The position numbers and the translations under genes are program-made. From assembly GCA_963707635.1 (NCBI GenBank), contig OY970173.1, forward strand, positions 1,216,001 through 1,280,000: a DNA stretch of 64,000 bases, in the 5' to 3' direction. The stretch comes from Candidatus Latescibacterota bacterium. Lineage in GTDB: Bacteria; Krumholzibacteriota; Krumholzibacteriia; WVZY01; JAKEHA01. Numbering within the stretch: position 1 is the first letter of the stretch; every line of letters begins with the position of its first letter. Below the pieces are notes generated by a model. The model saw only the letters and a program-made list of their open reading frames with translations, did not search any database and had not been told where the DNA came from. Below are positions 1-64,000 of this stretch, piece by piece.

Positions 1-993
1 CTGGCGCCGGTGGCGCTGCTCGCGGCGACGGCGTATCTGTCGCTCCAGTCGCACCGCTTCCGCGTCGAGTTCGCGCTGGTGGCGGTGCCGATGATTGCGA
101 CGCTGGTGATGTCGGCCCCCGCGTTGGGCTCGTTCGCGCGGCGCGGGAAGCGCGCGCGGGCGGCGTGGGCGACGGCAGGCCTCGTGACGGCACTCGTCCT
201 GGCCGCGATCGGGCGCGACCGCTTTCTCGCGTCCCACGACAATCCGAGGCTGTATCCGGACGGCGCGCTCGATTTCGTGGCGCAAAACGGCGTCGCCAGG
301 CGGCCGTTTCACTCCATCGGCTTCGGCTCGTACCTCATGTGGGACCTGTACGGAAAACGGCAGACGTTCATCGACGGGCGCAGTTTCGACCCGGGCCTGT
401 ATCGCGAATTCATTGCCGCGCAGACGAACGTTGCGGGCTTCCAAGCGGTGATCGACAAGTACCGGATCGATTCATTCGTGCTTCCCGCGCCCTCGCGGCC
501 GGATCCCGGGATGCGCAACGTGCACCACGCGCTGCTCGCGGCGCGCGACCGCTGGGACATGGTGTACCTCGACGAGAATGCGGCGGTGTATGTGGCGCGC
601 GCGCAGGCGGATTCGTCGTGGCTCGCGGCGCACGCGCTTCGTGCTTACCACCCGCTGACGTTCGGGAGCCTGCCTTCGCCGGAGGCGATGGCGGCGGCGA
701 TCGTCGACATGGAGCGCATCGTCACCGCGACCCCGGTGTCGACGCAGGCGCTCAACGATCTGGGAATCGCGCTCTTCTCCCAGGGGCGTTTCGACGAGTC
801 CATCGCCGTGTTCGAACGGCTCGCCCCTCTCCGGCCGCACAGCGCCGACGTCTACATGAACATGGCCCGGGCCTGCGTGGGCAAGGGGGACATCGAGTGC
901 GCGCTGCGCGCGTGCAACCGCGCGCTGCAGGCCGACCCGGGAAACGCGCAGGCGACGCAGGTGCGCGACGTGTTAATGAGGAGGGGAAAGTAG
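1..993 (+). CDS. Membrane protein with C-terminal TPR repeats (5'-truncated; possibly GT-C-like)
   Basis: Open from the window edge. Hydrophobic N-terminal helices, a GSYLMW...TFIDGR segment, and C-terminal TPR-like helices (ALNDLGIALFSQGRFDESIAVFERL; VYMNMARAC). Confidence 0.6.
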   Translation: MAPVALLAATAYLSLQSHRFRVEFALVAVPMIATLVMSAPALGSFARRGKRARAAWATAGLVTALVLAAIGRDRFLASHDNPRLYPDGALDFVAQNGVARRPFHSIGFGSYLMWDLYGKRQTFIDGRSFDPGLYREFIAAQTNVAGFQAVIDKYRIDSFVLPAPSRPDPGMRNVHHALLAARDRWDMVYLDENAAVYVARAQADSSWLAAHALRAYHPLTFGSLPSPEAMAAAIVDMERIVTATPVSTQALNDLGIALFSQGRFDESIAVFERLAPLRPHSADVYMNMARACVGKGDIECALRACNRALQADPGNAQATQVRDVLMRRGK

Positions 994-1032
994 CGGCGCC
1001 ACCCGCTCGAGCGGTATCCAATAGGCTCGTAG

Positions 1033-1872
1033 TCACTCCTGCCGCCACGGCGGATCCATGACGCAGCGGAATCCTATGTAGACCCACCGCTTGCCCGGTG
1101 ACGTGCTCTCGCGGTTGGCGCAGCGCAGGTACTTCGGAAACGTGTTCCAGGAGCCGCCGCGGTACACGCGCCGGTTGCTGCTGAACTGCTCGTTGCGATC
1201 CGGAATCCCGCGTGGAAGGACGTCGTTCGGGCCCCGTGGATAGGCTTCGTACTGATCGCTCACCCATTCCGCCGCGTTGCCCGCCATGTCGAAACATCCG
1301 TACGGACTCGTTCCCGACGGGAAGCTCATGACCGGCATGAGCCGGTCGGAGTTGTTGGCGCGGACGCGGTCGAAGCCCTCGCCCCAGGGGAACTCGCGCC
1401 CGTCGGTGCCCCGCGCGGCCTTCTCCCACTCGGCCTCGGTCGGCAGCCGCTTGCCCACGAACCGCGCGTACGCGGCCGCTTCCTCCCAGGTGATGCTGAC
1501 GATCGGCAGCCCGTCTTCGCCGATGCCGTAGCTCCCGTCGAGCCATTTGGGCGGGGCTTCCACCTTCATCGAGTCCATGTAGGCTTTGTACTCGGCGTTG
1601 GTCACTTCGTGGATGTCGATATAGAAATCGTCGACCCACACGTGCCGCTGGGGAAACTCGTCGACCTCGGCCTGCGTGCCAGTTCGGCGCGCCGAACTGC
1701 CCATCAGGAACTCACCCGCGGGAACGAAGACCATGTCCTGGACGGTCGGAACCGGGTCGGGCCGAAACGGTTGCGAAGACCCGGCCGGGGGGTCCGCCGC
1801 CCCCCGGTTCGCCTGCCCGATGGCGGCGCAGAGGAAGGCGGAGACGGCCAACAACAGGAGGACGGGTCGCAT
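1033..1872 (-). CDS. SUMF1/FGE-sulfatase domain protein, exported
   Basis: Signal peptide; motifs FLMGS, HEVTNAEY, RLPTEAEWEKAARG, DMAGNAAEW, RGGSW, GFRC. Confidence 0.9.
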   Translation of the reverse strand: MRPVLLLLAVSAFLCAAIGQANRGAADPPAGSSQPFRPDPVPTVQDMVFVPAGEFLMGSSARRTGTQAEVDEFPQRHVWVDDFYIDIHEVTNAEYKAYMDSMKVEAPPKWLDGSYGIGEDGLPIVSITWEEAAAYARFVGKRLPTEAEWEKAARGTDGREFPWGEGFDRVRANNSDRLMPVMSFPSGTSPYGCFDMAGNAAEWVSDQYEAYPRGPNDVLPRGIPDRNEQFSSNRRVYRGGSWNTFPKYLRCANRESTSPGKRWVYIGFRCVMDPPWRQE

Positions 1873-1924
1873 AGGATCGGGGGGTCAGGACCTCCGGCGG
1901 GGTTGGAAGCGTCCGAATTGGGAC

Positions 1925-1954
1925 ACTCTAACGGCGCCGCGGCAGGTGAGTAAA
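1925..1954 (-). promoter_or_regulatory. Putative sigma70-type promoter of the SUMF1-domain gene
   Basis: Minus strand TTTACT-N18-TAGAGT, ~50 nt upstream of the ATG. Confidence 0.35.
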
Positions 1955-2053
1955 CCGTAATTCATCGTTCGTGTTATGGAGTCGGAACGGGTCACCGGAC
2001 TCCCGACGCCCGGCGTCGGCCGCCAGGCAATGGGTGGTGCACGGGTTGGGCCT

Positions 2054-2095
2054 AAAAGACTGGAAGGCAGCGCATCTTTCGACACGCTGCCTTCC
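2054..2095 (-). terminator. Intrinsic terminator-like hairpin
   Basis: Minus strand GGAAGGCAGCG-UGUC-GAAA-GAUG-CGCUGCCUUCC followed by AGUCUUUU; GNRA loop. Confidence 0.6.
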
Positions 2096-2258
2096 TCTGG
2101 TGGGGACTAACTGAAAACGACGCGTTTTGGGACTAGGGACGCCGTTTCCTCTTCCTGACTTGGCTTTGCGATAAATTCTGTGAAGCCGATACCGTCCGCC
2201 TCAACCCATCCTAGTATCCGAACGGTTGCCGCATGTTCTTCCCACGGTACCGGCTTCG
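2054..2258 (-). ncRNA. Candidate ~200-nt small RNA divergent from lysR
   Basis: Promoter at 2265-2293; 14-bp 5' stem GAAGCCGGUACCGU/ACGGUAUCGGCUUC with a G-U pair on this strand; terminator at 2054-2095; no credible ORF. Confidence 0.55.
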
Positions 2259-2261
2259 AGG

Positions 2262-2312
2262 ATCAATATAGATCGGGTCTTGATATGCGTAAAATAGAAA
2301 ATGTATATTCTA
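2262..2312. promoter_or_regulatory. Divergent promoter region with LysR-type dyads
   Basis: AT-rich island. Minus-strand TTTACG-N17-TATATT (2293-2265); dyads ATCAA-N13-TTGAT (2262-2284) and TAGAA-N8-TTCTA (2295-2312, contains T-N11-A). Confidence 0.55.
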
Positions 2313-2328
2313 GTTATAAGAAAAACAT

Positions 2329-3255
2329 ATGGCAGCCATCAACCTGAATCACCTGTTCTATTTCTACGAGGTCGCCCGTCACGGGAGCTTCACGCGGGCG
2401 GCGCGCGAGCTGCTGGTGTCCCAGTCCGCGTTGAGCGTACAGATCAAGTCGCTCGAGACCTCGCTGGGAGCCGCCCTCTTCGACCGCCGTCGCGCCGGCG
2501 TGTCCCTCACGGACGCGGGCCAGCGCGCCTTCACGGCTGCCGAACGGATTTTCGCGGACGTCGATCAACTGGTCGCCGATTTTCGCCAGGACGGCCGGCG
2601 CCTCCCGGGGACGGTGAACGTCGGGACGGTGAACAGCATCGGGATCTACATGCTCCCGGACCTGCTGACCGCGTTTCGGACCCGGTACCCGGATGTTCGC
2701 GTCCGTCTCGACTTCCGCGAGTCCGAGCGGGTGATGGATCAGCTCTACCAGGGAAAAACCGACCTCGCCCTCGTGCCCTGGCAGCGCGCGTATCCCGACC
2801 TCGCGCCGACGGTCCTGACACGACAGAAGCTCTTTCTGGTGGCCCCGCCCGATCACCCGCTGGCGGGTGCGGAAACGCTCTCCCCCCACGACCTCGAGGG
2901 GCACTCGTTCGTGGGGTACCACGAAGGCATGCACACCCGGGCGATGATCGACGCGCTGTTCAAACGCATGTCGCTCAACGTGGAGTACTCCATCGAGTCC
3001 TCCAACGCGGCGACGATCAAGCAGATGGTGCTGGCGGGGATGGGGATCGCTTTCCTGCCCGAGATGGCGGTGGTGGGCGAGTTGCGGCGCGGGCACCTCG
3101 TGCGCCTGGACGTGCCACCGCTGGTGATGCACCAGGACGTGACCCTCTATGTGCGTCGCAACCGCGCGCTCTCGCGCACGGCGACCGATTTCGTGAGCTT
3201 CCTGCAGGAATACTTCGACACGAAGAAACGGGTTTCGGAGAAGCGCGGGCACTGA
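2329..3255 (+). CDS. LysR family transcriptional regulator
   Basis: N-terminal wHTH (GSFTRAARELLVSQSALSVQIKSLE...LFDR) and a LysR substrate-binding domain. Confidence 0.95.
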   Translation: MAAINLNHLFYFYEVARHGSFTRAARELLVSQSALSVQIKSLETSLGAALFDRRRAGVSLTDAGQRAFTAAERIFADVDQLVADFRQDGRRLPGTVNVGTVNSIGIYMLPDLLTAFRTRYPDVRVRLDFRESERVMDQLYQGKTDLALVPWQRAYPDLAPTVLTRQKLFLVAPPDHPLAGAETLSPHDLEGHSFVGYHEGMHTRAMIDALFKRMSLNVEYSIESSNAATIKQMVLAGMGIAFLPEMAVVGELRRGHLVRLDVPPLVMHQDVTLYVRRNRALSRTATDFVSFLQEYFDTKKRVSEKRGH

Positions 3256-3269
3256 CCCGCCTCCTCGTG

Positions 3270-3505
3270 GCGGGCGGGATGCGCTCCCTCTATCGCCGTC
3301 CTCCCGCGCACATTGTTGAAATGCGCGACTGCGGATTGGCGTGCGAGGGAGCGCACACCGCCCCTGGGCAGGCGATATATCGGGCGAAGCGCGATCTCGC
3401 GAGTCGCGCGTAGCAACTTGTGCGCGCGAGCGCATGAGCGCGGAGTCCGATATATCGCCTGTCCGGTTTACGCGGGAGCGGTGGCGGAGGGAGTGTATCC
3501 AGCCC
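3270..3505. repeat. Palindromic intergenic repeat copy 1 (module B 3270-3363, module A 3366-3464, inverted partial B 3471-3505)
   Basis: Near-identical to the reverse complement of 19253-19452 and 26283-26382. Module A is closed by GGCAGGCGATATATCGG/CCGATATATCGCCTGTCC. Confidence 0.9.
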
Positions 3506-3536
3506 GGACTACTCTTGCAGGCACGCGCCGACCAGA

Positions 3537-3553
3537 GTGCTATACTCCGGCCC
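3537..3553 (+). promoter_or_regulatory. Extended -10 promoter giving a probable leaderless mRNA
   Basis: GTGC-TATACT, 7 nt before ATG 3554; no Shine-Dalgarno. Confidence 0.5.
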
Positions 3554-4621
3554 ATGCGCATCCTCCACACCGCCGACGTTCACCTGCGCAGCGCCCGCGA
3601 CGAGCGCTGGGAGGCCCTCGGCGCGGTGCTCGACGTCGCGGCGCGGGAGCACGCGGACGTGCTCGCCATCGCGGGGGACCTATTCGACCGCGACGTCGAC
3701 GCGCACGCGCTCAAGACCGAGTTGCGCCGGCGCTTCGAACGCTTTCCCGGCCGCGTGGTGCTCATCCCGGGGAATCACGACGACGGCGGCATTCGTCCCG
3801 GGGATTTCTTCGGTGCGAATGTCCACGTGCTCGCCGGGCACGACCTGGTGGCCGACATCGGCGGCGTGCGCTTCGTCGGCGTGCCGTTCGAGGATGTCGG
3901 CGCGGACGAGACGCTGCGGCGCCTGCGCGACGCGGCGAAGCTCCGGGCCGAGGGCCCCAACGTGCTCCTCTTCCACGGCGAGTTGCTCGACGTCTCTCCC
4001 CTGGGCGGCGCGTACGGCGACGAGGAAGGGCGCGACTACATGCCCGCCCGGCTGGCGGATCTCGGCGAGCTCGGTTTCGACTACGTGCTCGCGGGCCATT
4101 TTCACCGCGCCCACGACGTGCGCGCGTGCGGCCGTGGCTACTTCGTGTATTCCGGGTCGCCGGTTTCCATCACGCGCCGCGAAACCGGGTGCCGTCACGC
4201 GAACCTCGTGTCGATCGGGAGCGCGCCCGAACCCGTCGCGCTGGACACCCACCACTACCAGGCCATCGACGCGCGCCTCGCGCCGGACGACGCCGAGCAC
4301 CCGCTGGCCCGCATCGAGCGCGAACTCTCGGGTGCCGACCCGCGCGCCCGCGTGCTCATGTCGATCCGGGGCTTCACCGATCTCGAGAAATGGGGACTGC
4401 GCGAGAACGAATTCCACGCCGCGCTCAAGGTGCTGGTGGCGCGCTTCAACGTCGAGACGCTCGACGCCGGCGAGTGCCTGGACGTGACCGGGATCGTCGA
4501 AGGCGACCTGTTTCGCCGCTTCGCCGCCCGGCTGGAGGACTCGGCGCTCCCGGAGGACGAACGCGCGCTGGTGCGCGAGATGGCCATCCGTGCCATGATG
4601 GAGGTGCCGGGTGCACGTTAA
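3554..4621 (+). CDS. Mre11/SbcD-like (YhaO-type) metallophosphoesterase nuclease
   Basis: Motifs HTADVH, AGDLFD, IPGNHD, LFHG, LAGHFH, YSGSP; overlaps the start of the SMC-like ATPase. Confidence 0.9.
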   Translation: MRILHTADVHLRSARDERWEALGAVLDVAAREHADVLAIAGDLFDRDVDAHALKTELRRRFERFPGRVVLIPGNHDDGGIRPGDFFGANVHVLAGHDLVADIGGVRFVGVPFEDVGADETLRRLRDAAKLRAEGPNVLLFHGELLDVSPLGGAYGDEEGRDYMPARLADLGELGFDYVLAGHFHRAHDVRACGRGYFVYSGSPVSITRRETGCRHANLVSIGSAPEPVALDTHHYQAIDARLAPDDAEHPLARIERELSGADPRARVLMSIRGFTDLEKWGLRENEFHAALKVLVARFNVETLDAGECLDVTGIVEGDLFRRFAARLEDSALPEDERALVREMAIRAMMEVPGAR

Positions 4622-7001
4622 GCGCGTCGTCGTGTCCCGCTACGGACCGCTCGAGCCGATCGACGCCTCCTTCGCGCCGTTTACCGTGGTGCACGGCCCC
4701 AACGAGAAGGGGAAGACGCTGCTGCTCGACGCGCTCCTGCGCATGTTCTTCAAGGACGAGCTCAAGCGGCACGTCAAACTCTTCGGCAATCTCTCTCGCG
4801 TCTCGGAGACCCCGGAAGGGTACGTGGTGGTTGCCACCCACGCGGAGGAAGTCAAACTCGCCGCCGACGCCACGCTGGCGACCGTCGCGCCCTCGCCGAT
4901 TTCCCCCGAGGATTTTCGCAACGTGTTCCTGATCCGGGACAGCGACCTCGACATCCACAACGAGACCGCATACTACGGCCGCGTCACCGAGCAGCTCTGC
5001 GGCACGCGGTCGCGGCAGATCGAGAAGATCCTCGCGGCGCTAAAGATATTGGGACGCCTGCGCAGCGCCACCCCGGACAGCGTGCTTACCAGGAGCAAGG
5101 GCACGCGACGGGTCGGCGAACGCCTCGAGACCGCGGAGGCGCTGCTCGACGAGATGAACGCCGCGCGCACCCGCCTCGACGCGGTGGGGTTCGACGCCGC
5201 CGATCGCCGGCTGGTGGACCGGGTCGAGCGCCGGGCGCAGCTCGAAGTCGAGCGCGAGCGGTTCCGCGCAGCGGAACGGCGGGCACGCTTCCTCGACGCG
5301 CGTTCGATCGTGGCCGCGGCGCGCGAACGTCTGGATGCGCTGGCGCCGCTCACACGCCTCGACGAACGCGACCTGGCGTCGTGGAGAAGAATTGCGGCGG
5401 AGAGAACAATGCTTTCGACCGACATCGAGCGGTTGGAAGGCAATCGCGTGAGCATGGCGGGCCGGGTGGAGGAAGCGCGGGCGTCGCTCGAAAAGGCGCG
5501 CTCCGCCGTGGCGGGGGTCGAGGCACGGCGGGATGCCGCGCGCTCGGAGATCACGCCCGCGTTGGAACGGTGGCTGCGCGACCGCGACGCGCGCGAACGG
5601 GACGAACGCGCCGCGCCGGCCCGTCTCGGAGCCATGATCGCGGCGGCGGTCATCGGCGCGGCCGCGGCGATCCTCGCCTTCGTGATCCGGGAGCCGTTCG
5701 TCGTGGGTGCGGTGGTGGCGTGCGCGGCGGTGGCCGGCGCGTTCGGCTTCGTGCTCTGGCGCGCCGGCCGCGAGCGAGCCGCATTCACCGTTCGCGGGCG
5801 CGACCTCGAGGCCACGGCGCTGCGGCTGGGCTTCGCGGTCGCCACCAACGACGCGCTCCCCGACGCGGTGGCATTCCTGCAGACCGAGCTCGAGCGCGAG
5901 CTGGACCGCGCGCGCGACGCGGAGGCAGCGGTGCGCGCGATCGAGGGCGAAGTGGCGGCGCGCGTGCAGGAACAGGACGCCCGCCGCGCGCGGGTGCAGG
6001 AGCTGGCGGTGGAGGAAGCGACCATTCGCGGGGAATGCGGGTGCCCGTCGATCGACGCGCTGGAGGCGAGCATCGGAGAAAAACGAAAACTGGAGGCCGA
6101 GGTCGACGCCAAGCTGGTCGCGTTGCGCGCGACGCTGCCGTCGGTCGGCGAGCGCCAGCCGCCCGCCGCCCTGGTCGCGTTCGAGCGCGAGATCGAACGG
6201 CGCCTGGCCGAGATCGCGGACGCGGGTGTCCCCGACGATCCCGACGCATCGGCGGCGACCGAGCAGGAACTCGCGCACGTGGTCGAAGAGGAGCGCGCGC
6301 TCCGGCGCGCGCTGGAACAGGGGCGCCACGATCTCAAGCACATCGAATTCAAGCTCGCCGAACTGGGCGTCCTCGACGAAGCGCCGCGCTGCCGGACCGC
6401 GCGGGAACTGTCGATGCTGGGCGATCGGGTCCGGGAGTTCTGCGAGGCCGTGCGCCGCGACCAGCGCCTCGCCCACGAAGCGATTCGGATCTTCCAGGAG
6501 CTCGACGCCGAGGAACGCGAGCGCGTGGGCGAACTCTTCGGCGAGGGGTCGATGGTGTCGAAGTGGTTTCACGAGATCACCGACGGACGCTACCGGGCGG
6601 TCTACTTCGACGCGGAAAACGGGGAGGTCGAGGTGGAGCGCGCGGACAGGAAGCGCCTGCCGGCCGCGTCGCTCTCCGGCGGGGCGTTCGACCAGCTCTA
6701 CCTCGCCATCCGGGCGAGCATCGCGGAACGGATGCTTCCGGAGTCGAAGGGCTTCTTCCTGCTGGACGATCCCTTCCTCAAGGCGGACCGCGAGCGACTG
6801 CGGACGCTCATGCGGATGCTGCGCCGTCTGGTCGAGCGGGGGTGGCAGGTGATCTACTTCACCGCGAAGGACGAAGTGGTCGACGCGCTCGAGGCGGACG
6901 CCCGCGCGGGCAACGTGTCCATCATCGAGTTGGAACGCCCGCTGTTCGCGCGGCCGCTTCCGCAACCGCCGCAGCGGCCGGACCTGCCCGGTCTCTTCTA
7001 G
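4611..7001 (+). CDS. Rad50/SbcC-like (YhaN-type) coiled-coil ATPase with two central TM helices
   Basis: Walker A GPNEKGKT, long coiled coils, signature LSGG, Walker B FLLDDPF, hydrophobic hairpin around residues 340-385. Confidence 0.85.
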   Translation: MHVKRVVVSRYGPLEPIDASFAPFTVVHGPNEKGKTLLLDALLRMFFKDELKRHVKLFGNLSRVSETPEGYVVVATHAEEVKLAADATLATVAPSPISPEDFRNVFLIRDSDLDIHNETAYYGRVTEQLCGTRSRQIEKILAALKILGRLRSATPDSVLTRSKGTRRVGERLETAEALLDEMNAARTRLDAVGFDAADRRLVDRVERRAQLEVERERFRAAERRARFLDARSIVAAARERLDALAPLTRLDERDLASWRRIAAERTMLSTDIERLEGNRVSMAGRVEEARASLEKARSAVAGVEARRDAARSEITPALERWLRDRDARERDERAAPARLGAMIAAAVIGAAAAILAFVIREPFVVGAVVACAAVAGAFGFVLWRAGRERAAFTVRGRDLEATALRLGFAVATNDALPDAVAFLQTELERELDRARDAEAAVRAIEGEVAARVQEQDARRARVQELAVEEATIRGECGCPSIDALEASIGEKRKLEAEVDAKLVALRATLPSVGERQPPAALVAFEREIERRLAEIADAGVPDDPDASAATEQELAHVVEEERALRRALEQGRHDLKHIEFKLAELGVLDEAPRCRTARELSMLGDRVREFCEAVRRDQRLAHEAIRIFQELDAEERERVGELFGEGSMVSKWFHEITDGRYRAVYFDAENGEVEVERADRKRLPAASLSGGAFDQLYLAIRASIAERMLPESKGFFLLDDPFLKADRERLRTLMRMLRRLVERGWQVIYFTAKDEVVDALEADARAGNVSIIELERPLFARPLPQPPQRPDLPGLF

Positions 7002-7014
7002 AAAAAACCCTGCA

Positions 7015-7044
7015 TTGACAGGTGGGGCGTCGTCACGCTAAATT
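7015..7044 (+). promoter_or_regulatory. Sigma70-type promoter
   Basis: TTGACA-N18-TAAATT upstream of ATG 7109. Confidence 0.55.
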
Positions 7045-7108
7045 ATAAGACGTTAACGGGTTCCCCCTGACGGCCGATCCACCCCTCTCGTCAATCCAGC
7101 GGTACTCG

Positions 7109-10100
7109 ATGCTGACTCGTTTTCCCGTTCCCCGCGCTGCGTGCTTCGCCGTGCTGGTGGCCATGGGTAGCATTCGCCGCGGGCGTGGCCCGGGCGACGA
7201 CCAACCCGCGTCTCCACTGGAAGACGATCTCCACCGAGCATTTCGACGTCCATTTTCACGAAGGCGAGGAGTGGACCGGTCAGGAAGTCGCGAAGATCGC
7301 CGAAGAGATGTACGGCCCCATCACGCGGCTCTATGACTACGAGCCCAAGCGCTGTCATTTCGTGCTGCTCGACACCGAGGACTACGCCAACGGCGCCGCG
7401 TACTACTACGACAACAAGATCGAAATCTGGGCGACCAATCTCGAGTTCCAGTTGCGCGGCACCACGCCGTGGCTGCGCAACGTCATCACCCACGAGTTCA
7501 CCCACATCGTCTCGATCCAGTCGGCGATGAAGATGCCGCTGCGCATCCCGGCGCTCTATTTCCAGGCCGTCGGCTTCGAGTCCGAAAAGCGCCCGGACGT
7601 GATCAACGGCTACCCCGACATGATCGTGTCGTATCCCGTCACCGGCACGGTCGTGCCGGGCTGGTGGGCCGAGGGCGTCGCCCAGTATCAGTCCCCGAGC
7701 TTTCAGACCGACTGCTGGGACACCCACCGCGACATGATCCTGCGCGCGGCGGTGGTCGAGGATCGCATGCTCTCCTACGACGCGATGGGGTTTCTGGGCC
7801 ACAGCGGTCTCGGCAACGAGCAGGTGTACGACCACGGCTTCGGGCTGGTGCGCTACATCGCCGCCACCTACGGGCCCGGGTCGCTCGACACGATCAGCAC
7901 CTACATGGGCAAGTGGTATCGCCTGACCATCGACGGGGCGCTCAAGCAGGCCACCGGCAAGAAAGGCGAGCAGCTCTACGACGACTGGAAGGCATCGCTG
8001 CAGCGGCGCTACGACGCCATGCTGATCCCGGTGCGCGCGAATCCGCGCGCGGGCGTGATTCTCTCCGATGCCGGGTTCATGACCCATTCGCCGTCGTTTT
8101 CTCCCGACGGCAGGACGGTCGCGTTTCTCTCTAATGAGGGGAGCGACTTCGCGAAGACGAGTCTCTATCTCTCGAACCGCGACGGAAAGGCGCCCCGGGA
8201 GCTCGAGGGTGGCGTATCGTCGCGCGCGGTGTTTTCACCCGACGGCAAGCGCCTCGTGTACGGCAAGCACACGAAGGTGGACAAGTACGGCGCGATGGTG
8301 AGCGATCTCTACGTCTACGAGCTGGCGTCCCGGAAGGAGAAGCGGCTCACGCGCCACGCGCGCGCGGCCGAGCCCCAGTGGTCGCCCAACGGGCGCACGG
8401 TCGTGTTCGTGCTGAACAGCGACGGGACGCACCGGCTGGCGACGATCGACGCCGGCGGCGGGGAGCTACGCATCCTGCTGGCCGGAGAGCCGGGGCGGCA
8501 ATTCTACGCGCCGCAGTTTTCGCCCGACGGAAGCCGCGTCCTCTTCGGCGTGTTCACCAGCGGGACCCGCGATCTCGCCTCGATCGCCGCCGATGGGAGC
8601 GATTTCCGCTACGAGCTGCGCACGATCAACGACGAGCGCGACGCGCGCTGGACACCGGACGGGCGCGGCATCGTGTTCGCGTCGGACCGCACCGGCATCT
8701 TCGACATCTACCGGATGGACGCCACCACGCGCGAGGTGGAGCAACTCACCAACGTAATCGGCGGCGCATTCATGCCCGATCTCGCGGCGAGCGGCGAGCT
8801 CGTGTACTCCGAGTACGCGGCGACCGGCTACCGCGTCTCGATACTCGATCCCGCCTCCGAGCCGGTCGCGCGTCTGACCGAAAGCGAGTATGCGGCGCGC
8901 GCGACCGGAGAGTTCGAGGAGTGCGGACCGCTCAAGGGCGGAAGCGATCTGAGCGAGGCCGCGTTCTCCCCCGACCTCTCGGCGGCGACTCTGTCGGCCG
9001 GGACCGGGGCCGGCCAGGGGTCCGCGCCCGCGATCACCGCCCCGGGGCTGGTGAGCTCCGAGGCCAAACCGTACAAGTGGGACTACACCGGCTTTCAGTT
9101 CTACCCGCGCGTGGTGATCTGGGACGGGACGCCGCGCCTGGGCCTGTTTGCTTCCAGCAACGAAATCCTCGACCGCCAGAGTCTCTTCTTCGGGGGATCC
9201 TACGGCGTCGACGGCGAGTTCGACGCGATCGTCAATTTCGAGCTGCGGCGGCTTTTTCCCGTGCTGTTCATGCAGTACTACCGCGTGCGCCAGAACTACG
9301 AAGACCAGTTTCCGATCGAGGATCTCGCCCGCTACTACTACGTCGACTACAAGTACGACGTGTGGTCCGCAGACCTGGGGCTGCGCTTCGAATTCGAAGA
9401 CCCCTACAGTCTCACGCGCCGCAACGACATTTCCATCTGGTGGAACCACAGCGAGTACAGCATCCACCTCGACCCCGAGTACGTGCCCATCGACGACCTG
9501 GACGCGCCCCGCAGCCCCGACCAGAAGGTGTCGTGGAAGTATTTCATCGGTAACGAGGCGCACCTGCACTGGCACTACAAGTCGATCACACGCGCGGTCG
9601 ACAGCGACATCAATCCGCGCGGCGGACGGCAGATCGACGTCGAGCTGACGTACGCGAACGACGATCTGTTCGAGAGCGGTGAGTTCGAGTACGGGGTGCG
9701 ACCGGACTTCACGCGCAATCAGTTCGGGCAGTACACGGTGGACTGGCGGGAGTACCTGGCGCTGCCGGCGTGGCGGCACACGCTGGAACTGCGGTTGATG
9801 GGCTCGTTCATCGACAACGACGTCGACGACTTCTTCTGGGTCTACATGGGCGGCATGGACCGGCTGCGCGGGTACACGTACTACGCGATCGGCGGGCGCA
9901 AGGGCGCGCTCGCGAGCGCCACCTACCGGTTTCCCATCTTCCGGCAGATCGCCCGGCAGGCGTCGTGGCTCACCTTCAAAGACCTGTACGGGGCCGTGTT
10001 CTACGCGGTGGGGAGCGCGTGGAACCAGGGCAACACGCCGAGCGACGACCCTGCGCTGGCCCGAGACTACTACACCTCGGCGGGCGGCGAGCTACGGCTC

Positions 10101-10256
10101 AACCTCGGCTCGTTCTATTCCTATCCGACCACGATCGATTTTTCGGCCGCCTACGCGCTCGACCAGGCCGAGTACGTCAACCCGATCTTCGACGTGCCCG
10201 CGGTCGTCTACGACCCGCAGTGGCGCTACTATCTCCTGGTCGGCTTCACATTCTGA
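7109..10256 (+). CDS. Exported zinc-peptidase (HEFTH) / TolB-like beta-propeller / Omp85-like barrel fusion; +1 frameshift at ~7165
   Basis: HEFTH...WWAEG gluzincin motif; repeated P(S/Q)(F/W)SPDG PD40 repeats; LRGY motif and C-terminal YYLLVGFTF. Removing one G in ATGGGTA restores the signal peptide (MLTRF...VAMVAFAAGVARA). Confidence 0.75.
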
Positions 10257-10258
10257 CT

Positions 10259-10519
10259 TCAGGCCCCGGCTGCCGGCTTCTTCTTCTTGAGGAAGCTGCC
10301 GATCAACGTGAGCACCACGCCTCCGACCGCGCCGGCGCCCAACTCTCCGCCCACGCCGCCGCTGCCCATCACCTGACCGCCGAGGAGCCCGCCTGCCGCG
10401 CCGAGCAGGGTGTTCCACATCGGGCCCATGCTTCGATTCTTCATCAGCGCGCCGAGGGCGTTGCCGCCCACGCCGCCACCGAGCAGACCCATCAGCATAT
10501 TCATCAGACTGCTATCCAT
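10259..10519 (-). CDS. Small glycine-rich membrane protein (GlsB/YeaQ/YmgE-like)
   Basis: 86 aa, strong RBS AAGGAGG, GxxxG-rich hydrophobic segments, basic C-terminus. Confidence 0.75.
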   Translation of the reverse strand: MDSSLMNMLMGLLGGGVGGNALGALMKNRSMGPMWNTLLGAAGGLLGGQVMGSGGVGGELGAGAVGGVVLTLIGSFLKKKKPAAGA

Positions 10520-10691
10520 GTGACCTCCTTCGAACCGCGAGGTGGTGCTCGCCAAAACGGGTGCGCGGCGCGGGGTGCGGGCAAGCGCGTTAAGTGTGAG
10601 TCGAACCGCTGACGTTGGCAAGCGACATTCGTGGCGCGAGGAGCGTGCTGGTCGTGCTAAGGTTCACAAGCGAATCGGAGGTCACACTACG

Positions 10692-11231
10692 ATGATCGAG
10701 ACTCCGCGCCTGCTCCTGGTTCCAGCCACGATCGAACTGTGCCGGGCCGAGCTCGAAGACCGCGCGCGTTTCGCGCGTCTGCTCGACGCGGACCTGCCCG
10801 CGGACTGGCCGCCCCCGCTCAACGACGACAACACGATCCGCTGGGTGGTCGGCCACCTGACCGAGCACCCCGACGCGGCGCTGTGGACGATGTGGTATTT
10901 CCTGCTGCGGCGTTCCGGCGAGCGAGCGCTCGCCATCGGCAAGGGCGGGTTCACGGGAGCGCCCGCGCCCGACGGCACCTGCGAGGTCGGGTATTCCGTG
11001 GCGGAGTCCCACCAGCGGCGCGGGTACGCCACCGAAGCCACGAACGGGCTGGTGGGCCACGCCTTCGAGGATCCTCGCGTCAGCCGCGTCATCGCCCACA
11101 CGCTCCCCGACCTGACGCCTTCGATCCGCGTGCTCGAGAAGTGCGGGTTCGTCTTCGTGGGAGACGGCGAAGAGGCGGGGACGATACGTTTCGAGTTGCG
11201 ACGCGCTACAGCTCCGCGTACGGCACGCTGA
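10692..11231 (+). CDS. GNAT acetyltransferase, RimJ/RimL family
   Basis: IETPRLLL, EVGY, HQRRGYATEA, SIRVLEKCGF. Confidence 0.9.
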   Translation: MIETPRLLLVPATIELCRAELEDRARFARLLDADLPADWPPPLNDDNTIRWVVGHLTEHPDAALWTMWYFLLRRSGERALAIGKGGFTGAPAPDGTCEVGYSVAESHQRRGYATEATNGLVGHAFEDPRVSRVIAHTLPDLTPSIRVLEKCGFVFVGDGEEAGTIRFELRRATAPRTAR

Positions 11232-12057
11232 ACGTGTCGCCCTGCGTGAGGTCTCCGGTCTCGAAGCCGCTACGGAACCAGGCCGCGCGCTGCGCGGAGG
11301 TGCCGTGCGTGAACGAGTCCGGAACGACGTGACCGCTCGACGCCTTCTGGAGGCGATCGTCGCCGACCGCGGAGGCCGCGGCGATCGCTTCCTCCAGGTC
11401 CCCGGCCTCGACGACGTCGAGCGACGCGCGTGCGAAGTGGGCCCATACGCCGGCGAGAAAGTCGGCCTGCAACTCGAGCCGCACCGACATCTGGTTGTAC
11501 GCCTCCTCCGTCATGCGCCCGCGCATCGCGTCCATGCGATCCGTGATTCCCATCAGCTTCTGGACGTGGTGGCCGACCTCGTGCGCGACCACGTACGCGA
11601 TCGCGAAGTCGCCGGGAGCGCCGAAGCGCGTTTGCAGCTCGTCGAAGAACGAGAGATCGATGTACACCTTCTCGTCGGATGGGCAGTAGAACGGTCCGGA
11701 CGCCGTGCTCGCCCACCCGCAGGCGGATTCGACCTGGTCGCTGTACAGCACGACCCACGGCTTGCGGTACGCCATGCCTTCCTCCGCGAGCAGCCGGCCC
11801 CAGATGTCTTCGGTATCCGCCAGCACCACCGACACGAACTGCTTCATTTCTTCCGCGTGTGCGTCCACCGGCGCGTCGGCAGCGGGTTCCAGCTGCGTGG
11901 TCGCGACCTGGTTCAGCAGGTCCCGCGGATCCGCGCCGAATAGCAGCGCCACCACCAGCACCACGATCGCGCCGAGCCCGCCGCCCACCACCATCCGGCC
12001 GCCCCGCCCGCGCTGGTCGTCGACATTGCCGCTCTGACGCCTTCCGGTCCATTTCAT
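11206..12057 (-). CDS. Neutral zinc metallopeptidase (YpfJ-like)
   Basis: GPFYCPSD, HEVGHHVQ, ELQADFLAG, DSFTHGTS. Confidence 0.9.
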   Translation of the reverse strand: MKWTGRRQSGNVDDQRGRGGRMVVGGGLGAIVVLVVALLFGADPRDLLNQVATTQLEPAADAPVDAHAEEMKQFVSVVLADTEDIWGRLLAEEGMAYRKPWVVLYSDQVESACGWASTASGPFYCPSDEKVYIDLSFFDELQTRFGAPGDFAIAYVVAHEVGHHVQKLMGITDRMDAMRGRMTEEAYNQMSVRLELQADFLAGVWAHFARASLDVVEAGDLEEAIAAASAVGDDRLQKASSGHVVPDSFTHGTSAQRAAWFRSGFETGDLTQGDTFSVPYAEL

Positions 12058-13406
12058 GGCGAACTCCTCGTTACGGGTTGACGCGCATGCGCCGCGATCG
12101 CGTCGGCCAGGAGGTCGGCGACCACGCGGTGCCCCTCGATCGACAAATGGTCGTGGTCGAGAAAGAGACGCTCGGGTGCGACGTGTGTGCGGTGAGTATA
12201 CTCCACCAGCGGAGGGAGCAAGTCGATCAGCGGAATGCCCCGCGCCGCCGCGTACGAGGCGATCACGCGCTGCGGCGCCGAGAGGCGTTCAGGATCCGAG
12301 AGCTGGACGGTGAACGGAAGTACTACCACCAGCACCGGGATCCCGTGCGCGCCGCAGCCGTCGACGATCGCCTGCAGATCCGCCAGCGCGTAGTCCCACG
12401 CCATTTTCACGTTGGGCTGCTCGGGATGCGCCATCAGGGTCTCGACCTCGAGCATCTCCTGATGCAAGGCGCCCAGCCGCAGGTCCGCGCCGAGGCGCCG
12501 CCTCGCCTTGATCTCGAGGATCAGGTTCTGGATTTCGTAACAGAGCGCGCTCTTCGACACCAGGCGGTCGAAAATGGACACGTAGGAATGTCTTAATTGA
12601 AAACCCTCGTCGGAGCCGCCGAAACGGGCCAGGTGAAACATCTCGGTCACGTCGTTGAGCACGAACCCGACCACGACCAGGTCGGGGTTGTACCCGTACC
12701 CCTCTTGTTCCAGCAGGATCCGCTGCTGCCACTGGGAGTAGCCTTCGACCGCCAGATTCACCGTCTCGGTCGGAATCGAGTCGCGCGCCTCCAGCATCGA
12801 TCCGATCACGTACGGGTAGGTGTCCTCCCAGCGCGCGATGCGATAGCCGAACGTCACCGAGTCGCCGAGGTAGAGGACGCGCCGCGTTCCGCCGGCGCGC
12901 GGGTAGGGGACGACCGGGCCGCGGAAGCCCCGCTCGTTGACGTGCACCTCGACGCCGCCCCACTCGTCGACGGCGTTGGCGCGCAGTTTCCACCCGAGCG
13001 TGTCGTCGCGCACGAAGAGCGTCGTCGTCTTCTCGTGCGGGGGGACGAACGCGCGCAGCGCGAGTTCGAGCCATCCCACCGGCACCGCGATCACGAACAG
13101 GGAAAGCAGGATTCGCTCGACGAGCGCGCGGCGGAACCAGCGATCCAGCGGGGCGACCCGCCCGACGAGCCACGCGGCGGCCAGCAGCGCGGCGCCGGTG
13201 CCAAGAAATGCGAGCTGCATCGCGTGCACGCGGGCGGGGTCGGGCTCGGCGATGCCGGGGCGGTGCAGGAGCGAACGCGCCGTGCGGACCGCGAGCGAAA
13301 CGAACCAGGTGTTGTGCACGGCGGCGCCGGTCACGAAGATGACGCCGGCGATCGCGAGCAAGGTCCGGCTCGCGCCGCGGCGGGCGACGGGGGAGGGAGT
13401 CGCCAC
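12054..13406 (-). CDS. Membrane-anchored SGNH/GDSL hydrolase
   Basis: N-terminal TM helices, LGDSVTFG, LND, DHDH catalytic motif. Confidence 0.85.
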   Translation of the reverse strand: MATPSPVARRGASRTLLAIAGVIFVTGAAVHNTWFVSLAVRTARSLLHRPGIAEPDPARVHAMQLAFLGTGAALLAAAWLVGRVAPLDRWFRRALVERILLSLFVIAVPVGWLELALRAFVPPHEKTTTLFVRDDTLGWKLRANAVDEWGGVEVHVNERGFRGPVVPYPRAGGTRRVLYLGDSVTFGYRIARWEDTYPYVIGSMLEARDSIPTETVNLAVEGYSQWQQRILLEQEGYGYNPDLVVVGFVLNDVTEMFHLARFGGSDEGFQLRHSYVSIFDRLVSKSALCYEIQNLILEIKARRRLGADLRLGALHQEMLEVETLMAHPEQPNVKMAWDYALADLQAIVDGCGAHGIPVLVVVLPFTVQLSDPERLSAPQRVIASYAAARGIPLIDLLPPLVEYTHRTHVAPERLFLDHDHLSIEGHRVVADLLADAIAAHARQPVTRSSP

Positions 13407-13413
13407 GCGGGGT

Positions 13414-13908
13414 CTACCCTTTCTCGATCTGGCGAACCGAGCCCGACCAGTCGAACTCGAAGACCTCGTACTCGGCCTTCGACATGCCGACGGCCTGGTA
13501 GGTCTTCTGCGCGCGCTCGTTGAGGCGGTGGACGTACAGGCGCAGGCCCCTCACGTCCCGCTGCGCGCGCGCCACCGATTCGATGTGGCGATAGATCGCG
13601 CGGAACACGCCGTGCCGTCGCGCGCCCGGTTCCACGTACACGCTCTGCAGCCACCACAGCACGCCGTCGCGCCAGTCCGTCAGCTCGAAGGTGACCATGG
13701 TGCCGCCGACAACCTTGCCGTCGATCTGGGCGATGAAGTACCGGCACAGCTCGGGGTGCGCGAAGCCACGCCGCACGCCCGCGGTGAGGGTCGGGTTGTC
13801 GAGCACCCTGCCCTCGGATTCCAGCGCCAGGCGGCGGTTGAAATCGACGAGCAGCGGCAGGTCGAGCTCGTTGGCATCGCGGACGGTGATTTTCGTTCGC
13901 CTGGGCAT
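13414..13908 (-). CDS. GNAT N-acetyltransferase
   Basis: WWLQSVYVEPGARRHGVF, LRLYVHRLNERAQKTY; start taken at MPRRTK. Confidence 0.85.
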   Translation of the reverse strand: MPRRTKITVRDANELDLPLLVDFNRRLALESEGRVLDNPTLTAGVRRGFAHPELCRYFIAQIDGKVVGGTMVTFELTDWRDGVLWWLQSVYVEPGARRHGVFRAIYRHIESVARAQRDVRGLRLYVHRLNERAQKTYQAVGMSKAEYEVFEFDWSGSVRQIEKG

Positions 13909-13966
13909 GTCGGGTGGAGGCCCGGGATGGGCGTACCCGAATCCTAGCAGGTCGGCCGGCGGGCGG

Positions 13967-15409
13967 CTACTCGTGAAGCGCGAAGGAAGGGCGCGAGAAC
14001 TCGCGGGGGTTGATCTTGAAGCGGGCGAGCCGGTTGCGAAGCGCACCGCGACTGACCCCCATCAGCTCGGCGGCGCGCGACACGTTGCCGCGCGTGCGCT
14101 TGAGTGTCGCCTCGATCAGCGCGCGCTCCACCTCGTCGAGCGTGACCGCGCCGGTGGGGAGCTCCATCTCGATGCGGCCCTCCGTGCGGCGGAGCGCAGC
14201 CGCGCGGGGCGCCGCCGTCGACGGAACCGCGATCGGGAGGTGGGACGCCTCGATCCGGTCCCCCTGGCAGAGCAGCACGGCGCGCTCGAGCACGTTGACC
14301 AGCTCGCGCACGTTGCCGGGCCACGGATAGGCGCGGGTCATCGCCTTCGCCTCGGGCGAGAGCACGAGCCCGGGCTTGTTGAACTTCTTCTTGAAGGATT
14401 CCAGGTAGTGGGCGGCAATCGTGTCGATGTCCTCGATCCGCTCGCGTAGCGGCGGTACGCGGATCTCCACCACGTTGAGCCGGTAGTAGAAGTCCTGGCG
14501 GAAGCGTCCCTCGCTCACCTGCTCCCGGATCTCGCGGTTGCTGGCGGCAATGACGCGCGTTTCGACCGTGACCTCGCGCTCTCCGCCCAGGCGGCGGAAG
14601 CGTTTCGTGTCGAGAAACTTGAGGAGCTTCGCCTGGGTCACGGGTTCGATCTCGGTGATTTCGTCGAGAAACAGAGTCCCGCCATCGGCCAGCTCGATCA
14701 GTCCGACCTTCTGGCCACGCGCGTCTGTAAACGCCCCCGGCTCGTAGCCGAACAGCTCGCTTTCGAGCAGGTTGTGCGGAATCGCGGCGCAGTTGATCTC
14801 GATGAACGGACCGGTGGAGGCGCGTGAGCGCTCGTGGATGGTATGGGCGAATAGGCTCTTTCCAACGCCCGACTCGCCCAGCAGCAGGACGGAAGTGGTG
14901 GCACCTTCCGCGACCCGGTCGATCATCTCGAGCACATGGCGAATCGGCTCGCTCGTGCCGACGATCTCGTCGACTTTCGCGGAGCGCTTGGTTGCGCGCG
15001 TGTGTTCGACCCGCTCGCGGCGCAGGTGGATCTGGGCGAGCGTCTGCTCGATGAGTGCGTGAAACGTCTCCCCCTCGACGGGCTTGAGCACGAACGCGCG
15101 CGCCTTGAGGCTCAAGACCTTGCGATCGAGGTCCGGGAGCTCGCGGGGAACGCACAGGATCAGCTGCGCGAGCGGGTTCGCCGCGCGGGCCTTTTCCAGC
15201 GTGGAGCGGGACGTCTCCAGCGATACCGCGTCCGTGAACCCCAGCACGATCAGGTCCACGCGCACGACTTCGCCGTCGAGGTCGGCGGCGCGAAGCACGC
15301 GCACCGGCTTCGAGAGCCCGCGCAGGTAGCCGCGGATATGCTCGGCATCCCAGTCGTTCGAGTCGACGACGAGGACGTGGTATGGATCGCGCGCGGTTCG
15401 TTCGCTCAT
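13967..15409 (-). CDS. Sigma54-dependent activator (NtrC-like) with degenerate receiver domain
   Basis: [26 protein letters not shown] and Fis-type HTH. The receiver-like N-terminus has DLIVLG where the phosphoacceptor Asp is expected. Confidence 0.9.
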   Translation of the reverse strand: MSERTARDPYHVLVVDSNDWDAEHIRGYLRGLSKPVRVLRAADLDGEVVRVDLIVLGFTDAVSLETSRSTLEKARAANPLAQLILCVPRELPDLDRKVLSLKARAFVLKPVEGETFHALIEQTLAQIHLRRERVEHTRATKRSAKVDEIVGTSEPIRHVLEMIDRVAEGATTSVLLLGESGVGKSLFAHTIHERSRASTGPFIEINCAAIPHNLLESELFGYEPGAFTDARGQKVGLIELADGGTLFLDEITEIEPVTQAKLLKFLDTKRFRRLGGEREVTVETRVIAASNREIREQVSEGRFRQDFYYRLNVVEIRVPPLRERIEDIDTIAAHYLESFKKKFNKPGLVLSPEAKAMTRAYPWPGNVRELVNVLERAVLLCQGDRIEASHLPIAVPSTAAPRAAALRRTEGRIEMELPTGAVTLDEVERALIEATLKRTRGNVSRAAELMGVSRGALRNRLARFKINPREFSRPSFALHE

Positions 15410-15452
15410 CCTGGAATCCCCCGATAATCAGACGGAGCTTGCGCCCGGACTC

Positions 15453-15468
15453 TGCAAGTCCTGTGCCG
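15453..15468 (-). promoter_or_regulatory. Sigma54 -24/-12 promoter
   Basis: Minus strand CGGCAC-AGGAC-TTGCA, ~45 nt upstream of the activator start. Confidence 0.75.
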
Positions 15469-15564
15469 GGTGGGCCAGGATGCGGCTTGCCGTTCCCGGG
15501 TGGTTTCGGCTAGCGTCAGCGCGAACCGACGGCCGAGCGTGCCGCGGAAGGGGAGAGGACCGGT

Positions 15565-17359
15565 ATGCACAGACTCGGAGCCGTTTTCCTGGGGCTGGGC
15601 GCGTGCGCGCTCGCCGCGGTCTCGTGCGGCGGGGATGACCCGGCCGCGCCGCCGCCGGCGGATCCGCCGATCGTGAGCAGCATCAGCGCCTCCATCGCGT
15701 CTCCCGGCGACACGCTGCTCATCAGCGGCTCCCGCTTCGGCACCCCGGCGAGCACGAACCGCGTTCGCTTTTTCAATTCGCTGGCGGTGGCCACGCCGTT
15801 CGCCGGGAGCGAAACGGAGCTGTCGGTGGTGGTCGACAAGGACGCGACCAGCGGTGCAATCACGGTGACGTCGAACGGGCTCTCCGCCCAGGGGCCGGCG
15901 CTCGAGGTGCGTGCGCGAAGTCGGCGACGTGTTCGTGTTCGGGGGGCTGGGGGCGAACCAGCCGCTCGTGCTCCCGAACCCGACCGCGACCACGCAGTAC
16001 CTGGTAATTCCGCACTCGGTCAACGCGAATTGGTCGTATAAGACAAATCATTCGTATCGCATCAGCTCGACGCTGGTACCGCCGATCGTTGCTGCGCAGG
16101 CAACCGGAGCGGGAGCCTTCCGGCCCGGGAAGTTTACGCTCCGTGAAGAATTCGAGGCGTGGCGATGGGAGCAGGCGCGCCACATGATCGAGCGCGTGGG
16201 GTTTCCTGAGCCTGGGGAAGCGCCGGCACCGCAAGCAACGGTCGTGTTGCCACCGTTCCGGCAGTTCAACGTGCTCAAGTCGGCGAACCGGGACGTCGAC
16301 GTGTCATCTCCGTCGAGCTATCAGCGCGTGACAGCCGAGCTTCGCTATTCAGGAACGAAATGCCTGGTCTACGCAGACGTCGACACGCTCGCGACGGGCA
16401 ACTTCACGCAGACCGAATTCGACGCTTTCGGCCAGGCGTTCGACAGCTCGATCGAGACCACCAATGTGACCTATTTCGGCAACTATTCCGACGTCGACGG
16501 TAACGGCAAGATGTTGGTGCTGATCACGCCGGTGGTGAATAACCTCACACCCGATGACAACATTCAGAAACACAAGGGGTTTATCGCCGGGTTCTTTCTG
16601 GCCACCGATCTGCGTTTTCCACCGGCGATGCCGGTCGGCACCACGAACCAGGCGGAGATCATTTACCTCCTCGCGGCCGATCCGAGCGGGTTCTGGGGAA
16701 ATGTTTTTCCAGTCGCTGCCACCGCGCAGGAGAACATCAACACGACCGCGCACGAGCACGAGCACTTGATAAGTTTCTCGAGACGCCTGTTCATCGAGCG
16801 CGGACCCTCCCAAGAGACCTGGCTCGAGGAAGGCATGGCGCACATGGCCGAACATTTGAACGGAATTGACGGCGCCAACAAGAACCGCGGCGCGCTGTAT
16901 CTCGCCTGCCCCGACAGCATTTCGCTCGAAGACAACAACGCGCCCCTCGACCAGCGCGGCGGCATCTACCTGTTCTTACAACTTATGGTGGACCGCTACG
17001 GCACTGACATCCTCAAGAGCATCGTGCAGAGCAAGTGCACTGGCCGCGCATGCATCCAGAACGTCACTGGAGAAAACTTCTACGAACTGTTCGCGGAATT
17101 CCTGGCCGCGCTGTACCTGACCGGCCGGGGCATCACCGGTGACCCGCGCTTCAACTTCGCCTCGATCGACCTGGCGGACTTCGGGACGCTCGCCACAGCG
17201 TTCCACGTTGCCGGCACCGCCGATGTGACGGGGTCGGTGCGCCGGACCGCGGGCGATTTCCATATTTTCAGCGGCGCGCTCAACCAGGAGACGCGCTTCA
17301 CGTTCACCAATCCGGGCGGAAACGCGCGGCTGCGGAACGTGGTCGTGCGCATCCAATGA
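15565..17359 (+). CDS. Lipoprotein with IPT/TIG domain and M30-like zinc peptidase; +1 frameshift at ~15910
   Basis: Lipobox LAAVSC; IPT-like PIVSSIS..SPGDTLLISGSRFG; HEHEH...WLEEGMA. ORFs 15565 and 15911 join in frame if one base is removed from GTG-C-GTG. Confidence 0.75.
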
Positions 17360-17964
17360 GGCCGACCATGTCACGGGCTGGCGGGGTGATCGTGCTGCTA
17401 CTGGGAGGAGTCTTGCTCTACGGCTGCGGGGGAAAGAGCGCGCGTGCCGTGAACGACTTGAACGGGATCGCGGATGGAGAGTTCGTGCGAATCGAAGGCG
17501 AGCTGGCGCTCCGCGGCAGTACCCCGTTTCCCACCCTCGTCCTGGTGACGCCGAGCGGCGCCGCGGTGACGGTCGATTCGCGCTCGTCGGAAGTCCAACA
17601 CGAGCTCAAGGGACTCGTGAGCATGCGCGTCGCGGTCGAAGGGACCGTGATCACGAGCACCGACCCCACGCTGTCCCGTCTCGACGCGGCGGGCTACGAT
17701 CTCCTGCCGCTGCCCGGGGGTGAAGTCCCGATCGTCGGCGCCCTCACCATCGAAGCCGACCAGCTCGTGCTCACCGCGAAGGACGGAACGCGCTACTGGA
17801 TTCGCGGCGATCTCGTTGGCGCGATTCGCGAATACGACGGTGCCCGCATCTGGGTGGTCGGATCCGCCGAGGACACCACCGCTCTGGAACGCCCGAAGCA
17901 GTCCACCCCGTTTACGCCCACCGGCTACGGCGTCATCAACGAAGTTTCTCCGCGTGTGAACTGA
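17356..17964 (+). CDS. Hypothetical lipoprotein (two similar small beta domains)
   Basis: Lipobox LYGC; ATGA overlap with the upstream gene; GC3-rich codon usage. Confidence 0.7.
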   Translation: MRPTMSRAGGVIVLLLGGVLLYGCGGKSARAVNDLNGIADGEFVRIEGELALRGSTPFPTLVLVTPSGAAVTVDSRSSEVQHELKGLVSMRVAVEGTVITSTDPTLSRLDAAGYDLLPLPGGEVPIVGALTIEADQLVLTAKDGTRYWIRGDLVGAIREYDGARIWVVGSAEDTTALERPKQSTPFTPTGYGVINEVSPRVN

Positions 17965-17970
17965 ACGCAC

Positions 17971-17986
17971 TGTCGAAGTCTCGACA
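17971..17986. promoter_or_regulatory. Palindrome, candidate enhancer (UAS) for a sigma54 activator
   Basis: TGTCGA-AGTC-TCGACA (TGT-N10-ACA), ~170 bp upstream of the -24/-12 element. Confidence 0.45.
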
Positions 17987-18154
17987 GGGAGGCGCGCGGC
18001 ACGGTCGCGACGCAACTGTCGGCGCGCTCGCGCACTAACCTCGTCGATTCCACCCGCCGAGCCGGCCCTCCACCGGCGGGGCGTTGCCAACCCGATCCAC
18101 TCACGAGGCCCGACAGTCGTTGCGCCACCGCTGCTTACGCGCGTTCGCGCCGCG

Positions 18155-18169
18155 TGGCACCGCACTTGC
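18155..18169 (+). promoter_or_regulatory. Sigma54 -24/-12 promoter
   Basis: TGGCAC-CGCAC-TTGC, an exact consensus, ~60 nt upstream of ATG 18231. Confidence 0.8.
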
Positions 18170-18230
18170 CGTGATAGCGCGACGTTGGATCGATCCCGAT
18201 CGCACGACGGACCGAAAGGAGAACATTGTC

Positions 18231-19238
18231 ATGAAGCCTCTTCGCCCCGACCCTCGACCCGACTTCGATCCGCCGATCGTCGGCGCCTCCGCGGGCGCCC
18301 ATCGCCTGCGCGACCTGGTGCTCACACTCGCCGAATCCGACGTGAGCGTGCTGATCACCGGGGAGAGCGGCACCGGCAAGGAAGTGCTGGCGCGCAACCT
18401 CCATCGCTTTTCGCGCCGGCGGGACTCGGCGTTCGTGTCGGTCAACTGCGCGGCACTCGCGCCCGGCATCCTCGAGAGCGAGTTGTTCGGACACGATCGC
18501 GGGGCGTTCACCGGTGCCGTGCGCGCCCACGCGGGGTTGTTCGAGGAGGCCAACGGCGGGACCCTGTTCCTGGACGAAATCGGTGAGATTCCGCCGTACA
18601 TCCAGGCCAAACTGCTCCGCGTCCTCCAGGAGGGCGAGGTGCGGCGCATGGGCGAGGGTGGCGTGCGGCGGGTCGACGTTCGGCTCGTCAGCGCCACCAA
18701 CGCGAACCTCGCCGCCATGGTGGAGGAGGGTACCTTCCGCAAGGACCTGTTCTACCGTATCAACGTGGTCGATGCGCGGATTCCATCCTTGCGGGAACGG
18801 CGGGAGGACGTCGCCGGGCTGGTGGCGCACTTCTTCCAGCGCCGGGGGCTCGTGTGCCCGGAGATCCACGAGGAGGCGGCGCGCGTGATGATCGCCTACT
18901 CCTGGCCCGGCAACGTGCGCGAACTGGAGAACGAAGTGGAACGCATCGCCGCGCTCCACGGTACGCCGCGGGCCCTTACCGCCGACATGCTCTCGGAGCG
19001 GATCGTGAGCGACGCGACCGGGGCCGCTCTCGACGTCGCGCTGCTTTGCGAGGCACCGCTCGCGCGGGCGGTGAACCACCTGGAGGTGAACCTGCTCAAG
19101 AAGACCCTGGTCCAGACCAACTGGAACAAGTCGCAGACCGCACGCCGGCTCGGGCTCTCGCGCCAGGGCTTGCTCAAGAAGATCAAGCGCTACGGGATCG
19201 TGCGGGAGACGGCGGCGCGGGATGAATCGACGGTGTGA
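18231..19238 (+). CDS. Sigma54-dependent activator lacking an N-terminal sensory domain (PspF/HrpR-like architecture)
   Basis: RBS GAAAGGAG; the AAA+ domain starts at about residue 15. [42 protein letters not shown]. Confidence 0.9.
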
Positions 19239-19252
19239 CGTGCGAACAAGGC

Positions 19253-19452
19253 GGCAGGCGATATATCGGACTCCGCGCTCATGCGCTCGCGCGCACAAGT
19301 TGGTATGCGCGACTCGCGAAATCGCGCTTCGCCCGATATATCGTCTGCCCCGTTCCAGGGCGGTGTGCGCTCCCTCAGACGCCAATCCGCAGTCGCGCAT
19401 TTCAAGAGTTTTGCGCGGGAGGACGGCGGCAGAGGGAGTGCACACCGCCCGC
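19253..19452. repeat. Palindromic intergenic repeat copy 2 (module A 19253-19350, module B 19358-19452)
   Basis: Reverse-complement homolog of 3270-3464. Confidence 0.9.
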
Positions 19453-19509
19453 ATGGATGGCGATAACACCGCGTGACAAGCCGCGGCGGCGTGCGCTACC
19501 ATGCCGGCT

Positions 19510-20529
19510 ATGGCGGCCGAAAAGACGCGAATCGCCGTGGTCGGGGCCGGGCACGTGGCCCAGGTCGCCCACATTCCTTCCTACCGCTCCAACCCCGACG
19601 CGGAGCTGGTCGCGATTGTCGACTACGACCCCGTGAAGGCCAAGCGCATCAAGGCGCAGTTCGGCTTCCACGAGTGGTACGACGACTTCAACACCATGCT
19701 GCGCAAGTCCAACGTCCACGCCGTCGACATCTGCACGCCGAACTATCTGCACGCCCCCATGGCCATCGCCGCGCTGCGCAGCGGCCGCGATGTCATGTGC
19801 GAGAAACCGATGGCGCGAAACGCGAAGGAAGCGCAGCAGATGGTGGACGCGGCCGAGTCGAACGACCGCATCCTGATGGTGGCGATGAACAACCGCTTCC
19901 GCGAAGATGCGCTCACCCTGCAGAAATTCGTCGGCGGCAACGAGCTGGGGGACATCAATATCGTCAAGGCCGGGTGGCTGCGCCACGCGACCGATTGGAA
20001 GGACCGCGCCTGGTTCACCGAGCGCGGCAAGGCCGGCGGCGGTGCGCTCCTGGACCTCGGCACCCCGCTCGTCGACCTCTCGATGTGGATTTCGGGATTG
20101 AAGAAAACCACCGGTGTTTCGTGCAGCGTGTTCGGCAAGAAGGGCAAGGACGCGGTCGAGGATTCCGCGTGCGCGATGGTGCGCTTTGCCGGCGGCGCGT
20201 GCCTGATGCTCGAGGTGAACTGGAACCTGCGCGACCCGCGCGACGTGGTCTACCTGCAGGTCTACGGCGCTCGGGGTGCGGGCGTGTTGAGCCCGCTCCA
20301 GGTCCACAAGTCGATCCAGGGCGTGCTGGTCAACGTCACCCCCGCGCTCGGCAAGCAGAAGAACTACTACAAGGACAGCTATCAGGCTGAAATCGATCAT
20401 TTCATCCAGTGCGTGCGCAAGCAGAAGGCACCGCTCACTTCCGGTAAGGACGCGCTCACCGTCATGAAGATAATGGACGCGATGTACGAGTCGGCGTCCA
20501 CCGGCAGGGAAGTCGAACTGACCGGATGA
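19510..20529 (+). CDS. Gfo/Idh/MocA family oxidoreductase
   Basis: GAGHVA Rossmann motif, CEKP, GGGALLDLG. TACCAT lies 7 nt before ATG 19510 (alternative ATG at 19501). Confidence 0.9.
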   Translation: MAAEKTRIAVVGAGHVAQVAHIPSYRSNPDAELVAIVDYDPVKAKRIKAQFGFHEWYDDFNTMLRKSNVHAVDICTPNYLHAPMAIAALRSGRDVMCEKPMARNAKEAQQMVDAAESNDRILMVAMNNRFREDALTLQKFVGGNELGDINIVKAGWLRHATDWKDRAWFTERGKAGGGALLDLGTPLVDLSMWISGLKKTTGVSCSVFGKKGKDAVEDSACAMVRFAGGACLMLEVNWNLRDPRDVVYLQVYGARGAGVLSPLQVHKSIQGVLVNVTPALGKQKNYYKDSYQAEIDHFIQCVRKQKAPLTSGKDALTVMKIMDAMYESASTGREVELTG

Positions 20530-22089
20530 AGTTCAAACCCCCGGGTCGGATCCTGCCACCGCTCCCGCTCATCCTCCCGGCCATCCTCTCGGGTGGTCTG
20601 GTCACGTTGTGTTTTCCGGTGGCGTCCCTGGGCCCGGTCTCGTTTCTCGCGCTGGCGCCGCTGTTCGCCGCGCTGCTGCGCCACCGGCCGGGGCGCCGCG
20701 ACGCGTTCCGCGCCGGCTTCCTGATGGGATCGACGTGCTTCGTCACCATGCTGTGGTGGATCGTGAAGCTGATCCCGTCGGCCGACGTCACCATTCCCGT
20801 GGCTCATGACGCCGGCGCTGCTCCTGCTCGTGTTGTATCTCTCGCTCTACCCGGCGTTTCACCTCCTTGTGCTCGCCGCGGTGACGCGCTGGCGCCCGAT
20901 AGCCTTCACCCTCGCCGCTCCGGCGGTGTGGGCGCTCTTCGAGGTCGCGCGCTCGCGCGGAGAGCTTGCGTTCCCGTGGGAGCTCCTCGGCTACACGCTC
21001 TCCGGTCACCCGTCGCTGATCCAGACCGCGGAGTTCTGGGGCGTGTACGGGTTGTCGTTCCTGATTGTGCTGGTCAACGCGCTGGTTGCGGTCGGAGTGG
21101 CCGTGCACGGCCCGCGCCCGCGCGCGATCTGCGGCCTGCTGGCGGGCATGATCGCGGCGGGGATCCTGCTCCAGGGCGGTCCCCGGGTGGAGCGGGAGCG
21201 CGCGCTGCGCGGGGAACGCCTGCGGATCGCGATCGCGCAACCCAACATCGATCTCGCCATCAAGTGGGTGCCGGAATTCAAGGATTCTTCATTCCGCCAG
21301 ATCGAGCGGCAGGCGGCGATCGCGCACGAGGAAAACGCCGAGCTGGTGGTGTTCCCGGAAACGTGCGCGCCCATGTACGTCGAGAACGACCCGCGGCAGA
21401 AGGCCCGGCTCCGGGATCTCGCGCGCTCGCTGGGGATGCCGGTCTTCCTCGGGTTTCTGGACCACCGATTCGACGGCCCCAATCACGCGCTCAACATCTA
21501 CAACTCGTCGGGGGTGTTTCGCGCGGACGGCGAGCTGGAGAAATACGACAAGCGCCACCTGCTGCCGTTCGGCGAAGCGCTGCCGCTGAGCACGCGCTGG
21601 CGCTGGCTGCGCAAGGTCCAGTTCGGCCAGGCCAATTTTCAGCCGGGACCCCCGCGGCGTCCGCTGGACACGGGGGCGGCGCGCATCACGCCGCTTATCT
21701 GTTTTGAATCGGTGTTTCCCGAACTGTGCCGGGACGGCGTGCGCGCCGGCGCGCAGTTGTTCGTCAACATCACCAACGACGGGTGGTTCGGAGACACGCC
21801 GGGGCCGTATCAGCACGCCCAGATGTGCATCCTGCGCACGGTCGAGTTCAGACGCTACCTCGTCCGCAGCGCCAACAGCGGGGTCTCCATGGTGGTGAAC
21901 CCCGCCGGAGAGGTAACGCACACGATCGGGCTCTACCAGGCGGAGGTGCTGACCACCGAGGTCGAGCTCCTCTCCGGGGAGACGTTCTACTCGCGCCATG
22001 GGGACGCGCCGCTCGTGGCCGGCTCGTTGTTGATCGTGCTGTCCGCCGGTTTCCTCGCGCGGCGGCGTACGGGAGCGACGGCGCCGTAG
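20526..22089 (+). CDS. lnt: Apolipoprotein N-acyltransferase; +1 frameshift at ~20797
   Basis: FPWELLGY, QPNI, VFPET, YDKRHLLPFGE, LICFE, TNDGWFG, RSANSG. ATTCCCGTGG minus one C gives IPWLMTP. Confidence 0.92.
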
Positions 22090-22161
22090 CCTTCCGGGCA
22101 CGGCCTTGTGCGGGGCCCGCCAGGCGGGTATGATACGGGGCGGAGGCAAACGGGAACGCCC

Positions 22162-22527
22162 ATGGAGCTGCTGCTTCTCAAATCCAAGATTCACCAGGCG
22201 ACCGTGACGGGGGTCGATATGCACTACGAGGGCAGCATCGTGGTCGATACCGCCCTCATGGACGAAGTCGGCCTGCACCGGTGGGAGAAGGTGCTCGTCG
22301 CCAACATGAACACCGGCGACCGCTTCGAGACCTACGTCATCCCCGCGCCGGCGCGTTCGGGGCGCATCGAGCTCAACGGCGCCACCGCCCGGCTGGGCCA
22401 GATCGGGGACCGCGTCATCATATTCTCGTTCGCCGCCTACACGGAGGCGGAAGCGCGCACCCACGCGCCCCGGATCGTCCAGCTCGACGAAGAGAACCGC
22501 GTGGTGCGCCGCTCGTTCGCGGCGTAG
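22162..22527 (+). CDS. panD: Aspartate 1-decarboxylase
   Basis: LKSKIHQATVT, YEGS autocleavage site, RFETY, NGATAR. Confidence 0.95.
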   Translation: MELLLLKSKIHQATVTGVDMHYEGSIVVDTALMDEVGLHRWEKVLVANMNTGDRFETYVIPAPARSGRIELNGATARLGQIGDRVIIFSFAAYTEAEARTHAPRIVQLDEENRVVRRSFAA

Positions 22528-22556
22528 GCGACTCCTTCGACGCGGCGTCTCAATTC

Positions 22557-23753
22557 ATGACTGAGAAAACCTACCTCGAAGAGCCCTATCAGACGGCGTT
22601 CGAGGCGAAGGTCGTTTCATCGCGCGGGCTGCCGGACGGTTCGGGGCACGCGGTCGTGCTCGATCGGACGCTCTTCTACCCCGAGTCCGGGGGGCAGCTC
22701 GCGGACGCCGGGACCCTCGGCGCCGGGCGCGTGACCGACGTGCAGGAAGGGGAAGACGAAACCGTGGTCCACACCGTGGCGGGGGCGGAGCCGGCCGCCG
22801 GCGTGGTGCGGGGCGCCATCGACTGGGCGCGCCGATTCGACCACATGCAGCAGCACACGGGGCAGCACGTCCTCTCGCGCGCGTTCATCGAGACAGCAAG
22901 CCTGCACACGGTGTCGTTCCACATGGGGGACGAGACGTGCACGATCGACCTCGAGGGCGCGGGCTTCGACGAACGCGCGCTGGTGCGCGCCGAGGACCTC
23001 GCCAATCGCATCGTCGAGGAGAACCGGCCGATCGATGTGGCGACCATGCCGGTCGAGGCGCTCGACGCCCTCGACTTGCGCCGCAAGGTCCCCGAAGGGG
23101 TCCGCATCGCCCGCGTGGTGTCGGTGCACGACTTCGATTCGATACCGTGTTGCGGCACCCACGTGCGCTCGACGGGCGAACTCGGGCTGGTCAAGGTGTT
23201 GAAGAGCGAGAAGGTCCGCAACAGTCAGCGCGTCCACTTCAAGGTGGGGCGGCGCGCGCTCGACGACTATCGCGAGAAGCACGCGGTGGTGCAGTCGCTG
23301 GCCGGCCGGTTGACCACCGCGCCCGCCGACGTGGCGGCGCGGGTCGAACGGCTGGTCGAGGAAACGCAGGCGGGGGCGAAGCGGACCAGGACGCTGCTCC
23401 AGCGCCTGGCGGCGGCAGAAAAACCCCGGCTGCTGGGCGAGGCGGCGCGAGTGGGCGCGCATCGCGTGGTGGTGTTCCGGGACGCCGACCCGGCCTACAT
23501 CCGCGCACTCGCCGGCGAGTTTCAGGCCGAGACGGGAGTGGTCGCGATTCTGGGCGCCGCCGATGGGTCGGTGGTGTGCGCGGCCTCGCGCGACCTGACC
23601 CTCGACCTCGCCGCCGACGTGGCCGCGATCGCGCGCGAGCTCGGCGGCAGCGGCGGCGGCAAGGGAGGGTTCGCGCAGCTGAAGGTCGACGCGGCCCGGG
23701 TAGACGAACTGTTACGGAGGATCGACGCCCATGTACGAACCCGACTGGCGTAA
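22557..23753 (+). CDS. alaX: AlaX-like alanyl-tRNA editing protein with DHHA1 domain
   Basis: FYPESGGQ, MQQHTGQH, CCGTH, C-terminal GGSGGG. Confidence 0.88.
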   Translation: MTEKTYLEEPYQTAFEAKVVSSRGLPDGSGHAVVLDRTLFYPESGGQLADAGTLGAGRVTDVQEGEDETVVHTVAGAEPAAGVVRGAIDWARRFDHMQQHTGQHVLSRAFIETASLHTVSFHMGDETCTIDLEGAGFDERALVRAEDLANRIVEENRPIDVATMPVEALDALDLRRKVPEGVRIARVVSVHDFDSIPCCGTHVRSTGELGLVKVLKSEKVRNSQRVHFKVGRRALDDYREKHAVVQSLAGRLTTAPADVAARVERLVEETQAGAKRTRTLLQRLAAAEKPRLLGEAARVGAHRVVVFRDADPAYIRALAGEFQAETGVVAILGAADGSVVCAASRDLTLDLAADVAAIARELGGSGGGKGGFAQLKVDAARVDELLRRIDAHVRTRLA

Positions 23754-24483
23754 CCAGGTGGCAGTGTGGGCCGCGGTCGCGTGCGCCGCTGGCACGATGG
23801 CGGCGACCCCGATGCACGCGCAGAAGGCCGTGAAGCTGCTGGCGACGTCGAAGTCGACGTTCAAAATCGTTCAGGGCGACCACGAGGCCGGCAAGGAGTC
23901 CTTCGAGCGCCGGACCTACAGCAACAACACCATCGTGATCCAGGGAAACGTCTTGCTCGAGCCGGGGCCCGATGTGCGCGTGAACGACAAGATCGACCTC
24001 ACGCTGGAAGAAGAGTCGTATTTCCCGCGGTCGCTTCAAAGCGTCCGAACCGTGACCCGTGGCACCGAGTCGTTCGACCACAAGATCAGCGTGGAAATGT
24101 TCGCGAACGTCGCGGTGATCGGAAGCGAGATACGCGGGCTCGGGGACACGCGTCGTGTCATCGTACCGACGGGACTCGCCCTGCAGAGCGTCGGACCGGT
24201 GTTGTATTGGTATCAAACGTTGTTCTGGTACGACCGCGAGCTGGGCGGGCGCCAGCGATTCCAGTGGCTCGACCCCACGACGGGTGCGGTGGGCTCGGGC
24301 GAAATCCGGCTGGTGCGCGAAGACACGCTGAACGTGATGGGGAAAAAGACGAAGGTCTCGGTGTTTTCCGCGGAGCGCGAGGGGATGGACGAGGCGGCCC
24401 TCTACGTGAACGCCAAGGGGCTCATCGTCAAGTGCGAGCAGAACCTGTCGACGTTCGAACTCGTGGAACAATCGGATAACTGA
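23731..24483 (+). CDS. Exported hypothetical beta-rich protein
   Basis: Signal-like N-terminus, GC3-rich codon usage, operonic position. Confidence 0.7.
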   Translation: MYEPDWRNQVAVWAAVACAAGTMAATPMHAQKAVKLLATSKSTFKIVQGDHEAGKESFERRTYSNNTIVIQGNVLLEPGPDVRVNDKIDLTLEEESYFPRSLQSVRTVTRGTESFDHKISVEMFANVAVIGSEIRGLGDTRRVIVPTGLALQSVGPVLYWYQTLFWYDRELGGRQRFQWLDPTTGAVGSGEIRLVREDTLNVMGKKTKVSVFSAEREGMDEAALYVNAKGLIVKCEQNLSTFELVEQSDN

Positions 24484-24498
24484 CCAACGGAGTCCAAC

Positions 24499-25779
24499 AT
24501 GAACTGGAGTATGAAGGTAGTTGCATTTGCAGGGCTGGTTTTCGCGGCGGCGCTGGCGTCGTGCGGGAAGCAGGGGGCGCGGTACGACGTGAATCTGCTC
24601 AAGAACAGCTCATTCGAGACGATCGCCTCCGACGGACTTCCGGAGGGATGGGTGCTCGAGCCCTTCCGCGGCGACGAGAATCAGTCGGAGGTCCAGTACG
24701 GAAACGACGGCAACGTCCACATCGACGGCCAGAACGCCTGGTACTTCCGCGGTGATCCGGGGACGCGCCGCTGGTACATGCTCTCGCAGGAAGTGCAGGT
24801 CCCGGAAGGATCCGACCGCATCCGGATCCAGGGATGGATCCAGACCGACGGCACGCGGATGGCGGGCGACCAGTTCATGCAGGCCAATTATCTGCTCACC
24901 TTCTACGATGAGAAACGCCAGCGCTTTCACGCGGAGCGCATCGCCGATCAGCGCACCCCGTTCCGACACGGCACCAACCCGTGGATGGAGGAAGACCAGC
25001 AATACCGTCTACCGCCCGGCACCAAATTCGTAAAGGTATCGTGCGTTCTCGGAGCAAACGGCCAGGTCTGGTTCGACAAAGTCGCGCTGTCTGTGCTGAC
25101 GCCGATTCATTGGGAGACGGCGACCACCGAGAATTTCGTGTTTCACTGGCTCCCCGGTCACCCAATGCCGGAAGGCGCGCCGCAGGCGCAGCAGCAGATC
25201 TTCGACTACATCGATTCGCGCCTCGACCTCAAGAGCAAGCTGGTGATCGGCTACTATTTCTACCCCGACACAGCGACCATCCGGCAGATGTTGAATACCA
25301 AGGCGTATCAGCAGGTGAACTGGGAGAGCGCGGAGATTCACTCCATCAACGCGAACGACAATCATGAGGTCGTCCACCTGATGACGGACACGCTTGGGCG
25401 GCCGCCCCAGGCGATCACGGAGGGAACGGTGTACTGGATCCAGGACGAGTGGAACGGCAAGCCGATCGTGGACTGCATGCGGGAACTCGCCGACAGGCGA
25501 ATGATCCCCACGCTCGCCAGCTTGCTCGACGCCGCAGTATTCGCGAGAGCAGACCCAAACCTCACCATGCCCGCATCCGCATCGTTCGTCGGGTTCCTGG
25601 TGAAGCGCTGGGGACCGGGCAATCTCATCAGCCTCTACAGCGCGCTGGACGGGGCCAAAGACTTCGAGACGGTGGCTCCCGCGTTCGAAAAGGTCTACGG
25701 GCTCCCAATGCCGCAGATCGAGGACGCGTGGCGCCGGGCACTGGCCGCCGAACTCAGCCCCTCCGCCGGCGCCAAATGA
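24499..25779 (+). CDS. Lipoprotein: carbohydrate-binding-like domain plus peptidase MA-like (HEVVH) domain
   Basis: Lipobox LASC; NLLKNSSFE...VWFDKVAL CBM-like segment; HEVVH...TEG. Confidence 0.7.
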   Translation: MNWSMKVVAFAGLVFAAALASCGKQGARYDVNLLKNSSFETIASDGLPEGWVLEPFRGDENQSEVQYGNDGNVHIDGQNAWYFRGDPGTRRWYMLSQEVQVPEGSDRIRIQGWIQTDGTRMAGDQFMQANYLLTFYDEKRQRFHAERIADQRTPFRHGTNPWMEEDQQYRLPPGTKFVKVSCVLGANGQVWFDKVALSVLTPIHWETATTENFVFHWLPGHPMPEGAPQAQQQIFDYIDSRLDLKSKLVIGYYFYPDTATIRQMLNTKAYQQVNWESAEIHSINANDNHEVVHLMTDTLGRPPQAITEGTVYWIQDEWNGKPIVDCMRELADRRMIPTLASLLDAAVFARADPNLTMPASASFVGFLVKRWGPGNLISLYSALDGAKDFETVAPAFEKVYGLPMPQIEDAWRRALAAELSPSAGAK

Positions 25780-26279
25780 GCGACGACATTCGTTTCTGCT
25801 CGCGCTGCGGAGGCCCGATGTCCCAGAAGCGCGTCGACGATCGTGTGCGGGCGGTCTGCGATCGCTGCGGTTTCGTCGCCTACCGAAACCCGGCGCCCGC
25901 GGCGGGCGTGATACTGGTCGAAGACAACGGCGTGTTGCTGGTCCAGCGAAAATTCGAGCCCCGGCGCGGGCTATGGACGTTGCCGGCGGGTTTCGTGGAG
26001 TACGACGAGTACGTTGCCGATTGCGCCGTGCGCGAGACTCGGGAAGAGACCAACCTGGATGTGGAATTGGGGCCACTCTTCGGCGCCTACATGGCCATGG
26101 ACGACCCGCGGGTCCAGGTGGTGCTGTTGTTGTACACGTGCCGCCGCGTCGGGGGGGAGCTTCGAGCCGGCGACGACGCCATCGAGGCTCGCTTCTTTCC
26201 GCTGGACGCGGCGCTGCCCCCGATTGCCTTCAAGGCCCACGAACAGGCACTCGCTGACTTTCGCCGCACTCGCGTGTAG
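25776..26279 (+). CDS. NUDIX hydrolase with N-terminal zinc ribbon
   Basis: FCSRCG...CDRCG, YRNP, Nudix box GFVEYDEYVADCAVRETREETNL. Confidence 0.92.
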   Translation: MSDDIRFCSRCGGPMSQKRVDDRVRAVCDRCGFVAYRNPAPAAGVILVEDNGVLLVQRKFEPRRGLWTLPAGFVEYDEYVADCAVRETREETNLDVELGPLFGAYMAMDDPRVQVVLLLYTCRRVGGELRAGDDAIEARFFPLDAALPPIAFKAHEQALADFRRTRV

Positions 26280-26282
26280 ATT

Positions 26283-26382
26283 GGGCAGACGATATATCGG
26301 ACTCCGCGCTCACGCGCTCGCGCGCACAAGTTGACACGCGCGACTCGCGAGATCGCGCTTCGCCCGACATATCGTCCGCCCC
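26283..26382. repeat. Palindromic intergenic repeat copy 3 (module A only)
   Basis: GGGCAGACGATATATCGG...CCGACATATCGTCCGCCC; fills the gap between two convergent genes. Confidence 0.9.
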
Positions 26383-26387
26383 GCTGA

Positions 26388-28379
26388 TTACTCGAGGATC
26401 TTCACGTCGAACGTATCCGCCTGGTCGAGCTTCCACACCGTATCCATCCCGTTGGTCACCCGCCCGAAGACCGTGTAGCGGCCGTCCAGGTGCGGCTGGG
26501 GCGAGAGCGTGATGAACCACTGGCAGCTCCCGGTGTCCTTGCCCGCGTCGGCGATGCCGAGCACGCCTTCCATGTAGCGGTGCGGCGAGACCTCGGCGGG
26601 AATCGCAAAGCCCGCGTCGCCGGAGCCGTCACCGCGCGGGTCGCCGCCCTGCACGACGAAGTTCGGGACCACGCGATGGAGGGTGAGCCCCTTGTAGAAA
26701 CCTTCCTTGGCCAGTTTCACGAACGTCGCGACGGTCTGGATTGCGTCGTCGCCGAACAGTTCGACATCGATGTTGCCGTGCTTGGTGGTGATGACGGCGC
26801 GAACGATCCCGCGCGGCGGCGCCAGGGCCTTTCGGCGTGAGCGGTCGAACGCCGCCTCGTGAAACTGCCGGTCGGCGGGTATCGGCGGGGGCTGCAGCCC
26901 CAGCTTGGTGATCGCTTCGACTGCGGCGGAGCGCACGCGGGGGTCCTCGTGGCGGGTCGCGTGAAACAGCAGACTGTCCGCCGCTGTGACGCCCATCTCG
27001 CCGAGCACGTGGATCACTTCGATCTTGAGGTCGACGAACTCGCGTTCGTCGTGTGCGTCGTAGGCCTGCATCAACGCCGGCGCCGCGTCGCGGAACTCCT
27101 GCGCGCCGATCGCCTCGGCCGCCGCGGTCGCCACCGTGAAGTCGGGGTCGCGCAATGCGGGGACGAGCAGCGGCGGGACGGACTCGTCCTTCAGTTTCCC
27201 GAGGGCGCCCACCGCGGCCGCGCGCATCATCGGGTCGTTGTCCGAGTGGGCGATCTTCTCCAGCTCCTTGACCCGGGTCGTGATCCCGGCGCTCCCGTAG
27301 CACGCAATCGCTTCCGCCCGCACGAGCCGTTCCCCGTCGCGCCGCATCTGGTCGCAGTACATCTCGCTGTTCGTCCCCAGCGAGGCCGCCATCGCGCGGA
27401 TCGAATGGATGCGGACCATCGTGCTGCGGTCCAGGAGGCCCTGCATGAGGGCGTCGCGCGCGCTCTTCTGGCCGATGTTCTCCAGCGCCATGGCGGCCTG
27501 GGCGCGCGCGTGTTGGGAGGCGTGTGTCATCAGCACGTCGCCGAGGGGCTGGATCGCGTCGTGGGACTTGATCTCGCCGAGCGCGCGGGCCGCGTTGACC
27601 ACCACCCGCAGGTCCTTGTCCTTCAGCGCCGCGATCAGCGCCTTCGTGGCCCCCGCGCACGCGAGCTTGCCGAGGGTGCGCGCCGCGTACGCGCGCACCA
27701 GCGGGTCCTTGCTTTCCAGGAAGTCGGTCACGGTGTCGCACGTGCGCGGCAACGCGTCCTGCTTCTCGAGCGCATAGATGGCGCGCCACGCGACCCCCGC
27801 GTCCGGGTCGTGTACGGCCAGCAGCAGGGAGTTGGCCGCCGCCGGATCCTTGCAGCGCGCGAGCGCCAGCGCCGCTTCGGCACGCGGCCCCGCGTTGAAG
27901 TCGCGCAAGAGATCCGTCAGGCACACGATCGCCTCCTCGCCGCCGATTTTTCCCAACGCCTCGGCGAAATGCGGGAGCTCGGCCGGCAGGGCCGCCGCGC
28001 GCGCCTTGACCAGCGGAGCCACGGCGTCGCGGTTGCCGAGCTGGCCGAGCGTGAAGACAGCCGACCGCCGCACTTCGGGACGGCGGTCGCCCAGCGATGG
28101 GATCACCTTCGGCGCGTCGCTCGGATCCTGGATCCGGCCGATGGCTTCGAGCACGCGAACCCGCACCAGCGGAGTGCCTTCCGCCAGGTACTCGAACAGT
28201 TTTCCGTCTCCGGTCACACGCTGCTCTTCCCACAACGCGATGTTCTTGAGCGTGTCCTGACCCGAGGTGGTCGATAGCAGGGGCGCGTACCGGCTCGACG
28301 CGCCCCGAGCGGGCGACATCGAAAGCACGAGCCCGACGGCAAAATACCAGGAGAGACTCCGTGCGAGTTTGGTGTTCAT
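26388..28379 (-). CDS. Exported HEAT-repeat protein with C-terminal cyclophilin-type PPIase
   Basis: Signal peptide, many HEAT repeats (VRAYAARTLGKL etc.), HRVVPNFVVQGGDP, HLDGRYTVFG. Confidence 0.9.
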   Translation of the reverse strand: MNTKLARSLSWYFAVGLVLSMSPARGASSRYAPLLSTTSGQDTLKNIALWEEQRVTGDGKLFEYLAEGTPLVRVRVLEAIGRIQDPSDAPKVIPSLGDRRPEVRRSAVFTLGQLGNRDAVAPLVKARAAALPAELPHFAEALGKIGGEEAIVCLTDLLRDFNAGPRAEAALALARCKDPAAANSLLLAVHDPDAGVAWRAIYALEKQDALPRTCDTVTDFLESKDPLVRAYAARTLGKLACAGATKALIAALKDKDLRVVVNAARALGEIKSHDAIQPLGDVLMTHASQHARAQAAMALENIGQKSARDALMQGLLDRSTMVRIHSIRAMAASLGTNSEMYCDQMRRDGERLVRAEAIACYGSAGITTRVKELEKIAHSDNDPMMRAAAVGALGKLKDESVPPLLVPALRDPDFTVATAAAEAIGAQEFRDAAPALMQAYDAHDEREFVDLKIEVIHVLGEMGVTAADSLLFHATRHEDPRVRSAAVEAITKLGLQPPPIPADRQFHEAAFDRSRRKALAPPRGIVRAVITTKHGNIDVELFGDDAIQTVATFVKLAKEGFYKGLTLHRVVPNFVVQGGDPRGDGSGDAGFAIPAEVSPHRYMEGVLGIADAGKDTGSCQWFITLSPQPHLDGRYTVFGRVTNGMDTVWKLDQADTFDVKILE

Positions 28380-28525
28380 GGCGCGATGCTTCCACCGATC
28401 CACGCCGGTGTCAACACTCGTGTGCGGCCCGCCCGGGCGTTCGCGCGTCCTGGTTGTGCGGGCGCCCCCCCGCGCGGTATTCTGGTCGTGCCGGCGCGTC
28501 CGCAAGCGAGCGCCGTGAGCACCCG

Positions 28526-29296
28526 ATGACAACGTCCACCGCATCTCCACCGTCACCGGTGCGTCGCTTCGACGCGCGCGTGATGGCCGCCGCCACCGTC
28601 GCCGTGATCGTGGCTTCGATGACCACGCTCCGGAGCACCCCCGCCATGCTGGGGCTGCTGGGGTTTGTGTGCCTCGGGCACGTGTTCGTGACCCGCGACG
28701 TCGATGCCACCGCGAGACGCCTCGCCCGGATAGCGCCGTTCGCCCTCGTGATCGTGCTTGTCAATACTCTGCTGGTGCCCGGCGAGGCGTTGCTCGCCCT
28801 GGCGAGGCACCGGGTCGGGTCGCGCGAGGGGCTGGTGGACGGCATCTTCTTCGCGCTGCGTTTGGGCGTGATGCTGATGGCCGTTTCGGTCCTGCTCGCG
28901 GCGACCACACCCGAGGCCCTGGCGCGCGCGGCCTACGGCCTGGTGCGGCGTGCCTCGGAGCGGGCCGCGACGCAGGTGGCACTGTTCGTCTTTCTCGCGA
29001 TGGGGTTCGTGCCGCTCTTCGTCGATGAGTTCGAGCGAATCCGCGTCGCGCAGGCATTCCGCGGCGGTGATTTCTCGGGCGGCATGCGACGGCGCGTGGG
29101 CGCGGTGCACGCGTGGCTCGTGCCGCTCCTGTTGTCGGCGATTCATCGCTCGGGGCAACTCGCGTTCGCAGTCGAACTGCGCGACGTGCGCCACCGACTG
29201 CCGCGGACGATCGACCCTCCGCGGGCGCGCGCGCTGGACGTCGCCGTACTCGTTGTCACCGCGGCCGTGATCGTCGCCGCATCGATGGCCCGGTGA
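28526..29296 (+). CDS. ecfT: Energy-coupling factor transmembrane component T
   Basis: TM helices, TTPEAL, FVPLFVDEFERIRVAQAFRG and a second Arg motif AVELRD. Confidence 0.8.
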   Translation: MTTSTASPPSPVRRFDARVMAAATVAVIVASMTTLRSTPAMLGLLGFVCLGHVFVTRDVDATARRLARIAPFALVIVLVNTLLVPGEALLALARHRVGSREGLVDGIFFALRLGVMLMAVSVLLAATTPEALARAAYGLVRRASERAATQVALFVFLAMGFVPLFVDEFERIRVAQAFRGGDFSGGMRRRVGAVHAWLVPLLLSAIHRSGQLAFAVELRDVRHRLPRTIDPPRARALDVAVLVVTAAVIVAASMAR

Positions 29297-30030
29297 AACG
29301 CGTGCGCAACCTGCGCCTGCTTCTCGAATACGACGGCACCGAATTCTGCGGCTGGCAGAAACAGCCGGGGGCGCGAACCGTGCAGGGAACCGTCGAGGAG
29401 GCGGTGACGACGGTGGTCCGCCACCCGACGATCGTGTGGGGATGCGCCCGAACCGACGCCGGCGTGCACGCGCTCGGCTATGTCGCGCACTTCCACACCG
29501 AGAGCGACTTCTCGGTCGAACGTCTCACCGCGGCGCTAAACGGCGTGCTCCCGGAGGACGTCGTGGTGCGACGCGTGGACGAAGCCGCCGCCGGCTTCCA
29601 CGCCCGCTTCGACGCGGTGGCGCGCCGGTATCAGTACCGGATCGCCACCGAGCCGACCGCCGTGTGGCGGCGCTTCGCGTACCGCAGCCGCCACCGGCTC
29701 GACCTCGACGCCATGGCGGCCGGCGCGGCGCCGCTCGTCGGCGAGCACGACTTCACCGGCTTCACCGCGGTCACCAATGACTCCCAGCCGGTGTGCCGGC
29801 TGCTGGGCGCGGCCGTGGCAGCGGAGGGCCCGTTCATTCTCATCACCGTGGAGGCCAACCGCTTCCTCTATCACATGGTGCGCGTGATCGCCGGCACCCT
29901 GATGGAAGTGGGCCGCGGCCGCATGCGGCCGGAACAGGTGGGCGTCGCGCTGCGTACAAAGGATCGTCGGGCGGCCGGGCCGACGGCGCCGGCGCACGGG
30001 CTGACGCTGCTCTCGGTTCGCTACGAGTAG
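29293..30030 (+). CDS. truA: tRNA pseudouridine(38-40) synthase
   Basis: EYDGTEFCGWQ, ARTDAGVHA, FHARFDA, FLYHMVR, TAPAHGL. Confidence 0.95.
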   Translation: MKRVRNLRLLLEYDGTEFCGWQKQPGARTVQGTVEEAVTTVVRHPTIVWGCARTDAGVHALGYVAHFHTESDFSVERLTAALNGVLPEDVVVRRVDEAAAGFHARFDAVARRYQYRIATEPTAVWRRFAYRSRHRLDLDAMAAGAAPLVGEHDFTGFTAVTNDSQPVCRLLGAAVAAEGPFILITVEANRFLYHMVRVIAGTLMEVGRGRMRPEQVGVALRTKDRRAAGPTAPAHGLTLLSVRYE

Positions 30031-30115
30031 GGGGATGCCGGGCCCGCGGACTCCGTGCTACTATGGAGGCGAGTCGCACGAACCGGCCTTCCGGCCCGAA
30101 AGGATCAAGTCGGCC

Positions 30116-30784
30116 ATGAAGATCTTTCTCGATACCGCGAACCTCGACGAGATCCGCGAAGGCGCCGCGCTGGGCGTCGTGGACGGCGTCACCACCAATC
30201 CGTCGCTGATGGTGCGAGAGGACGGCGACTACAAGGACATGCTCAAGGAAATCTGCGACATCGTGCGCGGTCCCGTGAGCGCGGAGGTCGTGGCCGAGGA
30301 CTGCGATGAGATGGTCCGCCAGGGCCGCGATTTTGCGCGCTTGAGCGAACACATCGTGGTGAAGATTCCACTGGTTCCGGAAGGAATCAAGGCGGTGCGC
30401 AAGCTCACCGCCGAGGACATCAAGACCAACGTCACCCTCTGCTTCTCCGCGAATCAGGGTTTGGTGGCGGCGAAGGCGGGTGCTACCTACATCAGCCCGT
30501 TCGTCGGGCGGCTCGACGACGCGGGGATGGACGGGATGCAGGTGGTCGCGGACCTGGTCGACATATACGAGCGCTACGCCTACGCCACCCAGGTGCTCGC
30601 GGCGAGCATTCGCCACCCCATGCACGTGATTCAGGCGGCCAAGCTCGGCGCCGACGTCTCCACCATGCCGTACAAGATCTTTCAGCAACTCTTCAAGCAC
30701 CCGCTCACCGACGTCGGGATCGAATTGTTCAATCGAGACTGGGCGAAGGTGATGGAGAAACGTAAGGCGCATGTACGACGATGA
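30116..30784 (+). CDS. tal: Transaldolase / fructose-6-phosphate aldolase family
   Basis: FLDTAN, GVTTNPSL, VVKIP, NVTL, YISPFVGRLDD, HPLTD. Confidence 0.92.
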   Translation: MKIFLDTANLDEIREGAALGVVDGVTTNPSLMVREDGDYKDMLKEICDIVRGPVSAEVVAEDCDEMVRQGRDFARLSEHIVVKIPLVPEGIKAVRKLTAEDIKTNVTLCFSANQGLVAAKAGATYISPFVGRLDDAGMDGMQVVADLVDIYERYAYATQVLAASIRHPMHVIQAAKLGADVSTMPYKIFQQLFKHPLTDVGIELFNRDWAKVMEKRKAHVRR

Positions 30785-31985
30785 CGTAGTTACGCCCAGG
30801 TCGCGCGCGCGCGTGACGCCGCTCGTGTTCGGGGGGTTGACCGGCGCGTCCATCGCGCTGGTGATTCTCGCGGTGATCCTGCTGAACCGGAATTCCGCCG
30901 TCACGACCGGGACCTCGCCGGACGGTGGGGCGGGGATGCCCGTCTATCGGACGGCGAACACGCAGTCGGCGGGGGATATCGACGACACCCGCCGCAACGC
31001 CATCGTGCAGGCCACCGAGCAGGTCGCACCCGCGGTGGTCACCATCACCGCCACCAGCACGCAGCGCACGCGCCCCGTCTACGACTGGTTCTGGAACCGG
31101 TACTATCCGGGACGCGAGTTCCAGCAGTCGAGCCAGGGCTCCGGCTTCATCATCGACAAGTCCGGCTACGCGTTCACCAACTACCACGTGGTGCAGGACG
31201 CCTCGCGCCTGCAGGTGACGCTCTGGAACGGGAGCGATTTTCCGGCCAAGCTCATCGGGACCGCGCCCAGCTACGACCTGGCGCTCATCAAGATCGAGGG
31301 CCAGGAGTTCCAGGCGGCGCCGCTCGGCGACTCCGACGACCTCATGATCGGCGAGTGGGCCATCGCGATCGGGAGTCCGTTCGGAACCTACCTGGCCGAC
31401 ACCCAGCCGACCGTCACGGTGGGCGTCATCAGCGCCATCCACCGCGACATCCGTCAGGAAGAAGGCAGCGCGCAGATCTTCAACGACATGATCCAGACCG
31501 ACGCGGCCATCAATCCCGGCAACAGCGGAGGGCCGCTGGTCAACTCGCGGGGTGAGGTGATCGGGATCAACACCATCATATTCTCCGGCGGCACCGGCGC
31601 CAACATCGGCATGGGCTTCGCGATACCGGTCAACCGCGCGCGCCGCGTGTTCGACGAAATCGTCAAGCACGGGCGCGTGCGCGACGTGTGGCTCGGCATG
31701 ACGGCGGCGTCGATCAACCGGCAGCTGCAGAGCGCGCTCGACCTGCCGAGCGCGAACGGCGTGCTGGTGCAGAGCGTCGAAGAGGGCGGCCCCGCCGCGA
31801 AGGCCGGCATCAAGCCCGGCGACCAGATCATCGCCATCAACGGCGTGGCGGTGGAAAGCCGCGAGCAGGCGAATCGGATGATCTTCGGGTCGGGCGTGGG
31901 CGAAACGCTCGAGATGACCATCAATCGCAAGGATAACCTGGTGAAGATCAAGATCACGCTCGAAGAGCGGCCCGGGAACATCTGA
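30771..31985 (+). CDS. htrA: HtrA/DegP-like serine protease with PDZ domain
   Basis: TNYHVV, DLALIK, TDAAINPGNSGGPL, one PDZ domain. Confidence 0.92.
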   Translation: MYDDDVVTPRSRARVTPLVFGGLTGASIALVILAVILLNRNSAVTTGTSPDGGAGMPVYRTANTQSAGDIDDTRRNAIVQATEQVAPAVVTITATSTQRTRPVYDWFWNRYYPGREFQQSSQGSGFIIDKSGYAFTNYHVVQDASRLQVTLWNGSDFPAKLIGTAPSYDLALIKIEGQEFQAAPLGDSDDLMIGEWAIAIGSPFGTYLADTQPTVTVGVISAIHRDIRQEEGSAQIFNDMIQTDAAINPGNSGGPLVNSRGEVIGINTIIFSGGTGANIGMGFAIPVNRARRVFDEIVKHGRVRDVWLGMTAASINRQLQSALDLPSANGVLVQSVEEGGPAAKAGIKPGDQIIAINGVAVESREQANRMIFGSGVGETLEMTINRKDNLVKIKITLEERPGNI

Positions 31986-32019
31986 CCCGGGGCTGCTTGA
32001 AAGGCGCAGTCACCTCTAT

Positions 32020-33309
32020 ATGATCGAACGCTACACCCTCCCCGAGATGGGCCGCATCTGGTCCGAACAGACCAAGCTCGAAACGTGGCTGCAATTCGAA
32101 ATCCTCGCGTGCGAGGCGCTCGCCGAGCTGGGTGAGATCCCGCGCGAGGCGGTCGACCGCATCCGGAAGAACGCCCGCTTCGACGCGGCGCGTGTGCGGG
32201 AGATCGAAGAGACCACGCACCACGACGTGATCGCGTTTCTGACCAACGTCGCCGAACACATCGGCAACGACTCGCGCTACGTCCACCTCGGGCTCACGTC
32301 GTCGGATCTGCTGGATACGACCCTCGCGGTCCAGATGAAGCAGGCGGGCGAGCTGTTGCTCACCCGTATCGCCGCGCTGCGCGCGGCGGTCAAGGCGCGC
32401 GCGCTCGAACACAAGCGCACCGTGATGGTGGGGCGCACGCACGGTATCCACGCGGAGCCGATCACGTTCGGGCTGAAGCTGCTGGTCTGGTACGACGAAC
32501 TCGGGCGGCGCGAGCAGACGCTGCGCGCCGCGACCGACGCGGCCGCCATCGGCAAGCTCTCCGGCGCGGTCGGGACCTTCGCGCACGTGAGCCCGAAGGT
32601 CGAAGCGTACGTCACGAAGAAGCTGGGCCTGAAGCCCGCGCCCACGTCGACCCAGGTGGTCCAGCGCGACGTACACGCGGAGTTCGTGTCCGCGCTGGCG
32701 CTGGTGGGAGCGGCGCTCGAGCAGTTCGCGACCGAGATTCGGAACCTGCAACGGACGGATGTGCTCGAGGTGGAGGAGCCGTTCAAGAAGGGGCAGAAAG
32801 GGAGTTCCGCCATGCCCCACAAGCGCAACCCCATCATCTGCGAGCGCGTGGTGGGGCTCGCGCGCCTCCTGCGCGGCTACGCGGTGGCGGCGATGGAAAA
32901 CGTGGCACTCTGGCACGAGCGCGACATCTCGCACTCGTCGGTGGAGCGCGTGATCCTGCCCGACGCGACCATCGCGCTCGACTACGCGCTGGTCAAGTTC
33001 ACTGCGGTGGTGAAGGACCTGGTCGTCTACCCGGAGAACATGCGCCGCAACCTGGAGAAGGTGAACGGACTCGTGTACTCGCAGCGGCTCATGCTGGAGC
33101 TGGCGCGCGCGGGACTCTCGCGCGAAGACGCCTACGCGCTCGTGCAGGAGGCGGCGATGGAAACCTGGGAGAGCGGGAAGCCGTTCGAACAGACGGTGCG
33201 CGCGCGCAAAGGGATCGTTTCCCGGCTGGATGCCGCGGCGCTGGCGGCGGTCTTCAACCTCGACGGGTATTTGAAAGAAGTGGATACCATCTTCAAGCGT
33301 GTTTTCTAG
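32020..33309 (+). CDS. purB: Adenylosuccinate lyase
   Basis: MIERY, GRTHGIHAEP, SSAMPHKRNP, ERDISHSS. Confidence 0.97.
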   Translation: MIERYTLPEMGRIWSEQTKLETWLQFEILACEALAELGEIPREAVDRIRKNARFDAARVREIEETTHHDVIAFLTNVAEHIGNDSRYVHLGLTSSDLLDTTLAVQMKQAGELLLTRIAALRAAVKARALEHKRTVMVGRTHGIHAEPITFGLKLLVWYDELGRREQTLRAATDAAAIGKLSGAVGTFAHVSPKVEAYVTKKLGLKPAPTSTQVVQRDVHAEFVSALALVGAALEQFATEIRNLQRTDVLEVEEPFKKGQKGSSAMPHKRNPIICERVVGLARLLRGYAVAAMENVALWHERDISHSSVERVILPDATIALDYALVKFTAVVKDLVVYPENMRRNLEKVNGLVYSQRLMLELARAGLSREDAYALVQEAAMETWESGKPFEQTVRARKGIVSRLDAAALAAVFNLDGYLKEVDTIFKRVF

Positions 33310-33407
33310 TCACGATCTCGGCCGCACGTCATTGCCTCTCGCCCCCGCGGCGTGATATAATTCGCTGGCCGCGAACCTTTGCCCCGAGAGCCCGGTGATT
33401 ACGCGCA

Positions 33408-34304
33408 ATGCGTGCCGGTAACGCACTCACCTTCTCGCGTCGCCTTCTCTTCGCCACGACGTTGGCTGCCGCTCCATCGATCGGCGTGGTGCATGAAGCC
33501 CTCGGCCAGCACATCGGCATATACGCCGACCCGCAGGGGCTCGACTGCACGCTCGACCTTCCGCCCGGGTCGGAAGCGACGCGTGTCTATGTCGTTCTCA
33601 AGTACGCCCAGTACGAGGGCGTACAGTTTGCGGCGCCGATCCCCTCGTGCACGCCGTTTGCGATTGCCGGATGGTCGACGCCGCCGGGGTTCTTCGCGCT
33701 CGGGGACCCGGAGAGTGGCATTCAAGTGGCGTTCGGCGGATGCATTACCGGCGACGTTGTCGTGATGCGCATCGACCTCGTTCTCACCGGCAACCCGACG
33801 GGTGATTGCTGCGCATTCCGACTCGCGCCGTACCCGGGCGCGATCCCGCCGAACGGGAAGGTCAAGGTCGAGGTCGCAGACTGTTTCGGACGGATCAGGT
33901 TGGCCACCACGTCCGCCGTTTGGCTCGCGGGAAATGATGTTGCGTGCGCGCAGATGCTGCCGCCATCGGATCCATCGCCGTCCGACGGAGCCACCGAGGT
34001 GCCGCTTGACGCCGTTCTGACCTGCAAAGTGCACCCGGTGGAGGAGTTCATGTGTGCGATGATGCTCGGGTCCGATTGGGCGAACGTGTACTTCGGCACC
34101 AGCCCCGACCCGCCCCTCGTGGGTAACGGCGGGCCGATTCCATATCGCCCACGGTCCATGGCTCCGGCCACGACGTATTACTGGAAGGTCTATTACAACT
34201 ACTGGGGTGTGGGCCGTTCGTCACCGATCTGGAGCTTCACCACAGCGAGTTCGACCCCGGTCGAATCGTCGACCTGGGGAAGGATCAAAGCACTTTATAG
34301 ATAG
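33408..34304 (+). CDS. Secreted Cys-containing protein with FN3-like domain and C-terminal TPVESSTWGRIKALYR motif
   Basis: Signal-like N-terminus; VYFGT..DPP, TTYYWKV, WSFTT; C-terminal motif. Confidence 0.75.
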   Translation: MRAGNALTFSRRLLFATTLAAAPSIGVVHEALGQHIGIYADPQGLDCTLDLPPGSEATRVYVVLKYAQYEGVQFAAPIPSCTPFAIAGWSTPPGFFALGDPESGIQVAFGGCITGDVVVMRIDLVLTGNPTGDCCAFRLAPYPGAIPPNGKVKVEVADCFGRIRLATTSAVWLAGNDVACAQMLPPSDPSPSDGATEVPLDAVLTCKVHPVEEFMCAMMLGSDWANVYFGTSPDPPLVGNGGPIPYRPRSMAPATTYYWKVYYNYWGVGRSSPIWSFTTASSTPVESSTWGRIKALYR

Positions 34305-34309
34305 TAGGG

Positions 34310-34705
34310 CTACTTGACGACGACCACCGAGTAGCTCACCGTCTTCGCCGGCGGCTCCTTTTCGTCGAACGACCGCTTGTACTCGAAACGCAGCGTCTGC
34401 TTTCCCACCTGCGCCGCCTTGAACCGCCACGTCTCCACGCCAGCTGCGCCCAGGGCGCGCTCGTCCGGCGGGTTGGGTTGGTAGCTCGGCCGTTCGGTGG
34501 GCAGCATCACGACCACGCGGCTCGAATCGGCGAGCCACCAGCGATACCCGGTTGCATGGTTGGATTCCAGGGTCAGGACCAGCTCCTGTCCCTGGACCAT
34601 GTCGATGGTCTTTCCGCTGTCGCTCGAGGAAAGCGCGAGGGGCTTGATGGATGTGCAGGCGAGCCACAGGCTCGTCAGAATCGCGAGAAACGCGCTCGTG
34701 CGCAT
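34310..34705 (-). CDS. Chagasin-like (I42) cysteine protease inhibitor, lipoprotein
   Basis: Lipobox WLAC; SNHATGYRW, GAAGVETWRF, YKRSF motifs. Confidence 0.85.
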   Translation of the reverse strand: MRTSAFLAILTSLWLACTSIKPLALSSSDSGKTIDMVQGQELVLTLESNHATGYRWWLADSSRVVVMLPTERPSYQPNPPDERALGAAGVETWRFKAAQVGKQTLRFEYKRSFDEKEPPAKTVSYSVVVVK

Positions 34706-34913
34706 GACCACTCTCCGATCGCGTGCCGGGATGCGCTCGTCCTGGCTCCGAGGGCGGCACGGTCCCGGTAACGCGCGGCGATTATAGCACGTAGACGGGG
34801 CACGGGCCCGCCCATTCGGGACACTTGCCACCTCGAGTGCCGTCCGTTATAGTCCCGGTGACGCCGGTGTCTTACCCGCGGCGTCCATTTCTTTTTCCGG
34901 GAATCCCGAGACA

Positions 34914-37268
34914 ATGATCGACCCCAGAGACCTTGTCCCCGTCGAACCCACCGACGCGGGCGCGGTCAAAGACTTTCTCAAGAAGAACGGCGTCTCCCTC
35001 ACGACCGACGAGTACGCGCGCGTCGTGAGCCTCCTCGGCCGCCGTCCGAGCCTCGTCGAGCTGCACATTTTCAACGTGATGTGGAGCGAGCACTGCTCCT
35101 ACAAGTCGTCGCGCTGGGCGCTGAAGGAATACCTCCCGACCAGCGCGCCGCACGTGGTCCTCGGCCCCGGCGAGGACGCCGGCATCATTCGCTTCGCGGA
35201 GATCAACGGCAAGAGCTGGTGCCTGGTGATGGCGCACGAGAGTCACAACCACCCGTCGCAGGTGCTGCCGGTCGAAGGCGCCGCCACCGGGATCGGCGGC
35301 ATCGTGCGCGACGTCTACTGCATGGGGGCGGACGTGATCGGCGTCATGGACCCGCTCCGCTTCGGCGACCCCGACGGTCCGAATGCGTCGCGCGTGCGCG
35401 ACATCGCCTTCGGCGTGGTCGACGGCATCGCGCAATACGGCAACGCGCTCGGAGTCCCCACCTACGGCGGCGAGACCTTCTTCGACGCGGCCTTCGACGA
35501 CAACTGCCTGGTCAATGTGGTCGCCTTCGGCATCGTCGAGGAGCGCGGCATCATCCGCAGCCGCGTGCCGGAGGAAGCGAGGCACGTGCCCTACGACCTG
35601 ATCCTGGTCGGCAAGCCGACCGATGCCAGCGGCTTTGGAGGCGCCGCGTTCGCGTCCGAGCGTCTGGAGAGCAATGCGTCGACGGCGAGACAGGGCGCCG
35701 TCCAGGTGCCGGACCCGTTCGTCAAGCGCGTGCTGGCGGAAGCGATCAAGGAGATGCTCAAATTCGCGCGCGAGCAGAAGATCCCGATCGGCTTCAAGGA
35801 CCTGGGGGCGGGTGGAATCTCGTGCGCGTTTTCGGAGATGCCGCAGGCGAGCGGCTTCGGCGCCCACGTCGATCTGGACCAGGTGAACCGCGCCTTCGGC
35901 GATCTGCTCCCGGAAGTGATCGCGTGCTCGGAGACCCAGGAGCGTTTCGCGATTGCGGTGCCGACGCGGGTCAGCCGGGACATTCTCGCCATCTTCAACC
36001 AGAAGTTCGAGATGCCGCGGCTGTACGCGGGCGCGGGTGCGGTGGTGATCGGGCGCGTCACCACCGACGACCGTTTTCGTCTGACCCATCGCGGGCGCGT
36101 GGTGTGCGATGCCGCCATGGACGCGATCACTTCCGGGATCAGCTACCGGCGCGAGCAGAAGGAGCGGTCCCGGCGGCTGCGCGTGGGAGGCGGCGCGCAC
36201 GCGGCCGGCGCGAACGGCATCCGCGAAGCGGTGACGGCGCTCCTGGGTTCGATCAACGTGTGCGACAAATCGGCGATCTTCCAGCACTACGACTCCGAGG
36301 TGCAGGGCCGCGCGGTGCTGCGCCCGGGCGAAGCGGACGCGGCGGTCGAGATCTTCGTGCCGGGCGCGAACGTGGCGCTGGCCGCCTCCATCGGGAGCCA
36401 CTCGCGCATCGGGATGATCGACCCTTACGCGGGCGGCGCGTGGAGCGTGTTCGAGGCGACCCGCAACCTCGCCTGCGTCGGCGCGCTCCCGCTGGCCGTC
36501 ACGGACTGCTTGAACTTCGGCGACCCCGAAGACCCGGGCGTCTTCCACGAGTTCGTGGAATCGGTGAAAGGAATCGGCGACGCGTGCCGCGCGATGAGAC
36601 TCTTCGGCGGCGAGCACCCGCTGCCGGTGATTTCCGGAAACGTCTCGCTCTACAACCAGAGTGAGAAGGGAGAGGCGATCGCGCCCACGCCGATCGTCGC
36701 GTGCGCGGGCCGCATCGACGACGCCTCGCGCGCGCGCGGCTTCGCGCTCAAACAGGTGGGGTCGCGTCTGGTGCTCCTCGGGAAGCTCCACGACGACTTG
36801 GGGGGCTCCGAGTACGAGCGCGTGTTCGGAAACGCGGGCCACCCGAAGGCGCCGCACCCCGACTTCGCCTTCGAGTGCGCGCTGGTGAAGGCGCTGGTCG
36901 AAGGCTTCGCGAAGCGACTCGTGCTCGCCGCGCACGACGTGGCGCTGGGCGGGCTACTCGTCACCGTGGCGGAAATGGCGATCGCGAGCGCGCCCTTCGA
37001 CGTCGGCGCGAGCGTGGTGCTGGATGCGGTCGTCACGCGGCCGATGTGCTTCTCCGAGATGGGTGGCGTGGTGGTCGAGGTCAGCGACGACGCGTGGGGC
37101 GAGTTCGAGAGGTTGATCGCGCACCACGCGCTCCCGTTCGCCGAGATTGGGCGGACGAAGGCCGACGTGGGTCTCGAGGTGACGGTCGCGGGCGACACGT
37201 TTGGAATCGACATGGCAGAGTTGCGCGCCGCGCATCGCGGAAAGCTGGCGGAGATCCTTTACTCGTAA
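34914..37268 (+). CDS. purL: FGAM synthase subunit PurL
   Basis: MWSEHCSYKSS, ESHNHPS, GAATGIGGIVRD, DLGAGG, SETQER, SGNVSLYN. Confidence 0.97.
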   Translation: MIDPRDLVPVEPTDAGAVKDFLKKNGVSLTTDEYARVVSLLGRRPSLVELHIFNVMWSEHCSYKSSRWALKEYLPTSAPHVVLGPGEDAGIIRFAEINGKSWCLVMAHESHNHPSQVLPVEGAATGIGGIVRDVYCMGADVIGVMDPLRFGDPDGPNASRVRDIAFGVVDGIAQYGNALGVPTYGGETFFDAAFDDNCLVNVVAFGIVEERGIIRSRVPEEARHVPYDLILVGKPTDASGFGGAAFASERLESNASTARQGAVQVPDPFVKRVLAEAIKEMLKFAREQKIPIGFKDLGAGGISCAFSEMPQASGFGAHVDLDQVNRAFGDLLPEVIACSETQERFAIAVPTRVSRDILAIFNQKFEMPRLYAGAGAVVIGRVTTDDRFRLTHRGRVVCDAAMDAITSGISYRREQKERSRRLRVGGGAHAAGANGIREAVTALLGSINVCDKSAIFQHYDSEVQGRAVLRPGEADAAVEIFVPGANVALAASIGSHSRIGMIDPYAGGAWSVFEATRNLACVGALPLAVTDCLNFGDPEDPGVFHEFVESVKGIGDACRAMRLFGGEHPLPVISGNVSLYNQSEKGEAIAPTPIVACAGRIDDASRARGFALKQVGSRLVLLGKLHDDLGGSEYERVFGNAGHPKAPHPDFAFECALVKALVEGFAKRLVLAAHDVALGGLLVTVAEMAIASAPFDVGASVVLDAVVTRPMCFSEMGGVVVEVSDDAWGEFERLIAHHALPFAEIGRTKADVGLEVTVAGDTFGIDMAELRAAHRGKLAEILYS

Positions 37269-37273
37269 TCATC

Positions 37274-38087
37274 ATGGCCGGACGCGTTCTCATCATTCAG
37301 TTCCCGGGAGTGAACTGCGAGTACGAAAGCCTGCGCGCCATTGAAGCAGTGGGGCTCAAAGGCCAGATTCGCCGCTGGAACGACGCCGCATCGGCGGTGC
37401 GCGATGCGGCGGCCGTCATTCTCCCGGGGGGATGGTCGTACCAGGATCGCATTCGCGCCGGGGTGGTCGCTGCGAAAGACGCCGTGGTCGACGAGGTGAT
37501 CAAGGCGGCGGACAAGGGAACGCCTGTCATCGGGATCTGCAACGGCGCGCAGGTGCTGGTCGAGACCGGCATCGTGCCGGGCTTCGACGCGGGTCGCATC
37601 GATGTGGCGCTCGCCCCCAACCAGATGGTCGGCCGCGTTGGTTACTATTGCAACTGGGTCTACGTCAAGAAGGGTCCCGCGCGCTGCGTGTTCACCGACT
37701 TCATGGAGGAACGCCCCGGCGATCCGCTTCCGCTCCCGCTCGCCCACGGCGAGGGCCGCTTCGTGACCGCGAGCGACTCGGTGCGCTCGCACCTCGAACA
37801 CGGCGACGGCGTGGCACTCGTCTATTGCACGCCGGCCGGTGAGACGGCGACGCGGATTCCCGGAGAACCCCAACGGCGCCCAGTTTGCGATCGCGGGGCT
37901 CGCCAACCCCAGGGGCAACGCGCTCGCGGTCATGCCGCACCCCGAGCGCGGCGCGTGGGCGTACCAGGTGCCGCGCCGCGTGGGTGGCACCTGGGGCCGA
38001 AGCCGCGACGGCGTGGGATCGAAGGATCTTTACAGTGCCGGTCCCGGGCGCGGTTTCTTCGAATCGCTGCGAAGGGGGCTGTTATAG
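37274..38087 (+). CDS. purQ: FGAM synthase glutaminase subunit PurQ; +1 frameshift at ~37853
   Basis: FPGVNCE, PGGWSYQD, GICNG and AHGEGRF in one frame; NPNG and MPHPER in the next frame. Confidence 0.93.
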
Positions 38088-38116
38088 CGAAGCTGGATCG
38101 AGTAGAGTCTCCTCAA

Positions 38117-38147
38117 GTAGATACAACGCAGCCTGTAGACACAACGC
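38117..38147 (+). promoter_or_regulatory. Direct repeat, candidate operator of the sulfatase gene
   Basis: GTAGATACAACGC (38117-38129) and GTAGACACAACGC (38135-38147), 18-bp period. Confidence 0.4.
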
Positions 38148-38210
38148 GACCCCGCTTTGCTTCCGATCCCATCCTGACCTGCCCACGTGACCGTACTGGA
38201 GGTGGCCGTA

Positions 38211-39818
38211 ATGAGAAAACTGTTGCTCGCAAGCTGCGCGCTCGCGGTAGCGTTGGTACCGGCGGCAATTGCCCCGGCGCACGCGGCTGAAAAGAAACCC
38301 AACATCGTCGTCATCATGGGCGACGACATCGGTATCTGGAACATCGGCGCTTACCACCGGGGCATGATGGCCGGCCGGACGCCGAATCTCGACAAGCTCG
38401 CCTCCGAAGGCATGCTGTTCACCGACTACTACGCCGAAGCCAGCTGCACGGCGGGTCGCGCCGCGTTCATTACCGGCGAGTTGCCCATTCGCACCGGCAT
38501 GACCACCGTCGGCCAGGCGGGCTCACCGATCGGACTGCCCGCGGCGGCCGCAACCACCGCGACGGTGCTCAGGTCGATGGGGTATGCCACCGGGCAGTTC
38601 GGGAAGAACCACCTCGGCGACTTGAACGAGTTCCTGCCGACGGTGCACGGTTTCGATGAGTTCTTCGGCTATCTGTATCACCTCGACGCCATGGAGGACC
38701 CGGCGCACCCGGCCTACCCGCAGGAACTGTTGAGCAAAGTCGGGCCGCGCAACATGGTGCACAGCTGGGCGTCGGAGACCGATGACGCCACGGTGGATCC
38801 GCGCTGGGGCAAGGTCGGCAAGCAGAAGATCGAGGACGCCGGCACGCTCTATCCGAAACGAATGGAGACGGTGGACGACGAGATCCAGGCCCTCGCCTTC
38901 AAGTTCCTCGACAAGGCCAAGAAAGACGGCAAGCCGTTCTTTCTGTGGCTCAACCCCACGCGCATGCACATCGTGACCCACCTCTCGCCCAAGTATGAAG
39001 CCATGCGCAACTCGACGAATGGCTGGACCATCCACGAAGCCGGCATGGCGCAGCTCGACGACATCGTGGGCGCGACCATGAAGAAGCTCAAGGACATGGG
39101 CGTGGACGACAACACCATTGTCGTGTTCACCACCGACAACGGCACGGAGACGTTCACCTGGCCGGACGGAGGCAACACGCCGTTCAAGGGGCAGAAGGGC
39201 ACCACGTACGAGGGCGGGTTCCGTGCCCCGGCGATGATTCGCTGGCCGGGCAAGGTGCCGGCCGGCAAGGTGGAGAACGGCATCGTCTCCGGCCTGGATT
39301 GGTTCCCGACCTTCGTCGCCGCGGCGGGGAATCCGAACATTATTGCCGAGCTCAAGGCGGGCAAGGAGATTGGTGGTACGACCTACAAGGTCCACATCGA
39401 CGGCTACGACCAGACGGCCATGATCACGGGCAAGGGTCCTTCGGCCCGCCATGAGATCTTTTACTTCGGAGAGAGTTCGCTCGGCGCGGTACGCGTCGAC
39501 GACTTCAAGTATCAGTTTATCGATCAGCCCGGGGGTTGGAGCGGCCCCAAGGACCACATCGATGTGCCGACGCTGATCAATTTGCGTTTGGATCCCTTCG
39601 AGCGCCTGACTTGGCCGAAGAACGGAATGCTCGACGGATCGCAGGAGTACTTCGGATGGTTCCAGTACGAATTCTGGCGTTTCGTGTTCGTCCAGCAGGT
39701 GGTGGGCGAGCTGATCAAGACCGCCATGGAGTTCCCGCCGATGCAGAAAGGCGCAAGCTTCAACCTGGAGGCGGTAAAAGCGCAGATCGAGGCGTCGGCC
39801 GGCGCCTCGGGCAAGTAG
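38211..39818 (+). CDS. Arylsulfatase (exported; CxAxR type)
   Basis: RBS GGAGGT, signal peptide, KPNIVVIMGDD, SCTAGRAAFITG, GKNHLG, TDNG. Confidence 0.93.
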   Translation: MRKLLLASCALAVALVPAAIAPAHAAEKKPNIVVIMGDDIGIWNIGAYHRGMMAGRTPNLDKLASEGMLFTDYYAEASCTAGRAAFITGELPIRTGMTTVGQAGSPIGLPAAAATTATVLRSMGYATGQFGKNHLGDLNEFLPTVHGFDEFFGYLYHLDAMEDPAHPAYPQELLSKVGPRNMVHSWASETDDATVDPRWGKVGKQKIEDAGTLYPKRMETVDDEIQALAFKFLDKAKKDGKPFFLWLNPTRMHIVTHLSPKYEAMRNSTNGWTIHEAGMAQLDDIVGATMKKLKDMGVDDNTIVVFTTDNGTETFTWPDGGNTPFKGQKGTTYEGGFRAPAMIRWPGKVPAGKVENGIVSGLDWFPTFVAAAGNPNIIAELKAGKEIGGTTYKVHIDGYDQTAMITGKGPSARHEIFYFGESSLGAVRVDDFKYQFIDQPGGWSGPKDHIDVPTLINLRLDPFERLTWPKNGMLDGSQEYFGWFQYEFWRFVFVQQVVGELIKTAMEFPPMQKGASFNLEAVKAQIEASAGASGK

Positions 39819-39896
39819 TTGATTACGAGGTAGAGCATTCGGGCCGCACTCGTCGCACCTGGCGGGTGCGGCCCAGCATGACCCCGATCTCACCGC

Positions 39897-40271
39897 ATGA
39901 GACCCCTGCTCATCGTTACCGCGGCGCTTGAAGTCGCCGCCGGCCTGGCGCTCCTGGTCTTCCCGTCGGGCGCGATTTCCGCGCTGCTCGGTTCCGCGCT
40001 CGATGCGTCCGGCGGATTGATCGGCCGCGTGGCGGGGGTCGCTCTGCTCGCCCTGGGTGTTGCCTGCTGGCGCGCGCGCGACGATGGACGCAGCGTAACC
40101 GCGAGAGGCCTGATAACGGCGATGCTGCTCTACAACACGGGAGTGGCCGCGGTCCTGGTCTGTGCCGCCCTGGGCGCGGGGCTATGCGGGATAGGGCTGT
40201 GGCCGGCCGTGTTATTGCACGCGGGGTTGGCGATCTGGTGCGTGGCGTGCCTGCGGGGCAAGCGCGCGTAG
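39897..40271 (+). CDS. Small four-TM membrane protein
   Basis: Four hydrophobic segments; directly follows the sulfatase. Confidence 0.7.
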   Translation: MRPLLIVTAALEVAAGLALLVFPSGAISALLGSALDASGGLIGRVAGVALLALGVACWRARDDGRSVTARGLITAMLLYNTGVAAVLVCAALGAGLCGIGLWPAVLLHAGLAIWCVACLRGKRA

Positions 40272-40474
40272 AGCGGGATCAGTCGATGTCGAAGGCGGCG
40301 GACAGACGAAGTTCCGGCGCGCTCACGTCGACGTCGGGATAGTCTTTGTATTCGCGGAACGCGGCGTAGAACAGATACTCCACGCCGTTTCTAGCGCGGT
40401 CCTTCGGCCACTGGAACCCTCGACTTTCGACGCCCGCGGGCGGTATCCTCCCGTCGGGTGAGCACTGAATCGCC

Positions 40475-41167
40475 ATGACCAGACTCGACGCCAGACTCCT
40501 CGTGGGCCCACGTGGCCCGGACCTGGTCGCCTCGACGGCCCGTCTCACCCTGGTTCAGAAGATGGGGCTGGGCGAGCGGCTGGCCGGACTCAAGCGGTGG
40601 GATTTCTTCCACCTGGAGGTGGAGGCGGTGGCTGCGCCGGGCAGCCTGGTCCAGGCGCTTACCGGCACCCTGGCCCGCCAGAGCACGTTTTATAACCGTA
40701 ACAAGCACATGTACTCGCTGGAATGCCGCTGGGATGGCGGCGAGACAACCGATGGCCCCTCCCACGAGGAGCTGAAGCGCCAGTTCGGGCAAGGTTTGGG
40801 TACCCGATCGGGAACTGGCATAGATTTCGATGGAAAGGAAGACCGTAAAGCCGATATTGTAAAGGCGTCTCCGGTCTTTTTGGTCGAGGTGTTCGTTCAG
40901 GACGATGACTCGGCCGGCCGGAACGCCATCGCAGCCAGGCTCACCCGGGAGCTTTCGGGGGCCACCGGGGACCCGGTGCGGGTCCAGTGCCCCGGTCGAG
41001 CCACCGTCTGGTGGCTCGGGATCGCGGCCCGGGACGAGACGGCAGCGATGGAAACGGCCAGACAGATAACGGTAACGAAGCGGCGCGATGAGGGGCTCCT
41101 CATGAACCCCAACTACCAGCGCGCCGAATTCGTTTCCGCGGGAAGGGTCGATCGGGTGGCTTCATGA
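40475..41167 (+). CDS. purS: PurS-like protein, probably a tandem two-domain form
   Basis: 230 aa; two halves ending FYNRNKH and LLMNPNYQ (PurS-like LLxNP end); ATGA overlap with purF; purL and purQ upstream. Confidence 0.6.
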   Translation: MTRLDARLLVGPRGPDLVASTARLTLVQKMGLGERLAGLKRWDFFHLEVEAVAAPGSLVQALTGTLARQSTFYNRNKHMYSLECRWDGGETTDGPSHEELKRQFGQGLGTRSGTGIDFDGKEDRKADIVKASPVFLVEVFVQDDDSAGRNAIAARLTRELSGATGDPVRVQCPGRATVWWLGIAARDETAAMETARQITVTKRRDEGLLMNPNYQRAEFVSAGRVDRVAS

Positions 41168-42564
41168 TCGAGTCGCTCCACGAGGAGTGCGGAGTGTTCG
41201 GGATATACGGGTCCAAGGGCGCGGCACAGAACGCGTTCCTCGGCCTGTACGCCCTGCAGCACCGGGGTCAGGAAGCCGCCGGGATCGTCTCGACCGACGG
41301 CGAGCGGATGCACGAGCACAAGGGGATGGGTCTCGTCGCGCAGGTGTTCGACGAAGAGTCCATCGGCCGCCTGCACGGGCACGCCGCCATCGGCCACAAC
41401 CGCTACTCGACGACCGGCCTGCCACGAGCCGCCAACATTCAGCCGCTGCTCGTGGACTGCAAAGTCGGGAAGCTGGCACTTGCTCATAACGGCAATCTCG
41501 TCAACGCCCTCGAGCTCCGTGGCCGCATGGAAGCCGAGGGGTCCATCTTCAACACGACGATGGACAGCGAAGTCATTCTGCACCTGATTGCGCGGAGCAG
41601 GGAAGCCACACTCGACCGCATGATCGTCGATGCGGTGCGGCAGTTGCGGGGTGCGTTCTCGGTCTTGTTGCTGACCAAGGACGCGCTGATCGCGGTACGC
41701 GACCCGCAGTGTTTCCGGCCGCTCTGTCTGGGCCGGCTGGGTGATGCCACTATCATCACCAGCGAATCCTGCGCGCTGGACATCATCGGCGCCGATTACG
41801 TTCGGGATATCGAGCCAGGGGAACTCGTCATCGTAGACGAGCGGGGGATTCGATCCGAACGGGCGTTCGAACCGGAGCAGCAGGCCAAGTGCATATTCGA
41901 GTTCATATACTTCTCGCGTCCGGACAGCAAGGTGTTCGGGGAAAACGTCGACAAGGTGCGTCGGAAGCTGGGCGTCGTGCTCGCCCGCAAGCACCCGGTC
42001 GCCGCGGACATCGTGATCGCCGTGCCGGATTCGAGTAATACTTCAAGTCTTGGATTCGCCCAGACCTCGGGCATTCCGTTCGAGATCGGGCTGATTCGGA
42101 ACCACTACGTCGGGCGTACGTTCATCCAGCCGAGCCAGTCGCAGCGCGACGGCACCGTACGGCTGAAATTCAACACGGTGGACGGGGTGCTCAAGGGTAA
42201 GCGGGTGGCGGTGGTGGACGACTCGATCGTACGCGGTTCCACGATGAAGAAACTCGTAGCCATGCTCCACAAGGCCGGTGCGAAGGAAGTTCACCTGCGC
42301 ATCGCTTCTCCCCCCGTCAAGTTCCCCTGTTTTTACGGGATCGATATGCCGTCGCGTCGCGAATTGATCGCGTCGTCGACGTCCGTCGAAGAGATCCGGC
42401 GGTACCTCGGGGTCGACAGCCTCGAGTATCTCACCGTCGAGGATCTCCGCTCGGTCGTCGATGACCCGGTCAACTTCTGCAAGGCGTGTTTTACCGGCGA
42501 GTATCCGGTCCCGCTGACGTCGGACCTGAACAAGTCCGTGTTCGAAGACACCGCCGTCGCCTAG
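41164..42564 (+). CDS. purF: Amidophosphoribosyltransferase
   Basis: EECGVFG, LQHRGQE, GHNRYST, HNGNL, VDDSIVRG, CKAC. Confidence 0.97.
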   Translation: MIESLHEECGVFGIYGSKGAAQNAFLGLYALQHRGQEAAGIVSTDGERMHEHKGMGLVAQVFDEESIGRLHGHAAIGHNRYSTTGLPRAANIQPLLVDCKVGKLALAHNGNLVNALELRGRMEAEGSIFNTTMDSEVILHLIARSREATLDRMIVDAVRQLRGAFSVLLLTKDALIAVRDPQCFRPLCLGRLGDATIITSESCALDIIGADYVRDIEPGELVIVDERGIRSERAFEPEQQAKCIFEFIYFSRPDSKVFGENVDKVRRKLGVVLARKHPVAADIVIAVPDSSNTSSLGFAQTSGIPFEIGLIRNHYVGRTFIQPSQSQRDGTVRLKFNTVDGVLKGKRVAVVDDSIVRGSTMKKLVAMLHKAGAKEVHLRIASPPVKFPCFYGIDMPSRRELIASSTSVEEIRRYLGVDSLEYLTVEDLRSVVDDPVNFCKACFTGEYPVPLTSDLNKSVFEDTAVA

Positions 42565-42653
42565 GCGACGGGACGTTTTCGAACCCGGTTCTCGTCGCGG
42601 CTCGAAGCGAGCGCGGCGACGGTCCATTTGAAAACTGAACGCGAGTATCGCGA

Positions 42654-43355
42654 GTGCTAAAAGTCAGGATCCAGTTCGAGAAGCTGGGATCGATTCGCTT
42701 TGCGTCCCACCGGGACCTCATGCGCGCGTTCGAACGAGCGTTCGCCGCGGGTGGTGTGCCGGTGTCGTGGAGCGAAGGGTTCCACCCGCACATGCGGTTG
42801 TCGTTCGGCCCGCCCCTGAAGACGGGGTGGGAGAGCCGCGAGGAGTACATGGACGTACAACTCGAGGCTCCGATGGACGGCATGGCCGCCGCGTGCAATG
42901 AGAAGCTCCCCGACGGGCTTCGGATCACCCGCGTCGTCGAAATCGGCGAGCGGGTGACGAAGCTCGCGTCCGACATCTCCGCCGTCGCCCTCGAGGCGGC
43001 GGTCGAGTCGGAGGACGCGATCGCGGCCGGTGCTCCGCGCAACGGCAGCGGCCCAGACGCCTCTGCTATAAGGGAGCGACTCGCCAACCAGTTCCTCCAA
43101 ACCCCCAATACCGAAGGCGAGCCCCGGGTGCTGGAGGCGGACGTCGTCCGAACCGAGGACGCGATCCGCATCCGCTACACCTCGTCCATGCTCAATGGGC
43201 GCATCGTGACCCCCGACACGCTCGTTTCGGCCTCGATCGGTGACCCCGGCCAATTTCGCGTGCCCGTCAAAGTGGCGAGAATCGCCCAGTACGTGGAGCG
43301 CGACGGCCGGTTCGTTTCGCCGCTCGATGAAGGAGTCGTGCATCCAAGCGTATGA
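42654..43355 (+). CDS. TIGR03936/DUF2344 radical-SAM-associated protein
   Basis: FASHRDLMRAFERA, SEGFHPH, SFGPPL..GWES..EY; adjacent to rng. Confidence 0.85.
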   Translation: MLKVRIQFEKLGSIRFASHRDLMRAFERAFAAGGVPVSWSEGFHPHMRLSFGPPLKTGWESREEYMDVQLEAPMDGMAAACNEKLPDGLRITRVVEIGERVTKLASDISAVALEAAVESEDAIAAGAPRNGSGPDASAIRERLANQFLQTPNTEGEPRVLEADVVRTEDAIRIRYTSSMLNGRIVTPDTLVSASIGDPGQFRVPVKVARIAQYVERDGRFVSPLDEGVVHPSV

Positions 43356-44941
43356 AAGAAGTTCTGATCAATTCCGGTTCGCAGGAAGTACGGGCCGCCA
43401 TCGTCGAAGACGGCGAGCTGATGGAGTTCATGGTCGAGCGGGCGCAGACGCGCCGGATCGTCGGCGACATCTACCTCGGCCGCGTGAACGCGATCCTGCC
43501 CGGCATCCAGGCCGCGTTCGTCGACATCGGCTATGAGAAAGCGGGCTTTCTCCACGCGGGCGACCTGGTGCCGGACACCGAGTCGTTCGAGATGGAGGGC
43601 GGAGTCGACATCGAAGACGACGAGGGGCCGCGGCGTGATCGCGGGGATCGCGGCGGCAACGGCCGCGGCGGGCGCGGGCGGCGCGAGTCGCACCAGAAGG
43701 CACCCGTGCAGCCCATCGAGAAGATGCTCCAGAAGGGGCAGGAAGTGCTGGTGCAGGTCACCAAGGAGGCCATCGGCACCAAGGGCCCCCGCCTCACCAC
43801 CCAGATCTCGATCCCGGGCCGGCACGTGGTCTACATGCCCAACACGGACTACCTCGGCATCTCGCGCCGCATCGAGTCGCGCCAGGAGCGCCAGCGGCTG
43901 CGCCAGCTGATCGCCAAGAAGAAGCCGGCGAACTGCGCGGTCATCGCGCGCACGGCGTGCGAGGGCGTCGAGGACAAGCACATCGTCTCCGACATCAACT
44001 ACCTGCACAAGCTCTGGCAGGAGATCAAGCGCCGCGCCGAGAAGGCGCAGGCGCCCGAGCTCGTGCACGAGGAAGTCGGCATGGTGGTCGGCATGGTGCG
44101 GGACCTGATCGCGGAAGACATCGACAAGATCTGGATGGACAACGAGAAGGAGTACCGCCACCTCGTGCGCCATCTGCGCCAGGTAAGCCCGGACCTGGCC
44201 TCGCGGACGTACCATTTCCGCGACCGCTCGCCGATCTTCGACAAGTACAACATCGAAGCGGAAATCGAGAAGACGCTCGACCGCAAGGTGTGGCTCAAGA
44301 AGGGCGGCTATTTGATTTTCGACCAGACCGAAGCGCTGGTGGCGATCGACGTCAACACCGGCCGTTTCGTGGGCAAGCGCGACCAGGAGGAGACCATCCT
44401 GGAGACGAACCTGCTCGCGGCGCGCGAGATCCCGAGACAGCTGCGGCTGCGCGACATCGGCGGCATCATCGTGATCGACTTCATCGACATGGAAAGCGAA
44501 GCCAACAAGAAGAAGGTGCTGGCCGAGCTGCGCAACCACCTGCGCAAGGACCGCTCGCGCGCGAAGGCGTTCGCGGTGAGCGACCTGGGGCTGGTCGAGG
44601 TGAGCCGCAAACGCGTGCGCCCGAGCCTGCTCCACTTCCTGAGCGAGGAGTGCCCGTACTGTCACGGGACGGGGAAGGTGCTCTCGTTCGACACGCTGGC
44701 GAACAAGATCGAGCGGCAGATTCACCGCATCGGTCAGCGCACCAAGGAGCGCCGCCTCCAGCTGCGCGTAAACACCTCGTTCGCGATCTTCCTGGAAGAG
44801 CAGCGCGGCGGCATGCTCGACGCGCTGGAGCGCCAGTACCGCATGCGCATCGAAATTCAGGACGACCCGCGGCTCCACCGCGAAGACTTCAAGGTGGTGT
44901 CGCTCTCGAGCTTCCGCGACCTGGCGCAGGAGGCGGGGTAG
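43352..44941 (+). CDS. rng: Ribonuclease G/E family
   Basis: S1 domain AAFVDIG, KGPRLT, IDVNTG, LRDIGGIIVIDFIDM, CPYCHGTG. Confidence 0.95.
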   Translation: MKEVLINSGSQEVRAAIVEDGELMEFMVERAQTRRIVGDIYLGRVNAILPGIQAAFVDIGYEKAGFLHAGDLVPDTESFEMEGGVDIEDDEGPRRDRGDRGGNGRGGRGRRESHQKAPVQPIEKMLQKGQEVLVQVTKEAIGTKGPRLTTQISIPGRHVVYMPNTDYLGISRRIESRQERQRLRQLIAKKKPANCAVIARTACEGVEDKHIVSDINYLHKLWQEIKRRAEKAQAPELVHEEVGMVVGMVRDLIAEDIDKIWMDNEKEYRHLVRHLRQVSPDLASRTYHFRDRSPIFDKYNIEAEIEKTLDRKVWLKKGGYLIFDQTEALVAIDVNTGRFVGKRDQEETILETNLLAAREIPRQLRLRDIGGIIVIDFIDMESEANKKKVLAELRNHLRKDRSRAKAFAVSDLGLVEVSRKRVRPSLLHFLSEECPYCHGTGKVLSFDTLANKIERQIHRIGQRTKERRLQLRVNTSFAIFLEEQRGGMLDALERQYRMRIEIQDDPRLHREDFKVVSLSSFRDLAQEAG

Positions 44942-46073
44942 GGGGCGTCCCGGCGTAGCCAACGGTTCCCAGGACGCGCTCGGCCTCGAGCCGATTGTGA
45001 AACGCGCACAGCAGCCTGAGGTTGCCCGGTGCGCCTCTGCCGCCGCGCGCGATCGGGTTGATGTGATCGACCTGGAGCGCTCGCGTTGACGCACAGCGTC
45101 GGCCCGACGCACCCACGTAGCTGCAGCGGCCCCCGTCGCGGGTGAATACCTCATCTTTCACCGCGGCGGTGACGTGTCGAGGGTGCGGCACTTTCGATGG
45201 CCGCTCCACAGCCGGACGTTGCTCCCTCTTCTCGTCTCCCTTTGTGTGAGATCGCTCCTTACGCTCCTCGCGTCTCTCGCGACGCGCACTGGGATCTTCC
45301 TTCTCGATGAAACGATCCATCGCGAGCCCGAAGGTCTGCTCGAGTGAGGGGTTTGCCGGCAGCTGGTGCCAGGCCAGCGATCGAATCTTCTCCAGCTTCG
45401 CCATGAATGCCTCACTGGCGGAGAACGAGACCAACATGCGCTTTTCGGTGACGGTGCTTGACTCGCGATGCGTCGGCGCACCATCTCGCAACTCACACAA
45501 ATCACTGCCGCTGCGGTAGTGATCGCTCGTTGGCGCGCTGTGGGGAGCGGGCGTTTGACTGCCTGATGGCGCTGGAACGTCGGCGGAGCACGAGGCAGCG
45601 ACCCCGGCGGCGGCCTGCGCCGACGCGACGGTGGGAACCCGCACCACGACGGGCCTTATCCGGTCCGGTGGAAACGATCGCGGCTCGTACTCCGCCACGA
45701 TCGCATCCACCTCTCGCTGCGATCTGCCCCGAATTCGTGTGAGCAGGCGGTCCTTGTTCTCGGGCGATAAGACCCGCGAAACCTGTGAGACCGTGCTCAA
45801 ATTGACCTCGTTCGACTCCAGCAATGCGTGCATCTCCGGGAAGCGAGCCATGCAGCGGGCCGTCCGAATCCGACGGGCCGCCGCCGAAGCTGAATAGCCC
45901 AGCCCCGTCGTGCAGTAATCGAACATCGATGCGTAGCCCTGCTTCAGATGCAGCCGTCGTCGCTCGATCTCGCTCAGGTGGAGCAGAACGGCCAGAGTGA
46001 GTGATCGCTCACGGCGTGTGAGTTCTTGAATCCTGGAGAGAATCTCGCGGTCGGAAAGATTTCGAAGGGACAT
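44889..46073 (-). CDS. HNH endonuclease with helical N-terminal domain (DUF222-like, probably selfish)
   Basis: RDGGRC...RRC...QVDHINPIARGG...NLRLLCAFHN; RBS AGGAGG; atypical codon usage; 3' end overlaps rng antisense. Confidence 0.85.
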   Translation of the reverse strand: MSLRNLSDREILSRIQELTRRERSLTLAVLLHLSEIERRRLHLKQGYASMFDYCTTGLGYSASAAARRIRTARCMARFPEMHALLESNEVNLSTVSQVSRVLSPENKDRLLTRIRGRSQREVDAIVAEYEPRSFPPDRIRPVVVRVPTVASAQAAAGVAASCSADVPAPSGSQTPAPHSAPTSDHYRSGSDLCELRDGAPTHRESSTVTEKRMLVSFSASEAFMAKLEKIRSLAWHQLPANPSLEQTFGLAMDRFIEKEDPSARRERREERKERSHTKGDEKREQRPAVERPSKVPHPRHVTAAVKDEVFTRDGGRCSYVGASGRRCASTRALQVDHINPIARGGRGAPGNLRLLCAFHNRLEAERVLGTVGYAGTPPTPPPAPGRGSSRATPP

Positions 46074-46074
46074 G

Positions 46075-46118
46075 ACGCAACCTCCTTGCATGCGGAAACG
46101 AAGCGCGGGAGGATGCGC
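46075..46118 (-). promoter_or_regulatory. 5'UTR hairpin occluding the HNH Shine-Dalgarno
   Basis: GCGCAUCCUCC pairs with GGAGGUUGCGU (10 of 11 positions) immediately before the AUG. Confidence 0.6.
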
Positions 46119-46128
46119 CGATGCTCGG

Positions 46129-46157
46129 AATCTAGATTGTGTTCACTAACTTGTCAA
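46129..46157 (-). promoter_or_regulatory. Sigma70-type promoter of the HNH gene
   Basis: Minus strand TTGACA-N17-TAGATT; the -10 lies in palindrome AATCTAGATT. Confidence 0.7.
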
Positions 46158-46178
46158 CACGAAAATGTTCCGCGAGGC

Positions 46179-46212
46179 AAAAAAAGCGGGACCGTCAACA
46201 TGACGGCCCCGC
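46179..46212 (-). terminator. Rho-independent terminator of the tricorn gene
   Basis: GCGGGGCCGUCA-UGU-UGACGGUCCCGC followed by U7. Confidence 0.88.
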
Positions 46213-46284
46213 TCTTGGTAATGCGCGCTCATCACGCGCCTGGTCCTCGCGTGCGTGGACCTGACGACGCTTCGCGCGCACGCG

Positions 46285-49584
<3,300 letters not shown>

Positions 49585-49882
49585 GGGTTGATCTCCACCG
49601 GTAGCGATGAGGGTGTCACAAGGGATTCGCGGTTGTACCGCCTGGACCGAAGCCAGGTCGGTGGATGATAGCGGATTATTCTACCGCCCGCTACGGGCGC
49701 CGGAAACGGGCCCACGAGCTTCGACGGGACCAACCCGACATTCGTTGCGTCCCGTCGCCCGTTTTCTTGCCCCGGATGGACAGCCGGGCGCGCGGGGAGT
49801 ATCCTCACGCTCGATACGTCGGCCCGCTCCCCGGCGATCACGTCATTCTTCCTCGACCCCTTCCGTAGCGAGGTACATTCCC

Positions 49883-50545
49883 ATGAATGCATCGTCAGCG
49901 AAGCTCGATGTCACGAACGGCATGGGCACGGAACCGGGGCGAAGACTCACGAGGTCTTTCTTCGAGCGTCCCTGCGCCGTCGTGGCCCGCGATCTCATCG
50001 GTTGCACCTTCGCCCGAACGCTGGACGACGGAACCGTCCTGGCGGCGAGGCTGGTCGAGGTGGAGGCCTACGTCGGCGATGGCACCGACCCCGGCTCGCA
50101 CGCGCACCGGGGCCCGACGGCGCGCAACCGCGTCATGTTCGGGCCCGCGGGGCGTCTGTACGTCTACCTGATCTACGGCCTCCATTATTGCGCGAACATC
50201 GTCTGCGAAGGGGGCCGGGGAGCTGCCGTGCTGCTGCGCGCTGCGGAGCCGATCGCGGGCATCGACGTCATGCGGGCGCAGCGCGGGCTGGACGAAAAGA
50301 TGCCCGACGCCGCGATCCTGCGCGGCCCGGCGAACTTCTGCCGGGCACTCGGGCTCACGCGCGACGACAACGGGCGCAGTCTGCTGTCGGGTGGTGTTGT
50401 GGTTCGGGGGCCGTCCGCGCGGAGCGTTCGCCCCGCCATCTCGGTCTCGACGCGGATCGGCCTTTCGCGCGGCGTCGAACTACCGTATCGTTTCTTCGCT
50501 GCCAATGATCCCCACGTCAGCGGGGTGCCAGGCGCTCGTCGGTGA
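49883..50545 (+). CDS. mpg: DNA-3-methyladenine glycosylase (AAG/MPG family)
   Basis: VARDLIG, VEVEAY, YVYLIYGLHYCANIV, AVLLRA, GPANFC, RIGL. Confidence 0.92.
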   Translation: MNASSAKLDVTNGMGTEPGRRLTRSFFERPCAVVARDLIGCTFARTLDDGTVLAARLVEVEAYVGDGTDPGSHAHRGPTARNRVMFGPAGRLYVYLIYGLHYCANIVCEGGRGAAVLLRAAEPIAGIDVMRAQRGLDEKMPDAAILRGPANFCRALGLTRDDNGRSLLSGGVVVRGPSARSVRPAISVSTRIGLSRGVELPYRFFAANDPHVSGVPGARR

Positions 50546-50566
50546 TCGTACCTTGAGGAGTCACAC

Positions 50567-51091
50567 ATGTTGAAAGCGGTTTGGGTTTTTGCGGCGGCGA
50601 CGCTGATCGTGGCGGGCGCCGCTCGCGCGGACGAGAAGCTCGTGACCATCAGTCTCGTGTCGGAGGCCGGAGTTGGCGAGAAGATCGGCACCATCCGCGC
50701 CGTCGACACACCCTACGGCGTGCTCTTTACGCCGGAGCTGGGGAAGCTAACGCCGGGGCTGCACGGGTTCCACGTGCACGAGAACGCGCACTGCGATTGT
50801 GCCGAGAAGGAAGGGAAGATGGTGGCGGGTCTCGCCGCCGGGAGTCATTTCGACCCGGCCAAGACCGGGCGCCACTCCGGTCCGTACGCGGACGGGCACC
50901 TCGGCGACCTGCCGCCCTTGTTCGTCGCGGCCGACGGCACCTCCACGCTGCCCGTGCTGGCGCCGCGCCTGAAAGTGAAGGACCTCGCGGGCCGGGCCCT
51001 GATGATCCACGCCGGGGGCGACAACTACTCGGACCAGCCCGCGGCCCTCGGCGGGGGCGGGGCGAGGATCGCGTGCGGAGTCGTGGAGTAG
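50567..51091 (+). CDS. sodC: Periplasmic Cu/Zn superoxide dismutase
   Basis: Signal peptide, HGFHVHE, SHFDP, GHLGDLP, IHAGGDN, RIACGV. Confidence 0.95.
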
Positions 51092-51250
51092 CCGCCATCG
51101 CCCAACCCCAACCCACCCAGCCGGTTAGGCGGAAGCGGCCCCGCTCGCACCGCCCGCCGACTTAGTTCCTTGACACCCGCCGCGGGATCGATTACTAATC
51201 GTAGGTTGTTTTCGAGCGCCTGCGCGCGGAACCCAGAGTGGAGTAGAGAC

Positions 51251-51562
51251 ATGTACGCGATCGTCAAAGTCCGTGGCCTTCAATTCAAGGCCGAGCCCAA
51301 TACCATCATCCGCGTGCCGCTGCTCGAGAGCGAGGTCGGCCAGGGCGTTACCTTCGACCAGGTGCTCCTGTGGTCCGACGGCGAGACGACTACCGTCGGC
51401 GCTCCGCTCGTGGCGGGCAAGTCCGTCAGCGGCGAGGTCGTTCGTCACAGCCGCAGCGACAAGATTCGCATCTTCAAGAAGAAGCGCCGCAAGAAGTACC
51501 GCCGCCGCGGCAATCACCGGCAGTGGTTCACGGAAGTTCGACTGACGGGGTTCAGCAGCTAG
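51251..51562 (+). CDS. rplU: 50S ribosomal protein L21
   Basis: MYAIV...[21 protein letters not shown]. Confidence 0.96.
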
Positions 51563-51573
51563 GGGTAGGCAGC

Positions 51574-51831
51574 ATGGCACACAAAAAAGGTGTTGGCAGT
51601 TCCAAGAATGGGCGCGACAGTCACGGTCAGCGCCTCGGCGTGAAGCGGTTCTCCGGCGAGTTCGTCACCGCCGGGTCGATCATCGTGCGCCAGCGCGGCA
51701 CCCATATCCATCCCGGCCGGAATGTGGGCCGCGGAAAGGACGACACGCTCTTTGCCACGGTCACGGGTACGGTCAGGTTCGAGCCTTTCGGGAAGAACCG
51801 CAGGCGCGTCAGCGTCGTCGAAGCGAACTAG
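51574..51831 (+). CDS. rpmA: 50S ribosomal protein L27
   Basis: [32 protein letters not shown]. Confidence 0.98.
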
Positions 51832-51859
51832 CGCTTCGCGCCGCCGCACCGCCGGGCGT

Positions 51860-52606
51860 TCGGCCCCCGCATCTCCATCCTTCGCCATCGTTCTCCCCGC
51901 CCGCTACGGGTCGACCCGTTTCCCGGGGAAACCACTCGCCCAGATTTCGGGTAAGCCGCTGATCGAATGGGTCTACCGCGGCGCGCAGCGCGTGCGCGGG
52001 GTCACCCGCGTGCTGGTGGCCACCGACGACGAGCGCGTCGCGCGCGCTGTGCGCGCCTTCGGCGGCGACCTGGTCATGACGCGCTCCGACCACGTGACTG
52101 GCACCGATCGCGTGGCGGAGGTCGCGAAGACGCTCCGCGTCGCCGTGGTCGTCAACCTGCAGGGCGACGAGCCGGTGTTCGACCCCGAGATGGTCGAACG
52201 CATGGTGGCGCGCCTGGCGCGCGACCGCGGGGTCGACATCGTCACCGCGTGCCACGCCCTCTACCACGCCGATGCCTTTCGCAGCCCGCACGTCGTCAAA
52301 GTGGTCATCGACAAGAAGGGGCACGCGCTGTACTTTTCGCGCTCGCCGATCCCGAGCGGCGCCATGGAGCACGCGGCGGGCGCGTACCGCCACATCGGCG
52401 CGTACGCATTCCGGCGCGACGCCCTCGCGCGCTTCACCAGGCTCCCGCGGACGCCGCTGGAGATCTCGGAGCGGCTGGAGCAGCTGCGAGCGCTGGAGCA
52501 CGGATTCAAGATCGCGGTGGTCGAAACCGATCGCGAGACCGTGGGCGTCGACGTCCCCGCCGACATAAAAAACGTTGAAAGGGCAATGCGGGAGTCCATA
52601 GACTGA
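51860..52606 (+). CDS. kdsB: CMP-Kdo synthetase (start codon uncertain)
   Basis: [51 protein letters not shown]. No in-frame ATG/GTG/TTG after the rpmA stop. Confidence 0.92.
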
Positions 52607-52668
52607 TCGAAGGTGATTGCGTCGTTGCACGCGTGCGGCAGGAAACACGAACGCGCGAGGTCGGAGCC

Positions 52669-54300
52669 ATGAAGTACATCTTCGTTACCGGTGGCGTGGT
52701 CTCGTCCCTCGGGAAGGGCATCGCCGCCGCCTCCATCGGACTCCTGCTCAAGCAGCGGGGACTTCGCGTCGCCATCCAGAAGCTCGACCCGTACCTGAAT
52801 GTCGACCCGGGCACGATGAGCCCGTTCCAGCACGGCGAGGTGTTCGTGACCGACGACGGCGGCGAGACCGACCTCGACCTCGGCCACTACGAACGCTTCC
52901 TCGACCAGAATCTGACCCGCAACAGTAGTGTTACCGCCGGCAAGGTGTACCAGGCGGTCATCGAGCGGGAACGCAGCGGCGGCTACCTGGGGAAGACCGT
53001 GCAGGTGGTTCCCCACGTCACCGACGAGATCAAGACGCGCATCAAGGCTGCCGGGGCCAACGGCGACGTCGACGTCATTATTACCGAAATCGGGGGAACC
53101 ACGGGCGATATCGAGGGCCTCCCGTTTCTGGAGGCATGCCGCCAGATGCGGCACGAGGAGGGCGCGGACAACTGCATCTTCGTCCACCTCGTCCTGGTCC
53201 CGTACATCAAGGCAGCCAGGGAGATCAAGACCAAGCCCACGCAGCACAGCGTCAAGGGCCTGCTCGAGATCGGCATCCAGCCCGACGTGCTCTTGTGCCG
53301 AACCGAGGTGCCGCTCGGCCCGGAGATCCGCGCCAAGATCGCGCTCTTCTGCAACGTGCGCGAGCGCGCCGTGATCGAGGCGCGCGACGTGACCTCCATC
53401 TATCACGTGCCGCTCCATTTTCATCGCGAGGGACTCGACGACATCATCGTGACGCTCCTCCACCTCGACGCGGCGCAACCCGACCTGGAGGAATGGGAGC
53501 AGCTGATCCAGCGCATGACCGCCATCGAGGAGGGGGTCAAGATCGCGGTCGTCGGCAAGTACGTCCAGGTCCAGGACGCGTACAAGTCGATCATCGAGGC
53601 GTTCACGCACGCCGGCGTGCAGAACGACGCCCACGTGCAGGTGGTGTGGGTCGACGCCGAGGACGTGGAGAAGCTGGGCGCCGACGAGGCGCTGCGCGGA
53701 GTGGCCGGCATCCTGGTGCCGGGCGGGTTCGGCGAGCGCGGAATCTCCGGCAAGCTCGACGCGATTCGCCACGCGCGCGAGAACGAGATCCCGTTCCTCG
53801 GCATCTGCCTGGGGCTGCAGTGCGCGGTGATCGAGTTCGCCCGTGACGTCTGCGGCATCCCGGACGCCTTGAGCAGCGAGTTCAGCCCCAACTGCCCCCA
53901 CCCGGTGATCGATCTCATGGAGGGCCAGACCCACAGCGGAAAAAAAGGCGGCACCATGCGACTGGGTGCGTATCCGTGCCGCATCAAGCCCGGCACGCTG
54001 GCCGCCGACCTCTACGATGCGGGCGAGATCAGCGAACGCCATCGCCACCGCTGGGAAGTGAACAACGAGTACCGTGAGACGCTGGAACGCCACGGACTGA
54101 CGATTTCGGGGACGTCGCCGGACGGGAGCCTGGTCGAGATCATCGAGATCACCGAACATCCCTATTTCATCGCCTCGCAGTTCCACCCCGAGCTCAAGAG
54201 CCGCCCCAACCGTCCGCACCCGCTGTTCTTCGGGCTGGTGCGCGCGGCGAAGTCGCAGCGGAACTCGCATTCGCCTTCGGCCCGGCAAGTGAGCGCGTAG
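52669..54300 (+). CDS. pyrG: CTP synthase
   Basis: [49 protein letters not shown]. Confidence 0.98.
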
Positions 54301-54319
54301 GACGCGCCGGGGAACCGCC

Positions 54320-55165
54320 GTGCCCGCGACCGCGACCATTGCATCCCTGCGGGTGGGCGACGGCGCGAAGCCGCTCCTGATCGCCGGCCCCTGCGTCATC
54401 GAGACCGAGGATCTCGCCCTCTCGATTGCCGATGCCATCGCCCGGCTCGCCGTCACGCGCGAGTTCACCTTCGTCTTCAAGGCGAGTTACACCAAAGACA
54501 ACCGCAGCTCCGGCGAGAGCTTCCGCGGCGTCGGCCTCGATGCCGGTCTGCGCGTGCTGGAGAAGGTGCGCGCGAACGTCGGCTGCCCGGTGTTGTCCGA
54601 CGTCCACACTCCCGACGAGGTTCCTGCGGCGGCGGCGGTTCTCGACGTGGTCCAGATTCCCGCGTTCCTGTGCCGGCAGACGAGTCTGCTCGAAGCGGCG
54701 GGCGCAGCCGGAAAAGCGATCAACGTGAAGAAAGGGCAGTTCCTCGCGCCCGAGGACATGGGCAACGTGGTCACGAAACTGCGCGCGGCCGGCGCGCGCG
54801 ACATTATGCTCACCGAGCGCGGAACGACCTTCGGATACCACGACCTGGTGGTGGACTTCCGCGGCTTCGCGCGCATGCGCGCGATCGGCTGCCCGGTGGT
54901 CTTCGACGTCACCCACTCGCTGCAGCGTCCCGGTGGACTCGGGACCGCGTCGGGCGGCGAGCCGGCGCTGGCGGCGATGATGGCGCGCGCCGCCGCCGCG
55001 GTGCCCGTGGACGGCTTCTTCATCGAGACGCATCCCGACCCGAAGAGAGCGCTCTCCGACGCGGCGGCGATGCTGCCGCTGGACCAGTTGGAAAAGCTGT
55101 TGCGCGACGTATCCCGTATCGCTACCCTTGCCCGCGAGTTCCCCGCCGGCCAGGTTCGCCCCTAG
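54320..55165 (+). CDS. kdsA: KDO8P synthase
   Basis: IAGPCVIE, KASYTKDNRSS, QIPAFLCRQT, KKGQF, FDVTHS. Confidence 0.95.
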   Translation: MPATATIASLRVGDGAKPLLIAGPCVIETEDLALSIADAIARLAVTREFTFVFKASYTKDNRSSGESFRGVGLDAGLRVLEKVRANVGCPVLSDVHTPDEVPAAAAVLDVVQIPAFLCRQTSLLEAAGAAGKAINVKKGQFLAPEDMGNVVTKLRAAGARDIMLTERGTTFGYHDLVVDFRGFARMRAIGCPVVFDVTHSLQRPGGLGTASGGEPALAAMMARAAAAVPVDGFFIETHPDPKRALSDAAAMLPLDQLEKLLRDVSRIATLAREFPAGQVRP

Positions 55166-55224
55166 CGCCGTCGTCGCCACGCGATTTCGTCGCGGCGCCC
55201 CGCAATCAATCAGGAGGATTTGAA

Positions 55225-57609
55225 ATGCCGCTCGCTCCCGGGAAGAAACTGGGCGCTTTGGTGTGCCTGTTGCTGGCACTTGCCGGGTGCGGCAAGACGC
55301 AGAAGGAAGCCCCGGCCCCGGCAGGTGTGGCCACCGGAATGGACCGGACGGTGCTTCCGATTGCGGCACCCAGGGATCCGGTCATTACCGAAATCGATGC
55401 GCGCAAGGCGACGGCACCGCCACGCTTCGAAGTCAAGGCGCCCGCAGGCGCCCCCAACGTCGTGATCGTCCTGATCGACGACATGGGTTTCGGCCACCCG
55501 GACACCTTCGGCGGTCCGGTGCACATGCCGACCTACACCGCGTTGGCGAACACCGGGCTGCGCTACAACCGTTTCCACACCACCGCGCTGTGTTCGCCCA
55601 CGCGCACAGCCTTATTGACGGGCCGCAATCATCACATCAACAATGCCGGCGCCATCATGGAGCTCGCGACCGCTTTTCCCGGCAACACCGGGATACGGCC
55701 CGGGAGCGTGGCCCCGCTGGCGGAGATCCTGCGCCTGAACGGGTACAGCACGGCGGCCTTCGGCAAGTACCACGAGACGCCGCCGTGGGAAGCCTCCGTC
55801 TCCGGGCCCCACGACCGCTGGCCCACGCGCTCGGGGTTCGACAAGTTCTACGGCTTCATCGGCGGCGAAACCAACCAGTGGGCGCCCGCGATCTACGACG
55901 GTGTGACGCGCGTCGAGCCGCCCCACGACCCGAACTACCACTTCACCACCGACATGACCAATCAGGCCATCGCGTGGATGCAGTTCCAGCACGCGCTCAC
56001 CCCGGACAAGCCCTTCTACATGTACTTTGCCACCGGCGCGACGCACGCGCCGCACCACGTGCCGAAGGAGTGGATCGCGAAATACAAGGGCAAGTTCGAC
56101 CAGGGGTGGGACAAGCTGCGCGAAGAGACGTTTGCGCGCCAGCTCGAGATGGGCGTGATCCCGGAGGGCACGAAACTGACCGCGCGCCCGGCGGAGATCC
56201 CGGCGTGGGATTCTCTCACTCCCGATCAGAAGCGGCTGTTTGCGCGGCAGATGGAAACATTCGCGGGATTTGGAGAACACACCGACCACGAAGTCGGGCG
56301 CCTGGTGGAAGCGCTCACCGACATGGGCGCCATGGATAACACGCTTTTCATCTTCATCGCCGGCGACAACGGCTCGAGCGCGGAAGGCGGCCCGGACGGC
56401 ACCTACAACGAGTCGCTGGCGCTCAACGGCATCGTGAGCGACGTGTCCTCGCAGCTGGCCCACATCGACGAATGGGGAGGCCCGAACACGTTCCCGCACT
56501 TCGCGGTGGGCTGGGCGCTCGCGGGCGACACGCCCTTCCAGTGGACCAAGCAGGTCGCGTCGCACTTCGGCGGCACCCGCAACTCGATGGTGATCCACTG
56601 GCCGGCGCGGCTGCCGAACGCCCACGGCGAGGTGCGCTCGCAGTTCAGCCACGTGATCGACATCGCGCCGACGGTCCTGGAAGCGGCCGGACTGCCGCAG
56701 CCGACAATGGTCGACGGGACGACGCAGTACCCGATGGACGGCGTCTCGATGGTGTATACCTTCGACGACCCCGCCGCGGCGGACCGTCACACCACGCAGT
56801 ACTTCGAGATGTTCGGCAACCGCGCCATCTACCACGACGGCTGGGTGGCGGCGACGCGCCACTCGATCCCGTGGCTGATGGTCCCGCAGCTTCCGCCCTT
56901 CGACCAGGACAAGTGGGAGCTCTACCATGTGGCGGAGGACTTCAGCCAGGCCAACGACCTGGCCGCGCAGAATCCACAAAAACTGAAAGAGCTGCAGGAC
57001 CTGTTCACGACGGAGGCGATCCGCAACCACGTGTACCCGCTCGACGACCGCCGCTCGGAGCGTTTCGACGCGAGAATTGCCGGTCGCCCCGACCTCATCG
57101 GGTCCCGGACCTCGCTGACCCTGCACGAGGGTATGACCGGAATCAGCGAGAACGCGTTCATCAATATCAAGGGCCGGTCGAGTGCAATCAGCGCCGAGAT
57201 CGACGTGCCGAGCGGAGGCGCGAACGGCGTGATCATCGCCCAGGCCGGTCGCTTCGGCGGGTGGAGTCTGTACATGAAGAACGGCCGCGTGCAACACGTC
57301 TACAACTTCGGCGGCCTGCAGCGATTCACCGTGGCGGCGCCGACTGCCCTCGCGCCGGGCCGCCACACCGTGTTGTACGAGTTTGTCTACGACGGCGGCA
57401 ATCCGGGCTCGGGCGGGACGAGCCGGCTGAGCGTGGACGGCAAGCAGGTCGGTGAGGTGCGTGTCGAGCACACCATGCCCTTCATTTACTCGGCCGACGA
57501 GGGAGTCGACGTGGGCGTGGACAACGAGACCCCGGTTACCGACGACTACAAGCAGGGCGCCAACAAGTTTACCGGCCGTGTGGTGAAGGTAACCGTCGAG
57601 GCGAAGTAA
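55225..57609 (+). CDS. Arylsulfatase lipoprotein (AtsA-like, CxPxR type)
   Basis: RBS AGGAGG, lipobox LAGC, PNVVIVLIDD, LCSPTRTALLTGRN, GKYH, GDNG, C-terminal LamG-like extension. Confidence 0.93.
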   Translation: MPLAPGKKLGALVCLLLALAGCGKTQKEAPAPAGVATGMDRTVLPIAAPRDPVITEIDARKATAPPRFEVKAPAGAPNVVIVLIDDMGFGHPDTFGGPVHMPTYTALANTGLRYNRFHTTALCSPTRTALLTGRNHHINNAGAIMELATAFPGNTGIRPGSVAPLAEILRLNGYSTAAFGKYHETPPWEASVSGPHDRWPTRSGFDKFYGFIGGETNQWAPAIYDGVTRVEPPHDPNYHFTTDMTNQAIAWMQFQHALTPDKPFYMYFATGATHAPHHVPKEWIAKYKGKFDQGWDKLREETFARQLEMGVIPEGTKLTARPAEIPAWDSLTPDQKRLFARQMETFAGFGEHTDHEVGRLVEALTDMGAMDNTLFIFIAGDNGSSAEGGPDGTYNESLALNGIVSDVSSQLAHIDEWGGPNTFPHFAVGWALAGDTPFQWTKQVASHFGGTRNSMVIHWPARLPNAHGEVRSQFSHVIDIAPTVLEAAGLPQPTMVDGTTQYPMDGVSMVYTFDDPAAADRHTTQYFEMFGNRAIYHDGWVAATRHSIPWLMVPQLPPFDQDKWELYHVAEDFSQANDLAAQNPQKLKELQDLFTTEAIRNHVYPLDDRRSERFDARIAGRPDLIGSRTSLTLHEGMTGISENAFINIKGRSSAISAEIDVPSGGANGVIIAQAGRFGGWSLYMKNGRVQHVYNFGGLQRFTVAAPTALAPGRHTVLYEFVYDGGNPGSGGTSRLSVDGKQVGEVRVEHTMPFIYSADEGVDVGVDNETPVTDDYKQGANKFTGRVVKVTVEAK

Positions 57610-57632
57610 GGAACGCGCGCCATGCGGGAGAC

Positions 57633-58643
57633 ATGCCGGTGAAAGCGGACAAAAATGGCGACATCGACGCCCTCCTTGCCGGCGCGCGGCGCGTGATCGA
57701 CGAGGAGGTCGAGGGGCTCCAGGCCCTCCGCGACCGACTCGGCCCCGAGCTCGCGCGCGCCGTCGACGCCATTGCCGCCTGCCGCGGCCGCCTGATCGTC
57801 TCGGGCGTGGGCAAATCCGGTCAAATCGCGAAGAAGATCGCCAGCACGCTCACCTCGACGGGCACGCCCAGCTTCTACGTGCACGCCTTCGAAGCCGGTC
57901 ACGGCGAGCTCGGCCTCGTCCACGGGGGCGACGTCGTCATCATCGTCTCGAAGAGCGGCATGGGGGACGAACTCCGCGATTTCATTCCCGCGCTCAAGAA
58001 GCTCGGCGTTCCCATCATCGCGCTCACCGCGTCGCGTAGCAGCTACCTCGCGCAGCACAGCGACATCGTGCTCGATTTCGACGGGTCGAAGGAGGCCGGG
58101 TGTCTCGGCCTGGCGCCCACCACCAGTGCCACCGTGTCGCTGGTCCTGGGCCACGTGCTCGCGAGCGCGCTCATGGAGCGCCGGGGGTTCACCGCGGAGG
58201 AGTTCGCGCGCACGCATCCGGGCGGGATGCTGGGCCGGCGGCTCACGGTCACGGTGGCCGAGGTGATGCGGACCGGCAAGGCGATGCCGGTTGTGCGCGA
58301 GACGCAGACGCTGCGCGAGGCGCTCTTCGAGACGATGGAAAAGAGCATCGGCTGCACGGGAGTGGTCGACGCGCGCGGGGTGCTCACCGGCATCGTGACC
58401 GACGGCGACCTCAAGCGCATCATTACGCGTCGCGACGACGCGCTCGACCTCCCGGTCGGCGAAGTCATGACCCACAATCCCAAGACCATCGATGGAGGAA
58501 TTCTGGCGGCCGACGCGCTGGCGCGCATGGAGCTCAACCTTCCCGGTCCGCTCCTGATGTACTTCATCGTCGACGCCGATGGAAAGCCCGTCGGCCTGCT
58601 CCACCTGCACGACGTCCTGCGTGCAGGGCTCAAGACGGAATAG
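57633..58643 (+). CDS. kdsD: Arabinose-5-phosphate isomerase (KpsF/GutQ)
   Basis: GVGKSG, HGELG, APTTS, HPGG, two CBS domains. Confidence 0.95.
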   Translation: MPVKADKNGDIDALLAGARRVIDEEVEGLQALRDRLGPELARAVDAIAACRGRLIVSGVGKSGQIAKKIASTLTSTGTPSFYVHAFEAGHGELGLVHGGDVVIIVSKSGMGDELRDFIPALKKLGVPIIALTASRSSYLAQHSDIVLDFDGSKEAGCLGLAPTTSATVSLVLGHVLASALMERRGFTAEEFARTHPGGMLGRRLTVTVAEVMRTGKAMPVVRETQTLREALFETMEKSIGCTGVVDARGVLTGIVTDGDLKRIITRRDDALDLPVGEVMTHNPKTIDGGILAADALARMELNLPGPLLMYFIVDADGKPVGLLHLHDVLRAGLKTE

Positions 58644-58682
58644 ACTCGCGATTGCGTATCGTGCAGGCGCCCTCCGTGGGGG

Positions 58683-59549
58683 TCAGCGCACGAGCGTGAC
58701 GCGGCCGACCGCGCGCGCGCGCCCCTCGACCTGCACGAGATAAATCCCGCTGGCCACCTGGTTGCCGGCGTCGTCGGTGCCGTCCCACGTCACCCGGGTC
58801 TCCCCCGCGGGCAGCATGCGATATCCCAGCGAACGAATCAGGCGCCCGTCGACGGAATAGACCGACAGCGCGACGCCGTCCGGCGCGGTCAGCGACACCT
58901 CGACCTGGGTTGCGGACGAGAACGGATTGGGGTAGCTCGCGAGCTTTGCCACCGGAAAGCGCGGAGCCACGCCCGTCGGGTCCGGCGTGCAGTTCATCGG
59001 CGACGGCGCCGAGTCCACGTCGTAGTCGGCCGCGGTGGTGCCCTTGGTCCCGATCTTCCGATGGATGGCCCCGTTCGTGAGCGCCGGCGGACACGGGCCG
59101 CTCCATTTCCCGACCGCCTCCGCCTGGGCCTTGCGGCTGCTATGCGGGTTCACTCCCCAGCATACGAAGTCGAGAATCTGGTTCGAGGTGTTGAACAAAG
59201 AACTCTTGAAGAGCTGGATCTCGCCGCCCGCCGCGTCATCGTCGAACGATGCCGGCCAGGGAACGGTCTTGTACGAACCCGCCGGCACCAGCACCGAGAC
59301 CTGCACGTACACGAAGGGGGAGCAGAACCAGTACCCGGTGGTGTTGAAGTCGGCGTTGGTCGTGTTGAATATCTCGATGTACCCGCCCGGTCCCGGTTTG
59401 ATCTCCGAGATCACGATCGCGGGAAGTCCCTCCGCGCCGAAAGCACCGCTGCCGTCGTCGAGTGCGTCCAGCGGTTGAGCGCACTGCGCGTGCACGTCGG
59501 TGGAGACGAAAAAAGCGATGAGCAGCGCAGGCAGGAGAATACGACGCAT
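58683..59549 (-). CDS. Secreted protein: lamin-tail-like domain plus FlgD-Ig/T9SS-like C-terminal domain
   Basis: Signal peptide; IVISEI...YIEIFN; PTGV linker then YPNPF...YSVDGRLIR...WDGTD...SGIY. Confidence 0.8.
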   Translation of the reverse strand: MRRILLPALLIAFFVSTDVHAQCAQPLDALDDGSGAFGAEGLPAIVISEIKPGPGGYIEIFNTTNADFNTTGYWFCSPFVYVQVSVLVPAGSYKTVPWPASFDDDAAGGEIQLFKSSLFNTSNQILDFVCWGVNPHSSRKAQAEAVGKWSGPCPPALTNGAIHRKIGTKGTTAADYDVDSAPSPMNCTPDPTGVAPRFPVAKLASYPNPFSSATQVEVSLTAPDGVALSVYSVDGRLIRSLGYRMLPAGETRVTWDGTDDAGNQVASGIYLVQVEGRARAVGRVTLVR

Positions 59550-59794
59550 GGGTGGCACCTCGGGTTGTGTGTGAATTAACGTTATCAAGTGTAGTGCTTG
59601 GGAATTCTCCGATCCACCGCGAACCTGTGCGCGCTGCGCCGTGACCAAACCCAACCGCCTGCCCGCCAACAACTTGGCATACTGGTTGCTTGACAACCCG
59701 GCTCGGATGTGCTAACTAATGTAATGCGAACGATTTTGGCCGGTTTTGCTATCGACAGAACGGCCGGTTTCCTGGCACATTCGATGGGGACGAC

Positions 59795-60736
59795 GTGGCG
59801 CGGACCCGAAAAAAAATAAAGCGCGCGATGGAGGTTCTCGCCGTCAACGCGCTGATCGGGATCGCGCGGGCGACCCCGCGCCGGGTCGGCCTGGCGATGT
59901 TCGCCGCGACGGGCTTGCTCGCCGCGCGGTGCTTCCCGCGCGATCGTCGCCGCGCGGTCGACAACCTCGGGCTCGCGTTTCTGGACGCGCCGGCGCCGAT
60001 TCGCCAGGCGCTCGCGTCGGCGACATTCAAGGCGTTCGGGCGAAACGTGTACGAGTTCCTCCGGCTCGATGGCGCGTCGAAAGAACGCGTCGTCGCGCGC
60101 GTCGAACGGGTCGAAGGCCTCGAGCATCTCACCGGGGCGGTTCGGCGCGGCAAGGGCGTCCTCGTGATAACGGGGCACATAGGGTGCTGGGAACTCGTGC
60201 CGGCGTATTTCGCGGCGACGGGCTACGCGGTTACGGTGGTGGGACGGCGCATGCGCGTCGAGCGGCTGAACCGGCGTCTGGTCGATATTCGCCGCCGGCT
60301 GGGCGTGCAGACGCTCGATCGCGACGACAATCCGCGCCCGATGATCGAGATCCTGCGGCGCGGCGACCCGATCGGCGTGCTGATCGACCAGCACACGAGC
60401 GTGGCAGGCGTATGGGTCCCGTTCTTCGGCCGCCCCGCGTACACGCCCACGGCGGTGGCGAAGCTGGCGCTCGCGACCGGTGCGGCCATCGTGCCGATGG
60501 CGATCTTCATGAACGCGCGCGGCCGCCACGTGATTCACGTGCAGCCGGAGATCGACGTGGCGCGACTCGGCGACGGCGATCGCGAGACGACGGTGCGCGC
60601 GATCACGGCGGCGTGTTCGCTCGCGCTGGAGCGCCTGATCCGGATCGACCCCAAGCAGTGGGTGTGGTTCCACGAGCGCTGGCGGGAACCGAAGCCGGAA
60701 GGGCGGGCGGAGGTGGCGTATGCGGCGCAGCGCTGA
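59795..60736 (+). CDS. lpxL: Lipid A lauroyl/late acyltransferase family
   Basis: TGHIGCWE, LIDQ, VPFFG, PKQWVWFHERW. Confidence 0.88.
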   Translation: MARTRKKIKRAMEVLAVNALIGIARATPRRVGLAMFAATGLLAARCFPRDRRRAVDNLGLAFLDAPAPIRQALASATFKAFGRNVYEFLRLDGASKERVVARVERVEGLEHLTGAVRRGKGVLVITGHIGCWELVPAYFAATGYAVTVVGRRMRVERLNRRLVDIRRRLGVQTLDRDDNPRPMIEILRRGDPIGVLIDQHTSVAGVWVPFFGRPAYTPTAVAKLALATGAAIVPMAIFMNARGRHVIHVQPEIDVARLGDGDRETTVRAITAACSLALERLIRIDPKQWVWFHERWREPKPEGRAEVAYAAQR

Positions 60737-61271
60737 AGCCCTGGTGGCGCTCGCGCTCGCGGTCGGAATCGCCGCGTGCGGCAAGCAGGGGGGCGAGCAG
60801 GCGCCGGTCGAAGGCCTGCAACTCCCCGACGAAACCGTGATGGAGTTCAAGACCCAGGAGACCGACAGCGGGCGCGTGCGCTGGACGCTCAAGGCGCCGC
60901 GCGCGGACCGCTTCAACGCGAAGAACGTGTTCGTCATGGCCGATCCGAAGATCGAGTTCTACGACGAGATGGGGAACCTGCAGACGACGCTGACGGCCAG
61001 GAACGGCGAGTATTCGCTTATCAGCCACGACCTGTTGGCCTACGGACACGTGGTGGCGGTGTCGACCAAGGGGGAAGTGCTGGAGACCGACAGCCTGCGC
61101 TACCTGAACACGACCGACAAGATCGTGAGCGACAGTTTCGTCAAGCTCACGCGCGGCAGCGACGTGATCACCGGCATCGGCATGGAGTGCGACCACACGC
61201 TGGATACGGTGGACATCAAGAAAAACGTGCGCGCACGCATCATCGAAGAAGATGGAAAGTTCGCCGAGTAA
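60720..61271 (+). CDS. lptC: LPS export protein LptC (lipoprotein-like)
   Basis: Located before lptB; beta-jellyroll pattern (LETDSLRY, SDSFV, ITGIGM); IAAC lipobox. Confidence 0.8.
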   Translation: MRRSAEALVALALAVGIAACGKQGGEQAPVEGLQLPDETVMEFKTQETDSGRVRWTLKAPRADRFNAKNVFVMADPKIEFYDEMGNLQTTLTARNGEYSLISHDLLAYGHVVAVSTKGEVLETDSLRYLNTTDKIVSDSFVKLTRGSDVITGIGMECDHTLDTVDIKKNVRARIIEEDGKFAE

Positions 61272-62037
61272 CCTCGCAGAGACGTCCCCCGACGGACCGG
61301 TGCCGGTGACCGCGCGCGCCCGGCTCTCGACCGAGTCGGTGGCGAAGGTCTACGGCCGCCGCCGGGTCGTGAGCAACGTGAGCATCGAGGTCAACGGCGG
61401 CGAGATCGTCGGCCTGCTGGGCCCCAACGGCGCCGGCAAGACGACGACGTTCTACATGATCGTCGGCATGATCCAGCCCAACGAGGGCCGCATCGTGGTC
61501 GATGGCGAGGACATCACCCACATGCCGATGTACCGGCGCGCGCGCCTGGGGATCGGCTACCTCCCGCAGGAGCCGTCGATCTTTCGGGGGTTGAGCGTGG
61601 AGGACAATCTGATGGCGGTGATCGAGACCATGCCGTACGCGCGTGCCGAGCGCAAGGGCGTGCTCGACCGCCTGCTCGACCAGCTCGACATCGGCTCGAT
61701 CCGCAAGAGTCTGGGCTACCAGCTCTCGGGCGGGGAGCGGCGGCGCGTGGAGATCACACGGGCGCTGGTGACGAAACCGAAATTCATGCTGCTGGACGAG
61801 CCGTTCGCCGGCATCGACCCGATCGCGGTGCAGGATTTGCAAGGCATCGTCAAGAAGCTCAGGGAGCAGGGGCTGGGAATCCTGATCACGGACCACAACG
61901 TGCGCGACACGTTGAGCATAACCGACCGTGCCTACATCATGTACGAGGGCAGCATCAAACGTACGGGCACGGCCATGGAGCTCGCGGCGGACGCGGAAGT
62001 GCGGGAGATTTACCTCGGAAACTCGTTCCGACTGTAG
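61252..62037 (+). CDS. lptB: LPS export ABC ATPase
   Basis: GPNGAGKTT, YLPQEPSIF, LSGGERRR, LDEPFAGIDP, TDHNVR, YLG. Confidence 0.96.
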   Translation: MESSPSNLAETSPDGPVPVTARARLSTESVAKVYGRRRVVSNVSIEVNGGEIVGLLGPNGAGKTTTFYMIVGMIQPNEGRIVVDGEDITHMPMYRRARLGIGYLPQEPSIFRGLSVEDNLMAVIETMPYARAERKGVLDRLLDQLDIGSIRKSLGYQLSGGERRRVEITRALVTKPKFMLLDEPFAGIDPIAVQDLQGIVKKLREQGLGILITDHNVRDTLSITDRAYIMYEGSIKRTGTAMELAADAEVREIYLGNSFRL

Positions 62038-62061
62038 GAAAGCAGCCAGGGTGGTCGGTTT

Positions 62062-63552
62062 ATGGACATGAAGATCGGTCTACATCTGCGGCAGCGCCAG
62101 CAGCTGGTCATGACGCCCAAGCTCCAGCAGGCGCTGAAGCTGCTCCAGATGCCATCGATCGAGCTCCAGCAGATGCTCAAGCAGGAGATCATGGAGAACC
62201 CCCTGCTCGAGGAGATCGAGGACTTCGAGGAGACCGCCGAAGAGGAGGCCGTCGAGCCCTCCGCGGACGGGGACGGCAATGCCCCCGAGGCGACGGCCGA
62301 GCCGCCCGAGGCGCCGGTCGAGAAGGGCGAGGAAGACTCCGAGACCAAGCCGGACGGCGGGGAGGCGGGGGCGGAGACGGTGGACTGGGACGAGTACTTC
62401 AACGAAGGGTTCGAGCTCGGCCAGGCAGGCGCCGAGGAGGAGCGGCAGGAGGAATTCTTCGAGAAGGTGCCGGTCGCCAAGCGGTCGTTCACCGACCAGC
62501 TCATGGGGCAGCTGCGCATCGCCACCGACGACCCGCGCATGCGGACGATCGGCGATTACATCATCGGTTCGCTCGACGAGAGCGGCTATCTCACCTGCGA
62601 CCTGGAGGAGATTGCAAACACGTTCGGCGTGTCGGTCGCAGAGATCGACCACGTGCTCGAATTGATCCAGTCCTTCGACCCGGCCGGCGTGGGCGCCAGG
62701 AACCTGCAGGAGTGCCTCCTGCTGCAACTGCGCGCGCGCGGCGCCGAGGACTCGATGGCGGCGACCATCGTGCGCGACCACTTCGGCGAGTTCAAACAGA
62801 AGAAATACGTCGAGATCGCGCGCAAGCTGCGGGTGACGGTCCAGGAACTCCAGGACCAGTGCAAGCTCATCAGCACGCTCGACCCCAAGCCGGGCCTCGA
62901 AGTCGTCGCCGAGGACCCGAAGTACGTGATTCCCGACCTGGTGGTCGAGACCGTGGACGGCAAATACGTCGTCTATTTGAACGACCGCAACGTTCCGCGC
63001 CTGCGCGTGAGCCAGGCCTATCACGACGAGCTGATGCGCGAAGTGCGCGACGGCGACAGTGCGGCGCGCGAGTTCATCAACGCGCGCCTGAAGTCGGCCA
63101 AGTGGCTCATCCAGACCATCGAGCAGCGCCGCCGCACCATGGTCAAGGTGATGGAGTGCATTGTGCGCAAGCAGCGCGACTTCTTCGACAAGGGCACGGC
63201 GTTCTTGAAGCCGCTGACCTTGCAGCAGGTGGCCAGCGAGATCAACATGCACGAGTCGACCGTCAGCCGCGTCACCACCAACAAGTACGTGCAGACGCCG
63301 CGCGGCGTGTTCGAGCTCAAGTTCTTCTTCTCGTCGAGCCTGGGCACGCAGGACGGCGGCGAGGTGTCGGCGAAGAGCGCCAAGGACCGGATCCGGCGCA
63401 TCATCGAGGCCGAGACCGTCCGGGTGCCGCTGTCCGACCAGAAGATCGCCGACATCCTGAAGAAGGAAGGGTTGAACATCGCCCGGCGAACCGTGGCCAA
63501 GTATCGTGAGCAGCTCAATATCCTCCCGGCGCGTATGCGCAAGACATACTAG
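62062..63552 (+). CDS. rpoN: RNA polymerase sigma-54 factor
   Basis: Gln/Leu-rich region I, MHESTVSR, RpoN box ARRTVAKYRE. Confidence 0.98.
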   Translation: MDMKIGLHLRQRQQLVMTPKLQQALKLLQMPSIELQQMLKQEIMENPLLEEIEDFEETAEEEAVEPSADGDGNAPEATAEPPEAPVEKGEEDSETKPDGGEAGAETVDWDEYFNEGFELGQAGAEEERQEEFFEKVPVAKRSFTDQLMGQLRIATDDPRMRTIGDYIIGSLDESGYLTCDLEEIANTFGVSVAEIDHVLELIQSFDPAGVGARNLQECLLLQLRARGAEDSMAATIVRDHFGEFKQKKYVEIARKLRVTVQELQDQCKLISTLDPKPGLEVVAEDPKYVIPDLVVETVDGKYVVYLNDRNVPRLRVSQAYHDELMREVRDGDSAAREFINARLKSAKWLIQTIEQRRRTMVKVMECIVRKQRDFFDKGTAFLKPLTLQQVASEINMHESTVSRVTTNKYVQTPRGVFELKFFFSSSLGTQDGGEVSAKSAKDRIRRIIEAETVRVPLSDQKIADILKKEGLNIARRTVAKYREQLNILPARMRKTY

Positions 63553-63776
63553 CGATCCGCGCGTCGGGCTTGCCGCGCGCGCAGAAGCGGCTATATTTGA
63601 TAGTGGTGCGAGATGATTCTGGTCACCGCGTTTGCAGTCCGACCGCGCTACTCCCGTCGCCATCACAGGCCACAAACCGTGCTATTGCTTCCGATCCCGG
63701 GGGCCGGCCGCCCGCCCCGCTTCGGCCATCCCATGCAGTCCCGCCCGATACATTTCTTATCGAGAAAGGGGTCGCC

Positions 63777-64000
63777 ATGAACATCACCACGACCGCAAGG
63801 CACTACGATCTGACACCCGCGCTGAAGGACTACGCGGAGGGGAAGGTCCACAATCTCAAACGCTACTTCGACCACATCGTGAACGCGCACCTGATATTCT
63901 CGCTCGAAAAGTACCGCCAGTGCGTGGAGATCACGCTGCACGCCAACGGCAAGGACTTCGTGAGCGAATCCGAGTCCGAGGACATGTACCTCTCCGTCGA
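63777..64000 (+). CDS. hpf: Ribosome hibernation promoting factor (3'-truncated by window)
   Basis: Manual translation MNITTTARHYDLTPALKDYAEGKVHNLKRYFDHI...SEDMYLSV; follows rpoN; not in the ORF track. Confidence 0.92.
   Translation, partial: MNITTTARHYDLTPALKDYAEGKVHNLKRYFDHIVNAHLIFSLEKYRQCVEITLHANGKDFVSESESEDMYLSV

Follow-up and report, generated by a model that had tools for sequence, protein, structure and literature searches.

We report here a non-coding RNA of ~205 nt, encoded on the minus strand at positions 2054..2258 of the window (the whole stretch of 64,000 nucleotides that was analysed) and divergent from a gene for a LysR-type regulator of 308 aa (2329..3255, plus strand; Pfam HTH_1 + LysR_substrate). 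The assignment is based on conservation, covariation and RNA-library contigs, and both ends are putative. Comparative sequence data indicate that the element is a real RNA family, which belongs to no known family and whose mechanism we infer. We regard it, with a probability of about one half, as a conserved stand-alone, LysR-controlled, Hfq-independent base-pairing sRNA. The first-pass annotation had described a structured sRNA, transcribed on its own and divergently from a LysR gene, and this description is supported by order-wide conservation, covariation, a fixed spacing of the LysR boxes and a changing downstream gene.

Distribution of the RNA and the Divergent lysR

Orthologs of lysR were searched in 61 genomes, 36 of them in the same order of Ca. 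Krumholzibacteriia, and were present in 33 of these 36 (47-75% identity); outside the order, the best strong matches reached at most 33% identity, i.e. they were other LysRs. Upstream DNA was present for 28 of 30 lysR loci and contained the element in all 28 cases; two further sequences were added for the alignment. Within the order, a model of the sequence alone, made from 22 sequences and liable to miss distant homologs conserved only in structure, detected the element once per genome (full or cut by a contig end) in 33/36 genomes, including three (G021, G025, G032) held out of all alignments. Among 114 further genomes of the class, the same search gave five weak matches (E at least 0.003) and no strong one, and no second copy of the RNA was found in the source genome (G000). 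Among the three genomes of the order without the element, G001 has a contig that ends inside lysR, and G008 and G029 possess neither the RNA nor the lysR ortholog. The motif pattern matched 15 of 208 genomes of the phylum, all inside the order. Metagenomes added at least 15 true homologs among the 120 pattern matches listed, the remainder being due to chance, and lysR was divergent in 10/10 of the homologs with enough flank. A single viral match to the pattern was rejected as chance. In every case where a contig shows both, the RNA is divergent from the same lysR.

The element had been called unannotated, and this status holds: no family of Rfam 15 (including GcvB, OxyS, AbcR, CsrB and riboswitches) matched it at E<=10. 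Eleven homologous loci compared with Rfam yielded only a sub-threshold match in the terminator region (CC3552, 40.9 vs 50 bits). The source genome encodes 6S RNA (72.5 bits) and tmRNA elsewhere, and the element is neither. No non-coding RNA is described for the lineage in the literature searched, which comprised few subscription papers and main texts without supplements; the element could already figure in the supplements of papers on ncRNA discovery.

The LysR protein reached none of the NCBIfam subfamily cut-offs among the 25 matches listed, the best being LysR_Sec_metab (184.5 vs 250 bits). Among proteins of solved structure, a regulator of a Rubisco operon is closest to it (E 4.9e-33), and the AlphaFold model of the LysR protein is of low quality in its C-terminal half (mean pLDDT 66.7). 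A tRNA-Sec is encoded at G000:C1:1667450-1667544; together with the fact that the best, sub-threshold NCBIfam model is a selenium-metabolism LysR, this points at best weakly to sulfur or selenium as the signal. Many genomes of the order also encode a second, distant LysR (G000:C1:1195622-1196551; L031-L036), separated from the first by a few kb up to 40 kb. At several loci of family f2, its gene is followed by one for inositol monophosphatase, and the opposite strand encodes myo-inositol-1-phosphate synthase; this locus is likely a control unit of inositol synthesis. The lysR gene divergent from the RNA is followed at positions 3554-7001 by genes for a metallophosphoesterase and an SMC/AAA-like ATPase, a pair which we take to be SbcD/SbcC-like; it is also present in several relatives, and rmuC in others.

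Structure and Covariation of the RNA

The 5' domain (2182..2257, minus strand) is closed by stem P1, in which positions 2257-2244 pair with 2195-2182. This 14-bp stem had been proposed from one sequence, and covariation backs it. The terminator (2054..2095, minus strand) was likewise found as described, with a hairpin at 2095-2062 capped by a GAAA loop and a short U-tract to 2054. Compared with shuffled sequences, the minus strand folds with z -3.93 and the plus strand with z -2.16. Once the terminator is removed, the RNA does not fold better than its shuffled versions (z -0.28), and thus the support for the 5' stem comes from covariation. A covariation check at orthologous lysR loci had been recommended with the proposal, and P1 and the terminator both covary in the 30 sequences: P1 is 96.9% paired with double (compensatory) changes in 9/13 pairs, and the terminator is 91.3% paired with a compensatory change in 12/15 pairs. 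For the whole named structure, 94.2% of cells are paired and double changes affect 22 of 32 pairs. Covariation in P1 and the terminator was above all 500 shuffles, a comparison in which kin sequences can beat shuffles and the tested structure was derived from the source genome's own sequence; slid registers gave 31-47%.

The inner CAACC/GGUUG helix proposed for the 5' domain was abandoned, as it is 54.5% paired and 394 of 500 shuffles are equally good. The conserved fold in this region is the hairpin GCGG-CAR-CCGY (96.7% paired, one double change only), which corresponds to a RUG-CGG-CAR-CCR motif (2222..2234, minus strand) readable as a start codon followed by Arg-Gln-Pro.

Further 3', a purine motif CAGGA-(N0-2)-RGGRAA (2144..2157, minus strand) is formed by columns at least 90% conserved in the 30-sequence alignment A1; it is mostly predicted to be paired (mean unpaired probability 0.38). 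In family f1 only, the predicted fold includes a hairpin (2113..2149, minus strand) with the C-rich loop CCCUAGUCCC (2138-2129). The heptamer UAGUCCC, reported to occur twice, is indeed present at 2135-2129 and 2109-2103, but its double occurrence is restricted to the source genome (1/30). The related CUAGUCC is found in 20 of 30 sequences, all of family f1, with an unpaired probability >0.7 in 15 of the 20. The invariant part, which the first-pass annotation had missed, adjoins the terminator: the string GUCCCCACC(R)G (2097..2107, minus strand), a candidate seed, is constant in A1 (30/30), and GUCCCCACC also occurs in the two held-out homologs for which DNA was extracted. Its mean unpaired probability is 0.62; for family f2, pairing with the purine motif is a frequent prediction (unpaired probability 0.18-0.64).

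Promoter and LysR Boxes

The sigma-70-type promoter proposed for the RNA, TTTACG-N17-TATATT, is present at 2265..2293 (minus strand), and its -10 element is conserved (TAnnnT in 32/32 sequences). Identity of the spacer is 58%, vs 98% for the invariant motif. LysR-type dyads had been noted over this promoter, and three T-N11-A boxes proved to be conserved. Box 1 (2317..2329, ATA-N9-TAT here), which is likely the LysR recognition site, is centred near -65 of the RNA start and kept in 31/32 sequences. Two overlapping boxes that adjoin the -35 (2295..2316) are kept in 31/32 (2316-2304) and 32/32 (2307-2295) and are likely activation sites. Other T-N11-A offsets in this AT-rich region score 0-18 of 32. 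The boxes stand at a fixed distance from the RNA promoter, and the lysR start is 0 to >200 nt away. From the established layout of LTTR promoters, LysR likely binds these boxes and activates from them.

A promoter PWM scored 46.3 at the locus vs -3.0 at the best other locus in G000, and 48.3 vs 6.6 for the next best in the fetched 2.4 Mb of G031, both genomes being among those from which the PWM was built. The RNA may therefore be the main output of its LysR, with no second good promoter match in the genome; further LysR targets may be missed because the PWM is self-built and LTTR sites are degenerate.

On the plus strand, a promoter-like site for lysR, TTGATA-N18-TATATT (2280..2309), overlaps the RNA promoter and is a match to the consensus only. 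This lysR promoter-like site ends ~20 nt before the ATG, no Shine-Dalgarno is seen at 2309-2331, and box 1 overlaps the start codon, which suggests that the lysR mRNA is near-leaderless and autorepressed. In L016 and L017 (family g4), short repeats that resemble CTCTGC[TC]GCAGCG, ~200 nt in all, separate the lysR start from the LysR boxes.

Transcription

A small share of positions 1800-2600 was represented in ten RNA runs, and the 8 runs examined (5 studies) were selected because they contain sequence from this region. Contigs of these RNA libraries, which do not show strand or ends, lie over the RNA in 8/8 runs with 98-100% identity. For example, a contig at 2101-2193 matches without differences, and others lie at 2036-2211 (3 differences) and 2069-2243 (1 difference, 1 gap). 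Within 1850-2480, the contigs of X3 and X7 cover nothing else. Two contigs bridge the RNA promoter (2127-2359, 2237-2387), and those of X2 and X5 also cover flanking DNA. As the contigs are unstranded and DNA carry-over is possible, they are a weak hint of transcription.

Candidate Seed and Search for Targets

UAGUCCC had been put forward as a seed for pairing with GGGA-rich ribosome-binding sites. This role holds only in part, since the motif does not occur outside family f1 and the target site predicted as its best is kept in 0/28 orthologs. That site, the RBS of a SAM-hydrolase gene (best match of the loop motif, -28 kcal/mol), was rejected for lack of conservation in these 28 orthologs. 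The order-wide candidate seed is GUCCCCACC. It is a poor anti-SD, because its complement is GGUGGGGAC and not the AGGAGG Shine-Dalgarno. Matches to the seed complement plus ATG are scattered across 13 genomes, and a junction pattern of the rplA/fabV type was rejected as a target since it was found in only 6 of 35 genomes. The tmRNA of the source genome (G000:C1:2830533-2830904, minus strand) holds the same GUCCCCACCGG string in sense, probably by chance.

We then compared G000 (2688 called genes) with 63% of G031, a genome of the other family (1934 genes). The 898 reciprocal best hits, of which 606 had concordant starts, cover at most a third of the G000 genes. Start calls were usable, because true SD words are strongly shared near starts (GGAGG, 60 vs 22.5 expected, p=3e-19). 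Ranking of seed duplexes over the 606 ortholog pairs placed 3 in the top 5% of both genomes, where 1.5 were expected. Words complementary to the seed were shared near the starts of G000 and G031 no more often than by chance, and upstream regions and aligned CDS positions of the two genomes showed no clear excess of the seed complement. Duplexes of the purine motif gave 5 top-5% pairs vs 1.5 expected, loose and with no exact-match support, an excess that we read as composition. Thus, no conserved mRNA target for GUCCCCACC was found in the 606-896 ortholog pairs of two genomes. The test is blind to at least two thirds of the genes, to lineage-specific transporters and to short imperfect pairings, and so it lowers the base-pairing hypothesis and does not remove it.

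Comparison with Known sRNAs and Proposed Mechanism

Like known LysR-divergent sRNAs, the element has a conserved divergent lysR with LTTR boxes over the sRNA promoter, as well as its own promoter and an intrinsic terminator that are independent of the downstream gene. GcvB shares its size and place, being an sRNA of ~200 nt divergent from the regulator gene gcvA in the accessible text of PMC9299463. GcvA is also LysR-type (NCBIfam). However, our RNA differs from GcvB by a C-rich candidate seed, no Rfam match and no Hfq found here, which GcvB uses, and our LysR differs from GcvA (126.6 vs a cut-off of 288). GcvB has a two-terminator layout and a G/U-rich seed. OxyS/OxyR has the LysR-divergent sRNA layout too; our LysR is not OxyR (107.7 vs 329 bits), and the RNA has no Rfam match.

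Two other systems resemble the RNA in their C-rich motifs. The AbcR1/2 sRNAs of Rhizobiales, with LsrB/VtlR, share a tandem T-N11-A promoter and a C-rich loop plus C-rich linker. The available portion of PMC8844928 presents the AbcR1 promoter as LysR-activated with tandem T-N11-A, and places one C-rich motif of AbcR in the loop of a hairpin and the other in a segment between stem-loops that is ultraconserved. The AbcR motifs CUCCUCCC and UUCCCCUC are true anti-SD, whereas GUCCCCACC is not. Also, there is no sequence match to AbcR, and our RNA is longer and single-copy, has an extra covarying 5' domain and occurs where Hfq was not found. LhrC of Listeria and similar UCCC-seed sRNAs share C-rich motifs in the loop and in the linker before the terminator; as far as the consulted part of PMC8079631 goes, LhrC consists of a hairpin, a single strand and a terminator, with UCCC in loop and linker, and pairs with mRNAs independently of Hfq. 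Our RNA has no homology to LhrC, and its loop motif is limited to family f1. LhrC is multicopy, shorter and under the control of a two-component system.

A search for hfq and csrA had been suggested in the first-pass annotation, and neither gene was found in 6/6 genomes that carry the RNA (80-96% complete in the case of the Hfq search). ProQ was not found in G000. Two matches to the KH_KhpA-B family are present, KhpA and a second KH protein.

We favour an Hfq-independent base-pairing sRNA because the layout matches the descriptions of LhrC and AbcR and the divergent arrangement of GcvB. We hypothesize that the LysR protein activates the RNA gene from the tandem T-N11-A boxes, its binding and the sign of its effect being deduced from their position. 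The RNA would then act in trans, the invariant C-rich GUCCCCACC pairing with G-rich sites of mRNAs, and the C-rich hairpin loop would add a second pairing site in family f1. Pairing would proceed without Hfq, possibly with the help of KhpA/KhpB-type proteins, and its outcome would be repression. KhpA/KhpB are reported as sRNA binders in Fusobacterium in the accessible part of 10.1101/2023.10.30.564711. The proposal of a LysR-controlled regulatory RNA thus stands as regards the divergent lysR and its conserved boxes, but LysR control itself and base-pairing are steps that we infer.

Alternative Explanations

The main rival to a base-pairing sRNA, which we consider unlikely although worth serious attention, is that LysR induces an RNA that binds a protein, as a decoy or a scaffold. 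The purine motif and GUCCCCACC, which flank one variable hairpin, would jointly form one protein site and the CGG-CAR-CCG hairpin a second one. This is consistent with conserved motifs that stand on either side of a variable hairpin and often pair with each other in the predicted folds (GGA with UCC), with a sequence that is itself fixed beyond mere pairing, with the empty target searches and with the KH-domain proteins encoded. However, the pairing of purine motif and seed is 83.6% paired with no double changes (calculated for one register, the shorter GGA/UCC register being left out), the motifs occur singly, unlike the repeats of CsrB, CsrA was not found in the six genomes searched and the 6S RNA is another locus.

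The second alternative arises from the 5' domain. The statement that the element has no credible ORF is correct in that no long ORF exists, and a micro-ORF of 7 codons (MRQPFGY, 2234-2211) located behind GGGAAG had been overlooked. In 46 sequences, it starts with ATG (37), GTG (6) or another triplet (3). A small protein gene was rejected, as the length varies from 6 to >60 codons, the reading frame is not kept and all three frames are used. It is rather improbable, but conceivable, that the RNA senses translation or has a dual function: ribosomes would start at the caged RUG and read Met-Arg-Gln-Pro, their occupancy or pausing would open P1 and set the fold or lifetime of the RNA, and the peptide beyond four residues would be irrelevant. 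Of the 46 sequences, 43 keep the RUG, 6 related ones having switched from AUG to GUG; in the 43, changes in codons 2-4 are synonymous only (CAA/CAG, and one CCA that breaks the hairpin), counts that are not independent because the sequences are kin. An SD-like GGGA precedes the RUG in family f1, and in f2 the spacing from RUG to the 3' strand of P1 keeps one frame in 16/20 sequences. Against this, the start codon is missing in three homologs, two of which retain a hairpin, many f2 copies have no SD, every change is a simple A/G transition, and the ORF occurs in all three frames within f1. Also, CGG is nearly invariant although the commonest Arg codon is CGC, as a constraint at the RNA level predicts. 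In its boldest form, which we hold to be decidedly improbable, the LysR-induced RNA would be a ribosome-read sensor and not a conventional mRNA-pairing sRNA: start codon and Arg-Gln-Pro would be caged in the 14-bp stem, translation of the micro-leader would open the 5' domain and control fold or survival, and the invariant 3' motif would then act in trans without Hfq, ProQ or CsrA.

The third alternative concerns the neighbouring gene (1033..1872, minus strand; SUMF1/FGE domain, Pfam PF03781), which lies outside the unit. A cis-acting leader, riboswitch or attenuator, of this gene is very improbable, and is largely refuted by gene context. SUMF1 is indeed co-oriented 3' of the RNA in 22 of 32 genomes (contigs end in 2), and the U-tract is weak in the source genome, where two RNA contigs extend past the terminator to 2036. 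But the RNA is intact in the 8 genomes in which SUMF1 is missing behind it, several of which have a convergent gene (dipeptidase or TPR), and as the downstream gene varies, the RNA is not the SUMF1 leader. In addition, Rfam gave no riboswitch match. The promoter-like element that the first-pass annotation had assigned to SUMF1 itself was recovered as a conserved upstream element in 15/15 same-genus sequences, and a second hairpin ~30 nt beyond the terminator, usually with a U-tract, would act as a further terminator in 14 of these 15 sequences, the source genome being the exception. The 3' end of the RNA may therefore vary. A 12-nt box CCGACTCCATAA (~1975-1986, minus strand; L002-L015) is located just 5' of the SUMF1 promoter-like element in 15/15 same-genus sequences and occurs once in G000; it is possibly a regulator site for SUMF1.

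It is highly improbable that GUCCCCACC is invariant because it pairs over 9 bp with a universally conserved stretch of the 16S rRNA, by which the RNA would contact the ribosome. This site is the best seed duplex in 16S+23S (-18.7 kcal/mol) and no mRNA target was found, but the match is not significant, as an equally good duplex is formed by 9 of 100 shuffled seeds. The complementary 16S site is presumably already paired in the mature 30S.

Finally, the CsrB-type likeness that had been suggested fails, and a sponge of the CsrB/RsmZ type, which we give hardly any credence, is effectively refuted for the genomes tested: two GGA motifs in ACAGGA context are conserved (those at 2155 and 2149, 27/30 and 26/30) and some Krumholzibacteriota carry CsrA homologs, few of them predicted functional (PMC13443453, in its accessible text), but CsrA was not found in the six genomes carrying the RNA, the conserved GGAs are mostly predicted to be paired and outside loops, and the seven GGAs, correctly counted before, are at chance level (4.6 expected, P=0.14).

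Significance of the RNA Family

Our data describe a new and well-supported family of RNAs from an uncultured phylum, in which RNA and transcription factor have stayed together over ~50% protein divergence. The LysR-divergent layout already has precedents. If the RNA is a base-pairing sRNA, this design arose again independently and runs without the usual chaperone. It would then represent a compact and portable module, made of one protein, one promoter and one RNA, for Hfq-free regulation and for the role of KhpA/KhpB.
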